Source of the DNA: a virus
Length of the DNA: 64,000 bases
Direction: 5' to 3' (one strand)
IMG/VR virus record: IMGVR_UViG_3300035698_012504
Location: 58,694 to 122,693 of that record
Numbering within the stretch: position 1 is the first letter of the stretch; each line of letters starts with the position of its first letter. Shown in pieces: positions 1 through 64,000 of this stretch. The notes under the pieces were generated by a model, which was given only the letters and a program-made list of their open reading frames with translations, did no database searches and had not been told where the DNA came from. The translations under genes were made by a program, and so were the position numbers.

Positions 1-75
1 TTCACCAGATGGACGTTACCAAATTGCGTTTTAAATAATACAAAAGAAATAAAATTAATCTCAGACGCTGAGAGA

Positions 76-594
76 ATGCTTGCATCGACTAATTTATCAT
101 TTATATTACCCGGTGGATATATAGAGGTTGATAAAAATGATTTATCAAATTCTGCTAGAGTAATTGATAATGAATTATATTCAGTGCATTTAGAATTAAC
201 TGGATTGCCAATTTATAATATAATATCTGCTTGGTATAATGAAACAATAAGAGCAAGATCATTTGCTAGTAATAATGAAGACACCTCTATAAATTATAAG
301 GGGGATGTGTATTATTGGACAACTCAACCAAATGGAAGAATTGTAGAATATTCTACTAAATGTATAGGGATATATCCTATTAAGAATCCATCTTCTGATT
401 ACAGTTCAAATATAACAGATAATAATAAATTAGAATTGGACATTCCTTTTCATGCAGATAAAATAGAACAATCTGAAGAAATAAAAGAAACATGTACAGC
501 TTTTGCTGAATCGTATTATAATGCTGCAAAGGATGAACATAGTATAAAAAATGTTGGAGATTCTGATGAAGAAAAAAAACCAAAAAGTATATAG
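76..594 (+). CDS. hypothetical protein
   Basis: Complete ORF in the dominant + orientation; no recognisable motif. Confidence 0.4.
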   Translation: MLASTNLSFILPGGYIEVDKNDLSNSARVIDNELYSVHLELTGLPIYNIISAWYNETIRARSFASNNEDTSINYKGDVYYWTTQPNGRIVEYSTKCIGIYPIKNPSSDYSSNITDNNKLELDIPFHADKIEQSEEIKETCTAFAESYYNAAKDEHSIKNVGDSDEEKKPKSI

Positions 595-774
595 TGAATT
601 GGATGGCCTAGAGGTAGAAGAAAAGGAAGACAAAACGAAGCTGGAAAGTTCCGAAGAAGCAATTGAAACTCCTATGCAATCTATCGACGAAGTCCTTCAA
701 GATGCATCTATGATGGATGCTCCTACACTACATACATTAAATAATACAGGCGAACTAAAGGTAATTTTAGAGTA

Positions 775-1161
775 ATGGCTAAGAAAGAAAAAAATAAAGA
801 ACTATTTGACATAATAGATGGTATATCTTTAAATAGAGTAGACCTATTCACGATGCGTGATCGTCTTAAACTAATAGATGGTAAGATGGAAGCAATATTT
901 CCTGAATCTAAAGATTACTCTAAAAGATATCTACTAGAAAATAAAATAAAAACAATAGTAGAGTTCCAAAAAGTAAGACTTGATGTCAACAGAGCAATCG
1001 AAGGTTCTTTTAAGAGCGAGTTCGAAGTGAGAAGAAAAGTTATGGGAGATGAGAAGGAAGGTGATGAAGTTGACATTCGCGAGGTTGTCAAAATAATTGA
1101 AGAATTAGATAGAAATAAGACTAAGACTACGACTATGATTGGAAAGGAAGATAATGGATAA
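775..1161 (+). CDS. hypothetical protein (Lys/Glu-rich)
   Basis: ORF abuts upstream and downstream genes with an ATGA-type overlap. Confidence 0.4.
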   Translation: MAKKEKNKELFDIIDGISLNRVDLFTMRDRLKLIDGKMEAIFPESKDYSKRYLLENKIKTIVEFQKVRLDVNRAIEGSFKSEFEVRRKVMGDEKEGDEVDIREVVKIIEELDRNKTKTTTMIGKEDNG

Positions 1162-3424
1162 ACTTGTTGAAGAAGAATCAATTCCTGCAGTGCAGGAGAA
1201 AAAGAAAAAGAAAACTTTGCTACCTCAGGTCCCAACGGAAGCGGCAGCATCAATAGAAGAAGATACATTAATAACTAGTAAATATTCGGATGTCAAGCTG
1301 ACAGAAGGTGAATTAGAAAAATCTAAAGACTTATTTGAAGACTTTTCTTCTTTCCTTAAAAAAGGATATGACTTTACTGAATCAAAAGAAAATAAGACAA
1401 CTATTCCTACTGGTATAGATCTATTGGATACTGTACTTGGTGGAGGAGTCTCGACAGGATTAGTACAATTTGTTGGGCCTCCTGGTTGTGGAAAAGCACA
1501 ACCATTGTATTCTAAAATTTTAACACCTAGTGGTTGGAAGACTATGGGAGAAATGAAAATAGGAAATAATGTATTTGATTCTAGAGGGGAAATTTGTAAT
1601 ATTACAAATGTATCTCCACAGGGGGAAAAGGATATATATGAAATAAAATTTACCGACGGAACCAAAGCTAGATCCACGTTAGACCATCTTTGGATATGTA
1701 AAAAAGATTATAAATCAGAATTTAAAGTTAGACGATTAGAAGAGATTTTTGAAGATATAAATAACCAACATACTAGCGATAAAAAATGGACCATACCTGT
1801 TAATAATGCTATTAATTTTGATAAAAATAATTTACCGATTGACCCATATTTATTGGGGTGCCTTTTGGGAGATGGATCTATGTATAGTCGAAATGATAAA
1901 ATATCTCTTACAGTATCTGATAAATATAAAGAAATTATAAATATTTGTGAAAAAACCCTCCCAGATAATATAAAATTAGAGGTAATTAATGGCTCAAAAT
2001 ACGGATATATATTTAATAGAATGAATAGAAGAGGTCAAGGCAAAAAAGATATTTTACGCAATGAGATGAAAGTTATTTTAAATGAATTAGGATTATTGGG
2101 AAAAAGTTCTAAAGATAAATTTATACCAGATTCATATAAATTTAGTTCAATTGATGATAGATTATCAATCTTACAAGGGTTATGTGATACTGATGGATCT
2201 ATAGAAAAAACAAATAGAATGTGTTTTTATTCAATATCTAAACGATTGATAGATGACGTAGCATTTATAATTAGATCATTGGGAGGAAGAATAAAAATAT
2301 ATAATAAAAAAACAAAATATAATGGGAATATTTTTAAATCATTTCAACTAGATATAAACCTACCAAATTGTTTTCCCCCAGTAAGAGTAAAAGAAAAATC
2401 AAAGTTATTATCAAATATAAGAAAAAGAACCATAACGAAATGTATAAAATCGGTTAAGTTTGTTGAAAAATCAGAAGCTCAGTGCATAGAAGTTAATAAT
2501 CCAAATGGGTCATATATAACTGACGAGTTCATAGTTACTCATAACTCTACATTGGCTGCGAAGGTTATATCTTCGGGTCAAAGGAAATGGCCTGGAAAAT
2601 TTATATCAGTATACTTAGATTCAGAAAATACAACTACTAAAAAAAGACTTACAGATCTTGGAGTTAAATATCCAGAGATAAATCCACAAAATGGAATTAC
2701 AATCGAAAAGGTATTCTCAATCGTTGAGGGGTTATGTGCATATAAGGAAGAACACAAAGATATACTAGATGTACCATCCATTATAGTATGGGATAGTATA
2801 GCGAGTACTCCTACTGAAGCTGAGGTAACAACTAATACAGAACAATTAAGTATACAAGCAAGTGCCCTTACTAAATATCTTAAAAAATATTCTGATAAGA
2901 TGGCAAATTATAATATATGTTTGTTCGCTCTGAATCAACTTAGAGATAGTATGCAGGTTGGTAAATTCAAAGGATTTAATAAACTAAAATTTCTTGGAGC
3001 GTATAATATTCCAGGAGGTAATGCTAATCTATTCGCATCTACACAACTTTTTTTCTTCAGGCCTACTGGAGATGTAGCAGGAGAGTATGGATTCAATGGA
3101 GTTAAGCTCACAGGAAAGGCTGTAAAGAATAAGTTATTTTCTCCAAACATTGACATATCCATGATAGTTAGTTTCGAAAGAGGCTTCTCAAACTTCTGGA
3201 CAAATTATGAACTACTAAAGAGAACAAAAAGAATTAAAGCTGCCGCTTGGTGTACATTAGAATCGTATCCTACTCAGAAGTTTAGACAGAAGGAAGCGAT
3301 TAAATATTACAGAGAAAATGCTGAATTTAGAAAAGCATGGGATAATGATGTAGAGGACGTGCTTAGAACTGAGATAATAGAACAGTATGAAACAAGTGAG
3401 GAAGACGCCGACGTTTGGAAATAA
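1139..3424 (+). CDS. RecA-like recombinase, intein-containing
   Basis: Extein motifs: GIDLLDTVLGGG...GPPGCGK[intein]STLAA (Walker A); IIVWDSIASTPTEAE; LFALNQLRDSMQVG; GGNANLFASTQL; KAVKNKLFSP. These match conserved RecA blocks. Confidence 0.8.
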   Translation: MERKIMDKLVEEESIPAVQEKKKKKTLLPQVPTEAAASIEEDTLITSKYSDVKLTEGELEKSKDLFEDFSSFLKKGYDFTESKENKTTIPTGIDLLDTVLGGGVSTGLVQFVGPPGCGKAQPLYSKILTPSGWKTMGEMKIGNNVFDSRGEICNITNVSPQGEKDIYEIKFTDGTKARSTLDHLWICKKDYKSEFKVRRLEEIFEDINNQHTSDKKWTIPVNNAINFDKNNLPIDPYLLGCLLGDGSMYSRNDKISLTVSDKYKEIINICEKTLPDNIKLEVINGSKYGYIFNRMNRRGQGKKDILRNEMKVILNELGLLGKSSKDKFIPDSYKFSSIDDRLSILQGLCDTDGSIEKTNRMCFYSISKRLIDDVAFIIRSLGGRIKIYNKKTKYNGNIFKSFQLDINLPNCFPPVRVKEKSKLLSNIRKRTITKCIKSVKFVEKSEAQCIEVNNPNGSYITDEFIVTHNSTLAAKVISSGQRKWPGKFISVYLDSENTTTKKRLTDLGVKYPEINPQNGITIEKVFSIVEGLCAYKEEHKDILDVPSIIVWDSIASTPTEAEVTTNTEQLSIQASALTKYLKKYSDKMANYNICLFALNQLRDSMQVGKFKGFNKLKFLGAYNIPGGNANLFASTQLFFFRPTGDVAGEYGFNGVKLTGKAVKNKLFSPNIDISMIVSFERGFSNFWTNYELLKRTKRIKAAAWCTLESYPTQKFRQKEAIKYYRENAEFRKAWDNDVEDVLRTEIIEQYETSEEDADVWK
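1496..2545 (+). mobile_element. intein with LAGLIDADG homing endonuclease inside the RecA P-loop, candidate class 3
   Basis: Begins AQPLYSKILT right after GPPGCGK and ends VTHN followed by S. Two LAGLIDADG motifs (LLGCLLGDGS, LQGLCDTDGS). Block B is TLDHLW; Cys at the block-F position (AQCIE); Thr two residues before HN. Confidence 0.7.
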
Positions 3425-3425
3425 T

Positions 3426-4331
3426 ATGCTAATAGAGAATATAGTTTCAAAGAGAGCCACTGTCTGTTCTTATCTTAACAGGAAAAAATCAGGGAAAGCT
3501 CTCTTTGTTTTCGATCATGGGCTTGGCGACTTCATAATGTTCTTCCAGATATATGAAGTACTTAAGAAAAAATATCCTAATTGGGAGTTCAATATAGGTT
3601 GTCACCCCATGATCCAAGTCAAAGGATTACACGAAGATATTGTGATTTTAAATAAGACAAAAGGAAAACACGATAGACCTTCTGTATTCAAAGATACATT
3701 TAAAGAAAAATATGATAGTTCATATATTAAAGAATATGATTATATATTTGTTTTAAAGTTTCCAGAACAGCCCATGAATTCTAAGCTGAAGAAGTTTCAA
3801 AATGTAGCGAAATTAGAATTTGGATTAGATGTTGATTGGGGTAACTGGAGACCTAAAATAAAACCTGTTAAAAATTCTAATATGGTGGGCATTCATTTCA
3901 TTGGTAATACTGCTTATAGTAAAAAAAGTTTAATGGATGGTGGTCCCGAAATAGTATGGAATGATGTTAAAGCGATGGGATATGATCCATTTGAAATTCA
4001 TATGAATGTTCCTATGCTGCCACATTATTGTGTCCAACCTATTCCTAAATGGATGAATGGAAATACCATGAGGGAATCAGGGGGAACTATTATAGACATG
4101 ATGAATAAAATAGCAGAGTGTAAATACTTCATTGGAATAAACAGTGGTCCTATGTGGTTAGCTGGAGAAATACTAGGTTGGGATCGTTGTATTATGATGA
4201 ATAAAATCAAAGAATATACTCGATATTTTCCTTACAAATTATACACATTAAATATTGACACAGCAACAAACTCAGTTCCTTTAGGCTCAATAAAGAAAGC
4301 CTTAAAGGTTCTGAATAGGAAGGTAAACTAA
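3426..4331 (+). CDS. hypothetical protein
   Basis: ORF; start moved to the ATG at 3426 to avoid overlap with the recA 3' end. Confidence 0.45.
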   Translation: MLIENIVSKRATVCSYLNRKKSGKALFVFDHGLGDFIMFFQIYEVLKKKYPNWEFNIGCHPMIQVKGLHEDIVILNKTKGKHDRPSVFKDTFKEKYDSSYIKEYDYIFVLKFPEQPMNSKLKKFQNVAKLEFGLDVDWGNWRPKIKPVKNSNMVGIHFIGNTAYSKKSLMDGGPEIVWNDVKAMGYDPFEIHMNVPMLPHYCVQPIPKWMNGNTMRESGGTIIDMMNKIAECKYFIGINSGPMWLAGEILGWDRCIMMNKIKEYTRYFPYKLYTLNIDTATNSVPLGSIKKALKVLNRKVN

Positions 4332-4915
4332 TGAGACCATACAGAACTATCTTTTTGGATTTAGACGGAGTACTTGTTGATTTTTTCGGTGCAAGTATAA
4401 AATTACTCGATATTCAAGATAGAAACGTTCGCATAAAAATTATAAATGATGTACAATTAGAATCTCTTGCTGGCGTATCGCGAAAAGAATTTATAGAAAT
4501 GATGACTGAGGATTGGTGGGCGAATTTACCCATGACAGAATACGCTCAGGATATTTTAGATTTTCTTGCACTTGAAAGAGTACTATATGAGAGAGTATGT
4601 ATACTAACAGCAAGAGTTGATTCAGATGATCCCATACATTCAGCAAGATGTATAAACGGAAAAATAAGATGGATGAGCAAACATACTCCAGACGTTCCAT
4701 ACTTCATAGGAAAGCCAAAACACTTCTGTGCGAGCAAAGGAACTATACTAATAGATGACTTTAGACGCAATGTATCCCGATTTAGAGCACATGGTGGAGA
4801 CGCATATTTGGTGCAAACTCCTTATAATACTCCCTCGTATACCAAGGAAACTTCCATGAAAAGGTTCCAAGAATACATGGTAGATCACGCCGAACCACTA
4901 GTGCAGACCACCTGA
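4331..4915 (+). CDS. HAD-family 5'(3')-deoxyribonucleotidase-like hydrolase
   Basis: N-terminal FLDLDGVLVDF is HAD motif I (DxDG). Confidence 0.55.
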   Translation: MRPYRTIFLDLDGVLVDFFGASIKLLDIQDRNVRIKIINDVQLESLAGVSRKEFIEMMTEDWWANLPMTEYAQDILDFLALERVLYERVCILTARVDSDDPIHSARCINGKIRWMSKHTPDVPYFIGKPKHFCASKGTILIDDFRRNVSRFRAHGGDAYLVQTPYNTPSYTKETSMKRFQEYMVDHAEPLVQTT

Positions 4916-5029
4916 TACTATATATATTAAATAATGAAGCGGAGCGGAAAAATCACTTTGAGAAATCAAGGTGGCTTGCTTCATTTACTTATCCGGAACG
5001 AACGGGATTTTTTTGTTAGGAGATTTTTT

Positions 5030-5515
5030 ATGAACATCTGGCTACAGCATATAGAGATGCTAATTTCAAGTGGAAAACAATTAACTTCAAAAAATGATCA
5101 GCATTTTCCAGGCGAGACTACATGGAATATTGGAGACATATATGTTCCAACTTGGGTAGTAGATGGATTACGAAAAAGCAAATATATCGATGATCTTGAT
5201 GCAGTTACTATTAAAGGGAAAGAATATCTCCAAAAATACTACGCAGATAAATCAATACAATTGGGTGCATTCATTCCCCTTTCACGAGAAGAAGCATTTT
5301 TTCAAACTCAAAGAGAATTTTATCTACATACTTTCCCTGAAAAATATGTATCTATAAAAGGGGAAAAAACAATATGCGTAGGAGACACAGAGAAAGATGT
5401 CATTGAAAGAATTGAATATATACTTGGCCCAGGAGTAAATACATTTATAAGAAAGGTCACACCTGATTCATTCGATTTATATGTAGAAGTGCCTAGGGCA
5501 TATGTAGATTTATAA
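5030..5515 (+). CDS. hypothetical protein
   Basis: ORF; start taken at the ATG after a GGAG RBS. The upstream stretch 4940-5029 holds a weak hairpin plus T7 run. Confidence 0.4.
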   Translation: MNIWLQHIEMLISSGKQLTSKNDQHFPGETTWNIGDIYVPTWVVDGLRKSKYIDDLDAVTIKGKEYLQKYYADKSIQLGAFIPLSREEAFFQTQREFYLHTFPEKYVSIKGEKTICVGDTEKDVIERIEYILGPGVNTFIRKVTPDSFDLYVEVPRAYVDL

Positions 5516-5535
5516 AATAAGGTAGGGATAATAAA

Positions 5536-5913
5536 ATGGAATTAATAACACCAGTTAATGAGAATCAACGAAGAGTATTAAAAGTATGTAATAGGATTAG
5601 AGAGGAGTTTGGTAAAGATCCCCTTGATGGTATTCCTAAAGGCGTAGGTAATTATAGTTCAACCGATTGTCCAGTATGTAAAATGATAGATGAGGACATT
5701 GCTGTTGGTCCTAAAGACATTACAGCATTCGACCTCTCATCGGCTAAAAAAATATCAAGAGGGCTTAGAAAAAAGATAAGATGTAATTCCACAGGCACCC
5801 TTTATTATATTGACTTTCCATTGTTTGTACAAGAATTCATAAGTAACGTAGACTGTTTAAGCAGGAATTATGCAATCCTTCTCGAAGAAGAAACAATAAC
5901 GACAGGAGAGTAA
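5536..5913 (+). CDS. hypothetical protein
   Basis: ORF with an RBS (aaggtaggg) upstream. Confidence 0.4.
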   Translation: MELITPVNENQRRVLKVCNRIREEFGKDPLDGIPKGVGNYSSTDCPVCKMIDEDIAVGPKDITAFDLSSAKKISRGLRKKIRCNSTGTLYYIDFPLFVQEFISNVDCLSRNYAILLEEETITTGE

Positions 5914-5916
5914 ACG

Positions 5917-6441
5917 TTGAAATTCATTGTTTCGTCCCCAACGGCTGCAAAAAGCCTAAAACCAGAGACTCCATATATACTAATTAATTTGTTAAGTACA
6001 GAAGAATTTGAAAGTGCTGATAGAATTTTACCTGATTCTCCACCAGAGATATCAGGAGAACAAATAGATAGAGTAGATGCAATTTGTGATGATATTCAAA
6101 GTGAAGCTGCGGCTGAACGTTTTGATTCAGTTTTATTTACTGACAAGTTAGCAATTTTAATTTTTGAAGCAATAGAAGATTGGGTAGATGTATTTGCTTC
6201 TGATCTATTAATCGTCTGTGTAGGTTCAGGCGGTATGGGGCAAGCTACAGGCGTGGCCGCAGCGATAGCATCCATATATAATAAATCAGGAGATGACTTC
6301 TTACGAAATTCTACAAATTATGTAATAAATGATTTTGTTTACGATAAGATGCTAGAGGTTTGGGGCACATTAGACTCCGAACGTAATACTAGAGAAGAGC
6401 AGGGAGCATTCGGTAGTACTCTTCCTGTGATAAATATTTAA
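5917..6441 (+). CDS. hypothetical protein (TTG start)
   Basis: ORF from the six-frame track. Confidence 0.35.
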   Translation: MKFIVSSPTAAKSLKPETPYILINLLSTEEFESADRILPDSPPEISGEQIDRVDAICDDIQSEAAAERFDSVLFTDKLAILIFEAIEDWVDVFASDLLIVCVGSGGMGQATGVAAAIASIYNKSGDDFLRNSTNYVINDFVYDKMLEVWGTLDSERNTREEQGAFGSTLPVINI

Positions 6442-6453
6442 GAAAGGTAGTAT

Positions 6454-6975
6454 ATGAATAGTAGTGTTCACACGACCACATACGAGACAGAAGTTCAAGG
6501 ATTAGTTGATGGATACGTTCCATCAGAGTTTGACGATAAAATGATTATTCATGAGGAGGGGTTATCAGTGGCTCCTCTAGTTGACGAAGTTACTTCGGAT
6601 GACGACGATGGTGGTGAGGAAGAGGAGGATGACGAGGGCCCTAGTAATCATATAATGGCCTTTAGCAACCCCATGTTCAGGCAGGGGTTAAATATCGTTA
6701 TCCGTGGTGGAAGTGAATGGAACGATAGTCTTGATATTAGCGACATTCTGGAAATTGTTACAACTGAAGGCTGTTATATTGGTGAAGCTCGGGTGCTTTT
6801 CACACACCTACTTCACTGGGACAATGATAGAGAGAAGATCGAATTCCTTCTCAAATTCTATCATGATGAGGACTTATCAGGAATAGTCGTTCTCGAACGC
6901 CTCCTTGCCGCCTGTTACGGTGAGAAGGATAACTGGTATCCATACGTATCCGTTGTAGGGTTCAACTCGAAATAG
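6454..6975 (+). CDS. hypothetical acidic protein
   Basis: ORF containing a poly-acidic tract (DDDDGGEEEEDDEG). Confidence 0.4.
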   Translation: MNSSVHTTTYETEVQGLVDGYVPSEFDDKMIIHEEGLSVAPLVDEVTSDDDDGGEEEEDDEGPSNHIMAFSNPMFRQGLNIVIRGGSEWNDSLDISDILEIVTTEGCYIGEARVLFTHLLHWDNDREKIEFLLKFYHDEDLSGIVVLERLLAACYGEKDNWYPYVSVVGFNSK

Positions 6976-7026
6976 TTGTGAGTGGTGGGGGGATTCTGTC
7001 CCCCTGCCAATCTAAAAGGATAGCAT

Positions 7027-7338
7027 ATGTTGGCAATATATCTAAAGGATGGATACCAAGATTTAAAAGATTTATATGATAGTTATGATATATTAAGACT
7101 TGCTTTTGTACATGGCTCACTTAGAATGGGCGAATATAATTATAGACTTCTGATAGATTCAGATATTATAAAGGAGATTGTTCAAGAAAGAATAGTAGTA
7201 TCTGGTAGATCTATGCCTGGTACACATATACCTAGTTTTTCATTTTATGGATATGAGTTATGTAAATTATTATTTAATCGTACTGCTGGAGTACATGGTA
7301 CTACGAATAAAATATTTAGGAAAGGAATTGTAATATGA
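7027..7338 (+). CDS. hypothetical protein
   Basis: ORF. Confidence 0.35.
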   Translation: MLAIYLKDGYQDLKDLYDSYDILRLAFVHGSLRMGEYNYRLLIDSDIIKEIVQERIVVSGRSMPGTHIPSFSFYGYELCKLLFNRTAGVHGTTNKIFRKGIVI

Positions 7339-7565
7339 TAGTTTGGAAAGTAAGAAATAAAAGAAATGGATTATTTATTGGCGCGAATCACTACGGTAAA
7401 CGGATTCATAATGAGCTTGGCCGAATATTTAATACTATAAGGAAGGCTGAGCGGGCATTGAAGCAAGTTAAATTCGATGTGGGTATAACATTCCCAGATG
7501 ATTATGAGATAGTAGAGTACGAACTCACAGAGAAAAAGGTGGTAATGGGATATGAAGATCTCTAA
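7335..7565 (+). CDS. hypothetical protein
   Basis: ORF with ATGA overlaps on both sides. Confidence 0.35.
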   Translation: MIVWKVRNKRNGLFIGANHYGKRIHNELGRIFNTIRKAERALKQVKFDVGITFPDDYEIVEYELTEKKVVMGYEDL

Positions 7566-8268
7566 TGATCTAGGCAGAACAATTTTTAGGACAGATATAA
7601 GTGATGGGATAATGATTGTTGGAGATGTTCACGGTCATTGGCCAATGCTCAACAAACTAATAAAACAAGAAAGACCCAGATTAATACTTCAAGTCGGTGA
7701 TTTCGGATACTGGCCACAAACTGATTATTTTGGTGGTCCTCCTATGAGTGCTATAAATCTTCGCGGTGCAGAAATTGTATTCTGTGGCGGAAACCATGAA
7801 CACTGGTGGGGACTCAATAGTTTAAAAATAGGCGACTTAGAGGTTGAGAAAAATATTTTTTATGCTCCAAGAAATACTGTCCTATATCTTCCAGATGGAA
7901 GAAATGTATTATTTATGGGTGGTGCTACATCAATTGACGCAGATATAAGAATACTAGGACATGATTGGTTTCCAGAAGAAACTATCAGTTACATGGATCT
8001 AGTTAAATTGACAAAAGAAAAAATAGACATTTTAATCTGTCATACTACCCCTACTGAATTTACACCATTAGATGATTGTATTGAAGTAGAAGATCCGTCT
8101 AGAGAGGCGTTATCATATATAGTACAAGAAAATAAACCCAGTTTAATATATTGTGGGCATTGGCATTATTATGCAGAAGGAAAAATTGGAGATGCAAGAA
8201 TCAAATGTTTAGACTCGATATCTCATCGCATACGAGAGAGTGTAACTTGGTGTTGGCTTCGGACATAA
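7552..8268 (+). CDS. calcineurin-like metallophosphoesterase
   Basis: Motifs IMIVGDVHGHW, QVGDFGYW and GGNHEHW. Confidence 0.55.
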   Translation: MKISNDLGRTIFRTDISDGIMIVGDVHGHWPMLNKLIKQERPRLILQVGDFGYWPQTDYFGGPPMSAINLRGAEIVFCGGNHEHWWGLNSLKIGDLEVEKNIFYAPRNTVLYLPDGRNVLFMGGATSIDADIRILGHDWFPEETISYMDLVKLTKEKIDILICHTTPTEFTPLDDCIEVEDPSREALSYIVQENKPSLIYCGHWHYYAEGKIGDARIKCLDSISHRIRESVTWCWLRT

Positions 8269-8283
8269 GGAGAGAAATATAAT

Positions 8284-8823
8284 ATGTTTTTTGGAAAAGA
8301 AATGGAAGATCAAGGAGATCAAGGGGACGATGAGCCCGGTTTAGACTTTCTTCTTGGTGGTCTCAAACGCACTTATAAATTATTCAAAACACAGCAAGAT
8401 GTAAATATATTATCATCGTGCTTAGCAGCAGTAGCGTTTGCAAAAAATGATAATGTTCTCAATGAAGATTATGCCTCAAAATTAATGCTATGGGTTTCCA
8501 AATGGCCGTCTGGTGACGCTGGACCCATGCCCACATTATCAAATGATGGTGAAACTATAGTAGAATTTAAACAAAAGGGAGAAATAGACCCCGGTAGATT
8601 TATTTTCCGAGGTGAAGAACACGATATAACTGAGTTAAATGTAGTAGTTCCTTGGGAACTTAGACAGGATATATTCAATCAGCTTGGACAAGGCCTAAAA
8701 TCCGGTAAGGATAAACAAATTAGTCTCCAAAGGAACGAGCTGGTTTCGATATTTCTTGGGGATATGTTATCGGTTATCTCAAACGTCGACCTTTCTATTG
8801 GCAAGAAGAAGAAAGAAAAGTAA
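8284..8823 (+). CDS. hypothetical protein
   Basis: ORF. Confidence 0.4.
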   Translation: MFFGKEMEDQGDQGDDEPGLDFLLGGLKRTYKLFKTQQDVNILSSCLAAVAFAKNDNVLNEDYASKLMLWVSKWPSGDAGPMPTLSNDGETIVEFKQKGEIDPGRFIFRGEEHDITELNVVVPWELRQDIFNQLGQGLKSGKDKQISLQRNELVSIFLGDMLSVISNVDLSIGKKKKEK

Positions 8824-8829
8824 TAACCC

Positions 8830-8903
8830 GCAGGCGTACTTTAGTGGTAAAATTCAAGATTTCCAATCTTGACACGAGGGTTCGATTCCCTCCGCCTGCT
8901 CCA
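8830..8903 (+). tRNA. tRNA-Gly (anticodon TCC)
   Basis: Hand-folded cloverleaf. Acceptor GCAGGCG/CGCCTGC; anticodon stem CAAGA/TCTTG with loop TTTCCAA; T-arm GAGGG-TTCGATT-CCCTC; CCA encoded. Confidence 0.75.
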
Positions 8904-8938
8904 CTTTAATTTGAATCACATTTATTGCTCTTAAAATT

Positions 8939-8972
8939 TTGAGGACAAATATATAAAAGGAGTATTTGTCCT
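8939..8972 (+). promoter_or_regulatory. promoter-like motif TTGAGGACAAAtaTATAAA overlapping a 10-bp inverted repeat that brackets the RBS
   Basis: One of five copies of TGAGGACAAAyTwTAAA. AGGACAAATA (8942-8951) pairs with TATTTGTCCT (8963-8972) directly before the ATG at 8973. Confidence 0.45.
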
Positions 8973-9740
8973 ATGATTTTATGTAATTATGGTTGTGGGA
9001 ATGAAGGTAAATATCAATTAAAAAATGGTAAATGGTGTTGTTCAAAACACTGGTCTTCTTGCCCAGAAATAAAGAAAAAAACTAGTAGAATAACTGAAAA
9101 TAGATTCAAAATATGTGAAAATTGTAATAAAAAAATATTAAAAGCAAATCATAAAAAACATTTAAATGCATGTAAACGAGAGAACTTCTGTTTAGAGTGT
9201 GGTGAAAAACTAACATCAAAAGATAATAGAGCAAAGTTTTGTTCTCATAAATGTGCTGGAATATATAATAATAAAAATTCTGAAGGACTTAAATCATGCC
9301 GAAGAGGACCGATAAGTAAAAATAAAATACATTCTGATGAAGATGGAAATTATATATGTCAACAATGTGGAATAAAATTTAAGGGGCGACCTCGAAAGTT
9401 TTGTTCTCATAAATGCGCTGGATATAATAAATATATAAAAAATGTAGAAAAATGGATATCTGGTGAAACTAATGGTATGTATGGTAAAGTTCAAACCGCT
9501 ACATTTGTAAGAAATTATATCATAGAAAGAGATGGAAAAAAATGTTCTATGTGTAGTTGGGATAAAATCCATCAAATCACTGGTAAAGTTCCTATTCATT
9601 TAGATCATATAGATGGTAACTGGAAAAATAATAAGCCAGATAATCTTAGGATGTTATGTCCAAATTGTCATTCTCTAACTGAAAATTATGGGATATTAAA
9701 TAATGGGAATGGAAGACCGGACAATAGAAAAAGATATTAG
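8973..9740 (+). CDS. HNH homing endonuclease with Zn-finger repeats
   Basis: Repeated CxxC motifs (FCSHKCAG x2) and a C-terminal HNH box (HLDHIDGNW...NLRMLCPNCHSLTENYG). Confidence 0.8.
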   Translation: MILCNYGCGNEGKYQLKNGKWCCSKHWSSCPEIKKKTSRITENRFKICENCNKKILKANHKKHLNACKRENFCLECGEKLTSKDNRAKFCSHKCAGIYNNKNSEGLKSCRRGPISKNKIHSDEDGNYICQQCGIKFKGRPRKFCSHKCAGYNKYIKNVEKWISGETNGMYGKVQTATFVRNYIIERDGKKCSMCSWDKIHQITGKVPIHLDHIDGNWKNNKPDNLRMLCPNCHSLTENYGILNNGNGRPDNRKRY

Positions 9741-9756
9741 AAAGGAAACAACATTT

Positions 9757-10395
9757 ATGATTAATTTCACTTGTCATAATTGTGGACATTATCTTAATAT
9801 TCCAGATCAATATGCTAATACGACTGGAAAATGTAGACACTGCAATCATGAAATTGAAGTACCTGATCTTACATGGACTGCTAAATTTGATGTATTTAGG
9901 AAGAATATAGGTAGAATAGGATGTGGAGGATTGATTTTAATATTTAGTATTTTTGTAACGACATGTATAATGGTTGATGTTAATAATACATCTCAAATAG
10001 GACAACCACCAACATCCACTACACCAGCACCAATACCAGCAGAATTACCTAAAAAAATAGTCAAGCCACCATCAATGATAGATGACATGTCATCTAAACC
10101 AAAACATACTAAATCGGTTACACCACAGTACGAACCATCTAAAAGAAATAACTCATCATTCAATCCACAATCATATGTCAATAAACTTAAAAAAGGAATG
10201 ACATATAATCAAGTAGTAAGAATAATGGGTGTACATGGTAAGAAAGGTATGGAAATGAATTGGGGGGATGGTGATATTCATCGTACAATGAACTGGGAGT
10301 GGACTGGGAATATGTTTAGAGGAGAAAGTAGCGGGTTTATAAGCATTCAATTCGTAAATGATCGAGTTGATGGTTGGACATTTTTTAGTTTATAG
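9757..10395 (+). CDS. membrane protein with N-terminal zinc ribbon
   Basis: CHNCGH...CRHCNH zinc ribbon, one TM helix, Pro/Thr linker, C-terminal globular domain. Confidence 0.4.
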   Translation: MINFTCHNCGHYLNIPDQYANTTGKCRHCNHEIEVPDLTWTAKFDVFRKNIGRIGCGGLILIFSIFVTTCIMVDVNNTSQIGQPPTSTTPAPIPAELPKKIVKPPSMIDDMSSKPKHTKSVTPQYEPSKRNNSSFNPQSYVNKLKKGMTYNQVVRIMGVHGKKGMEMNWGDGDIHRTMNWEWTGNMFRGESSGFISIQFVNDRVDGWTFFSL

Positions 10396-10476
10396 CGATA
10401 CAAGGAGAAAGATGGGTAAGAACATAAGAGGAGGAATTGGTGTCAGTGGTAATATATTTTTTACAGCTGACACCCA

Positions 10477-10986
10477 TTGAATTTTTCGCATAAAAATATT
10501 ATAAAGTATTGTAATCGTCCATTTAAATCCAAAGAAGAGATGGATGAAACTATGGTAAAGAATTGGAACAGTGTTGTATCATCTGGAGATACTGTATATC
10601 ATCTTGGAGATTTTAGCTTTTATAATTCTACAATTAAAACAAATCAAATGCTTCTTAGGTTAAATGGTAAAATTATATTTTGTCAAGGAAATCACGATAA
10701 AGATATTAATCAAATATTTCCAAGATTGCCTCAGATAATTATTTTAAGACATGAAGGTAGAAGGTTAATACTATGTCATTATGCTATGAGAGTATGGGAT
10801 AATTCTCATCGTAACAGTTGGCATCTATATGGACACAGTCATGGTACTCTTCCATCCATTGGAAAGAGTCATGACGTTGGAGTTGATAGTAATAAGTTTA
10901 CACCTATTAGTTTTGATCAACTAAAAGATATTATGAGTAAGAAACCCGATAATGGGAATTGTCTACCCGACTTTAAGGGAAAATGA
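10477..10986 (+). CDS. metallophosphoesterase; N-terminus lies in another frame (10412-10480)
   Basis: HKNIIKYCNRPF, HLGDFSF and GNHD motifs. Upstream ORF MGKNIRGGIGVSGNIFFTADTH* supplies the missing FTADTH metal-binding motif in the -1 frame. Confidence 0.55.
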   Translation: MNFSHKNIIKYCNRPFKSKEEMDETMVKNWNSVVSSGDTVYHLGDFSFYNSTIKTNQMLLRLNGKIIFCQGNHDKDINQIFPRLPQIIILRHEGRRLILCHYAMRVWDNSHRNSWHLYGHSHGTLPSIGKSHDVGVDSNKFTPISFDQLKDIMSKKPDNGNCLPDFKGK

Positions 10987-10994
10987 AACAAAAA

Positions 10995-11026
10995 AAGAAA
11001 TGTGTTGTGAGCACATTTCTTTTTGT
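10995..11026 (+). terminator. rho-independent terminator-like hairpin
   Basis: GAAATGTG-TTGTGAG-CACATTTC followed by TTTTTG. Confidence 0.55.
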
Positions 11027-11062
11027 ATCAGCTAGATAAGACTGTTAATAACTTCTTGCGCA

Positions 11063-11656
11063 ATGTATTGTGCCTCAAATTATTCTAGGCATTATGAATC
11101 ATGTATGACTCATACATGTTTAGAGTGTAATAAAATATTAAGTGGGAAGAAAAAATTCTGCAATAGTAGTTGTTCAGCTTTATATAATAATAGAACATCA
11201 GAAAAATTAAAAAATTGTAAAAGAGGGCCCCATTTAAAAAATTCAATTGAATATGTATGTATAGAATGTAAAAATATTATTAAAAATAGGGGTAAAAAAT
11301 ACTGTTCTCAAGAATGCTGTAGAGAACATCAATATAAAATAAGAATCAAAAATTGGAAAAGCGAATTAATTCCTGGATATACCGGAAAAGATTATACACT
11401 ATTAAAATTTATTAGAAGGTATATGTTTGAGAAATATGATAATAAATGTAGTAGATGTGGATGGAGTGAAATAAATTCAACATCTGGAAATATTCCATTA
11501 TCAATACATCATATAGATGGGGATGCTAGAAACTCTAAAGAACATAATTTAGATTTATTGTGTCCAAATTGCCATTCTTTAACTGAGAATTATGGATCTC
11601 TAAACAAAGATTCAGTAAGAATTCGTAATAAAGAATTTAATAAAAAGAGATGGTAA
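11063..11656 (+). CDS. HNH homing endonuclease, paralog of 8973
   Basis: CNSSCSALYNN and LKNCKRGP motifs; HNH box HHIDGDARN...CPNCHSLTENYG. Confidence 0.8.
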   Translation: MYCASNYSRHYESCMTHTCLECNKILSGKKKFCNSSCSALYNNRTSEKLKNCKRGPHLKNSIEYVCIECKNIIKNRGKKYCSQECCREHQYKIRIKNWKSELIPGYTGKDYTLLKFIRRYMFEKYDNKCSRCGWSEINSTSGNIPLSIHHIDGDARNSKEHNLDLLCPNCHSLTENYGSLNKDSVRIRNKEFNKKRW

Positions 11657-11675
11657 TTATATGAAAGGAGATTAA

Positions 11676-12110
11676 ATGAGAAGAATACTATTTTTTCAGA
11701 AGCCGAACAATCTTAAAATAGAAATACTAGATTTCTTAAAAGAAAACGATTATAAAACATTTCAAGAAGTTTTATTTCGTTGTTGCGATATTAATGATAT
11801 TTCTCCTGCTGAGAGAAGTAATGCTGAAGGAAACAGCTGGATCCTTCCTATGTTTGTAAAAATATTCGATCTCTTTGAATTTTATGAAGATGATTATCCT
11901 CAATCGTTTTTGAACCAGTGCATACTGTCAGTAGAATTTCCAGAAGAATCAGTTAGTTTATTATTTGAAATAATCAATACTAATAAAAAACAAGAATTAG
12001 ATTTAAGGATTGAAGCGTTGGGGGTATACGTTGAATCAAAAATATGGGATGACTGGATAGTAGTTCTAAAGGATAAGGAAAAAGAGGATGGTAATATCGG
12101 CCCCGGCTAA
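11676..12110 (+). CDS. hypothetical protein
   Basis: ORF. Confidence 0.4.
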   Translation: MRRILFFQKPNNLKIEILDFLKENDYKTFQEVLFRCCDINDISPAERSNAEGNSWILPMFVKIFDLFEFYEDDYPQSFLNQCILSVEFPEESVSLLFEIINTNKKQELDLRIEALGVYVESKIWDDWIVVLKDKEKEDGNIGPG

Positions 12111-12738
12111 AATAGAATATCTTGATGAATTTAATGCATGTAATGGGGATAAATATTTAGAACATATACTAGAAATGAAAGACCCTTCTGAATTTATAGA
12201 TCATAGATGGAGGCTTATAGAAAAATATTCATTCGCGGTACCGAACTTGGCAGCGCTAGGATGCATTGCGAAATATGGACCAATAATAGAAATTGGAGCG
12301 GGCCGAGGATATTGGGCAATGCTTCTAAAAGAAATGGGGGTAGATATTATAGCAGTTGATAAAAAAATTACAAGAAAAAATTATGCATCATTTAGAGAAG
12401 GTAAATCTGGCAGAACTGGACAACCAGTAGAAGTTATAGAATTTACAGAGATAGAAGATGGTCATGAAAATACAATATTAGATTATCCTGATAGAAATCT
12501 ATTGCTTTGTTGGCCACCATACGCAGAACCAATGGCCTTAAATTGTATTAGACTATTGAGAAGTGAATACCTAATATATGTTGGTGAAGGATGGGGTGGG
12601 TGTACTGGTTGTGATGACTTTGGAGAATTGATAAATAACGAAAATTATTTTGAGCTTGTAGATGAAGTAAATATACCACAATGGGAAGGAATTCATGACT
12701 ACTTATATGTGTATCGAAACAAAATGAAAAGGCAGTAA
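12088..12738 (+). CDS. possible SAM-dependent methyltransferase
   Basis: IIEIGAGRGYWAML followed by IIAVD resembles MTase motif I plus the post-I acidic residue; weak. Confidence 0.3.
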   Translation: MVISAPAKIEYLDEFNACNGDKYLEHILEMKDPSEFIDHRWRLIEKYSFAVPNLAALGCIAKYGPIIEIGAGRGYWAMLLKEMGVDIIAVDKKITRKNYASFREGKSGRTGQPVEVIEFTEIEDGHENTILDYPDRNLLLCWPPYAEPMALNCIRLLRSEYLIYVGEGWGGCTGCDDFGELINNENYFELVDEVNIPQWEGIHDYLYVYRNKMKRQ

Positions 12739-12741
12739 CAT

Positions 12742-13284
12742 ATGACAGAGAAAAGTAGACTGGATCAATATGGAGTTTTTCAATTATTTGGAGATATAGA
12801 TGTTGAATTGGCAACCAATTTAACAGAATTTATATTGTTTCATAATTTAGAGGATAATGGATTAGAACACCTGACATTAATGATTCATAGTTCTGGTGGA
12901 GATATGTATGCAGGATTTAGTATAGTAGACGCAATGAACTCTTCAAAATTACCTATACATGTAGTTGGGTTAGGAGTGGTTGCATCCGCAGCTTTAATGA
13001 TATTTATGAATGGGGAAAAAGGAAAAAGAACTTTTACTCCGAATACATCAATTATGAGCCACCAGTACACTTCCGGTATGAAAGGAAAGGCACATGAATT
13101 AATAAGTATTAAAGATCATTTTGAGTTCTTAACTGAACGAATAGAGGCACACTATGTAAAGTGTACAGGACTTCCATTGGCAATAATAAGACGAGATTTG
13201 CTAGGGACTACTGATAAATGGCTAACTGCAGAGGATGCCCTTAAACTAGGAATGTGTGACGATCTAAAACAAACGGATATGTAA
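12742..13284 (+). CDS. ClpP-family serine protease
   Basis: IHSSGGDMYAGFSIVDAM; GLGVVASAALMIF (catalytic Ser); PNTSIMSHQ (His). Confidence 0.7.
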   Translation: MTEKSRLDQYGVFQLFGDIDVELATNLTEFILFHNLEDNGLEHLTLMIHSSGGDMYAGFSIVDAMNSSKLPIHVVGLGVVASAALMIFMNGEKGKRTFTPNTSIMSHQYTSGMKGKAHELISIKDHFEFLTERIEAHYVKCTGLPLAIIRRDLLGTTDKWLTAEDALKLGMCDDLKQTDM

Positions 13285-13285
13285 C

Positions 13286-13840
13286 ATGAATGTTTACCCG
13301 GTATCTCGCAACCCATCAGTTTGTGCAAAAGTACTAGACGATAAATTATTAGCTCTATCGATTAAAGATATTACTAATGTATTATCAAACTGTTTGAATA
13401 TGTCAGGTATTAGTATGCCGATAAAAACATCTGAGACAGGTCATACATTTTTAAACTGGACAGCGAAATCATATGATAATTATAAATGGACCTTATCGCT
13501 TCTTATATGTCTTATAAGAGAGTTTAAGTATAGATTTCCAGATGAGTTATGCCCACAAGAAAGCAAGTTAGAATATTTTAATAAGATAGGAGTTTCTATG
13601 TGGGAAGGGTTAATCAAGCAACAATTTTATGATTGGTATTATGATTCTGTGTATCATAACACTAATAGATTACCAAACTTCAGATATAAATATAACAAAG
13701 ATGTATATAAGGCGAACTGGGAATGTTTGCTTCATAAATGGAAGAGATGTATCCCACCACCAACATGGGGAGGGAAAGAAATAGAAGAAAGGAAAAGAAC
13801 ATATGGGAACCTCACCACGTCGCCCTCCAGTACACCTTAG
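13286..13840 (+). CDS. hypothetical protein
   Basis: ORF. Confidence 0.4.
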   Translation: MNVYPVSRNPSVCAKVLDDKLLALSIKDITNVLSNCLNMSGISMPIKTSETGHTFLNWTAKSYDNYKWTLSLLICLIREFKYRFPDELCPQESKLEYFNKIGVSMWEGLIKQQFYDWYYDSVYHNTNRLPNFRYKYNKDVYKANWECLLHKWKRCIPPPTWGGKEIEERKRTYGNLTTSPSSTP

Positions 13841-13908
13841 CGAATTACCAAATGGTCAAGGACGGGAAGATGCAACAGTAAGAGGATCCAGGATTACAAA
13901 ATTACATC

Positions 13909-14250
13909 GTGAGACATAGTGAAGCTAATGAAACATGTGAAGAGTTTATGAGAAGAACTGATCCTGATTTTGCTGAACGTTCACGAATATTTGACGCACA
14001 GGAGCGGGCGCAGGCCGCACTAATTAAACCTACTCCTAACCCCTTATTAGGGGATGTTGAAGAAATTATCAACGCCAAGCCACGACATAGAAGGCTTACA
14101 GGAAAAGAAATGAGACGCATGGATAAACATCGCGAGCATATTGATGAACAAGCCATAACCAATGGGAAAAATATAATATTATTCGTAATATTTGTGGGGT
14201 GGACTGTTTTCTTGTTTGGCATAGGAGTATTAATTGGATTAGCAATATAA
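13909..14250 (+). CDS. hypothetical protein with C-terminal TM helix (local GC-rich patch)
   Basis: + strand ORF preferred over the overlapping minus-strand ORF; hydrophobic C-terminus. Confidence 0.35.
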   Translation: MRHSEANETCEEFMRRTDPDFAERSRIFDAQERAQAALIKPTPNPLLGDVEEIINAKPRHRRLTGKEMRRMDKHREHIDEQAITNGKNIILFVIFVGWTVFLFGIGVLIGLAI

Positions 14251-14293
14251 CATTTATTAATAGGTTTTTTATCTAACCCAGGAGGATAGAATT

Positions 14294-14803
14294 ATGCCTA
14301 AGTCTAAGTTACCTAAACGATTAATGAGACGGTTATTGCGGCAACAGGCAATACAACATAATTTATATGTTAAACGGTGTATACACCGAACTGGCCCTCA
14401 AAAAGGGGATATGTATTTTGGTTTTGGTAGGGAGAATACAGAAGTAATTCATATAAATAGATATTTTGGAGACGAAAAATTATTTGATGAAAGCGAACTA
14501 TTCGTGTGTTATTTAATTGATGATATGATACGACTACACTCCAGAGATGAGATAAGAATGTTAGCAAACAATATAAGGAAGTGTTCATGTTATATGTGTA
14601 AAAGTAATAGACGAAGTTACAGAGGGTCACAAAGAGCAAGTTTAACATTACAAGAAGTTTCAAATGCAGAAAAATTCGAAACTGGAATTTTAGACGTAGA
14701 AACCGATCCAGAATTTGATGGTATAGATATAATCAATTGTCAAAAGATTTGTAGAACCCGTATAGCAAGAAGCGTTCCCAAGGAGGTTTATCATGGCGGT
14801 TAA
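14294..14803 (+). CDS. hypothetical protein
   Basis: ORF with a GGAGG RBS. Confidence 0.45.
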   Translation: MPKSKLPKRLMRRLLRQQAIQHNLYVKRCIHRTGPQKGDMYFGFGRENTEVIHINRYFGDEKLFDESELFVCYLIDDMIRLHSRDEIRMLANNIRKCSCYMCKSNRRSYRGSQRASLTLQEVSNAEKFETGILDVETDPEFDGIDIINCQKICRTRIARSVPKEVYHGG

Positions 14804-15314
14804 AATGGCGAAACAGGATTCACTCACAGTTTGTATGGACAAACATGTATCGGATGAACGTATTCCTTTTCCAGTAGAAATGATTGATAATATTGTAAAT
14901 TATGGGTTAGGTCACATTGATTCATTGGTTCATGGAGACAGAGGCTTGGCTCTTCCCAATGATCACGAAAGAGATATTTATTGGAGGATAATGGATGAAA
15001 TGAAAACACTATTGATGGCAATGATGTTGGAAATACAAGATATGCATATTGACATAAAAATAAATCAAAGAACTATCGGATGGCATGGTCCAATGAGTAG
15101 GCGAGCCGACATATTCAAAAAAGAATATAGAATTTATCATGTCATTTACTCCCTTCTATTGGGTACACCCCTTACCAATATCGAACAAGAGGTGCGTGTA
15201 GGAAATGAGATCGACCTTCACAAAGTAAAAAAGATAATGAAACTGATCGTCAAGCATTGCATATTATCCGGAAAACTTGAAGACTCAGTATGGGATTCGG
15301 CCTTAACCTTCTAG
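14793..15314 (+). CDS. hypothetical protein
   Basis: ORF. Confidence 0.4.
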   Translation: MAVKMAKQDSLTVCMDKHVSDERIPFPVEMIDNIVNYGLGHIDSLVHGDRGLALPNDHERDIYWRIMDEMKTLLMAMMLEIQDMHIDIKINQRTIGWHGPMSRRADIFKKEYRIYHVIYSLLLGTPLTNIEQEVRVGNEIDLHKVKKIMKLIVKHCILSGKLEDSVWDSALTF

Positions 15315-15323
15315 GAGAAGTTA

Positions 15324-15896
15324 ATGAATCTAAGTGAATTAATAAAAAACGTAGAATTTACAGCTGTTTTGAAAATAATAATAGATGATGTGTTAGCAGA
15401 GTATGACCCCCGTTGTGATGATGGATATCAATTAGCTTTTAATGAAATTAAAGAAATTTTACCATCATCTGAAAAAACAAATAATATATTATGTGTTGGT
15501 GCGAATATACCAACTGAGCATGATAAAGATGATTATATGTATTATGTATGGGGTCGAGTAGAAGGAGACACTGAAACATATGCCATGGAATTTACTATGT
15601 GGGATGAATTATTGGCAATGGAAATAGATGAAGATACATTAGACTCATATTCAAACGAAGAAGTTGCTGCTGCTATTTTATATGAAATGACATTCTTTGG
15701 ATACACTAGAGAGCATATGGAAAGGACAGTGAAAGAAAAAATTGAACAACTTGAAGCTGCAATGGCTGCACCGGCAGAGGATTTCCTAACTCTAGAGGAA
15801 GTCTTAGGCGACCTCAAGCAGTTCAAAGAGGAGTTTGATAGCCATGTGGGAAAAGAGGAAAATAAGGAAATCGTACCGACTGAGTCACTCGAATGA
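15324..15896 (+). CDS. hypothetical acidic protein
   Basis: ORF. Confidence 0.4.
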   Translation: MNLSELIKNVEFTAVLKIIIDDVLAEYDPRCDDGYQLAFNEIKEILPSSEKTNNILCVGANIPTEHDKDDYMYYVWGRVEGDTETYAMEFTMWDELLAMEIDEDTLDSYSNEEVAAAILYEMTFFGYTREHMERTVKEKIEQLEAAMAAPAEDFLTLEEVLGDLKQFKEEFDSHVGKEENKEIVPTESLE

Positions 15897-16029
15897 TGTA
15901 ACATGGAAAGATTGGTATGCTTGGTATCCTATTAAGGTAGATGGACACTGGGCATGGTTTAAAGTAATTCAGAAAAAATATGAATATCATATACGCGATT
16001 CACATTGGGTTTATAGGAGGAAAGATTGA
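15835..16029 (+). CDS. hypothetical small Trp-rich protein
   Basis: ORF overlapping the upstream gene by about 60 nt. Confidence 0.3.
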   Translation: MIAMWEKRKIRKSYRLSHSNDVTWKDWYAWYPIKVDGHWAWFKVIQKKYEYHIRDSHWVYRRKD

Positions 16030-16238
16030 ATCTTGTTTTAAGAGTATCTAAAAAAATGAATTGGAATTCTCTTGCGAAATTATTAAACGATCATGATATT
16101 GAAATAGAACAGCCACCAATATTTGATTCAATTAGTAAAAATACATACTTTTATGTAACCGGAAATACATCAAAGATATTTCAATTATCGGAAGAAACAG
16201 ATGGGATTTATGTAGAAGGAGTTGATACTGGTGGATAA
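16026..16238 (+). CDS. hypothetical protein
   Basis: ORF. Confidence 0.3.
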   Translation: MNLVLRVSKKMNWNSLAKLLNDHDIEIEQPPIFDSISKNTYFYVTGNTSKIFQLSEETDGIYVEGVDTGG

Positions 16239-16602
16239 ATTTGAGTTCACAAAGGATGACTATTATATACGACTTCGAGAAAGAAGATTAATTGGATTTG
16301 ATAACTTTATAGATAGAACTGCGGTTATTATGGAAGAAGACGCAGCAAAAATATTTTATCTATTTTCCGATGGTCGCTTTTTCTATTATGAGTTATATAG
16401 CTGGGATGACATATATTGGGAAATTGAATTACCTATAGATGTAGCATTAAAACACAATATAGTATCCAAACAAGAATATGACGCATATGCTGATTATATA
16501 GTACATGAAAAAAAGATCAAACAACTAAGACGAAATTCTGAAGTAATACAAGATATGAAACATAGAGTAAGGGATTTAGTAATTAGAACGGAATCTATAT
16601 AA
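16222..16602 (+). CDS. hypothetical protein
   Basis: ORF. Confidence 0.4.
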   Translation: MILVDKFEFTKDDYYIRLRERRLIGFDNFIDRTAVIMEEDAAKIFYLFSDGRFFYYELYSWDDIYWEIELPIDVALKHNIVSKQEYDAYADYIVHEKKIKQLRRNSEVIQDMKHRVRDLVIRTESI

Positions 16603-17291
16603 TGATTAACATAGACAAATATCCTAGGACGTTGAGGCTACCATTTTCTCCTGGAAATCCAAATAGGAAACTAGTATCATCTGCTCCATTTATTGGAAGA
16701 AAAATAATAATTACAGAAAAGATGGATGGATCTAATACAGGGATAGTGGACTGCGAAGTGTATGCTAGATCTCGCGGTGGAAAAGCAACTCATCCATCAT
16801 TCAACATAGTAAAAAATTGGGCTGGTAAAACATTTGGATGTGAAGGAGATTATAGTAATTTATGGTTTTACTTTGAAAATATGTATGCAATTCATAGTAT
16901 AGAATATACGTCTTTACCTCACTTCTTATTCTTGTTATCTGTAGTAGAAAATAATGTATTTTTAAGCTGGGATGTAATATCCAATTATGCTACAATGTTG
17001 AATGTTCCTACTCCTCCGGTATTATATGAGGGATTCGTAAAAGATGAGAACCAATTAAAGGGACTTATATTAGAACAGATGAAATACCCTTCTATGTTCG
17101 GAGGACCGAAAGAAGGAGTAGTTGTGAGGTCTTATTCAGCATTTCCATTCTCAGAATTTCAATTGAATATTGGAAAGTTCGTCAGAGAAAATCATGTACA
17201 AACTGATATTCATTGGTCAAAAAAATGGAAACCTACAAACATAGCAAAGAAGGAGAAGAAAGTTGTCATTGACACAACAGGAAGCATTTAG
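16602..17291 (+). CDS. RNA ligase-like nucleotidyltransferase
   Basis: Motif I ITEKMDGSN (KxDG), motif IV EGVVVRS, motif V IGKFVRENH. Confidence 0.55.
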   Translation: MINIDKYPRTLRLPFSPGNPNRKLVSSAPFIGRKIIITEKMDGSNTGIVDCEVYARSRGGKATHPSFNIVKNWAGKTFGCEGDYSNLWFYFENMYAIHSIEYTSLPHFLFLLSVVENNVFLSWDVISNYATMLNVPTPPVLYEGFVKDENQLKGLILEQMKYPSMFGGPKEGVVVRSYSAFPFSEFQLNIGKFVRENHVQTDIHWSKKWKPTNIAKKEKKVVIDTTGSI

Positions 17292-17574
17292 GCTTTTTCA
17301 AGATGTAATAGATAATTCAATTAAACGATTTCTAATAACTCTCACAGATATTAATGGAAAAATAGTAGTAATAAATATTTTACATATTGAGAACATAGTA
17401 GACAATGGCATGGATAAAGGTAGACCCACATGTAAGGTATTTTTACCAAAAGGAAAATATTTCACAATTCCTCAAACAGCTGAGAACCTAGTCAAATATT
17501 TTGCACATGGTGCAGAAGCATTTGCTCCTATAGCAGATGAAGATAAGAAAGAAGAAGTCTTAGTTACAACTTAG
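17263..17574 (+). CDS. hypothetical protein
   Basis: ORF. Confidence 0.35.
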   Translation: MSLTQQEAFRLFQDVIDNSIKRFLITLTDINGKIVVINILHIENIVDNGMDKGRPTCKVFLPKGKYFTIPQTAENLVKYFAHGAEAFAPIADEDKKEEVLVTT

Positions 17575-17583
17575 GAAAATATT

Positions 17584-17769
17584 ATGAGAATAGAAAGAAA
17601 TGCTTTTGCTACTATATTTGTTGCAGAAACGCAAGGGGATGTTACACTACTAGAAACCTTCTGGCAGTTTACAAGAGAAGAAGATAAAAGTTATGATAAA
17701 ACTAAAAGAACTCCGCTTTTTAGAGAATCTGCGGATGATATAAATATACTTATAGATCATGGAATGTAA
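17584..17769 (+). CDS. hypothetical small protein
   Basis: ORF. Confidence 0.3.
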   Translation: MRIERNAFATIFVAETQGDVTLLETFWQFTREEDKSYDKTKRTPLFRESADDINILIDHGM

Positions 17770-18166
17770 ATTCAAGGATGAAAATTTAGAGATAGATTTT
17801 AGTATACCAAATCTAGTAGAATTAGCAGCTGTAGTCTTCTGGATAGATGAAGTAGCAGGGCAAAAGTTGTGTATGCAATCACACAATAATCCTTATGCTG
17901 ATTATAGTACGTATGAAGAAGCTAGAGAGATGTTTATGCGAATCGTAAACGAAGCTATTAAAGAACCTACAAGTCCTTGGTATAATTTTAAACATGTGGG
18001 AGATTGTACAAATATGGCGTGTACATGTGAGACCTGTTTAGTACTTGAATATCTTGAAAGGGCAACGCGGAAGTGGGGGCCTATATATCAAAAAGCTTCT
18101 ATAGGTGAAAAATTTGATCCCCGCGCAGAAGGGGTTATACGTAAACCTGATTTGAAATATTTATAA
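17759..18166 (+). CDS. hypothetical protein
   Basis: ORF. Confidence 0.4.
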   Translation: MECKFKDENLEIDFSIPNLVELAAVVFWIDEVAGQKLCMQSHNNPYADYSTYEEAREMFMRIVNEAIKEPTSPWYNFKHVGDCTNMACTCETCLVLEYLERATRKWGPIYQKASIGEKFDPRAEGVIRKPDLKYL

Positions 18167-18191
18167 TTAGGTCATTGAATGACCTCTATGT

Positions 18192-18275
18192 GGAGGAGTA
18201 GCGTAATTGGTAACGCACACGCCTGGAAAGCGTGCGACTTCGGTCTTGCAGGTTCGAGTCCTGCCTCCTCCGCCA
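18192..18275 (+). tRNA. tRNA-Ser (anticodon GGA)
   Basis: Acceptor GGAGGAG/CTCCTCC; anticodon stem CACGC/GCGTG with loop CTGGAAA; long variable arm; T-arm GCAGG-TTCGAGT-CCTGC; GCCA end. Confidence 0.75.
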
Positions 18276-18304
18276 TAACCCGCACACGAAAGGAAAGAAC
18301 CCTT

Positions 18305-18568
18305 ATGGGAAAAAAGATCTCGATTGAACTTGATGGCTTGCGCGCGTCTGAAGCATTTCTTTCAGGCATGTTGCTTACAGTATGTATAGCAGTTATAGTA
18401 CTTCTATTGGTGTTATTGATTTCAGAACCAATGGCATTTCTAGTAATAATTGGCGCAGGATTGAGTATAATTGCACCAGGAGTAATCTTATATTTATTTG
18501 TTCCAAGAAAATATTGGTTTCCAATTTGCGACACGAGTGAAGACAAGAAAGAACCTAGCGAGGAATAG
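18305..18568 (+). CDS. small membrane protein
   Basis: ATG after the tRNA with an aaaggaaag RBS; two TM helices. The track ORF 18179-18568 runs through the tRNA and is trimmed. Confidence 0.45.
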   Translation: MGKKISIELDGLRASEAFLSGMLLTVCIAVIVLLLVLLISEPMAFLVIIGAGLSIIAPGVILYLFVPRKYWFPICDTSEDKKEPSEE

Positions 18569-18570
18569 TA

Positions 18571-19068
18571 ATGCCTTTCTGGAAAAAGAAAGAGACCCCC
18601 TCTCCTACAAAACATACTACAGTAGAATCATCTTCACCGATTACTTTAAATCTTAGAATTATAATTCACCATAGTTTGATGCAACTTATAAAAGATACTA
18701 ATACTGTATGTGATTCTTTAGTAGTAGATAATGTAGAAGTATGTTTAATATCTGCTACTGATGGGGTTGCTACACTTAAACAAGATATAGGAAAAGAACC
18801 TCATGCTTGGGCAAGCTTTATAACATATCAGACAATGCTTCCACATCAGAGAAGAGCAGCTGTAGATAAGTCTAAACCACATACTAAAAATATAATAATA
18901 GTATCTGCAGATACATTGGAAGAATTGGTAAAAGTGGTAAATAGAGATGCTCTACTTGTTGAGGCTGTTGGAATAGACATCAAACGTGGCCCTAGAAATG
19001 CATCTCTTGCTCTAAGAAAAGAAACTAGAAATTGGATAGCGAGTATCAAGTTCGCGAAAGCATTCTAA
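18571..19068 (+). CDS. hypothetical protein
   Basis: ORF. Confidence 0.4.
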   Translation: MPFWKKKETPSPTKHTTVESSSPITLNLRIIIHHSLMQLIKDTNTVCDSLVVDNVEVCLISATDGVATLKQDIGKEPHAWASFITYQTMLPHQRRAAVDKSKPHTKNIIIVSADTLEELVKVVNRDALLVEAVGIDIKRGPRNASLALRKETRNWIASIKFAKAF

Positions 19069-19083
19069 TGAAGGAGAAAAAGA

Positions 19084-19263
19084 ATGAGTGGTAATTCCTA
19101 CTTCTGCGAATTATGTGGACAGGAATATTCTCCAAGTGAAGGGGATCCAGCAGAAGCTATAGCCCCCGGAACAGACTACCATGATCTCCCGTGTGATTGG
19201 GTGTGTCCTGAGTGTGGGGCAAGTAAAGAAAATTTCTCGTTATTTTCTGAATTCTATGATTAA
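19084..19263 (+). CDS. rubredoxin-like protein
   Basis: 59 aa, below the track cutoff. CELCGQEY...DWVCPECGA is a rubredoxin Cys4 site. GAAGGAG RBS. Confidence 0.6.
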   Translation: MSGNSYFCELCGQEYSPSEGDPAEAIAPGTDYHDLPCDWVCPECGASKENFSLFSEFYD

Positions 19264-19291
19264 ATCATAGGCCAAAGAAAAGGAGATCGCC

Positions 19292-19582
19292 ATGGCTGAA
19301 GGGAAAGATGGAAAATACACAATAGAATTTGACTTATCAAAAGTACTTAATAATCTTGGACTATCATGTTTGTTAGTATTTGGTGGGATGACATTCGTAA
19401 TAACAGTAGCCGCCCTCGCGGGAATGACTTTAACTGTCATCGGTCTTTGTTTTTACATGATGTATATGACTGCTCCTTGGATGATTTGGGTACTACTTGG
19501 ATTAATGGGGGTCATGTTTATAGTATTTATACTCCTTAGTTTTAATGTTATAGATCCTGACAGATTAAGGAAGTGGTTATGA
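19292..19582 (+). CDS. membrane protein
   Basis: ORF with multiple TM helices. Confidence 0.4.
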   Translation: MAEGKDGKYTIEFDLSKVLNNLGLSCLLVFGGMTFVITVAALAGMTLTVIGLCFYMMYMTAPWMIWVLLGLMGVMFIVFILLSFNVIDPDRLRKWL

Positions 19583-19854
19583 AAATTGAGATCGATAGGG
19601 ATAAGTTAGACACTGCTACTAGAGAATCATTTGAATTTTTAGTCAAATTATTCTTGTTTTTACTTATTGGGGGATTAATGGTATTGGGAGTAGTTTGTGG
19701 AATAATTATGACTATTATAACCTGTCCATGGATGCTTATTGTTGTAGGATGCGTATTAACTGTATTTGGAATTTTGGTGTTTGTGAATTATAATTACGAA
19801 TTAACATGGATTAAAGGTATAATGAATAAATGGTTTGATATTATAGACGGTTGA
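19573..19854 (+). CDS. membrane protein
   Basis: ORF with TM helices. Confidence 0.4.
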   Translation: MVMKIEIDRDKLDTATRESFEFLVKLFLFLLIGGLMVLGVVCGIIMTIITCPWMLIVVGCVLTVFGILVFVNYNYELTWIKGIMNKWFDIIDG

Positions 19855-19860
19855 TTGATC

Positions 19861-19954
19861 GGAGGAGTGGCAGAGTGGATTATTGCGACGGTTTGCTAAA
19901 CCGTTGGGGGCTGAAAGACGTCCTCCATAGGTTCGAATCCTATCTCCTCCGCCA
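19861..19954 (+). tRNA. tRNA-Ser (anticodon GCT)
   Basis: Acceptor GGAGGAG/CTCCTCC; anticodon stem ACGGT/ACCGT with loop TTGCTAA; long variable arm; T-arm ATAGG-TTCGAAT-CCTAT; GCCA end. Confidence 0.7.
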
Positions 19955-19965
19955 TTTTTAAATAT

Positions 19966-20042
19966 GGGCGGGTGCGCAAACTGGCAAAGCGGCTAGATTT
20001 AGAATCTGGTGTCTGAGGGTTCGACTCCCTCCCCGCCTACCA
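19966..20042 (+). tRNA. tRNA with anticodon TAG (Leu-type), atypical short variable arm
   Basis: Acceptor GGGCGGG/CCCGCCT (G1-U72); anticodon stem CTAGA/TCTGG with loop TTTAGAA; variable loop only 5 nt; T-arm GAGGG-TTCGACT-CCCTC; A73 then CCA. Confidence 0.5.
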
Positions 20043-20570
20043 TTTCTAATATAGAGTATGCATTTTTTATAAAATCTCTAGCTATAGTTTTTCCACCACA
20101 AATAACTCTAACTAAAGGAGTTTTTCGACCGGCTTCTATATACTGAGAAGCATTTGGATATAATTTTAAAAGATGATCACATTCCTCTTTAGAATTAGAC
20201 ATTATTACTAGTCTATATTTATTGACTTTATATACATTGGTTAAACAATTAGTAAATAAATCTATCAAATTTGGATCTGTGTTACAAAACTGTAACATAT
20301 CAGTTTTCTCAGTATGCCAACCCTCACATAAATATGCAACATGAGCAGCTATAGACGATGGTATCATATATTCCCCCTTAATAGGATTAGTGTGTGATCT
20401 ACGAGGGATATAATTATATTCTGATGCAGACCTCATAGGAATATTATATACTTTTAAGTATTTCCTAATTGTTTTATGATCACATTCTAACAATTTTCCT
20501 ATCTCATACGGATTTAATTCTTTATTTAAATATAGATCTCTAAGTTCATTTTCATTAAGATTTTTCATAA
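19999..20570 (-). CDS. HTH DNA-binding protein, possibly a free-standing homing-endonuclease-like gene
   Basis: One of very few minus-strand genes. N-terminal HTH-like segment (LNPYEIGKLLECDHKTIRKYL). Sits beside the tRNA pair with its own copy of the promoter motif. Its 3' end overlaps the tRNA at 19966-20042 on the opposite strand. Confidence 0.35.
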
Positions 20571-20610
20571 TTTTATCTCCAAGGGCGTAGTGCAGGACAA
20601 GCGTGCCTAC

Positions 20611-20635
20611 CAGTTTATAGTTTGTCCTCAAAAAC
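20611..20635 (-). promoter_or_regulatory. promoter-like motif on the minus strand (TTTTTGAGGACAAACTATAAACTG)
   Basis: Reverse complement of 20611-20635 matches the TGAGGACAAAyTwTAAA consensus about 40 nt upstream of the minus-strand ATG at 20570. Confidence 0.45.
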
Positions 20636-20659
20636 AACGAACAAAGAAAGGGTATAACC

Positions 20660-21037
20660 ATGCCAGAGCCAGTAGTCGAAGTCGTAGACACACTCAAAGA
20701 AAGAGTTGCCGCAGAAATTGGATCACAAGACATTATTGCATCAGTTGTATTACTTGAAGTTGAAAAAGAAAAAGCAAGACGAATTCAAATAATGACGGAT
20801 GGTTATCGATTGGTACTTGGTTTGGATGCCGAATTCGAAACCAAGTTGAGAAGTCCAGACGTGAAAACATTCGACAGTGGCGGTGCAGATGTTTCCAACG
20901 CCTACTCAGAGAAGAAAAACGCGAAACGGAAGAAGAATAGAGAACGCGTTTCCAAACTCAGAGATCTTATCAACAAAGCCGCAGCCGAGAAGACAATGGA
21001 CGCTTACGAGAAACTCGAAAAAGCTACAAAGCAATAA
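20660..21037 (+). CDS. hypothetical protein (local GC-rich patch)
   Basis: ORF. Confidence 0.4.
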   Translation: MPEPVVEVVDTLKERVAAEIGSQDIIASVVLLEVEKEKARRIQIMTDGYRLVLGLDAEFETKLRSPDVKTFDSGGADVSNAYSEKKNAKRKKNRERVSKLRDLINKAAAEKTMDAYEKLEKATKQ

Positions 21038-21038
21038 C

Positions 21039-21392
21039 ATGAATGATGTATGCTGTCATATACGAGATAGAGTGGAGAGGGAGCTAATACGAGATAGTGA
21101 TGACGTACATACTGCAGTATTTGAAGAAGTGTTTCATCTTATGAGAAAAAAAGTACAGAGAGGGGAATTAACTTTTGGAACTGGATTTGAATCAGCATTG
21201 AATGAGTATGTCCGTGCCAAAGTAGAACTTCATCGTAAAATAAAATTTGGTAGAAGGCAAACAGAAGATTGCTATGATGATTTTGAGATGGATCCATTTG
21301 CATGTAGATCGGCGTGGAGAAGCATGCAGTATCTTAAAGAATTAGTAAATACCTTTCGTAATAAAAAGAATCAAGAATTAAAGAGGTTATAA
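21039..21392 (+). CDS. hypothetical protein
   Basis: Track ORF 20877-21392 trimmed to the internal ATG right after the upstream stop. Confidence 0.4.
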   Translation: MNDVCCHIRDRVERELIRDSDDVHTAVFEEVFHLMRKKVQRGELTFGTGFESALNEYVRAKVELHRKIKFGRRQTEDCYDDFEMDPFACRSAWRSMQYLKELVNTFRNKKNQELKRL

Positions 21393-21517
21393 TATGACAT
21401 TATCTATTCAAGATACATTGGAGATTCTTGGTGCGGAAATCCCAGACGTACCAAGTACAGATCAATTGATAGCGTTTAAGCTAGCAGTAGAATGTGTGTT
21501 AAATAAAACCGAGGAGA

Positions 21518-21943
21518 ATGAAAGTGGGAATTGAATTTACATCTGAGTTGATCGGTATGGCCGATGATGATCTTTATGTGAAAGCAGTAAATGAAGATTT
21601 TGAAATTGAATTTTTATTAGACGAAAATGGATATTTAACTATGTATGATTTCCAGTATCCAGTACAAGACTGTGAATTTGAAAGATTACTTCTATTTATG
21701 GACGAATTAATTCTAGGATTGGATAGATATATGGAGACAAATGTATGCGTTAGACCAGAATATAAAGATGTAGTAGCTACATATATTGCAAGAAAGAAAA
21801 GAGAATCATCTGGTGTAATTGATATGACTGATAGTGAAGTTGAACTAGATGATAAAGAAGGTATGACTGATTATCAATTAGCATTGAGTGCAAGTGAAGA
21901 CGAACTAGTTGTTGAGGAAGAATTAACATTACGTAAGGTATAG
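21518..21943 (+). CDS. hypothetical acidic protein
   Basis: ORF with GAGGAG RBS. Confidence 0.4.
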   Translation: MKVGIEFTSELIGMADDDLYVKAVNEDFEIEFLLDENGYLTMYDFQYPVQDCEFERLLLFMDELILGLDRYMETNVCVRPEYKDVVATYIARKKRESSGVIDMTDSEVELDDKEGMTDYQLALSASEDELVVEEELTLRKV

Positions 21944-21950
21944 AATCACG

Positions 21951-22655
21951 ATGGGACACGTAGTAGAGATACATGATGCAAAAATAGAAGACGGATCTAA
22001 GTGGTTTAAATTATCATTATTGAGGAGTACTAAAGGTATGTCCGAAAAATTTAATTTCTCAATACCTTCGAGCAATTTTACAAAGCCCAGAGAACACAGA
22101 TATCTACAAATTTCATTAGATCCAAAAGGAAAGTTATTAAATTTTGGAATTCGCTGGTCGGGTTCAAGTTGGACTGAATGGAATATGATTAGACTTTTTA
22201 TAAATAAATCAATCTCAGTATTAGATGCGGAAGCTAGAAAAGATAGAATACTTTTAGAAGATGTTCCATTTGATAGTGACATGAACTTTGAATTTCAATA
22301 TCCATTAGTTACAGGTGGATTATATTATCCCGACTTCTATTGTACTATACCAGTAAAGAAATATAGTGATTTATTTATAACACGAAAAAAAGATGATAGT
22401 ATGTTTACAGACCCTTCTATGGGAGTATATAATGTGGAGAGTATTTGCGATCAATATAATAGTACTACACCTGGAGCTATGCAAATATTTAATTGTTTTC
22501 ATGATGTAATGAGAAATGAGAAGACAGTAAATATACACTCTGTACAATGTAGTAAACTAATATCATTGTATCACGCTGCCGCACTAGCTAAATCTGCAAC
22601 TTCTAGAGTTCGGGAACAGTGTGAGGCGAAAGACAAAAATTGGATTCCTGAATGA
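21951..22655 (+). CDS. hypothetical protein
   Basis: ORF. Confidence 0.45.
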   Translation: MGHVVEIHDAKIEDGSKWFKLSLLRSTKGMSEKFNFSIPSSNFTKPREHRYLQISLDPKGKLLNFGIRWSGSSWTEWNMIRLFINKSISVLDAEARKDRILLEDVPFDSDMNFEFQYPLVTGGLYYPDFYCTIPVKKYSDLFITRKKDDSMFTDPSMGVYNVESICDQYNSTTPGAMQIFNCFHDVMRNEKTVNIHSVQCSKLISLYHAAALAKSATSRVREQCEAKDKNWIPE

Positions 22656-23029
22656 GTGATACAAATAGACACCCTATGATTAAAGTACGTTCTAATGAAA
22701 ATATTGTAATAAATGCTCCAACGTATACATATACTATTCATAAACCATATAGTGGGATGGATCATAGAGATACAGTTCGATATGTAATTAGAGCCTGTAA
22801 AACTGGCCAAACAAGAGAAATACCAATAAAACTAAAATGTGATTTACGATTTCATTGCAAAAAGAAAGCGGGAATAATTGCTCTTGCGCACCTCGATATA
22901 CGGGTAAATAATTGGAAACATTATGAAATTATTATAGATGCTGTAAGTGAAATATTTAAAGATGTAGAAAAGAGATTTATTCGAGCGTATAGAAAGTTAC
23001 CAATAGATGTGTTGATGAAAGTGGAGTAG
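22652..23029 (+). CDS. hypothetical protein
   Basis: ORF with ATGA overlap. Confidence 0.4.
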   Translation: MSDTNRHPMIKVRSNENIVINAPTYTYTIHKPYSGMDHRDTVRYVIRACKTGQTREIPIKLKCDLRFHCKKKAGIIALAHLDIRVNNWKHYEIIIDAVSEIFKDVEKRFIRAYRKLPIDVLMKVE

Positions 23030-23076
23030 AATATACATTTAAAGAGAGAAAGGGATATTATTATGCAAGAGAGAGG

Positions 23077-23493
23077 ATGACTAAGAAACACTCTAATTTT
23101 ATAGTAAATAGTCTAAGCCCATCTGGAAAAACCACTAGAACAATATGTAATTTTGAATTGTTTGTTGAAAAGAATAAGATATCAAATATATATTACTATA
23201 GTTATAATGCGAAAATTCCATTAGGAAAGATGCGGTCAATTATTAATGCTGTAATAAGATCTAAAAAAGATTTTTATATTGCTCTAGGTTGGAGTATAGG
23301 TACTACTGGATATTTAATAAAGTATAAAAAACCTACTAAGAGAAAAGTAGTTGCCAAGATGAAAATAAAACCTGCCAAAAAGAAGGCATCCCCAAAGAAG
23401 GTAGCAGCTAAAAAGAAAACTACAACTACTATACGAAAGCGTGCTCCAAAGAAGAGGGCGGTAGCGAAAAGAAAAGCGACCTCTAGGAGATAA
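23077..23493 (+). CDS. histone-H1-like basic DNA-binding protein
   Basis: C-terminal Lys/Ala/Pro-rich tail (KKKASPKKVAAKKKTTTTIRKRAPKKRAVAKRKA). Confidence 0.4.
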   Translation: MTKKHSNFIVNSLSPSGKTTRTICNFELFVEKNKISNIYYYSYNAKIPLGKMRSIINAVIRSKKDFYIALGWSIGTTGYLIKYKKPTKRKVVAKMKIKPAKKKASPKKVAAKKKTTTTIRKRAPKKRAVAKRKATSRR

Positions 23494-23501
23494 TATCATG
23501 T

Positions 23502-23578
23502 GGGCCTGTAACTCAGCTGGCTAGAGTGCCATCTTTACACGGTGGAAGTCGAAGGTTCGAGCCCTTCCAGGCCCACCA
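23502..23578 (+). tRNA. tRNA-Val (anticodon TAC)
   Basis: Acceptor GGGCCTG/CAGGCCC; D-arm ACTC-AGCTGGCTA-GAGT; anticodon stem CCATC/GGTGG with loop TTTACAC; T-arm GAAGG-TTCGAGC-CCTTC; ACCA end. Confidence 0.75.
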
Positions 23579-23602
23579 TATAATATAAAGGAAGATATTT
23601 AA

Positions 23603-23785
23603 ATGCATAAAAGTTGGCAAGAAGCAATAGATGCAATGAGAAAAATGAACTTATTTAGGGGTCATAATGCAAGTGAACGAAAAGTATGCGAATTTTTCCA
23701 AGAACAAGCAGACTTGCAGGAAATGTCAGAAGGTAAAGAGATTCCATTAATTAGAAAAGAAAAGGAGTTTAATGAACCAAAATAA
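23603..23785 (+). CDS. hypothetical small protein
   Basis: ORF. Confidence 0.3.
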   Translation: MHKSWQEAIDAMRKMNLFRGHNASERKVCEFFQEQADLQEMSEGKEIPLIRKEKEFNEPK

Positions 23786-25463
23786 ATTTTGTGTTTATAT
23801 GCTTGAAATTAAAGGTGTAGATGATCCAAAAAATGATAAATATTATGTAAAAATAGGATATACTACTAATCTAGAAGAGAGGATTAAAAATTTAACATCA
23901 ACGAAAAAACGTGAATTTTATGAAATCCATCATATTGATTATAATACTACTAAGAAACCAGAAGATATAGAGAAAGAAGTACAAGGAAACTATAGACTTC
24001 ATAAAGGCAAATGTAAAGAAATTGGATCAGATGAAATATATGTAGTAAGTGAAGAAGAAATGGCAGGATTTAAATGTATCCCATTCAATGGAGTTAAACC
24101 ATTATGTATGCGGATTATAGGAAATAAACTTATTTCACATATAATTAATGGAATGTATAAAAATATATTTGAAATATCATTAAAAGATTTTCCTACACAC
24201 TTACCTATAAATAATTGTACATCTTTTAATAATTATAAACAACTAATGAGAGATGCCAATCCAAGAACACAAGATTTAACATCAAAAATATGCAATATTA
24301 TAGATCTTAGCGCGAAAAATGAATTAGAGGATCAAATTAAAAATGATTTTTATAATAAAAATAAGGGTATAGAAGTTTTTGCGCGATATATATTTAAAGT
24401 AAATAAAAATGAATTCAATGTATATTTTCAACCAGGAGTATTTGATGAATTCGGCAAAATAATTGAAGAAAAAGGATTACCACAAGGAATAGGGGATGGT
24501 AGAAACACATCTGGAAAATTATACGACAGAGTTATAGATGATAAAAATACAAATAAAGGCGTATTTGATCCATTTAATACAAATTCTGTTAAATTAACGA
24601 TAAATATATCTAATAATGAACATCAAATAAGTGAGATGGTTAGATGTCTTAATGATTCTGTTTCATTAAAAATTAGATCTATAGAAAATTCTAAAGGTAA
24701 TTATGTTGAATTAAAATCTGAGTTGGATAAATATTCAGATAATGGACAAAGTTTTAAATCATTTATAGGATGGACTGAAAATGATCCAGGTATAATTGTA
24801 GATTTAACATTATTAAAATATTCTATGCTGCTAAATATAGACAATAAATTTTTCCCAAAAGATATATATAACGAGGATGGTACATATGATCGAGTAATTC
24901 AATATTATGGATTATCTTCAGAGGTAATAAAAAATCTAGATGAACAATATAAATCTAAAGTGTATCCGTTATCACCATTTATACTTCTAATTATAGATAA
25001 ATTTAATATAGAATTAGATTTTAATGATGATAAATATTCTGATGGTAATAAAATAAAACTATTATCATATGTCAAATCAATCAAATATGATTCAGCCTCT
25101 AAAAAGATAAAGATTCCAAAAGAGTATGTAAAACCTTTAACATTTTTAAGCATATATTTAAAGAAAAACATAGATGTTAGTAGAGATTCTCTACCTTATA
25201 ATAAAAAACCCATATGGTTTCCAATATTATTTGGAATGAGACATTTTATAAAACAAGAAGAAAAATCTTTTGATTTAATATGTCCATTTGATGAAATATT
25301 AAATATACATATTCCAAAATTGGCACCTATAATTAAAAAGTATTTGCTTAGATCATTAAAAGAGGCAGGATCTGAACGAAATATGGCAATCACAATATCT
25401 ACCTATTCTTCAATCAATCAAAGAATCGCAGAGTATGTAGATGAACATATTAAATCCAAATAA
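23772..25463 (+). CDS. large protein with N-terminal T5orf172 / GIY-YIG-superfamily domain
   Basis: N-terminus CVYMLEI...YYVKIGYTTNLEERIKNL fits the T5orf172 (GIY-YIG-like) pattern; remainder uncharacterised. Confidence 0.45.
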   Translation: MNQNKFCVYMLEIKGVDDPKNDKYYVKIGYTTNLEERIKNLTSTKKREFYEIHHIDYNTTKKPEDIEKEVQGNYRLHKGKCKEIGSDEIYVVSEEEMAGFKCIPFNGVKPLCMRIIGNKLISHIINGMYKNIFEISLKDFPTHLPINNCTSFNNYKQLMRDANPRTQDLTSKICNIIDLSAKNELEDQIKNDFYNKNKGIEVFARYIFKVNKNEFNVYFQPGVFDEFGKIIEEKGLPQGIGDGRNTSGKLYDRVIDDKNTNKGVFDPFNTNSVKLTINISNNEHQISEMVRCLNDSVSLKIRSIENSKGNYVELKSELDKYSDNGQSFKSFIGWTENDPGIIVDLTLLKYSMLLNIDNKFFPKDIYNEDGTYDRVIQYYGLSSEVIKNLDEQYKSKVYPLSPFILLIIDKFNIELDFNDDKYSDGNKIKLLSYVKSIKYDSASKKIKIPKEYVKPLTFLSIYLKKNIDVSRDSLPYNKKPIWFPILFGMRHFIKQEEKSFDLICPFDEILNIHIPKLAPIIKKYLLRSLKEAGSERNMAITISTYSSINQRIAEYVDEHIKSK

Positions 25464-25484
25464 AATGCGGACAAATAATCAAAT

Positions 25485-25563
25485 GGACCTGTAACCCAGT
25501 TGGTTAGAGTGCGTGCCTTATATATGCACGAGGTCGTAGGTTCAAGTCCTACTGGGTCTACCA
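25485..25563 (+). tRNA. degenerate tRNA-like gene, paralog of tRNA-Val, with a 9-nt anticodon loop
   Basis: Same scaffold as 23502-23578. Acceptor has three G-U pairs (GGACCTG/TGGGTCT). Anticodon stem CGTGC/GCACG encloses CTTATATAT. T-arm GTAGG-TTCAAGT-CCTAC; ACCA end. Confidence 0.4.
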
Positions 25564-25564
25564 T

Positions 25565-25640
25565 GGGACCATAGCTTAATTGGGAAAGCGACACCCTTGC
25601 AAGGTGTTATATTCCGATTCGACTTCGGATGGTTCCACCA
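25565..25640 (+). tRNA. tRNA-Ala (anticodon TGC)
   Basis: Acceptor GGGACCA/TGGTTCC including the G3-U70 Ala identity pair; anticodon stem ACACC/GGTGT with loop CTTGCAA; T-arm TCCGA-TTCGACT-TCGGA; ACCA end. Confidence 0.75.
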
Positions 25641-25666
25641 ATTATTTAATTTAAGGTATATGATAT

Positions 25667-26350
25667 ATGAAAAGTATTACGCTAAAATGTACCACGTGTG
25701 GAAAAGAATTTAAAAGAAATATTAATAATTATAAATATAATTTAAAGAAAAAATATAATTCATTTTGTTCACAAGAATGTAGTAATTTGGCAAAGTCTAC
25801 AACAGTTACAGTATTTTGTGAAATTTGCAATAAACAACTATTAAGACAACAATCTAGAATAAAAAAGAATAAATCAGGAAAGAGTTTTTGTTCAAATAAA
25901 TGTGCATCAATTTATAATAATAAAATAAGAGCAAATAATAAAAAATCTATTATGACCATTTGTGTCAATTGTGGAAAAGAAATAAAAAACATAACCAAAT
26001 ATAAAAGAAAATTTTGCGATGTTAATTGCCAGAACGAACACGAACATTCTACGTACATTGCCAGATGGAAAAATGGTGATGAACATGGATATTATAATGG
26101 TGGAAACTGTGGTCTTAATATAAAAATAAGAAGATATATCTTTAATAAATATGATAACAAATGCCATAAATGTGGATGGTGCGATGTTAATCCAACCTCT
26201 AGAAAAATACCATTAACAATAAACCATATAGATGGTAAAGCAAAAAATTGCAAAGAAGAAAATTTAGAATTGATCTGCCCTAATTGTCATTCATTGACAC
26301 CAAATTATGGGAGTTTAAACGAAAATTCAGATAGAAATAGAAAGGATTAG
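25667..26350 (+). CDS. HNH homing endonuclease, paralog of 8973
   Basis: Zn-finger repeats (FCSQECS, FCSNKCASIYNN) and HNH box NHIDGKAKN...CPNCHSLTPNYG. Confidence 0.8.
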   Translation: MKSITLKCTTCGKEFKRNINNYKYNLKKKYNSFCSQECSNLAKSTTVTVFCEICNKQLLRQQSRIKKNKSGKSFCSNKCASIYNNKIRANNKKSIMTICVNCGKEIKNITKYKRKFCDVNCQNEHEHSTYIARWKNGDEHGYYNGGNCGLNIKIRRYIFNKYDNKCHKCGWCDVNPTSRKIPLTINHIDGKAKNCKEENLELICPNCHSLTPNYGSLNENSDRNRKD

Positions 26351-26355
26351 ATTAC

Positions 26356-27165
26356 GTGAGTGATAATAATTACGGAGGTTCAGAAGTACAGAATGATTTA
26401 GCTGTTTTATTTACCGATTTTATTGGTAATAATATGGAACATAATAATTATATGATTACAACTAGACAATTATATGATAAATGCGAAGAACTTACTGAAT
26501 TTAAAACTACATTATCAAAGAATAGCGGATCGTACGGAACAGATGGGAAATTAACACAAGATGGTAAAGATACTATAAGATATGCTATAAATCAAGCAAA
26601 AATGAAATTTCATTGGATGTATAGAAAAGGTAAGGAAATGGAAAATGGGGAACCCGTTCCTAAAGGTTGTTATGTTTTAACAGATACTGGAAAACAAAGA
26701 GCTAAAAATAGATTAAATAGTATTATCAATAATTCTCAATCTGTAGATCTACAATCAATATTAGATTATACTGTTAAAGAAGAAGGTAAAAAAGAATTTA
26801 AATTAAAGGCAGATAGAAAGAGAGCTGCTGTATTAAGAGCAAAAAGAATATTATACTTAGAAGCTATAACAAATGGACATATCTGTTGTGAGTGGTGCGA
26901 AGCAGATGCACATAAACATGCTACATTAGATATAAATTTACCATTTAATAGATTAGAAAATCATCATATCGAAGAGATTGCAGGCCGACCAGACGAAGGA
27001 TCGGATTGTAAAGTAGAAGATTGTAGACTTATTTGTAATGATTGTCATAAATTATATGATGACCTAACAGATGAACAAAAGTCGAGAGTCGTAGCAGCAG
27101 AATCAATGGAAGTAGTTAGGGATGAGATGAATGCTCTAGCACAAGCACAAGGAGAAGCAGCATAG
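26356..27165 (+). CDS. HNH endonuclease, distinct family
   Basis: CEWCEADAH...LENHHIEEI...CNDCHKLY HNH core. Confidence 0.6.
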   Translation: MSDNNYGGSEVQNDLAVLFTDFIGNNMEHNNYMITTRQLYDKCEELTEFKTTLSKNSGSYGTDGKLTQDGKDTIRYAINQAKMKFHWMYRKGKEMENGEPVPKGCYVLTDTGKQRAKNRLNSIINNSQSVDLQSILDYTVKEEGKKEFKLKADRKRAAVLRAKRILYLEAITNGHICCEWCEADAHKHATLDINLPFNRLENHHIEEIAGRPDEGSDCKVEDCRLICNDCHKLYDDLTDEQKSRVVAAESMEVVRDEMNALAQAQGEAA

Positions 27166-27169
27166 TAAA

Positions 27170-27364
27170 ATGTTTAAAATATTTAAATCAGATAAACGAG
27201 ATGATCAATTATCTAATGAAATTATTGATGATTTAAAAGCCGAGGTTCTCAACTCAACAATGGTTATACAAATTCAAAATGAAGAAATAGAAAGGTTGAA
27301 ATTAAGAATTAGAGAGTTTGAACATCCTGATTTGTGTACATGTAGAAAAGGAGAAGAAAGATGA
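27170..27364 (+). CDS. hypothetical small coiled-coil protein
   Basis: ORF. Confidence 0.3.
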   Translation: MFKIFKSDKRDDQLSNEIIDDLKAEVLNSTMVIQIQNEEIERLKLRIREFEHPDLCTCRKGEER

Positions 27365-27768
27365 AGAAAATGATTATACTGGGATTAACAGTAATTTTAA
27401 TCGCTCTAGTAGTATCGTAGCTACGGTACCTGGAGTTGCAAGCGCATCTATGGATAATGTAGTTGTAGCAGAAGATGTATACTCAGGAGTAGATCTAAGC
27501 GGACTTGAATTGGTAGGTGTTGGTGAAGGTGAGGGAGGAGGCGGTGGAGCAGGCGGAGCTGTTGGTGGAGGTGGTGCCGGTGCAGTAGGTGGTGGTGTTG
27601 GTCCAAGCATTGATGTTGCACAATACTAAGGAGCTGATATGTTAGAGTTGGGTGTGGGTGTCGCTGTATGGATAGTTTCTTTTATAGCAGTTTATACATT
27701 TCTAACCTTACATCATCCTGAGAGAAAAGGTAAAGGGTTGTATCTCACCTGGCAATAGAAAGGACTAT

Positions 27769-28857
27769 ATGAGTAGCTTCGCAGTCGAGGTCAAACGAAT
27801 CGAAGAGATTTGGCCTCATCCAACCGCAGACAAACTTGAACTTGCAAGAGTGGAAGGATTATCTTATACTTGTGTAGTTCAAAAAGATATTCATACAGTT
27901 GGTGATCTGGTAGTGTTCTTTCCAGTTGACTCATTGCTCCCTCTCTCGCTAGTTAAATCATTAAAACTTAATTTCTTAGCTGGGCCTGCCCAAAATAGAG
28001 TTAAGACAGTTAACCTTCGTGGAATATATAGCGAAGGATTGGTTATTCCAATAAATGAGATTCCAGTTAAAATTACTGGTACAGATGTCACTGACTTACT
28101 AGGGGTAGAAAAGTTCGAACCTCCCATCGATGATATACCAGGTGGGGAATTACACCGCCTCCCGGAAGGACTGAGCGCATACAATATAGAAAGTTATGAA
28201 AAGTATCCTGAAGTTATGAAACTAGTACAGGGTATGCAATGCATGGTTACTGAGAAGTTAGAAGGTGTTAACTTATCTGTAACTGTCAGAAGAGATGGAC
28301 CCGATGTGTTTGTTAACCAACATACAAGAACAATAATTGAAATAGAAGAAAATAGTAATCTATATTGGAATGTCGCTCGAAGTAAAAATATAATTAGAAT
28401 AGCACAATATCTTTTAGAACTATTGGCTGGTGTGAAACAAGTCACGATAATTGGTGAACTAGTTGGACCTAGCATTAAAGCTGCCAGATATTATGAATTA
28501 CCAGAAGATGATGTATTTGTATTTGATATAAAAGCAGATGGCAGATTCCTAGATGCGTGGGAAATGTTACATCTATTACAAACTGCTACAAGTTATTTAA
28601 ATGTGAGGAGTATACCTGGCGAATACGTAAAGAATCCTCCAAGACCAAGTGCAGTTCCAATCATATTTACTGGAAATTTATCTGATTGGTTACAAGATAT
28701 GTCAATCACTGAAGCTAGTAATGGTCAAAGTGCACTTGTAAATAAACTACGAGAAGGAATTGTGATCAAACCTTTAGAAGAACATGGTACAAGGTCACTT
28801 GGAAGAGTGATAGTTAAGAAGAGATCCCCAGAGTATCTCATAAAGACAGGAATGTGA
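27769..28857 (+). CDS. RNA ligase with N-terminal tRNA-binding-like OB domain
   Basis: N-terminus VEVKRIEEIWPHPTADKLELARVEG...VVFFPVDSLLP resembles the Myf/EMAP tRNA-binding OB fold. Then motif I VTEKLEGVN (KxxG), motif IV EGIVIKP, motif V VIVKKRSPEY. Confidence 0.55.
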   Translation: MSSFAVEVKRIEEIWPHPTADKLELARVEGLSYTCVVQKDIHTVGDLVVFFPVDSLLPLSLVKSLKLNFLAGPAQNRVKTVNLRGIYSEGLVIPINEIPVKITGTDVTDLLGVEKFEPPIDDIPGGELHRLPEGLSAYNIESYEKYPEVMKLVQGMQCMVTEKLEGVNLSVTVRRDGPDVFVNQHTRTIIEIEENSNLYWNVARSKNIIRIAQYLLELLAGVKQVTIIGELVGPSIKAARYYELPEDDVFVFDIKADGRFLDAWEMLHLLQTATSYLNVRSIPGEYVKNPPRPSAVPIIFTGNLSDWLQDMSITEASNGQSALVNKLREGIVIKPLEEHGTRSLGRVIVKKRSPEYLIKTGM

Positions 28858-36739: not shown

Positions 36740-38725
36740 ATGGATGTTCAAGAAAGACACTCTGCCATGACGGCAGAAATCATTTTACACAATGAACGAT
36801 ATTATGTACAAGCAGAGCCAAAGATTACAGATCAAGAATATGATAAAAGACTACATGCTCTGATTAAATTTGAGAAAGAACATCCAGAATTGGACACCTC
36901 CTGCTCCCCAACCAAAAGAGTTGGTGGAGAGGTAATTGATAAATTTACTTCTGTCAATCATGACGTCCCAATGCTATCCATTGGAAACACATACAACCAA
37001 GAAGAAGTGGAAGGATTTGTAGACAGAGTAAACGACAAAGGGTGTAAGATAGGTGAAGGAGAAGACCTATCCGCTGAATTGAAAATAGATGGTGTAGCAA
37101 TTTCAGTAACTTATAAAAATGGGAAGCTTGTGAGAGCAGTCACAAGAGGAGATGGTGAATCAGGAGATGATGTAACTCATACAGTTCGAACCATTCATGA
37201 TATACCCTTGACATTAACATGCGATGTAGATGTAGAGGTACGTGGCGAAATATACATGGAATTTGTAGAGTTTGATAGAATAAATAAAATCAAAGAAGAC
37301 GCAGGCGAGAAGCTTCTCATGAATCCAAGAAATGCTGCAGCAGGAATACTCAAAAGAAAGAATTCTACTGAAGCAGGTAAAGTAAACCTTAGAAACTTTA
37401 TGTTCAGAATGATTGGAGGTAATTCCCCATACCAATCTGTTGATCTGAATAATATGCGAACATTAGGATTTCGAACAAATCAACATTCGGTTACCGTTGA
37501 TTCTAAAGAAGCAATGATGGCCTATATTGCACGTTGGGATACTGCTAGATATGAACTCTCTTATCCAATAGATGGAGTGGTAGTTAAAGTAGATAGTGCT
37601 ATCAGTAGAGATACATTTGAAGAAACATCACATCATCCGAAGTGGCTCATTGCATACAAATTTCCTGCCGAGAGAAGAGGTACGAAGTTGCTGAGTATTG
37701 GTTTACAAGTTGGCAAATCTGGGATAATCACACCAGTAGCTCATCTCCAACCAATTCTTTTAGCTGGTACAATGGTTAAGAAAGCAACTCTTCATAACTT
37801 TGAGATATTAGCAGAGAAAGACATTAGAGAAGGAGATATGGTCTTAGTCGAGAAGGCTGGGGAAATAATTCCACAAGTAGTAGGACCAGTTCCAGGGCAA
37901 ACAGGAAGAGTTCCAAAAGTTTCAAAGATTCCAAAGAAGTGTCCAGTATGTAGAGGTAATGTAAAGAAAGTTAATGCTTATTACATATGTTCCAATCCTT
38001 CTTGTCCTGCACAGCTCAAAGGCACGATAGAATATTTTGTCAAAAGAGATGTGATGGATATAGATAATATTGGAGATATGCTTATTGCTCAATTGATTGA
38101 TACTGGATTGGTAAAAACAGTTGCAGATCTATATACCCTTACAAAAGCACAATTACTGAAGCTTGAGAGAATTGGTGAAAAATCTGCTGATAATATATTA
38201 GCTGCAATAGAGAAGTCAAAAGAACAATCATTCAATAGAGTGTTATGTGGGATGCAGATACATAACGTTGGTAGAACGTTATCGAAGATTCTTGCTAATA
38301 AGTTCCTAACTATTGATGATCTTATAAAAATGAGTAAAAATGAGTTGATGGTAGTAGATGGAATTGGAGAATTAGTCGCAGATGGAATTATAGACTTTTT
38401 CGATCAACCAAAAAATATTGAACTTGTAACGAGATTGAAAGGAGCTGGATTAAATATGGCTACAGTTAAAAACGTAGATGGTGGAGTATTAGGCGGTCCA
38501 CTAAAAGGAAAGAAATTATTAGGTACGGGAAAATTTAAAGAATTTACAAGAGTTGAGTTTGTAGACGCTGTTAGAAATAATGGTGGAAAAATTGTATCAA
38601 CAATATCAAAAAGAGTTGACTATTTGGTAGTAGGGGAAAAACCCAGCCCGGGGAAGGTGGCTAAAGCGAAGCAGCTTAAAATCCCCATGTTGTCGGAGGC
38701 GGTGTTTCTTGAGATGGTTAAGTAA
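36740..38725 (+). CDS. ligA: NAD-dependent DNA ligase
   Basis: Adenylation motif AELKIDGVAISVTYKNGKLVRAVTRGDG; OB and zinc-finger region (CPVCRG...C..PSCP); helix-hairpin-helix region; BRCT-like C-terminus. Confidence 0.85.
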   Translation: MDVQERHSAMTAEIILHNERYYVQAEPKITDQEYDKRLHALIKFEKEHPELDTSCSPTKRVGGEVIDKFTSVNHDVPMLSIGNTYNQEEVEGFVDRVNDKGCKIGEGEDLSAELKIDGVAISVTYKNGKLVRAVTRGDGESGDDVTHTVRTIHDIPLTLTCDVDVEVRGEIYMEFVEFDRINKIKEDAGEKLLMNPRNAAAGILKRKNSTEAGKVNLRNFMFRMIGGNSPYQSVDLNNMRTLGFRTNQHSVTVDSKEAMMAYIARWDTARYELSYPIDGVVVKVDSAISRDTFEETSHHPKWLIAYKFPAERRGTKLLSIGLQVGKSGIITPVAHLQPILLAGTMVKKATLHNFEILAEKDIREGDMVLVEKAGEIIPQVVGPVPGQTGRVPKVSKIPKKCPVCRGNVKKVNAYYICSNPSCPAQLKGTIEYFVKRDVMDIDNIGDMLIAQLIDTGLVKTVADLYTLTKAQLLKLERIGEKSADNILAAIEKSKEQSFNRVLCGMQIHNVGRTLSKILANKFLTIDDLIKMSKNELMVVDGIGELVADGIIDFFDQPKNIELVTRLKGAGLNMATVKNVDGGVLGGPLKGKKLLGTGKFKEFTRVEFVDAVRNNGGKIVSTISKRVDYLVVGEKPSPGKVAKAKQLKIPMLSEAVFLEMVK

Positions 38726-38770
38726 CTCGAACTGTTAATCATTCTCTAGGTTAATCTATCGTTAATTTAT

Positions 38771-38790
38771 TTGAGGACAAACTTTAAACT
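38771..38790 (+). promoter_or_regulatory. promoter-like motif TTGAGGACAAACTTTAAACT
   Basis: Third copy of the conserved motif. Confidence 0.4.
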
Positions 38791-38807
38791 TTTAGTAAAA
38801 GAACAAA

Positions 38808-38880
38808 AAAAGAGATGTGTTACGATCACATCTCCTTTTGTATCAGTTAGCTGAAACTGTTAATAATTTCTTGCGCTATG
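38808..38880 (+). repeat. 73-bp hairpin-plus-promoter-like repeat, copy 2 (copy 1 at 10995-11065)
   Basis: About 85% identity to 10995-11065, with compensatory changes in the hairpin stem (GAGATGTG/CACATCTC versus GAAATGTG/CACATTTC). Contains TTGTAT-N17-TAATAA and ends in ATG. Confidence 0.6.
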
Positions 38881-39021
38881 ATGGGTGCCGCGACGACAAC
38901 CAGAGCAAGTAATGATTTAACTATTATGATTTTAGTTTCTGTATTCATAATAAATCCTCCTATATTTATGTACTCATATATGAATATATATAGTAATAGG
39001 TAGAGATATTATAAATAAATT

Positions 39022-39804
39022 ATGGAGAATTGTATGAATAAAAAAAAGTTGGATAAGTTAGTTAAAGAGAGTATCAATTTAACCGAATTAATTGAAAAGA
39101 TGGGATTATCTGTTACCTCCCCTGGAAATAGGTCAGGACTAATTAAAAAAATGAAAAAACTTGATATTAATTTTTCCCATTTTTCTGAGAAGAATCATAG
39201 ATCTAAAAGACAACCGCATTATAAATATAAAAATGAAGAAGTCTTTTGCGAAAATTCTCCGATTAAAAAAACAACAAAAATAAAAGAAATGTTATATTCT
39301 AGAGGGATTCGAACAAAAGTTTGTGAAGAATGTAATCTCTCTAAATGGAGGGGGCATAGTATAGGATTAGAATTACATCATATAAATATGGATAGGATCG
39401 ACAATAGATTGGAGAATTTGCAAATCCTCTGTTCAAATTGTCACACTTTAACCCATACGATTATAAGAGAGAAACAATTAAAATTAAAATTAAAAATCAA
39501 TACAAAAATAATTTTAGAGAAATCTCAAGTAGTATGTAAGGACTGTGGAAAGGTCATATCTCAAAAGAGTATAAGATGTATATCCTGTTCTAATAAGAAA
39601 AAAGGAATAAGCCTAAGAAAGGTTGTAAGACCTTCAAAAAAACAATTATTAAAAGAAATTAATATGATTAGTATTGTAAAGATAGGTGAGAAGTATGGGG
39701 TATCTGACAATGCTGTCAGAAAATGGGCCAAGAGTTATGAGTTGTCTTTGAGTGGGTGCGCCAGAGATGGAGGGCTGGACAGGGCTGTAAACCCTGTGTC
39801 CTAA
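39022..39804 (+). CDS. HNH homing endonuclease; predicted 3' end runs into tRNA-Tyr
   Basis: LELHHINMDRIDNRLENLQILCSNCHTLTH HNH box plus a C-terminal HTH-like segment. Last ~50 nt overlap the tRNA at 39752. Confidence 0.65.
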   Translation: MENCMNKKKLDKLVKESINLTELIEKMGLSVTSPGNRSGLIKKMKKLDINFSHFSEKNHRSKRQPHYKYKNEEVFCENSPIKKTTKIKEMLYSRGIRTKVCEECNLSKWRGHSIGLELHHINMDRIDNRLENLQILCSNCHTLTHTIIREKQLKLKLKINTKIILEKSQVVCKDCGKVISQKSIRCISCSNKKKGISLRKVVRPSKKQLLKEINMISIVKIGEKYGVSDNAVRKWAKSYELSLSGCARDGGLDRAVNPVS

Positions 39805-39840
39805 CGGACCTAGTAGATTCGAATTCTACCACCCACACCA
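39752..39840 (+). tRNA. tRNA-Tyr (anticodon GTA)
   Basis: Acceptor GTGGGTG/CACCCAC; D-arm CCAG...CTGG; anticodon stem CAGGG/CCCTG with loop CTGTAAA; 16-nt variable arm; T-arm GTAGA-TTCGAAT-TCTAC; ACCA end. Confidence 0.75.
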
Positions 39841-39860
39841 CTTTTTTGAAAGGAGTTGTT

Positions 39861-40124
39861 GTGAAGAACACTCTAGATGATGGATGTCTTGTGGCTGGTG
39901 GAGGCTGCGGGGGAATGATTTTCTTGGTTATATGCGGATGTTGTATTACCGGTGTAATTAGTGCGATTTTCATGCCCTACAGTGTTAACTTCTTATTAGA
40001 ACAGGCAGACAAGCCGCCTGCGTTCACTCACTTACATGGTTTCGTCTGTGGACTATTTCCCCCAGTAGCAGCGTATTCGATTATAGCCGCGATTATTGTA
40101 TCTATTGCTACTTTATTTGTATAG
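39861..40124 (+). CDS. small membrane protein (GTG start; local GC-rich patch)
   Basis: AAAGGAG RBS then GTG; Cys-rich N-terminus and two TM helices. Track ORF 39756-40124 trimmed because it overlaps the tRNA. Confidence 0.4.
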   Translation: MKNTLDDGCLVAGGGCGGMIFLVICGCCITGVISAIFMPYSVNFLLEQADKPPAFTHLHGFVCGLFPPVAAYSIIAAIIVSIATLFV

Positions 40125-40161
40125 TCGAAACGAAGCCGAAACCGAAAAGAAAAGAGGTCCC

Positions 40162-40440
40162 ATGAAAAAGACATTAGTCCTGATGATCGCGATTGCAATA
40201 GTTACCACATTTTCAATGATTAGCATCAGTGGTTGTACCGATGGTCAAATGGGTAAATACAGAGCATTGGGTAACCAACACAAAATCGAAGTCTTCTCCG
40301 GTGGAGTGATGGTCAAGGAATACACGTCAACAGGACGACCTCAGAGTGAGGCCAACAGTGACGGATACTACTTCACAGACGTAAAGACCAAGAGACTGAT
40401 GGAAGTCAGTGGAACAGTGATAATCGAGATGCTGCCCTAA
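40162..40440 (+). CDS. small lipoprotein
   Basis: MKKTLVLMIAIAIVTTFSMISISGC: signal peptide plus lipobox. Confidence 0.5.
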   Translation: MKKTLVLMIAIAIVTTFSMISISGCTDGQMGKYRALGNQHKIEVFSGGVMVKEYTSTGRPQSEANSDGYYFTDVKTKRLMEVSGTVIIEMLP

Positions 40441-40539
40441 TATCGAAAAAGCTTAATGGGGGCCAAAATTTTACCCCACACGGAAGAGCCGATTAGGCGT
40501 TTTCGAAGTCAAGTTTACATTCTGAGTCATTCAATGCAT

Positions 40540-40573
40540 ACTATAGGGTAGGGTATAGTCTCTACCCTATAGT
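40540..40573. promoter_or_regulatory. perfect 12-bp inverted repeat ACTATAGGGTAG / CTACCCTATAGT
   Basis: Intergenic palindrome with a 10-nt spacer, 20 nt upstream of the 40596 gene. Confidence 0.4.
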
Positions 40574-40595
40574 ATATATAAAGGGACATATAGCG

Positions 40596-40871
40596 ATGAG
40601 AGATAGAGTTTCACTTACACCAACAATAATAGAAGAGGCAACTGAAGAAACAATTGATTCATATAAGGGTAGACTAATTCAAAAAGGATCTCTTTCGTTT
40701 GCTAGTCGCCATGAAATTCTTGGATTACTATTAGAAGAAGTAGATGAACTAAGAGAAGCTATTAGAAATGATAGTGATCTTGAAGGGTTCATCAATGAGT
40801 TAAAAGATATAGCAGTTGTTTGCTTACATGGTGTTGCCACATTACGTCAAGGAGAACATGATGATTGTTAA
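40596..40871 (+). CDS. hypothetical protein
   Basis: ORF. Confidence 0.4.
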   Translation: MRDRVSLTPTIIEEATEETIDSYKGRLIQKGSLSFASRHEILGLLLEEVDELREAIRNDSDLEGFINELKDIAVVCLHGVATLRQGEHDDC

Positions 40872-41205
40872 GTTCGATGTCGGGGACTGGGTCCTAGTAG
40901 TTAGACCAAAAAATATTTCTTCGCAATCCCTTTCATTCGTAGGTATGATAGAAGGTCCAGTACCTATTACATCATTTCAATCCAATTTGGATGGGAAAGG
41001 AGTTACGTATTCTCTACTGATTCCTGGCGAAACAGCACAAGAAAATGAATTGTTCACTAATATGGAAGAAGCACTTGTTGCATTTAAGGCTATAGTTGGA
41101 GATGTATTACCAAATCTTAAAGATGAAAAAGATTCTCCTAAGGATAAAGTTGCCAAGGTAATAGCAGAGTCTGCTAGTAAACGAAAAAACACTATACATC
41201 ATTAG
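40858..41205 (+). CDS. hypothetical protein
   Basis: Track ORF trimmed to the ATG after an AAGGAG RBS. Confidence 0.4.
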   Translation: MMIVKFDVGDWVLVVRPKNISSQSLSFVGMIEGPVPITSFQSNLDGKGVTYSLLIPGETAQENELFTNMEEALVAFKAIVGDVLPNLKDEKDSPKDKVAKVIAESASKRKNTIHH

Positions 41206-41212
41206 GGGTTGA

Positions 41213-41291
41213 GCTGGAGTAGCTTAGTTGGTTTAAAGCGCATGATTGTGGATCATGAGATCGTACGGTTCAAATCCGACCTCCAGTACCA
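41213..41291 (+). tRNA. tRNA-His (anticodon GTG)
   Basis: Acceptor GCTGGAG/CTCCAGT (G1-U72); D-arm GCTT-AGTTGGTTTA-AAGC; anticodon stem CATGA/TCATG with loop TTGTGGA; T-arm carries one bulged A; ACCA end. No G-1:C73 pair visible. Confidence 0.6.
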
Positions 41292-41406
41292 TTTTAAAAC
41301 ACTACTGATTCAATATAGTACACACCCTGTCGGATAGGGTTGATATATAAGCACTTACAGTTGGCATGCTATTTGCTTAATACATATAGGAAAAACAAAA
41401 TAGGAG

Positions 41407-41796
41407 ATGTTTATGATTACATTAGCGAAACCAGGGTATTCACCAGGTAGAATGCTTGAAGAATTGTTCAAAGACCTAGGTGAAATTGGAAACGTGGGAC
41501 CTAAAGACAAACATAGTTATTTCATTGCCAACAATGAAGGAGAAGTAGAAGTACTAGTAGAATTACCAGGATGTTTGAAGGAAAATGTCAATGTAAATAG
41601 TGAAAATAATGTTCTAAGTATTGAAGCTACTAGAAATATTGTAGGTTCTGACGAAAAGATATCCAAGCAATTCCAAATCGGAGATGAGTTAGATGTTACT
41701 AGTATTACTTGCTCTCTTAGGTTTGGCATTCTAACTGTTAAGATACCAAAGAAAGAAGAGGTTCTACCGAAGCAGATCGAAGTTAAGGTAGATTAA
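41407..41796 (+). CDS. Hsp20 / alpha-crystallin small heat-shock protein
   Basis: EVLVELPGCLKENVNVNSENNVLSIEA...GILTVKIPKK alpha-crystallin pattern. Confidence 0.55.
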   Translation: MFMITLAKPGYSPGRMLEELFKDLGEIGNVGPKDKHSYFIANNEGEVEVLVELPGCLKENVNVNSENNVLSIEATRNIVGSDEKISKQFQIGDELDVTSITCSLRFGILTVKIPKKEEVLPKQIEVKVD

Positions 41797-41812
41797 AATT
41801 TAGTCAACATTG

Positions 41813-41850
41813 AACCGGCCTAGGATCCTTCTGGGCCGGTTTTATTTTTT
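41813..41850 (+). terminator. rho-independent terminator
   Basis: AACCGGCC...GGCCGGTT stem followed by TTATTTTTT. Confidence 0.65.
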
Positions 41851-41872
41851 ACTTAAATTAGGAGATATTAAT

Positions 41873-42118
41873 ATGGAAGATAGAGCACAAGGTTTAATCG
41901 ATGAATTAAATAAGAGATTGAGTATTCTTCCTGATAGTTTAAAGAAAAAATGGAATACAGTATACAATGGATCAAATTCTCATACAGAATATTTAGAGAA
42001 GGTATCATTAGCAAAAGAAGAATGGTTGAATTCTTATGACGGGATTAATTGGAAGAGAAAGAGAAAAAAGCTAATGGAGTTTAGAAATAAACTCATTAGA
42101 GGGAGGGATAATATATGA
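41873..42118 (+). CDS. hypothetical protein
   Basis: Track ORF trimmed to the ATG after the terminator. Confidence 0.35.
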   Translation: MEDRAQGLIDELNKRLSILPDSLKKKWNTVYNGSNSHTEYLEKVSLAKEEWLNSYDGINWKRKRKKLMEFRNKLIRGRDNI

Positions 42119-42432
42119 AAGTTGAACCTGTCTCTCCAATCTATCCTATTAATAATTTTGGTTGGAAATATAAATTAAAGAAGAGATGGAATAAAAGCCG
42201 TAGAAAAGTTGTTAAAAAAAGAAGCACAACAAAGAAATTAGATGTTAGAATTTGAAAAGGATTAAAATATGTTTATACCTAAAGAAATAAAAGAGTCATT
42301 AGAAGCATCAACTAATACTATGACCCAGTTACCTAATATATTATCTAGTTTGGATAAAACATTAAAGAAAACAAATAAGATATTATTATTAATAGCAGAG
42401 AGATTAGATGTAAACGAAGAGGAACCCAGTTA

Positions 42433-42747
42433 ATGAAAAGGGAGTTTTCTATCGAAGAGATCTTACCATTAATAGATAAACAAGTTGTTCCTATTATAAA
42501 TGCAGAAGAATGGAGTGTGGTAAGTAAAGAATGGAAAAGAGCTAGAACATATTCATCTGTATACGAATTGGTTTTTGCATCTGATGGCAAGTTTTGGATG
42601 ATTGAATATGACCATCCGAATACAGCGTTGTCTGATGATGCTAAGAAAGATTATCCTTTTCCATATGTGAAAGATGGAATTATACACGCGTGTCAAGTAA
42701 ACAGGGAGATAATAACCGTTGAATTTTGGTCTAAGAAGTTTACGTGA
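42433..42747 (+). CDS. hypothetical protein
   Basis: ORF. Confidence 0.4.
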   Translation: MKREFSIEEILPLIDKQVVPIINAEEWSVVSKEWKRARTYSSVYELVFASDGKFWMIEYDHPNTALSDDAKKDYPFPYVKDGIIHACQVNREIITVEFWSKKFT

Positions 42748-43036
42748 TTGGATTGATAGAGAAATTGATGGTGCAATTATACCAATATTATTCATAGCAT
42801 TTGTAGGATTATGTTTTGGTATCACCTCAGCTGTGGTGATGGGGTTTGTTATTAATTATACTGTAATTCCAGGATTTTTTATAATAGGTGCTCTCTTAGT
42901 TTTACAGACTGCTAAAGATAATAGAGGGGGTGGATCAGATATAGAAGAGATATTTATAGTATTGTTATTAATTTTCTTAACTTCAAGTACAATTGGATAT
43001 GTTTCACCATGTATAATTAAGATACTAGGCTCGTAA
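42719..43036 (+). CDS. membrane protein
   Basis: ORF with TM helices. Confidence 0.4.
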   Translation: MNFGLRSLRDWIDREIDGAIIPILFIAFVGLCFGITSAVVMGFVINYTVIPGFFIIGALLVLQTAKDNRGGGSDIEEIFIVLLLIFLTSSTIGYVSPCIIKILGS

Positions 43037-43055
43037 AGAGCCTTTTATTTTTTTG
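43027..43055 (+). terminator. rho-independent terminator
   Basis: AGGCTC-gtaaa-GAGCCT followed by TTTTATTTTTTT. Confidence 0.6.
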
Positions 43056-43064
43056 CTTAAAAAA

Positions 43065-43083
43065 ATGAGGACAAACTATAAAA
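43065..43083 (+). promoter_or_regulatory. promoter-like motif ATGAGGACAAACTATAAAA
   Basis: Fourth copy of the conserved motif, just after the terminator and 65 nt before the ATG at 43148. Confidence 0.45.
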
Positions 43084-43147
43084 TCTTGGAGTGTTCAGAT
43101 TCCAAGATTGTTTAACATGTGACATCAAATATCGAGGAGAAGAAAAA

Positions 43148-43948
43148 ATGAATAAACATATTAAAGCAGTTGTTCTTGAACACTGGTTCGAAATAGACAA
43201 AGTATTGTTTGGAGATGTACCCGTCAAAGAAGCATTTATTGAAGAAGATTATAAAAATTATATATCCACGAAAGGAGCACTATTAAGTAACTTATTTGAA
43301 TTGTATCAGAAGATTCAATATGATCCAGAAGTTCCTGAGTTTAAAACTGTTGCAGATCTAGTAGAGTCTGCTGATTTAAATGTATATTACGCCAAATCTT
43401 TTACTTCTGAACTATTTAAAGATGATAAAATTATTAAAGGGCTTAAAGAAGAAGCTGAAGAGTTGTCAAAGACCCTTGAGATACATGAAAATGAATTACT
43501 ACCTTCAGTAATAGGAGGAAGGTTTCATGCTGCAATTTTAGATCATCTTCTATTAGTAGAACCTCTAGAAGAAAGTTGTAAATCTTGTCTTGAATCTTGG
43601 GACGCAAAAGTTCTTGTTGATACTCATAAGAAAGTTAGAGACGATTTGATTGAGGCGGCAACAAAAATTACAGAAGAGGTCCAAGAAAAAGTTAAGGATA
43701 GTAAAGCTAAGAGAATAACAAAAGGTGTAGCTGCCACTGGAGCCGCAGTAGGTGGGTATGTGGTTGGAAAGAAAGCTGGAAGAGCTATATCAAGAAAAAA
43801 AATAGGTAAAAAAATTAGAAGAAGTGGTAAAATAGGTGCCATTGTAGGAGCAGTTGCCGCAGGTGCTGCAGCAGCTAAAGCCCTAAAATTAAAAAGAGAA
43901 AAAGGGACCATAAGAAAAGCAGCAAATGTTGCAAAAGAGAAACTATAA
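43148..43948 (+). CDS. hypothetical protein, paralog A (Gly/Ala/Lys-rich tail)
   Basis: Shares WFEIDKVLF...YISTKGALLSNLFELYQKIQYDP and SCKSCLESWDAKVLVDTHKKVRD with the next gene. Confidence 0.45.
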   Translation: MNKHIKAVVLEHWFEIDKVLFGDVPVKEAFIEEDYKNYISTKGALLSNLFELYQKIQYDPEVPEFKTVADLVESADLNVYYAKSFTSELFKDDKIIKGLKEEAEELSKTLEIHENELLPSVIGGRFHAAILDHLLLVEPLEESCKSCLESWDAKVLVDTHKKVRDDLIEAATKITEEVQEKVKDSKAKRITKGVAATGAAVGGYVVGKKAGRAISRKKIGKKIRRSGKIGAIVGAVAAGAAAAKALKLKREKGTIRKAANVAKEKL

Positions 43949-44022
43949 ATCGTATTAGGAGAAGAAAAAACGAATAGACATAAATAAACGCAAAATCTGC
44001 AAAGAAATAATAGGAGATACTA

Positions 44023-44553
44023 ATGAATAAACGAGAAACCAAAGCGGCTATACTGCAACCTTGGTTTGCTATTGATAATATTTTATTTAATGAAAAGTCT
44101 GCTAGAGACTCTCTAAATGACGAAAATTATAAACAATATATCTCTACTAAAGGTTGTCTTTTAAGTAATCTTTTTGAGTTTTATAATAAAATTAAATATG
44201 AACCAAGTGTGACTAATGCTCAAACAGGACAAGATCTTTTTGAGTCAGCGAGCGCATTAGCAGACGAAGCTAAGAAAAAATCTAAAGAACTTTTAGTAAA
44301 AGAAAATGTAGCAAAAATTATAAGAGAAGAGATTAAAGAATACGGAGAAGCCGAAGGCGTCTCTGAAGAAATGGTCGCCAAGTATGTTGTCAATAGAAGA
44401 TATAAATCAGTTGCTATTGATAGTATGATTATTGAATCTGCTATTAAAGAAAGTTGTAGTACTTGTTTAGAAGGTTGGACAGCAAAAGTTCTAATGGATG
44501 CCCATAAAAATTTAAGAGAATCGTTAGTTGATATCTCCGAAAGGGTAAGATAA
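44023..44553 (+). CDS. hypothetical protein, paralog B
   Basis: WFAIDNILF...YISTKGCLLSNLFEFYNKIKYEP and SCSTCLEGWTAKVLMDAHKNLRE; tandem paralog of 43148. Confidence 0.45.
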   Translation: MNKRETKAAILQPWFAIDNILFNEKSARDSLNDENYKQYISTKGCLLSNLFEFYNKIKYEPSVTNAQTGQDLFESASALADEAKKKSKELLVKENVAKIIREEIKEYGEAEGVSEEMVAKYVVNRRYKSVAIDSMIIESAIKESCSTCLEGWTAKVLMDAHKNLRESLVDISERVR

Positions 44554-44557
44554 TAAA

Positions 44558-44815
44558 ATGTTTCAACAAGATCCGAGATATATAGACACCCAAACAATCA
44601 TATCTATTGATAGGCTATCAGAAATATTAAGCAACAAAGAAAAAGAAAATAATACTGTTGCTGTAATAGAAGAAGTTAAACCTAAAGAAGAGTTCACAAT
44701 TAAACGAAATGATAATCTTGTGATTGAAAACCACAAGCCAGACGAAAAAGAAGAACTGAGAGAATATATATTTGGTGGTAGAGGATACGATATAATTTGG
44801 CTCGGTGACCATTAA
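44558..44815 (+). CDS. hypothetical protein
   Basis: ORF. Confidence 0.35.
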   Translation: MFQQDPRYIDTQTIISIDRLSEILSNKEKENNTVAVIEEVKPKEEFTIKRNDNLVIENHKPDEKEELREYIFGGRGYDIIWLGDH

Positions 44816-44828
44816 AAGGAGAAAATAA

Positions 44829-45974
44829 ATGGAAGCAATATTTGTTGTGCCAACTATGGTCAGTCCGCAGGTAGAGCCTAGGCTAGTACCTGCACTGTCT
44901 AAGTTAGTTGAGAGGAATATAATTTTAACCAACGCATCTAATATAAGAATAGCAGCGTTGAAAAAATATACTGGGTCGCCGTGGAAAACATCCTACACTG
45001 AAGACTCAGAACTTTTTTGGGATAATCCCTTAACAGAAGGTAGGAAAGGTATCAGTGGATCTGCTGCCGCCGCGGCCGATAAGGCAATTGGAAACGGTGC
45101 AAGATCTGCTGGTGAATTCTTATTCAAGAAAGCAGACGATACATTATACTCTGGAGGCTCTAGAGAAGATAGAGATATGGAAACTAAAACATCTATGGTT
45201 GACTCATATGAGATGCCAAGAGGACTAACATTCTATAATGTTATTAATTTAGAACCAACATATCTTCAGATAAAAGCATCAGTTAAAGGTAATATCATGG
45301 GACTAGGTGGACCATCTGATAGATTGATAAGAATCGGGGTGAAATGTGTCCCGTATACTGTTGATGGTGTTACGGATATCCTTAAGCTTATGGCTGATTT
45401 AAGGTCTGGACGAATGAGAAAAATTGAAAGTGGATGGAAAGGTAAGTGGAGTAGCATAAAGAAGAGAGTATCAAGAAGTGCTGCAAGACGGTTCCAACCC
45501 ACTGGAAAAAGTGTTACTGATATTATACAGGCACCATCTGTATCAGATATTTCTGACCCAGGAATACTATCTAAGATGATGGACAACAGAGGACCAGCTT
45601 ACTGGTCACCCCTAACTATTTTTTCTTATTTTGATTTTAAGAAAAACGATCTTAAAGATTCTTTAAGAAACTATAGGACATTAGTTAAAGCAGGTTGGGG
45701 AGACATGGTTGTTCTTCATGAGCCAAATGAGAGCGTATACTTTTGTACTCAGAGAATGATGTCTTGTTTTGAGATGCCTATCGCATATCTAAGACTCCAT
45801 ATGAAACTCGATCCTATTCTTGATTACTCAGAGATAGTAAGAGGTGGAGCATCAGCGAGACCATTTAGAACAGTACCTCTAAGAAAATCTATGATGGAAA
45901 ATGTAGACGAAGTTTCCGATGATATATCTACACAAGACACCGTTAGTATGATTAATAAAGAATTAAGAGGATAA
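44829..45974 (+). CDS. hypothetical protein
   Basis: ORF with RBS. Confidence 0.45.
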   Translation: MEAIFVVPTMVSPQVEPRLVPALSKLVERNIILTNASNIRIAALKKYTGSPWKTSYTEDSELFWDNPLTEGRKGISGSAAAAADKAIGNGARSAGEFLFKKADDTLYSGGSREDRDMETKTSMVDSYEMPRGLTFYNVINLEPTYLQIKASVKGNIMGLGGPSDRLIRIGVKCVPYTVDGVTDILKLMADLRSGRMRKIESGWKGKWSSIKKRVSRSAARRFQPTGKSVTDIIQAPSVSDISDPGILSKMMDNRGPAYWSPLTIFSYFDFKKNDLKDSLRNYRTLVKAGWGDMVVLHEPNESVYFCTQRMMSCFEMPIAYLRLHMKLDPILDYSEIVRGGASARPFRTVPLRKSMMENVDEVSDDISTQDTVSMINKELRG

Positions 45975-45978
45975 TAAT

Positions 45979-46197
45979 ATGTATGTATCTGAAAAGTTTA
46001 TAACAATATTAGAAATAGCAGCTAAGAAAACAGCTGCAAGTTGGTTATTGAATCAAGGAAAGAAAGAGGCTAAAAAAATGAGCAAGGGTAAACCATTCAC
46101 CCCGGCTAAAGGGATTAGTCAGGCGAGAGGTGATTTAAGAGCTATGAGAAAATCAAAATGGATACAAAGAATAATTAGTCAGCAAAAAAAGGGATAA
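45979..46197 (+). CDS. small basic protein (MYVSEKFI family)
   Basis: ORF whose 5' end is repeated at 46202 and 56731. Confidence 0.4.
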   Translation: MYVSEKFITILEIAAKKTAASWLLNQGKKEAKKMSKGKPFTPAKGISQARGDLRAMRKSKWIQRIISQQKKG

Positions 46198-46421
46198 TAA
46201 TATGAATGTATCTGAAAAGTTTATAACTATGTTGGAAGTGTCTGTTGCGAAAAAGGGCATAGAAACTGTGAAAAAAGGCGTGGAATGGGTGAAGAAAGAA
46301 GCAAGGTCCTAAAGCGCCTCTACATAGGACACCGGCACAGTTGAAGCGTACAAGACAACGAATGCATGGAAAGCCAAAATGGATGCAATCGATCATTAAA
46401 TCTACATCATAGGGAGATATT

Positions 46422-47018
46422 ATGAATGAAACAAATATTATAATAGCAACAGAACAAGAGCTATCATCAGAAGAATTTCCATATACCTTAAGTCTTAGAC
46501 GAAAGGAAATTGATAACGAAAAAGAACTCCATAAATTTATAGCTTCGTGTGAGAGAATGATGAGAAATTCACCGGAGTATAAGATGTGGACTGGATATGT
46601 TAGAGATGTATTAGGGCATAGAGCGTGTTCTATAACTGGAGAAAAATTAGGAGAATTATCTATAGATATCCATCATCATCCGTATAGTTTATATATTATA
46701 ATAAAAGGATTAATTTTAAAATGTGTTGAAGAAGAGAATGATTTTTGTAGTTTTGATATTATTACTAAATGTATAGAGTTTCATTATGAAAATAAAATTC
46801 CGTATGTTCCTATCGTTAAATCATTACACGAAAAATTTCATAATGGTTTTTTAGCTATACCAATTTCATTATGTCATGGGGATATAGATTATTTTATGAA
46901 GTATTATTCATTCTTATTAGAAGATGAAGAACAAGAAACAATACTTAAAAGATTAAAAATAACAACTGATAATTGTGGATGGGAAATTGGATATAAGTGG
47001 GTGAATTCAGATGGATAA
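46422..47018 (+). CDS. hypothetical protein (His/Cys-containing, possible nuclease-associated)
   Basis: ORF; IDIHHHPYS segment; directly upstream of the GIY-YIG gene. Confidence 0.35.
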   Translation: MNETNIIIATEQELSSEEFPYTLSLRRKEIDNEKELHKFIASCERMMRNSPEYKMWTGYVRDVLGHRACSITGEKLGELSIDIHHHPYSLYIIIKGLILKCVEEENDFCSFDIITKCIEFHYENKIPYVPIVKSLHEKFHNGFLAIPISLCHGDIDYFMKYYSFLLEDEEQETILKRLKITTDNCGWEIGYKWVNSDG

Positions 47019-47715
47019 TTTATATTACGTATATGTTTATTTAGATCCTAGAAAAAAAGATATTTATAAATATGGAAATTTTTTATTTGAAAATGAACCA
47101 TTTTATGTAGGTAAAGGAAAAGGAAATAGATACAAACAACACCTGCAACCTTACCATCTGAAAAAACAAACATATATGTCCAAAAAATTAAATAAATTGT
47201 TAAGAAAAGATATAACACCAATTATAAAAATAATAGAATGTGATATAACAGATCAAGATGCTAAATTTATTGAAGTTGATTTAATAAAATATATAGGTAG
47301 AATTAACAAAGGATTGGGTCCTCTTACAAATCTTACAGATGGTGGGGATGGCTCTTCTGGTAGAAAATGCAATAAAGAAACTAAATTAAAAATTTCTATA
47401 TCTAATAAAGGAAAGACAAAAGGTAGAGCGAGTGAAAAAAGAAGTATTAAATTATCCGATTCAACTAAAGAAAAAATGTCTAAATCAACAAGTGGAATAA
47501 AAAATCCAATGTTTGATAAAAAACATAAGAAAACTACAATAGAAAAAATGTCAATAATTAAAAAAGGTAATCAATATGGAAGAAAAATATCTAATAAAAT
47601 TAAAGATGAGATAATTAAGCTTTATTCTTCAGGAGAATATACTCAATTGGAGATTGGAAATATATATAATGTTCATAGAAAAACAATAGGAAAAGTAATC
47701 AGGGGATATAAATAA
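47011..47715 (+). CDS. GIY-YIG homing endonuclease with NUMOD3-like repeats
   Basis: YYVYVYLDP...PFYVGKGKGNRYKQH GIY-YIG core; repeated ETKLKISISNKGKTKG and KEKMSKSTSG DNA-binding modules. Confidence 0.7.
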   Translation: MDNLYYVYVYLDPRKKDIYKYGNFLFENEPFYVGKGKGNRYKQHLQPYHLKKQTYMSKKLNKLLRKDITPIIKIIECDITDQDAKFIEVDLIKYIGRINKGLGPLTNLTDGGDGSSGRKCNKETKLKISISNKGKTKGRASEKRSIKLSDSTKEKMSKSTSGIKNPMFDKKHKKTTIEKMSIIKKGNQYGRKISNKIKDEIIKLYSSGEYTQLEIGNIYNVHRKTIGKVIRGYK

Positions 47716-47891
47716 TGGGAAAAGAACAACTACGAAATCCAAGAGAATTAAGCGACAGAGAACTAATTAAAGAAATAAATTCATCAAAAAATAGAAAGAA
47801 ATTAAAAGAAAGATTTAGAGCTTTTAAAAGTGGTGAACTTAGTGAAAGTATTAAAGAACGATTAAAAAACCTTATGAATCAGGAAAAATAA

Positions 47892-49544
47892 ATGGCTAGT
47901 GCTTACTCAATAAAAGTAGACTCAAGAAGAAAAGCTAGAGTGTCAACTGATCTAGATAACCTTAGAAGTAGGTATATGGATACAGATGATTTCTTTTTTT
48001 ATAGAGAGATCGAACAAATAGAAGAAGATAAACGACTAGCTGAACAAAATCTAGATGTATTAATATCTAATGGTGGAATGGACATAGGTAGAATAAATAT
48101 ATTAACCAAAAGAATAAAAATGTTACAGAGTGCCATGGATACATCCGTTATAGATCAATATAGCAGAGATACGCAAAGATTAAATGTTACATTCCCTTCA
48201 GGTGAAATTTATTCTTTTGAAAAAAATCTATATGTTTTGATATCTGAATCAAAAAAGGTTCCATTTAAAGCTGAGTGGACAATGAGACCAGACTATGTAA
48301 GTCATGACATGTATAACTCAGAAATATATTGGCCCATGATTCTTTTTGTAAATAGGGTGTACATGATAGAAGAATTCACAGGGTTTAATGAAATATTAGT
48401 ACCACCATTGGACTCTATTTTATTTCTTACTAAAGATAGGATTCCTTATTCGGATACAAGTCCACTGTATGAGTTTGTTCCAAAAAATATATTGACCTAT
48501 TTCCAAAGACATCCTTTAGATGATATAGAAATAGAGAAAAGAGTTAGAGATGAATCACTTAAAGATTCCCCAGGTACTCCTGATCCTGTTGATATATCCG
48601 GAACATTAGTAGAAAGCAGTCCCAATATAATTATAACTACAGATGATATATTAAACAAGAGAGTGGCATTGGCAAATACCCCTATCAATAATTCATCTAT
48701 CGTTGTAAAAATAAATGATTATGATATCATTCAGAGATATGGGTATGATTATTTCCATCAGTTACTAAGCGATGGAACTAGCTATATCAATTGGGATGGT
48801 GATTTATGTGAGCTTGGGGATGGGATGGTAAATATTTTATCAGTAGGAGATATTCTCCATGTAGAATATGCATATGGTATGGGTAGACTAGCAAATATTT
48901 GCTACAATGAAGATTGTGGACACCCAGGACTAATTGCTGATGTTCATTGGAGTTTATTGGGTCTCAGCGATACGTCAATGTTATTTATGTTAATGTTTGG
49001 GTCATATATGTTAGTAGGATTCCCTCTCTATGATGCTGATAGTGATGGAGGAATACCTCTATTAGATACTGATACTATATTACAAGCTATCTTTGGTAGC
49101 GATCCGATTGCAGAGTTTATGGTCGAAATAATAATAAGACTTATGGATAGAGATTATGATGGTTATATTGAACCATCTGATCTGATTAGGATGTTTGAAT
49201 TAACAACAGCACAAGGAATTGGACCGGGTAATTACTTTGGCCATTTAGCTACAGAAATGATACCAGCATTCAATAATTTTGATTCGAATGGTAATGGGCA
49301 AATTACTTTAGCAGAATTCATAAGTTATTTTCCAACATTGTTTGTCGGTATAGATCCTTATGGAGATAACACACTGATATTATTCTTTTTAGAAACATAT
49401 GAAACCGCAACAATTCAACAACGACCAATACTTCTAGAATATTGGTTTGATATGCTTGATGAGGATGGAGTTGGAGTTCTTACTACTTCTGAGTTAACAA
49501 CGGCAGCATCCGAAGCAATACCTATAAACTTCGACGATTTTTAG
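47892..49544 (+). CDS. large protein with C-terminal EF-hand-like calcium-binding loops
   Basis: DRDYDGYIEPSD, DSNGNGQITLAE and DEDGVGVLTTSE fit the 12-residue DxDxDG EF-hand loop. Confidence 0.45.
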   Translation: MASAYSIKVDSRRKARVSTDLDNLRSRYMDTDDFFFYREIEQIEEDKRLAEQNLDVLISNGGMDIGRINILTKRIKMLQSAMDTSVIDQYSRDTQRLNVTFPSGEIYSFEKNLYVLISESKKVPFKAEWTMRPDYVSHDMYNSEIYWPMILFVNRVYMIEEFTGFNEILVPPLDSILFLTKDRIPYSDTSPLYEFVPKNILTYFQRHPLDDIEIEKRVRDESLKDSPGTPDPVDISGTLVESSPNIIITTDDILNKRVALANTPINNSSIVVKINDYDIIQRYGYDYFHQLLSDGTSYINWDGDLCELGDGMVNILSVGDILHVEYAYGMGRLANICYNEDCGHPGLIADVHWSLLGLSDTSMLFMLMFGSYMLVGFPLYDADSDGGIPLLDTDTILQAIFGSDPIAEFMVEIIIRLMDRDYDGYIEPSDLIRMFELTTAQGIGPGNYFGHLATEMIPAFNNFDSNGNGQITLAEFISYFPTLFVGIDPYGDNTLILFFLETYETATIQQRPILLEYWFDMLDEDGVGVLTTSELTTAASEAIPINFDDF

Positions 49545-49554
49545 GAGAAAATAG

Positions 49555-50424
49555 ATGAGGGTTAAAGATAAATTTGAACTTGTATATGGTAGAGCAGGAG
49601 ATATTTACAACATCCTACCTTTGAGTAAGAGTACTATCTCTGCTTACGTAATTAGTGAGGAAGATAGATCTCACTTGGACGGATTAGTAAAAGTATATAG
49701 CAGAGTGAAAAATCATAATACATCTAAATTTGTAATAGATAATATGAAAAAAGTTGTTGTTACTAAAATGGATATTTATCCTCTTCCAGCATTCATAAAT
49801 AAAACCGGTACTCCTTGTGTGAATCTTAGTGTACTCGCTTCTCCCCTATTAACAGACTATTCTTCCAGTGATATGTATGCTTTATATTTATATAGTCTAT
49901 GCCTAAATAAATTCGCATATGATAACTATCTTCCAGATTCTATTGAGCCACACATAACAGCATATATATTCTCAATATTTATTAAGTTGTTTGGAAAGAA
50001 AGCTGGATTACTAGGAGCATATAAAGAACTAAGGCCGAAGCTTAGATTTTTAATTTCATTGTATGTACACTGTGGGATGTTAGGACACTCTAGAACTCCT
50101 AGATTACTTGATAAGATAGGATCATCTTTATATTTTGATCCCGAAGACATTAAATTAGACTATGACTTTACTAGTACAATTGGATTTATTAAATCTATTC
50201 ATGGTAATAATATAATACAGCTGTCTGAAAATAATTTCTCAACTATAGTAATCAACATGGGAGGGTTACCATCTCTACCATTGTTTGAAGATACAGCTAG
50301 ATTTTTTTCTACATTAATAGCATCGACAGTCTCTGGTAACTCAATATTTACCCCGATCTGGTCTAAAATAAACAACCCTTTATTTAACAAAGTAATATAT
50401 CTTGGATTAAGAAACCTTAAATAG
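49555..50424 (+). CDS. hypothetical protein
   Basis: ORF. Confidence 0.4.
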   Translation: MRVKDKFELVYGRAGDIYNILPLSKSTISAYVISEEDRSHLDGLVKVYSRVKNHNTSKFVIDNMKKVVVTKMDIYPLPAFINKTGTPCVNLSVLASPLLTDYSSSDMYALYLYSLCLNKFAYDNYLPDSIEPHITAYIFSIFIKLFGKKAGLLGAYKELRPKLRFLISLYVHCGMLGHSRTPRLLDKIGSSLYFDPEDIKLDYDFTSTIGFIKSIHGNNIIQLSENNFSTIVINMGGLPSLPLFEDTARFFSTLIASTVSGNSIFTPIWSKINNPLFNKVIYLGLRNLK

Positions 50425-50434
50425 AGGAGATTTA

Positions 50435-51757
50435 ATGGTAACAAACGAACACAAGTACATGGGATTTTATAGAGCGAAAGTTACGGAAGTAGATATAGAA
50501 GATAATATTTATGGTTCAGTAAGGGTATTTATACCTGCTCTAATGACAGATATAGATCCAGATTTTGATTCGGAAACAATGGGGCTTATAGCATTCCCAC
50601 TTAATAATTATATGGGTGGATATAATCCAGAAGATTCAGATGGATCAGCAAACTTTCAGGCATCCGTTCATGTTCCATTAAAGAATTCATGGGTTGCTAT
50701 AATGTTTGAAGCAGGTAATCCAAACAGACCATTCTATTTTGCAGCCTTTGATTATAAGTGGGCTGAAGTTCCCCCAGAATGCAAAGATGTGGAGGAACCT
50801 CATAAAGTTCATGCTATGAAGATGCAGTCTGGAAGATCTGTTATAATGTGTGATTCAGAAGACCAAGCAAGAGTCGAAATAACAGGACTGAGAAAGAAAT
50901 TAGAAGAAGGTGGAGGTGGGGGTGGTACGGGTGGAGTATATGAGATAGACGATAATATGAATACTATCTTGATAGATGAGAGAGATGATCAAGAAAAGAT
51001 TCTTATAAGAACTAGGAAAGGGGATTATGTTCATATAGATGTTGAAGAACAACAACTTCAGTGTTACTTTAAAAAAGATATATTGATTCAAACGGATGCT
51101 AATTTACATTTAAAGGTAAAAGAAAACTTAAACATATCAGTTGATGGAAATGTTAGTTTAGCAACCAAAGGAAATGTGGATAGTGATACTAAGGGAAATC
51201 TTGCTTTAACTCAAGGAGGAACTGCAAGTATTAAATCTACTGGAATCAATGGTATAGATGGATCTATGACTTATATTCAAGCTGGTAGAGCTCAACCCGC
51301 ATCGGCAACAGCACCAACAACTCCAGAAGGTGATAGAGATGAAGGCGGAGGAATGGGTGCAATGACTGCTGCTGGTGGCGCGCCCGCACTTCCTGCGGCA
51401 GACATGGTGAGTGGTGTTGCAGCTGGTGGAGTTGGCGATCTACCAGGAGATATGGCTGGTGGCATGCCGGTGGGAGATATTGGTCTCCCCATTGATGATC
51501 TATCTGGATTGACCGGAGGGCTCGCAGCGGGCACGACTGGCTTAGCTGGTGGGGACATGATGGGAATGGCAGCAGGGGCCGTTGGAGGAGCTGTAGGAGG
51601 ACCTGTAGGAGCAATGGGAGCACAGGCAGCTGTTGGAGGAGTTGGAGCAGCCATACAAGGTGGTGGAGTAGGATCTATCGTTGGAGGAGCAGCTGGTGGG
51701 GCAGTTAGTGGATCCCCATTAGGAGGAGGTAATAACTTGGGTAATTTATTAGGATAG
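50435..51757 (+). CDS. baseplate spike / gpV-like protein with Gly-rich C-terminal repeats
   Basis: N-terminus YRAKVTEVDIEDNIYGSVRVFIPALM fits the baseplate hub/spike OB domain; GC-rich Gly/Ala repeat tail. Confidence 0.45.
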   Translation: MVTNEHKYMGFYRAKVTEVDIEDNIYGSVRVFIPALMTDIDPDFDSETMGLIAFPLNNYMGGYNPEDSDGSANFQASVHVPLKNSWVAIMFEAGNPNRPFYFAAFDYKWAEVPPECKDVEEPHKVHAMKMQSGRSVIMCDSEDQARVEITGLRKKLEEGGGGGGTGGVYEIDDNMNTILIDERDDQEKILIRTRKGDYVHIDVEEQQLQCYFKKDILIQTDANLHLKVKENLNISVDGNVSLATKGNVDSDTKGNLALTQGGTASIKSTGINGIDGSMTYIQAGRAQPASATAPTTPEGDRDEGGGMGAMTAAGGAPALPAADMVSGVAAGGVGDLPGDMAGGMPVGDIGLPIDDLSGLTGGLAAGTTGLAGGDMMGMAAGAVGGAVGGPVGAMGAQAAVGGVGAAIQGGGVGSIVGGAAGGAVSGSPLGGGNNLGNLLG

Positions 51758-51766
51758 GAGACTATA

Positions 51767-52303
51767 ATGGTACCACTTAGAATAACAGATTTAAAATTAG
51801 CTCAACGATGGCCTAACCATTTAATAATCCATCATACTGCTGAAGGTCCCATGGCAGGAGTTGGAGAATTTAAATTCGATACACCGAAGGCACAGTCTCC
51901 AGGGTATGAAAAATATTCATATAAAGTAAAGAAAAGTAAAACTACTGGCTATCATTTTATAGTTGAAAAATTAAAGGAAGATTACAGTGTTATATTAAGT
52001 CAACCGCTCATGACATTAGCAGAGTGGGAAGATTTAGATCCAGAATATCATAGAGATATTCATATCGGTCTTATGGGAAATTATGATATGGATATCCCAA
52101 CAAATAGATTATATAAAGTGTTAGCATTTAGATTATTATCCCCACTAATGAGATTGTTTCTTATGAAAGAGGACAGTATACTTTTTCATAATACTATATC
52201 AAATAATAAAGATTGTACTTGTCCAGGAGAGTTTGTAGACATGGATAAGTTAAAAATGGCACTAAGATCAGTGTTAAGAAGAAAGCCAGTGGCAAGAAGA
52301 TAA
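51767..52303 (+). CDS. N-acetylmuramoyl-L-alanine amidase (Amidase_2 / T7-lysozyme-like)
   Basis: LIIHHTAEG and HNTISNNKDCTCPG give the His, His and Cys zinc ligands. Confidence 0.5.
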   Translation: MVPLRITDLKLAQRWPNHLIIHHTAEGPMAGVGEFKFDTPKAQSPGYEKYSYKVKKSKTTGYHFIVEKLKEDYSVILSQPLMTLAEWEDLDPEYHRDIHIGLMGNYDMDIPTNRLYKVLAFRLLSPLMRLFLMKEDSILFHNTISNNKDCTCPGEFVDMDKLKMALRSVLRRKPVARR

Positions 52304-52315
52304 AAGGAGAAAAGA

Positions 52316-52513
52316 ATGGCTAGAGATAGAACTGCGATAAAGACATCGACCTTCGAAATATTTAAAATATTTAGTTTGGCATTTATATTAGGTGATATGG
52401 AACTAACTTATGATGGTGTTAAAGCTTTAACATTAGCATCATCCACAATTGCTAAACACTTTGAAGATGTAATGAGTGATGAAGAAGCAATATACGACGT
52501 ATGGGATGATTAA
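52316..52513 (+). CDS. hypothetical small protein
   Basis: ORF. Confidence 0.3.
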   Translation: MARDRTAIKTSTFEIFKIFSLAFILGDMELTYDGVKALTLASSTIAKHFEDVMSDEEAIYDVWDD

Positions 52514-52523
52514 GGAGTATAAT

Positions 52524-52772
52524 ATGTCGGCAAAAGATTCAATACTAGATAAAGTTCTTAATGAAGCAAACGGGACATCTACTATAAAGAGAAACCGTTC
52601 TGATAAACGGCATGCATATGCTAACAGATCCGCTCTATCAATTGCTAAGTCTAGAAATGATCCTCTGTTTAAAAAGTACTCTAGATATAGAGCTTTGTTT
52701 TTAGCAGCCAAAGAAGGCATAATAATGAAGTATGGATCTCGCGGAAAACAATACGCTAGAAAAAGAATGTAA
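52524..52772 (+). CDS. hypothetical basic protein
   Basis: Track ORF trimmed to the ATG after a TAAGGAG RBS. Confidence 0.35.
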   Translation: MSAKDSILDKVLNEANGTSTIKRNRSDKRHAYANRSALSIAKSRNDPLFKKYSRYRALFLAAKEGIIMKYGSRGKQYARKRM

Positions 52773-52805
52773 GTATATATATTAAATAGTGACGGAGAAT
52801 TGTTT

Positions 52806-52840
52806 CGAGATATATAAATTTTATATTTATATATCTCGAT
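52806..52840. promoter_or_regulatory. perfect 14-bp inverted repeat TCGAGATATATAAA / TTTATATATCTCGA
   Basis: Intergenic palindrome with a 7-nt AT spacer, between 52772 and 52901. Confidence 0.4.
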
Positions 52841-52900
52841 TCAAACGAATTAAAAGTAGGAAGAAATAATATTTTCTTTTCGATAAAATAAGAGGGACCT

Positions 52901-53161
52901 ATGCTTAAAGAAAAATTTGATTTTTTGGATGAAATAATTCAGGACGTTGCGGATGTTAGGTTTAAAAGAGGCATATGCTGCGATAGTATACGCGATGGAA
53001 TATTAGATGATGCAATGGACTCAATTTTTGAAGAACTAAGTATAGTATGTGACGTAGAGAAGCCTTTAGAAAAGTATAATTATTTACGAAGGTATATAAT
53101 AAATGATAAAAGTTTAACTTCAGAAGAAAAGATTATACTTGTGAGAAAAATGACCACTTAA
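52901..53161 (+). CDS. hypothetical protein
   Basis: ORF. Confidence 0.35.
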   Translation: MLKEKFDFLDEIIQDVADVRFKRGICCDSIRDGILDDAMDSIFEELSIVCDVEKPLEKYNYLRRYIINDKSLTSEEKIILVRKMTT

Positions 53162-53173
53162 AAGGAGTTTGGT

Positions 53174-54793
53174 TTGATAGCAATTAAAAAGAGGGGTGAC
53201 AACCCTAAGAATAAACGTAAGTGGAATTTAGTATACATTGAAGATGAAGAAGAGACCGTAATAGTAGAATTGACATTGGTTACTTCTTCACTAACAAATA
53301 AATTTATTGTTATTCAAAAATTGTTCGAGGAAATGAATGATATTGTTCCAGAGTTTTCTGGATGGTATAGAGATATAGTTCGGGAATATATTGACTCTGG
53401 ATATAATGCTGAAATAATTATGGATTCTGTTCCAGAGATGATAAATATGGCTAGCGAATATCTTGAAAATAAAACTGTATTTAATAGAGATAATGTTGAG
53501 GTTCCCCTACTAACACACTTTGAATCATTTGTAGATTTAAAGAAGGCTAGTAAAACAAGTATTCTTTTTGAAGTTGCTGACATCAAAGCTATATCGTTAA
53601 CGTCTACTGCTCTTAAAATATACTCAATATTTTGTTATGATGTTAACTTAAAAGTACCTGAGAATATAGATCGATTAATTTATGACAAGATGATACATCC
53701 ATGCGTAGAAGCTGGAACTACAACTAAGATTTTTGAACTTATAAGATCGAGAACTTATCGTTCATCAATAACAGATAGATTTATGTGGGACATGATTAAA
53801 CTTATGGTATCAGAGACACCAGAGAGTTATGTAATGACTACATTTAATTTCTTAATGAAGAACTTAATATCTATTATATCTGTTGAGAAAAATCCAGTAC
53901 TATATTTAATTGGAACGATTGATTACGCTATTAAATGGTTAATGGCTAGTGCATATGAAGATAAGATTATATATGGAGAAGCATTTGGTTCTTCTGAAGA
54001 CATATATGGATCAGGAGTATCAAAAGAATCTTTCCATTTGTATTGCTGTAATGATGTTATAGCAAAGGTAGCCAGCGCTGGTATGTTTTGTCTTGAAAAC
54101 CAGTGGGGACTTAATGACCTAAGAGCTGAACAACAAGAAACCTCTGGTAGATTATTAGAATTAAAAGAGAATGTTCCAGCTAGTTCTCCTGAGTATAAGG
54201 AGTTAGATAGAAAAAATGAAAAACTATTTGAGGAATTAAATAAGTTAGAAGGAGGTCTTGCTCAATCTAGAGATAGGATTGATGCCTTAACATATCTATT
54301 TCCACCTATGAGACTACTTACTTTACCTATAGCAAGTAGAGTATTTGAAATACCATATAAGTTCTTACTAGCTGCCGCACCAAAGCATGTTATGTTAATG
54401 GGAATATTTTTATACGAGTTAACCGATGGAATAATGAGGGAAGATTTCCCGATCCTATCAGAATTTTTAATCTCTTGTCCTGAGAATGCAAACTTTCTAT
54501 CAACCCGGTCATCATATAAGATAAGGAACCTAGAGTTCATCTTGAACGATAAGAATCCTATATTTGGATTCAATTCTAAGTCATTAAAGTTTGAGATAAT
54601 GAGCTCTATATGCGGTGTACTTTCCGCTAGCAAGAAGAATGTAGTATCTGTGATAGACGGTTCCAAGCTCTCTAAAATAACATACCTTGATCTAGAGAGT
54701 GACGTTACCGAGTTTTATATAAAACTATACAGTGGTAATCTTGATAAGATTTTTGACAAAATGAGAAGCAAATCAAACGAATATTTTAAGTAA
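53174..54793 (+). CDS. hypothetical protein
   Basis: 539-aa ORF with no recognisable motif. Confidence 0.45.
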   Translation: MIAIKKRGDNPKNKRKWNLVYIEDEEETVIVELTLVTSSLTNKFIVIQKLFEEMNDIVPEFSGWYRDIVREYIDSGYNAEIIMDSVPEMINMASEYLENKTVFNRDNVEVPLLTHFESFVDLKKASKTSILFEVADIKAISLTSTALKIYSIFCYDVNLKVPENIDRLIYDKMIHPCVEAGTTTKIFELIRSRTYRSSITDRFMWDMIKLMVSETPESYVMTTFNFLMKNLISIISVEKNPVLYLIGTIDYAIKWLMASAYEDKIIYGEAFGSSEDIYGSGVSKESFHLYCCNDVIAKVASAGMFCLENQWGLNDLRAEQQETSGRLLELKENVPASSPEYKELDRKNEKLFEELNKLEGGLAQSRDRIDALTYLFPPMRLLTLPIASRVFEIPYKFLLAAAPKHVMLMGIFLYELTDGIMREDFPILSEFLISCPENANFLSTRSSYKIRNLEFILNDKNPIFGFNSKSLKFEIMSSICGVLSASKKNVVSVIDGSKLSKITYLDLESDVTEFYIKLYSGNLDKIFDKMRSKSNEYFK

Positions 54794-54845
54794 ATGATGG
54801 ATGAGACAACATAACCTCAAAGAAAACGAAAGGAACGTGTTCACT

Positions 54846-55049
54846 ATGGCACATTCAACTTTAAGCAAGTCCGATCTAAGATCCCCAGGCGCAAAACCAG
54901 AGCGCCCAGGAGTGTATCGTGAAGTCGGCCCACTCGGAGGTACTGTCAAGAAGGCAGTAAAAACTACGATCTCCGAAGGTACCCCTCAGTTCCCCCCGAC
55001 AAGGGAAAAAGGTCGCAGATGGATCTGGGTAGCATCTACGCCCAAATAA
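54846..55049 (+). CDS. small GC-rich ORF
   Basis: 67 aa after an AAAGGAA RBS; composition is atypical for this genome. Confidence 0.3.
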   Translation: MAHSTLSKSDLRSPGAKPERPGVYREVGPLGGTVKKAVKTTISEGTPQFPPTREKGRRWIWVASTPK

Positions 55050-55063
55050 TCTTTTGCGGAACG

Positions 55064-55100
55064 GGAGGGGGATGAACCCCCTCCCAGCCTATTTTTTTTT
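55064..55100 (+). terminator. strong rho-independent terminator
   Basis: GGGAGGGGG-atgaa-CCCCCTCCC stem followed by a T-run (ATTTTTTTTTATTTTTT). Confidence 0.75.
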
Positions 55101-55120
55101 ATTTTTTAAAAGGAAGTAAC

Positions 55121-56158
55121 ATGAAAATAAATATAGCGAATCACCTAATAACTAGAAGGTGTAATTTAAGTTGTGAGTATTGTAAAATAGCTACTAGCCA
55201 AACAGATCTGTTAAGGCCAGTAGAGTATCCTAAAAATGGATTTTATAATAAAAATGAAAAGAGTGGCGAGTGGTGGATAAAATTAATAGATAGATTACAT
55301 AAACATAATAGTGAAATGTTTCATGTAATATATGGTGGAGAACCATTACTAAGATTAGAAACTCTGACAAAAATAATAGAGTTCATGCATAAGAAGGACA
55401 TCAATTATACTATCGTTAGTAATTGTACAGGCTCAGAGGTAAGGGACAATCTACAATCTCTTATCAAGTCAGTAGGGAAACTTAAGGGATTCTCTGCATC
55501 AGTTGATCCTTATTTCACAGAGGAAGAAGATGAAAGTGAATCAACAGATGAAAAATATAAAACATTTTGCGGATATAGTACCCTCAAGTGGCTGATAAGA
55601 AATGATTTAGTAGAGGATCCAGTTGCAGAAATAGTATGTGATAATAAAACAATTTATAATTTAGAGAGAACCGTAAAGATTCTAAGTGATGCTGAGATAT
55701 GGTCATCCATTAATGTATTAGATATTGCTAAAAATAATTATTATGATTTTAGTACGATATTATCTGAAGAATATGCAGTACATCAGTCTGAAGAAGTAAG
55801 GGCTATATTTGATAGACTTATATCAAACGACGATCTTATGATACATATGAAAGATTATTTGCTTAATGAACTATACAATTCTCTTCCAACCAATGTAGAT
55901 TGTGGGATAGAAAAAGATATACATAACATTACAATAGATAGTGATGGGAAGTTAAGACTGTGTCTAAGGATAAGAGGCATGATGACACAACAACACAATG
56001 CTCTTGAACTTATAAATAAAAATGGTTATTTTGCTGACAAATTTGAAGATATATATGAGTCTATAAAGGATGATAAGTTTACACTATGTAAGAAGTGTGC
56101 CTGGGCCTGTCCATTGATGTCTAAATTAAATGATAATTATAAAGTAATTAATCATTAA
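55121..56158 (+). CDS. radical SAM enzyme with C-terminal auxiliary Cys cluster
   Basis: CNLSCEYC (CxxxCxxC) at the N-terminus; C-terminal CKKCAWAC (SPASM/twitch-like). Confidence 0.65.
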   Translation: MKINIANHLITRRCNLSCEYCKIATSQTDLLRPVEYPKNGFYNKNEKSGEWWIKLIDRLHKHNSEMFHVIYGGEPLLRLETLTKIIEFMHKKDINYTIVSNCTGSEVRDNLQSLIKSVGKLKGFSASVDPYFTEEEDESESTDEKYKTFCGYSTLKWLIRNDLVEDPVAEIVCDNKTIYNLERTVKILSDAEIWSSINVLDIAKNNYYDFSTILSEEYAVHQSEEVRAIFDRLISNDDLMIHMKDYLLNELYNSLPTNVDCGIEKDIHNITIDSDGKLRLCLRIRGMMTQQHNALELINKNGYFADKFEDIYESIKDDKFTLCKKCAWACPLMSKLNDNYKVINH

Positions 56159-56173
56159 ATATTGTAGATTATT

Positions 56174-64000: not shown

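Follow-up and report, generated by a model that had tools for sequence, protein, structure and literature searches.

The window analysed is the whole 64,000-nucleotide stretch taken from IMG/VR virus record IMGVR_UViG_3300035698_012504. On its plus strand, a recombinase open reading frame (ORF) of 756 aa extends from an ATG at 1154 to position 3424; the ORF listing starts at TTG 1139 instead. The ATG overlaps the stop codon of the upstream ORF and is preceded just 5' by a Shine-Dalgarno-like run, GGAAAGGAAG. An identical 756-aa protein (P0001) was called from the same ATG, and all contigs found (about two to three) encode this one protein. P0001 is carried by a contig of roughly 80 kb, and the window also includes an RNA polymerase gene that is cut off at its edge. 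A 350-aa insertion at 1496 to 2545 (plus strand), with the predicted organization of an intein in which a LAGLIDADG homing endonuclease domain interrupts the HINT splicing domain, separates the N-extein (1154 to 1495, plus strand) from the C-extein (2546 to 3424, plus strand). The N-extein ends in the Walker A sequence GPPGCGK (1475 to 1495), and the C-extein starts with Ser+1 (2546 to 2548) followed by TLAAK, with its stop codon at 3422 to 3424. On the same strand, the C-extein also contains a Walker B-like IIVWDS (2780 to 2797), NQLRD (2933 to 2947), and GGNANLF (3014 to 3034). The NQLR and GGNA.F elements resemble RecA NQIR and GGNALKF.

The spliced extein matched Pfam RecA with an E value of 1.2e-13 (51.6 bits; cut-off, 27) and the UvsX-like recombinases of PHROG 97 with an E value of 6.5e-46, and the core of a RecA-family ATPase is present as Walker A GPPGCGKS and Walker B IIVWDS. 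Phage UvsX-like recombinases matched the host at 21 to 27% identity in tblastn, while the C-extein was 37 to 54% identical to IMG/VR orthologues and weakly matched positions 69 to 319 of the NCBIfam RecA model. With the bacterial RecA equivalog model (NCBIfam TIGR02012), whose cut-off is 325.3 bits, the host scored 41.5, and that assignment was rejected; because the score lies so far under that cut-off, the host is RecA-like and no RecA orthologue. The sequence-only reading had called it RecA, of which the RecA-type ATPase stands and true RecA does not (41.5 versus 325 bits), making RecA/UvsX-like the better label. The genome is jumbo-phage-like, and the recombinase that it encodes is a divergent one of the UvsX/RecA-like kind. 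When the DNA of the whole gene was searched against 50,697 phage records, just three matches of 80 to 105 bp were returned, at the 5' end of the intein; the phage is without a close sequenced relative. In a tblastn search of the whole precursor against deposited phage genomes, no place was matched at 80% cover or more and none matched extein and intein together. The sole match extending into the N-extein was in Parabacteroides phage PF672P2, where Pfam showed a LAGLIDADG domain only.

Position of the insertion within Walker A

The insertion is in frame, starts AQPLYSKILTPSGW, and ends FIVTHN, splitting Walker A into GPPGCGK and STLAAK, so that its excision restores GPPGCGK-STLAAK. In 23 intein-free orthologues (P0006, P0008, and P0012, together with 20 of 20 orthologous IMG/VR loci), the corresponding sequence reads GxxGxGK-S/T without interruption. 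The empty sites include GPPGSGK-S (e.g., GPPGSGK-SALVS), GQPGSGK-S/T, and GFPGCGK-S, and the gene upstream of the recombinase is syntenic in the orthologous loci L003, L011, and L025. Since these orthologues read straight through, the junctions are fixed between Lys and Ala at the N-terminal side and between Asn and Ser at the C-terminal side. In the window, the restored intein-less P-loop site would be GGGCCTCCTGGTTGTGGAAAA^TCTACATTGGCTGCGAAG (also given as GTTGGGCCTCCTGGTTGTGGAAAA^TCTACATTGGCTGCGAAGGTTATA), where the caret marks the junction, as it does below. The placement of an intein at 1496 to 2545 inside Walker A, proposed from the letters of the window, was thus borne out to the base.

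As a Cys lies three residues 5' of the proposed junction, the boundaries could conceivably be mis-set, in which case the element would be of class 1, with a Cys or Ser close by, such as the Cys of GPPGCGK, as its first residue. A start at that Cys would, however, remove G-K from the spliced Walker A, and the 23 empty orthologues, with the sequences given above across the site, keep the Lys-Ala junction when the Ala start is tested against a move onto Cys, Ser, or Thr. In addition, for almost all of 113 full-length relatives the alignment begins at intein residue 1 or 2, immediately behind the Walker A Lys or, at a second PhoH site, an Arg, and the solved class 3 inteins are in register to within one residue. 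An error of this kind is therefore considered extremely improbable.

Class 3 signature and predicted architecture

In class 3 inteins, a Cys at F:4 replaces the usual Asp and a Trp at B:12 lies two residues past the block B His (PMC2807308). Biochemically, the class is marked by an obligate block F Cys, seen as a block F branch that is labile to thiols, and by cleavage at the N-terminal junction even when the +1 nucleophile is missing (PMC2807308). All of the sequence features by which Tori et al. (2010; PMC2807308) defined the class are present in the window intein, on the plus strand throughout. The block A region AQPLYSKILTPSGW (1496 to 1537) begins with Ala1 (GCA, 1496 to 1498), a non-nucleophilic first residue. 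Block B, TLDHLW (1676 to 1693), contains Thr61 (B:7), His64 (B:10), and Trp66 (B:12), and block F, AQCIEV (2477 to 2494), contains Cys330 (codon 2483 to 2485) at F:4, the predicted branch-point nucleophile. Block G ends with Thr348-His349-Asn350 (G:5 to G:7; 2537 to 2545), of which Asn350 is predicted to cyclize and release the intein, and the following Ser (TCT, 2546 to 2548) is both the +1 residue and the Walker A Ser. The class of some inteins with the Trp-Cys-Thr (WCT) triplet and Ser or Cys at position 1 is undecided from sequence alone (PMC2807308), and the class 3 assignment made here from the signature is likewise a prediction.

Conservation was counted in the alignment of these 113 relatives. 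All of them have His B:10, Cys F:4, Thr G:5, and the terminal His and Asn, while Trp B:12 is present in 112/113 and Ala1 in 103/113; the closest relative in a phage genome has an intein that starts AQPLYSKVLTPDGW. Cys330 was the only conserved one of nine Cys residues in the intein, the others being shared by 1 to 36 of the 113. The prototype of the class is the "DnaB" intein of mycobacteriophage Bethlehem (MP-Be DnaB), located in gp11, a large ORF that immediately precedes the portal gene (PMC2807308), and the residue numbering published for it was recovered from AY500153 gp11. His64 and Trp66 correspond to prototype His65 and Trp67 and to the "HQW" of PDB entries 6RIX and 6BS8, Cys330 to prototype Cys320 and the Cys of "RCVEV" in the same two entries, and Thr348-His349-Asn350 to prototype Thr339-His340-Asn341. 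The W (B:12), C (F:4), and T (G:5) columns of the Bethlehem intein, 6RIX, and 6BS8 agree with the Trp after the block B His and the Cys at the block F Asp position named in the sequence-only reading, whose Ala1 start also holds. The Thr it had noted is also there, but its location "two residues before HN" is not: the residue stands directly before His-Asn, two before the terminal Asn.

Ala1 is also common to the KlbA inteins (PMC2807308), and splicing could in principle follow the class 2 (KlbA-like) route, in which the N-terminal junction is attacked by the +1 residue itself and the role of Cys330 would be structural only. Class 2 inteins, however, are without WCT and use Cys+1 (PMC2807308), whereas the window intein has the triplet and, at +1, a Ser, which is less suited as a nucleophile to attacking an amide directly. 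End-to-end homology to class 3 inteins and the invariance of Cys330 while the other Cys residues vary also argue against the class 2 route, which is judged very unlikely.

That homology was evident in BLASTP, in which the intein aligned with the Bethlehem prototype from end to end (E value, 1e-33). The best PDB sequence matches by phmmer were the class 3 inteins MchDnaB-1 (6RIX and 6RIY) and Msm DnaBi1 (6BS8), whose W, C, and T fall in the same columns as those of the window intein. The intein may fall within the monophyletic class 3 clade; in comparisons of sequence similarity its highest matches were class 3 inteins, and the near relatives all carried the signature. Only LAGLIDADG_3 exceeded its threshold in Pfam searches of the intein; Hom_end fell just under its cut-off, and the Intein_splicing and Hint models were below threshold. 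The AlphaFold (AF2) model of the intein had a pLDDT of 92.4 and a pTM of 0.92. In Foldseek, PI-SceI, TliVMA, and PI-PfuI matched this predicted model over its full length, with E values of 1e-11 to 1e-16 and TMq of 0.6 to 0.7 for the PI-SceI, VMA, and PI-PfuI inteins, and its HINT part matched class 3 MchDnaB-1 (TMt up to 0.80) and Msm DnaB. The model therefore predicts a two-domain architecture of HINT fold plus LAGLIDADG domain.

The endonuclease domain was supported by Pfam LAGLIDADG_3 on intein residues 223 to 277 (E value, 3e-10), and the two LAGLIDADG motifs reported earlier as intact do retain both catalytic Asp residues. Motif 1, LLGCLLGDGS (1850 to 1879, plus strand), contains catalytic Asp126, an invariant column in alignment A1 and present in 109 of the 113 relatives; motif 2, LQGLCDTDGS (2171 to 2200, plus strand), contains catalytic Asp233 (112/113). 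Between them, a block D-like KFIPDSY (2117 to 2137, plus strand) has K208, I210, P211, and Y214 invariant in A1, with Lys208 found in 113/113 relatives; by analogy with PI-SceI-type enzymes, we take this to be a catalytic or DNA-contact Lys. I-DmoI also matched the predicted model in Foldseek (E value, about 1e-6; TMt, 0.56 to 0.62), and the alignments with PI-SceI-type inteins span the whole of it, indicating a LAGLIDADG alpha/beta fold.

A non-splicing class 3 intein has been documented (PMC3196547), and the insertion in the window might similarly be a decayed relic, like the Arthrobacter Arth_1007 class 3 pseudo-intein, that has inactivated the recombinase. Against such decay, the 756-codon ORF is unbroken, both exteins are full length and collinear with those of orthologues, the catalytic positions of the splicing and endonuclease domains are all kept, and the structural model is confident (pLDDT, 92.4). 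Arth_1007 itself differs in having a WDT triplet (PMC2807308) and only 66 aa of extein (PMC3196547). Decay was therefore regarded as improbable, if somewhat less so than class 2 splicing. The preferred interpretation, with a probability of about 0.88, is that a full-length and probably active class 3 intein, composed of HINT and two-motif LAGLIDADG domains, lies between the Walker A Lys and Ser of a phage RecA/UvsX-like recombinase.

Proposed splicing and homing

Splicing chemistry, endonuclease activity, and homing are all proposed here, and the splicing steps follow those of homologous class 3 inteins, namely the Bethlehem, Deinococcus Snf2, and mycobacterial DnaB ones. As Ala1 cannot undergo the usual N-S or N-O acyl shift, the Cys330 thiol (F:4), aided by His64 and Trp66, would attack the Lys(-1)-Ala1 peptide bond, and Cys330 would then carry the N-extein as a thioester in the block F branched intermediate. 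Transesterification would then move the N-extein to the hydroxyl of Ser+1 (block G branch), after which Asn350 would cyclize with the assistance of His349 and free the intein. A final O-N shift would yield a native Lys-Ser bond, by which GPPGCGKS and an ATP-binding recombinase would be regained. The expected products are a ligated recombinase of 406 aa and a free intein of 350 aa, and the unspliced precursor is expected to be ATPase-dead. The endonuclease would cut the intein-less P-loop coding sequence, into which the intein would be copied by homing.

The M. smegmatis DnaBi1 (6BS8) and M. chimaera DnaB-1 (6RIX and 6RIY) inteins share the class 3 signature (PMC6195587, PMC7664689). DnaBi1, to which MchDnaB-1 is homologous, also shares the P-loop of a RecA-fold ATPase, its +1 Ser being the Mg-coordinating P-loop Ser (PMC6195587). 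Both are, in contrast to the window intein, mini-inteins without an endonuclease and have a cellular helicase as host. We also weighed, and dropped, a redox switch of the Msm DnaBi1 type: the position of its Cys48 aligns with Ile in the window intein, so that redox regulation is not transferable, and the eight Cys residues other than Cys330 are unconserved.

Relatives, mobility, and significance

The intein was matched by 18,128 representatives of 50%-identity clusters at an E value of ≤1e-3 and 12,933 at ≤1e-10, bins lax enough to take in other LAGLIDADG proteins, and by 4,557 at ≤1e-30; relatives are present in 843 deposited phage genomes. The description of class 3 inteins as rare does not fit the sequence data now available. 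Labels given to family members in phage genomes include "hedgehog/hint domain protein," "DarB-like antirestriction," and "homing endonuclease." Among the 120 proteins nearest to the window intein, some 20 are RecA-family hosts interrupted in the same manner (K^A…THN^S/T), one of them a canonical RecA (Pfam RecA; E value, 7e-90). An earlier remark that no class 3 intein was known at a RecA P-loop is accordingly half right, for the arrangement is apparently undescribed in the literature searched but is not unique. No paper on a class 3 intein in a RecA-family P-loop was found in that literature, curated class 3 and RecA intein lists lying outside the search; PMC2988022 and PMC10638138 mention inteins and UvsX, and neither describes a UvsX intein. 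With the family abundant in phage ATPases and the same RecA P-loop site used elsewhere, the claim of novelty was overstated, and the window intein is an ordinary new member.

Comparison with known systems places it in the family of GK^AQPL…THN^T/S P-loop inteins of phage PhoH, SNF2, DnaB, ClpX/AAA, and RecA proteins, with which it shares junction and hallmark residues. Its unannotated members, such as those in Vibrio phage 1.161.O (NVP1161O_150) and metagenomic P0015, P0022, and P0068, are 32 to 48% identical to it over the full length, but the host proteins of the nearest relatives are other than RecA/UvsX. The Bethlehem intein has the same HINT and two-motif LAGLIDADG organization, lack of an N-terminal nucleophile, WCT triplet, His-Asn end, hydroxyl +1 residue, and phage origin. 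It differs in its identity of only 25%, in Pro1 and Thr+1 in place of Ala1 and Ser+1, and in a junction (...SQDQ^P) within another host protein rather than the GK^S/T of a P-loop. The intein of Pyrococcus horikoshii RadA has its junction at the same GK^T position. It likewise interrupts the P-loop of a RecA/RadA-family protein, whose ATPase is blocked until splicing, according to the work cited in PMC6195587. Unlike the window intein, it is archaeal and of class 1 (Cys1), and it was not detectable as a close relative in searches with the window intein. M. tuberculosis and M. leprae also carry inteins in a RecA protein, inserted outside the P-loop. Those inteins differ in being of class 1, with Asp422 at F:4 superposing on the class 3 Cys (PMC6195587).

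Only 1 of the 24 orthologous loci examined is occupied by the intein, and this sporadic distribution supports a probably mobile element, presumably spread by homing. The nearest relative, P0015, is 48% identical and has an AAA_28 host, and the inteins of PhoH, SNF2, and ResIII hosts are 40 to 43% identical, while RecA-hosted inteins are more distant at 32 to 39%. In a neighbor-joining tree without support values, the RecA-hosted inteins formed at least six separate groups, none of which included the window intein. At 27.3%, its GC content is below the 34.8% mean of the window and in the bottom 3.7% of windows (z = -1.5), a modest deviation that is at most suggestive of foreign origin; other low-GC islands of the window carry GIY-YIG endonuclease genes. 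A shared endonuclease target with P0015 was rejected, the similarity between the restored sites being limited to roughly TGG..TGGAAAA^.C.AC, which is too little.

With the nearest relatives in AAA_28, PhoH, ResIII, and SNF2 hosts, the intein outside the RecA-hosted lineages, and 23 host orthologues empty, we tentatively suggest a recent "extein switch," that is, an independent jump between unrelated ATPase families through their shared GxxGxGK(S/T) coding sequence. A weaker possibility than the switch itself is that the recombinase is gated conditionally by splicing during infection.

The practical value of the finding is modest, and it reveals no new mechanism. The solved class 3 structures found were all mini-inteins; being full length, with its endonuclease kept and a very confident model, the window intein is a reasonable candidate for work on structure, splicing, and extein switching. 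With this intein, a RecA/UvsX-type recombinase joins the class 3 hosts so far in the literature (DnaB, PhoH, SNF2, RecG, terminase, and Cas4), and the GK^AQPL…THN^S/T P-loop family to which it belongs is shown to be large and mostly unannotated or misannotated in phage genomes. If the extein switch is true, RecA/UvsX would be a target that has been invaded repeatedly and independently.

Host recombinase and boundaries of the intein

The recombinase ORF (1154-3424, plus strand, as are all window features below) was read from an ATG that lies behind a GGAAAGGAAG run and overlaps the stop codon of the ORF before it; the ORF listing begins at an upstream TTG at 1139. The 756-aa precursor is identical to P0001, a metagenomic protein encoded on contigs as long as 80 kb. 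The intein occupies 1496-2545 (precursor residues 115 to 464, 350 aa), from the junction GPPGCGK↓AQPLYSKILTPSGW (intein start, 1496) to FIVTHN↓STLAAK (intein end, 2545), and contains TLDHLW (1676-1693), LLGCLLGDGS (1850-1879), LQGLCDTDGS (2171-2200), and AQCIEV (2477-2494), the last with the Cys330 codon at 2483-2485. All coordinates and motifs of the sequence-only reading were correct in the window sequence. The Thr reported before the terminal His-Asn was also present, but it directly precedes that pair rather than lying two residues before it.

Removal of the 350 aa left a 406-aa protein matching Pfam RecA above the cut-off (E = 1.2e-13) and PHROG 97, “UvsX-like recombinase” (E = 6.5e-46). 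The named proteins nearest to it, at ∼26% identity, were UvsX-like and came from phages of the AR9/PBS1 and SPO1 types. Three metagenomic orthologues (P0006, P0008, and P0012; 49 to 50% identity over the extein) carried an uninterrupted G(P/M)PGSGK-S(A/T)L at the intein site, which was also uninterrupted in 20 of 20 orthologous IMG/VR loci, located on viral contigs of 46 to 277 kb and in several cases sharing a syntenic upstream gene with the window. Because the orthologues read straight through the site, the junctions were fixed at Lys↓Ala1 and Asn350↓Ser+1, and the proposed Ala start did not shift to a nearby Cys. A start at the Cys of GPPGCGK was ruled out, as Gly-Lys would be lost from Walker A.

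Class 3 features, predicted fold, and splicing

Class 3 inteins are distinguished by a non-nucleophilic first residue, a co-varying triplet of Trp B:12, Cys F:4, and Thr G:5, and Ser or Thr at +1 (Tori et al., PMC2807308). For comparison, the biochemically characterized prototype, the 341-aa MP-Be DnaB intein, was recovered from the mycobacteriophage Bethlehem genome (AY500153), where it is encoded in gp11 (locus L007, 7260-9971, AY500153.1; 903 aa), the large ORF that immediately precedes the portal gene. The deposited record calls gp11 a “hypothetical protein” and annotates gp62 (273 aa), which has no intein, as the DnaB-like helicase. The published numbering (His65, Trp67, Cys320, Thr339, His340, and Asn341) was reproduced from AY500153.

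The window intein aligned with the prototype over its whole length (BLASTP, E = 1e-33, 25% identity), pairing His64 with His65, Trp66 with Trp67, Cys330 with Cys320, and Thr348-His349-Asn350 with Thr339-His340-Asn341, with both LAGLIDADG motifs in register; the W, C, and T positions coincided. The best matches among all PDB sequences were the class 3 inteins MchDnaB-1 (6RIX, 6RIY) and Msm DnaBi1 (6BS8), with aligned columns HLW/HQW, QCIEV/RCVEV, and VTHN/PTHN. Across 113 full-length relatives, His B:10, Cys F:4, Thr G:5, His G:6, and Asn G:7 were invariant (113/113 each), Trp B:12 was kept in 112, and Ala1 was kept in 103. Cys330 is the sole conserved member of the nine cysteines. With the triplet, Ala1, the prototype alignment, and this conservation in hand, every class 3 feature that can be read from sequence is present. 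Block B position 7 (residue 61), which precedes the His of that block by three residues, was Cys in 75/113 relatives; the canonical Thr occurs in the window intein and in only 18/113. The conserved extra Cys may be relevant to the chemistry or redox behavior of the family.

The intein matched Pfam LAGLIDADG_3 (E = 3e-10). The motif Asp residues were kept in 109/113 and 112/113 relatives, and a block D-type Lys was kept in 113/113. The intein was modeled with AlphaFold2 from 65 aligned sequences, together with six flanking residues at either end, and the model was very confident (pLDDT 92.4, pTM 0.92). Foldseek against the PDB retrieved the full-length endonuclease-bearing inteins TliVMA, PI-SceI, PhoVMA, and PI-PfuI (E = 1e-11 to 1e-16); the endonuclease domain matched I-DmoI, and the HINT domain matched class 3 mini-inteins (TMt up to 0.80 for MchDnaB-1). 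Given the kept residues, the model, and these matches, the intein looks intact for both predicted activities, splicing and endonuclease. The class 3 reading was thus supported by sequence, homology, and predicted structure, with the splicing chemistry as a prediction.

By homology (PMC2807308, PMC6195587, PMC7664689), Cys330 would attack the Lys(-1)-Ala1 amide, helped by His64 and Trp66, to give a thioester branch; the Ser+1 hydroxyl would receive the N-extein, Asn350 would cyclize, and an O-N shift would yield GPPGCGK-S. The +1 Ser doubles as the Walker A Ser, as it does in Msm DnaBi1, so the recombinase should not bind Mg-ATP until it has been spliced. On DNA, the endonuclease would cleave P-loop alleles that lack the intein, leading to homing; the presence of the intein in 1 of 24 orthologous loci examined fits such cutting of empty alleles.

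Other genes and putative inteins of the window

The window appears to derive from a large and poorly characterized phage. Nearly all genes lie on one strand and most are without a PHROG match; those recognizable include an NAD-dependent DNA ligase, an RNA ligase, and a 5'-nucleotidase (NT5C). A 914-aa protein (30648-33392), with no match in PHROG or NCBIfam, resembles Major Vault Protein: it matched the shoulder domain of that protein (PF11978, E = 7.7e-28) and one Vault_3 repeat (E = 4e-10). Such a protein is unexpected on a phage-like contig. A 550-aa protein (47892-49544) carries calcium-binding EF-hand motifs (Pfam EF-hand_1, E = 2e-14), with no match in PHROG.

At the 3' end, a multisubunit-type RNA polymerase β'-like ORF (60796-64000; motif GADFDGDMMAIYVPMS) matches Pfam Rpb1 domains 2, 3, and 5 and seems to hold two more inteins, separated by only three residues, in what appears to be the trigger-loop region (…TM.TFH…); the junctions read …SERIMK↓CSAGLVHY…MVQNHN↓SFH↓CIDGDMLLY…. 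The first (62203-63357, 385 aa) starts CSAGLVHY, ends MVQNHN, and has degenerate LAGLIDADG motifs (LGTFILNG and LTGLIDNNG); the second (from 63367, running off the window end) starts CIDGDMLLY and carries LLGFFLAEGS. Because both start with Cys, they appear class 1-like.

Distribution and origin

Across 1.84 billion cluster representatives, exhaustive searching with phmmer returned 18,128 proteins at E ≤1e-3, 12,933 at E ≤1e-10, and 4,557 at E ≤1e-30, the laxer bins taking in other LAGLIDADG proteins as well, and tblastn found relatives in 843 deposited phage genomes. The view that class 3 inteins are rare was not borne out by the 4,557 representatives and 843 genomes. Annotated phage hosts included terminases, helicases, primases, and PhoH. 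Misleading host labels (“hedgehog/hint domain protein,” “DarB-like antirestriction,” “homing endonuclease”) were common, and other hosts were labeled “hypothetical protein” or split into two gene calls. The best phage-genome relative was in the PIN-PhoH-type ATPase of Vibrio phage 1.161.O (NVP1161O_150; locus L001, 2176-4623, MG592529.1), a class 3-type intein with junctions GAAGSGK↓AQPLYSKVLTPDGW…VVTHN↓T; the interrupted ATPase is annotated only as “hedgehog/hint domain protein.” A second, non-Walker-A PhoH site (…MRGR↓A/S…THN↓T/S) holds relatives with the same HWCTHN residues (second-site and related metagenomic PhoH proteins: P0005, P0007, P0014, P0018, and P0085; also P0002 to P0004), and some PhoH proteins of 900 to 1,270 aa seem to contain two or more of these inteins.

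The pattern K↓A…H.W…C…THN↓T/S was common to almost all of the 120 nearest database proteins, ∼20 of which were RecA-family hosts with an intein at the same P-loop position. They include P0022, a canonical RecA with Pfam matches to RecA (E = 7e-90) and RecA_C, whose phage-like contig also encodes Acb2/Tad1, sequestin, Thy1, and GroES/GroEL, and P0068, a UvsX-like gene adjoining gp32. The suggestion that a class 3 intein at a RecA P-loop was unreported therefore held for the literature but not for the databases: no description in RecA or UvsX was found in the searchable literature, where the hosts are DnaB, PhoH, SNF2, RecG, terminase, and Cas4. In a 2025 survey of actinobacteriophages, class 3 inteins were limited to four host proteins, no recombinase among them. 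The recombinase P-loop intein already known is that of Pyrococcus RadA, which is class 1 (PMC6195587), whereas the window intein is class 3 by sequence. Given the literature searched, the RecA-family relatives, and the RadA intein, what is new relative to published work is the host; the element and site are not new in kind. The intein is confirmed, with modest significance; the claims of rarity and uniqueness were overstated.

In intein-only comparisons, the closest relative was that of P0015, an AAA_28 host (48% identity), followed by inteins of PhoH, ResIII, and SNF2 hosts (40 to 43%) and RecA-hosted inteins (32 to 39%). A neighbor-joining tree placed RecA-hosted inteins in at least six groups and paired the window intein with P0015 and with none of those groups; as the tree is without support values, this placement was treated as a lead only. 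The intein has 27.3% GC, versus 34.9% for the exteins, and ranks among the lowest 3.7% of segments of its size. Low GC is most pronounced in two islands (23772-25463 and 47011-47715; 24 to 27% GC), which hold GIY-YIG-type homing-endonuclease-like ORFs, one with T5orf172/MUG113 and the other with LEM-3-like GIY-YIG and NUMOD3; the selfish nuclease elements, the intein included, coincide with low-GC patches of the genome. Taken together, and short of proof, the non-RecA nearest relatives, the tree placement, and the low GC suggest that the intein reached its present host independently, by moving from one P-loop site to another; for class 3 inteins, such “extein switching through nucleotide-binding sites” has already been proposed (2025 actinobacteriophage survey).

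Follow-up and report, generated by a model that had tools for sequence, protein, structure and literature searches.

A two-copy hairpin repeat preceding two HNH endonuclease genes in a very divergent large phage

Mobile regulatory cassettes named PeSLs (promoter-early stem-loops) have been described in T4-type phages (Arbiol et al. 2010, PMC2839356; Comeau et al. 2014, PMC4122927). They number about 50 per genome, clustered in hyperplastic regions, and their sigma-70 early promoters are close to the consensus. Promoter and terminator activity has been demonstrated for them, as has recombination between copies, which produces indels or mini-circles between close relatives (PMC2839356, PMC4122927). 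In T4 itself, seven free-standing endonuclease genes are promoter-less cassettes that are fed from upstream promoters, and two endonuclease genes, mobE and segF, carry weak terminators (PMC2988022). RNA hairpins that sequester the ribosome-binding site limit the translation of I-TevI, segB and the mobE gene of Aeh1 (PMC2988022).

We analyzed a 64,000-nt stretch of a phage genome (hereafter, the window) and found that a structured repeat preceding two HNH endonuclease genes is genuine and present in two copies (Table 1; HNH genes are named by their start positions). The repeat shares several features with PeSLs, i.e., both are intergenic repeats of about 100 bp or less that join a stem-loop terminator or attenuator to a downstream leader or promoter sequence, both are found immediately upstream of non-essential genes (here the HNH genes, for both copies), and for both it has been suggested that they bring regulation along and act as recombination sites. 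The repeat differs from PeSLs in having two copies (in the window and a 9.2-kb flank) and a promoter match at background level, and in that this phage has another recurrent promoter-like motif. PeSLs are the closest described analogue of a terminator/promoter cassette, yet the near-consensus promoter and the tens of copies were not found here. By analogy, the locus also resembles the T4 endonuclease genes, as free-standing HNH genes in co-directional operons that would be fed by read-through, with a weak terminator or hairpin on the 5' side, poor translation signals and probably a low nuclease level. In T4, however, the terminators are located within the 5' part of the coding region and the ribosome-binding site masked by the hairpins is a consensus one, whereas here the hairpin is upstream of the open reading frame (ORF) and HNH 11063 is without any ribosome-binding site.

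Table 1 Features of the two repeat loci, in coordinates of the 64,000-nt window.
Feature	Coordinates	Strand	Description
Metallophos_2 calcineurin-like phosphoesterase	10477..10986	+	E = 2.9e-8; upstream gene of copy 1
Repeat copy 1	10987..11074	+	88 nt: A-run, hairpin, T-run, 43-nt tail (T-run counted in), ATG + 9 nt
Copy 1 hairpin	10990..11024	+	A7 10990-10996; stem 10997-11004/11012-11019; loop 11005-11011; T5 11020-11024
Copy 1 tail/leader	11020..11062	+	TTGTAT 11023-11028, N17, TAATAA 11046-11051; no Shine-Dalgarno before ATG 11063
HNH endonuclease gene (HNH 11063)	11063..11656	+	197 aa, without Shine-Dalgarno; gene callers agree on the start
NAD-dependent DNA ligase	36740..38725	+	all LigA domains; BRCT ends at residue 658/661; upstream gene of copy 2
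Promoter-like motif TGAGGACAAA-C-TTTAAA	38772..38788	+	13 nt upstream of repeat copy 2
Repeat copy 2	38802..38889	+	88 nt
Copy 2 hairpin	38805..38839	+	A7 38805-38811; stem 38812-38819/38827-38834; loop 38820-38826; C38835, T4 38836-38839
Copy 2 tail	38835..38877	+	TTGTAT 38838-38843, TAATAA 38861-38866; ends at ATG 38878
Small ORF	38878..39003	+	41 codons, starts at the ATG of the repeat; probably not a gene
Second HNH gene (HNH 39034)	39034..39804	+	256 aa from the likely start ATG 39034 with GGAG Shine-Dalgarno; ORF opens at 39022; different subtype

The genome belongs to a large phage known from metagenome assemblies only (including ENA ERZ27315536, Logan SRR5581654 and JGI 3300022890), and all public contigs carrying proteins of the window were 100% identical to it. 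The window has about 34% G+C and 11–12 tRNA genes, and all of its genes but one are on the + strand. The gene content includes a UvsX/RecA-like recombinase with a LAGLIDADG-type insert, two RNA ligases, ClpP, an RF-1 domain protein, Cpn10, HSP20, a vault-protein-like ORF, and at least one fragment of a multisubunit RNA polymerase (PF00623). Megablast against phage records detected no relative, and neither did searches with individual genes: the phosphoesterase upstream of copy 1 matched 80 IMG/VR loci at ≤60% identity, none of them syntenic, a ligase search of IMG/VR returned no relative locus, and ORF 11676 is an orphan with no homologue among 5.8 billion proteins. HNH-less homologous loci were not found in the collections searched. 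A match to the Pseudomonadales-1 RNA of Rfam (RF03046) at 10903–11060 was rejected, as it scored 35.9 bits against a gathering threshold of 68; half of it lies in coding DNA, many of its pairs are non-canonical, and copy 2 gave no match.

Gap-free extension showed that the two copies, which are 27.8 kb apart in the same genome, are identical at 72 of 88 positions (82%; 16 mismatches, no gaps), or at 83% across the 71-nt span in which a sequence-only reading had first recognized the pair. The repeat is thus present at both places as that reading described, and the search for additional copies that it proposed ended with exactly two in the window plus the 9.2-kb flank. A degenerate 41-nt pattern with ≤3 mismatches matched two sites only in the window (0 expected in shuffles), and an nhmmer profile of the repeat recovered both copies from the window at E = 1e-27. 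With the whole-repeat profile nothing else was detected in the window at E < 0.5 except the reverse strands of the hairpins themselves, and with a profile of the post-hairpin tail alone there was no further copy in the window. Further copies were likewise absent from the 9.2 kb of extra upstream flank and about 0.7 kb of downstream sequence available in public contigs. When viral, metagenome and genome collections were scanned with exact patterns, just three chance matches came up, all of them without the hairpin and without TTCTTGCGC. Both copies are intergenic and have the same direction as all neighboring genes.

Copy 1 begins 1 nt past the TGA stop (10984–10986) of the Metallophos_2 gene. 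Homologues of this phosphoesterase align to residue 168/169, which marks the stop as native and the repeat as non-coding; an extension of the homology upstream of 10987 was rejected, as the DNA there encodes the conserved phosphoesterase C-terminus. The other end of copy 1 includes the ATG of HNH 11063, as first described, and the similarity between copies stops 12 nt into this ORF (boundary 11074). AGGAG-type Shine-Dalgarno sequences were found before nearly all other genes and none before ATG 11063. The HNH 11063 protein shares 44–46% identity with its paralogs encoded at 8973–9740 and 25667–26350 and retains the motif HH..N..CPNCH, though it is without about 60 of the N-terminal residues of these paralogs, both of which are without the repeat. 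The 3' boundary of the repeat inside this shortened HNH ORF looks like a recombination joint, and not like the end of a cassette. The paralog HNH 8973 shows a T4-like hairpin that overlaps the ribosome-binding site and promoter.

Copy 2 begins 77 nt past the native stop of an NAD-dependent DNA ligase gene. Given that the genes upstream of the two copies are unrelated and end at native stops, the copies are not simply the 3' ends of paralogous upstream genes, a possibility that the sequence-only reading had listed among the conditions that together would refute its interpretation. Copy 2 does end in the ATG of a small ORF, as had been noted (ATG 38878 is 142 nt before ATG 39022). This ORF has no Shine-Dalgarno sequence, no Pfam match and no similarity to HNH genes, and it is uncalled in public assemblies. 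The distance from copy 2 to the start of HNH 39034 is 155 nt, about 145 nt of it unrelated AT-rich DNA; a decayed HNH gene in this interval was considered and rejected, as no similarity beyond that of shuffles was detected. The 3' end of HNH 39034 runs into a tRNA-Tyr-like sequence.

Each copy contains a hairpin with an 8-bp stem and a 7-nt loop, the stem arms being GAAATGTG/CACATTTC in copy 1 and GAGATGTG/CACATCTC in copy 2. Including the A/U extension, the predicted folding energies were −15.2 kcal/mol for copy 1 (z = −5.6 vs shuffles) and −12.4 kcal/mol for copy 2 (z = −4.4), so the folds proposed from the letters are both far more stable than shuffles; the core stem alone on the + strand gave −8.9 and −10.0 kcal/mol, respectively (custom hairpin and T-run scan). 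One compensatory pair separates the two stems, with A-U replaced by G-C at alignment positions 13/31. The compensatory change that had been reported is real, but it is one pair and one event, and we estimate the chance of two stem substitutions hitting and restoring one pair at roughly 0.02–0.05. In addition, T is replaced by C at alignment position 34 (window position 38835), and this third change removes the first A-U pair from the extended stem.

With an A-run, a stem whose two ends are G-C pairs, a loop of 7 nt and a T-run, the element has the appearance of a bidirectional intrinsic terminator, and copy 1 lies right behind a stop codon, its hairpin being 10 nt past the stop and followed by co-directional genes without a recognizable promoter. 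Both copies agree with the definition of an intrinsic terminator (a loop of 3–8 nt, then a U-rich tract), with UUUUUG in copy 1 and a weaker CUUUUG in copy 2. An ordinary intrinsic terminator would differ from the element in several ways, as the stem here is AT-rich (3–4 G-C pairs of 8), only a short U-run follows on the + strand (5 U in copy 1, C and 4 U in copy 2), copy 2 is found downstream of a promoter-like motif and not directly behind a gene, and the 50 nt past the hairpin were co-duplicated. The better T-run of the element (7 T) is on the minus strand in both copies. The terminator scan flagged copy 1 on the minus strand, where the T7 run is, and copy 2 on both strands. Credible intergenic sites with a hairpin and T-run on the + strand of the window numbered about four, including both copies; the remaining ones, at 41812 and 55058, are GC-rich and much stronger as terminators. 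Of the terminator claim made at first reading, the terminator-like hairpin with its T-run stands, while termination as such is a prediction from sequence. The hairpin is plausible as a predicted intrinsic terminator or attenuator. Because the + strand U-runs are short, termination on this strand is expected to be partial and may be weak.

Listing of the intergenic gaps revealed a recurrent promoter-like motif, i.e., a T-rich stretch, TGAGGACAAA, one base, and TWTAAA. Five exact 10-mers were found (8940, 38772, 43066 and 56175 on the + strand, and 20630 on the minus strand), all of them intergenic and oriented toward the downstream gene, including the sole minus-strand gene. These five TGAGGACAAA-N-TWTAAA sites are, on sequence grounds, the candidates for the real promoters of this genome, and the phage and this motif are arguably more interesting than the repeat. 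One of the five lies just ahead of copy 2 (Table 1), so an internal promoter would be unnecessary there. No such motif precedes or lies in copy 1, and a profile built from the five instances had no match on the + strand inside either repeat copy. There are no + strand copies of the motif between 8940 and 38772, which fits partial termination at copy 1. Other copies of the motif are likewise trailed by stable 5'-proximal hairpins, such as the one at 43066 (hairpin 43082–43109, −13.9 kcal/mol). The T4-type late promoter TATAAATA was twofold enriched in the window, with most sites within genes and none in the repeat; one site (39010) precedes HNH 39034.

Our preferred explanation, held tentatively and at a little below an even chance, is that the repeat is a duplicated intergenic module, consisting of a terminator or attenuator hairpin and an untranslated leader of roughly 43 nt, at the end of which is an AUG without a Shine-Dalgarno sequence. 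At copy 1, the hairpin would end or attenuate the phosphoesterase transcript, and HNH 11063 would be reached by read-through RNA alone, which would be poorly translated without a ribosome-binding site; for these two reasons the expression of HNH 11063 would be low. An efficient terminator at 11020 would strand the downstream genes without a known promoter, which implies either leakiness or a restart signal in the tail. At copy 2, the transcript probably starts at the TGAGGACAAA/TTTAAA motif, which would place the whole repeat at about +6 to +95 and the hairpin about 15–20 nt into the transcript; there, upstream of HNH 39034 and the tRNA-Tyr-like gene, the hairpin may serve as an attenuator or a 5' stabilizing stem-loop. 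For the second copy, the most likely origin is ectopic recombination or a repair tract tied to nuclease-gene turnover, with one recombination joint within the shortened HNH 11063 ORF. An internal sigma-70 promoter need not be invoked under this explanation.

The repeat could instead be a young neutral duplication, generated by ectopic recombination or double-strand-break repair near nuclease genes, with only the pre-existing terminator hairpin being functional and with the tail, the ATG and the HNH association having no regulatory meaning. We consider this rather unlikely, though several observations are consistent with it. There are two copies only, at 82% identity, none was found in any other genome searched, and the boundary falls inside the ORF of HNH 11063, which is truncated relative to its paralogs. 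The scatter of mismatches over the 88 nt was no different from random (clustering into conserved blocks, p = 0.13, not significant), so that the tail shows no significant blocks of conservation. Two sequences are too few to show selection on the 43-nt tail, which may be no more than recently duplicated DNA. The hairpin, however, suggests continued selection at least on that part of the repeat, as its stem changed in a compensatory manner while the loop diverged at 3/7 positions. The genomic position also speaks against a purely neutral origin. The window has about 30 intergenic gaps of at least 45 nt, of which three precede an HNH gene, and 2/2 repeat copies are in such gaps. The location at the 5' side of HNH genes is non-random, with a chance of about 0.01 that both copies would be directly upstream of HNH genes if placed randomly among the gaps.

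The sequence-only reading had proposed a composite unit of terminator and promoter (in our comparison, a PeSL-like one) that belongs to HNH cassettes and is carried along with them. On this view, a restart of transcription at TTGTAT-N17/18-TAATAA/AATAAY would yield an HNH mRNA that is nearly leaderless, an interpretation that we judge unlikely. The TTGTAT-N17-TAATAA spacing is present as reported (11023–11051 and 38838–38866), the TTGTAT and ACTGTTAATAA blocks do not differ between copies, a TG one base upstream of TAATAA is like an extended −10 element, and the ATG without a Shine-Dalgarno sequence is about 5 nt past the predicted start site. Compared with the sigma-70 consensus TTGACA/TATAAT, however, these hexamers match at 3 + 3 of 12 positions, and TAATAA is without the invariant last T of the −10 hexamer. 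The best arrangement, TTGTAT-N18-AATAAY, matches at 7/12 in copy 1 and 8/12 in copy 2, while the window contains about 18,000 sites at ≥6/12, about 9,600 at ≥7/12 and about 3,000 at ≥8/12. The consensus promoter scan did not flag the element in either copy, and its matches at ≥9/12 were no more common than in shuffles, showing that sigma-70 consensus spotting is uninformative in the AT-rich genome of this phage. Sigma-70 rules may not even apply, as the phage encodes an RNA polymerase fragment (PF00623). With a match at background level, no call by the scan, and a recurrent motif of the genome that is different and already present 13 nt upstream of copy 2, the embedded sigma-70 promoter is not supported by the sequence.

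The mobility of such a unit is also doubtful. In favor of the composite unit as a whole, an HNH gene is found downstream of both copies, a terminator in the middle of a long co-directional gene array would need a restart signal and there is no other promoter motif for 27 kb, and the PeSLs of T4-type phages have the same architecture (PMC2839356, PMC4122927). On the other hand, there are two copies here and about 50 per genome for PeSLs, and the downstream HNH genes are of different types (29% identity between the HNH 11063 and HNH 39034 proteins), the one at copy 2 being 155 nt away. The element was also absent at HNH homologues elsewhere, as there was no match to the repeat profile upstream of HNH 11063 homologues at 51 IMG/VR loci (mostly 36–53% identity over the aligned stretch, the rest being weaker partial matches); this is a weak test, because non-coding DNA is hardly recognizable at 36–53% protein identity. 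Given the different HNH types, the 155-nt gap, the boundary inside the ORF and the 51 homologues without the element, the case for a repeat that accompanies HNH cassettes on the move is weak.

A further version, to which we assign a low probability, is that the module could be dedicated to the regulation and recombination of selfish nuclease genes in a phage that transcribes with its own RNA polymerase, with the hairpin as an attenuator and the tail as either a minor-class phage promoter or an operator to which the HNH proteins bind. Cassettes would be swapped via homology, and the repeat would represent a PeSL-like element outside the T4 group.

I-TevI binds its operator as well as its homing site. 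By analogy, the tail could be a putative operator that resembles a homing or recognition site, to which the HNH endonuclease would bind for autorepression or targeting. Copy 1 adjoins and overlaps the start of HNH 11063, a similar sequence is found elsewhere in the genome, and an imperfect inverted repeat, ATCAG-N13-CTGTT, can be read in the tail. Such an operator is nonetheless very improbable, as the palindrome is weak, a homing site would be expected at the same locus in nuclease-less relatives and not 27.8 kb away, and the second copy adjoins a different HNH type.

An antisense small RNA, transcribed from the minus strand over the HNH start region and ending at the hairpin (7 U), is the least credible of all, since the minus-strand terminator called at both copies, the minus-strand fold of copy 2 (z = −3.6) and a weak promoter-like match (TTTGAGGcACAA, minus strand 11089–11073, E = 11) are countered by the end of copy similarity at 11074/38889, which leaves no conserved antisense promoter, by the chance level of that promoter-like match in copy 1 and its absence from copy 2, by the single minus-strand gene in the window, and by the fact that A-runs often precede terminators without any antisense role.

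We return to the duplicated terminator or attenuator module as our tentative explanation. If this module damps or insulates the HNH genes, it would be another case, in a very divergent large phage, of tolerating selfish nucleases. If true, it also hints that short regulatory repeats may mark the exchange sites of selfish nuclease genes.

A promoter-like motif recurs in the window. It opens with a T-rich run, after which come TGAGGACAAA, a single nucleotide and TWTAAA. All five of its exact 10-mers are intergenic and face the downstream gene, and this holds even for the instance at the sole minus-strand gene of the window (19999-20568). Often, TWTAAA is preceded at a distance of 18-19 nt by a TTGnnn hexamer, and an inverted AGGACAA core (TTGTCC[T]) recurs downstream of the instances at 8940 and 20630.

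Positions of the promoter-like motif, HNH genes and example late-promoter-type sites in the window
Feature	Position	Strand	Remark
Promoter-like motif	8940-8958	+	exact 10-mer
Promoter-like motif	38772-38790	+	exact 10-mer
Promoter-like motif	43066-43084	+	exact 10-mer
Promoter-like motif	56175-56193	+	exact 10-mer
Promoter-like motif	20630-20612	-	exact 10-mer
HNH gene	8973-9740		adjoins tRNA-Gly at 8830
HNH gene	11063-11656		downstream of repeat copy 1
HNH gene	25667-26350		adjoins tRNA-Ala at 25565
HNH gene	39034-39804		adjoins tRNA-Tyr-like sequence at 39752
TATAAATA example sites	17739, 39010, 47707

Upstream of the HNH gene at 8973, the motif also forms the 5' arm of an 11-bp hairpin (AGGACAAAUAU/GUAUUUGUCCU, 8942-8972; -12.4 kcal/mol, z = -4.2). 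The AAGGAG SD of this gene lies within the loop and 3' arm of the hairpin, which stops 1 nt short of the ATG. The structure would be predicted to form on read-through RNA only, the same logic as in the control hairpins of T4 I-TevI, segB and mobE.

Of the four free-standing HNH genes in the window, three are paralogous (44-46% identity) and carry zinc-finger units of the form CxxC...FCSxxC in repeated array, and three of the four adjoin tRNA genes, recalling T4 SegB in its tRNA region. The tRNA-Tyr-like sequence, an 89-nt tRNA-Tyr (GTA) at 39752-39840 according to ARAGORN, overlaps the final 53 nt of the HNH ORF at 39034, and the Rfam tRNA model gave no match there even at E <= 10. Rfam reports a further tRNA at 36446-36516 that is absent from the ARAGORN list. 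In an unrelated IMG/VR phage (L007), an HNH homologue lies ~500 nt downstream of a phosphoesterase homologue and is preceded by a near-consensus TTGACT-N18-TATAAT (4900-4975, read by eye rather than by a scan), with a G+C-rich structured segment upstream of this element.

The T4 late-promoter consensus TATAAATA occurs at 30 sites in the window versus 14.6 expected, a twofold excess reached by none of 100 shuffles; the sites are biased toward the plus strand (20:10), and one lies 17 nt 5' of the HNH start at 39034. Between the stop of the ligase gene and the promoter-like motif upstream of repeat copy 2 are three GTTAAT-containing decamers (CTGTTAATCA, GGTTAATCTA and CGTTAATTTA; 38728-38768), which could be a candidate protein-binding array or chance occurrences in AT-rich DNA. 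CTGTTAATAA is found again in the tails of both repeat copies, and ACTGTTAATMA is not enriched across the whole window.

A 914-aa ORF (30648-33392; local G+C 46-47% versus ~34%) has precomputed matches to the major-vault-protein domains PF11978 (MVP_shoulder) and, weakly, PF17795 (Vault_3), which is unusual in a phage. The UvsX/RecA-like recombinase ORF at 1139-3424 (761 aa here, 756 aa as called) has weak LAGLIDADG_3 matches and PHROG matches split between residues 110-476 and 470-639, which suggests a putative intein or endonuclease insertion. Directly upstream of the window (6691-8608 of contig L089) are a Volactin-domain ORF and a GIY-YIG ORF.

A 311-aa ORF (57502-58437) matching PF00623 (RNA_pol_Rpb1_2) is followed downstream by a very large ORF that begins at 60796 and continues past the window end at 64000 (at least 1,314 aa in contig L085). 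Together they suggest that the phage encodes a multisubunit RNA polymerase in split form, as jumbo phages do, and such a polymerase would bear on which promoters count in the phage genome.
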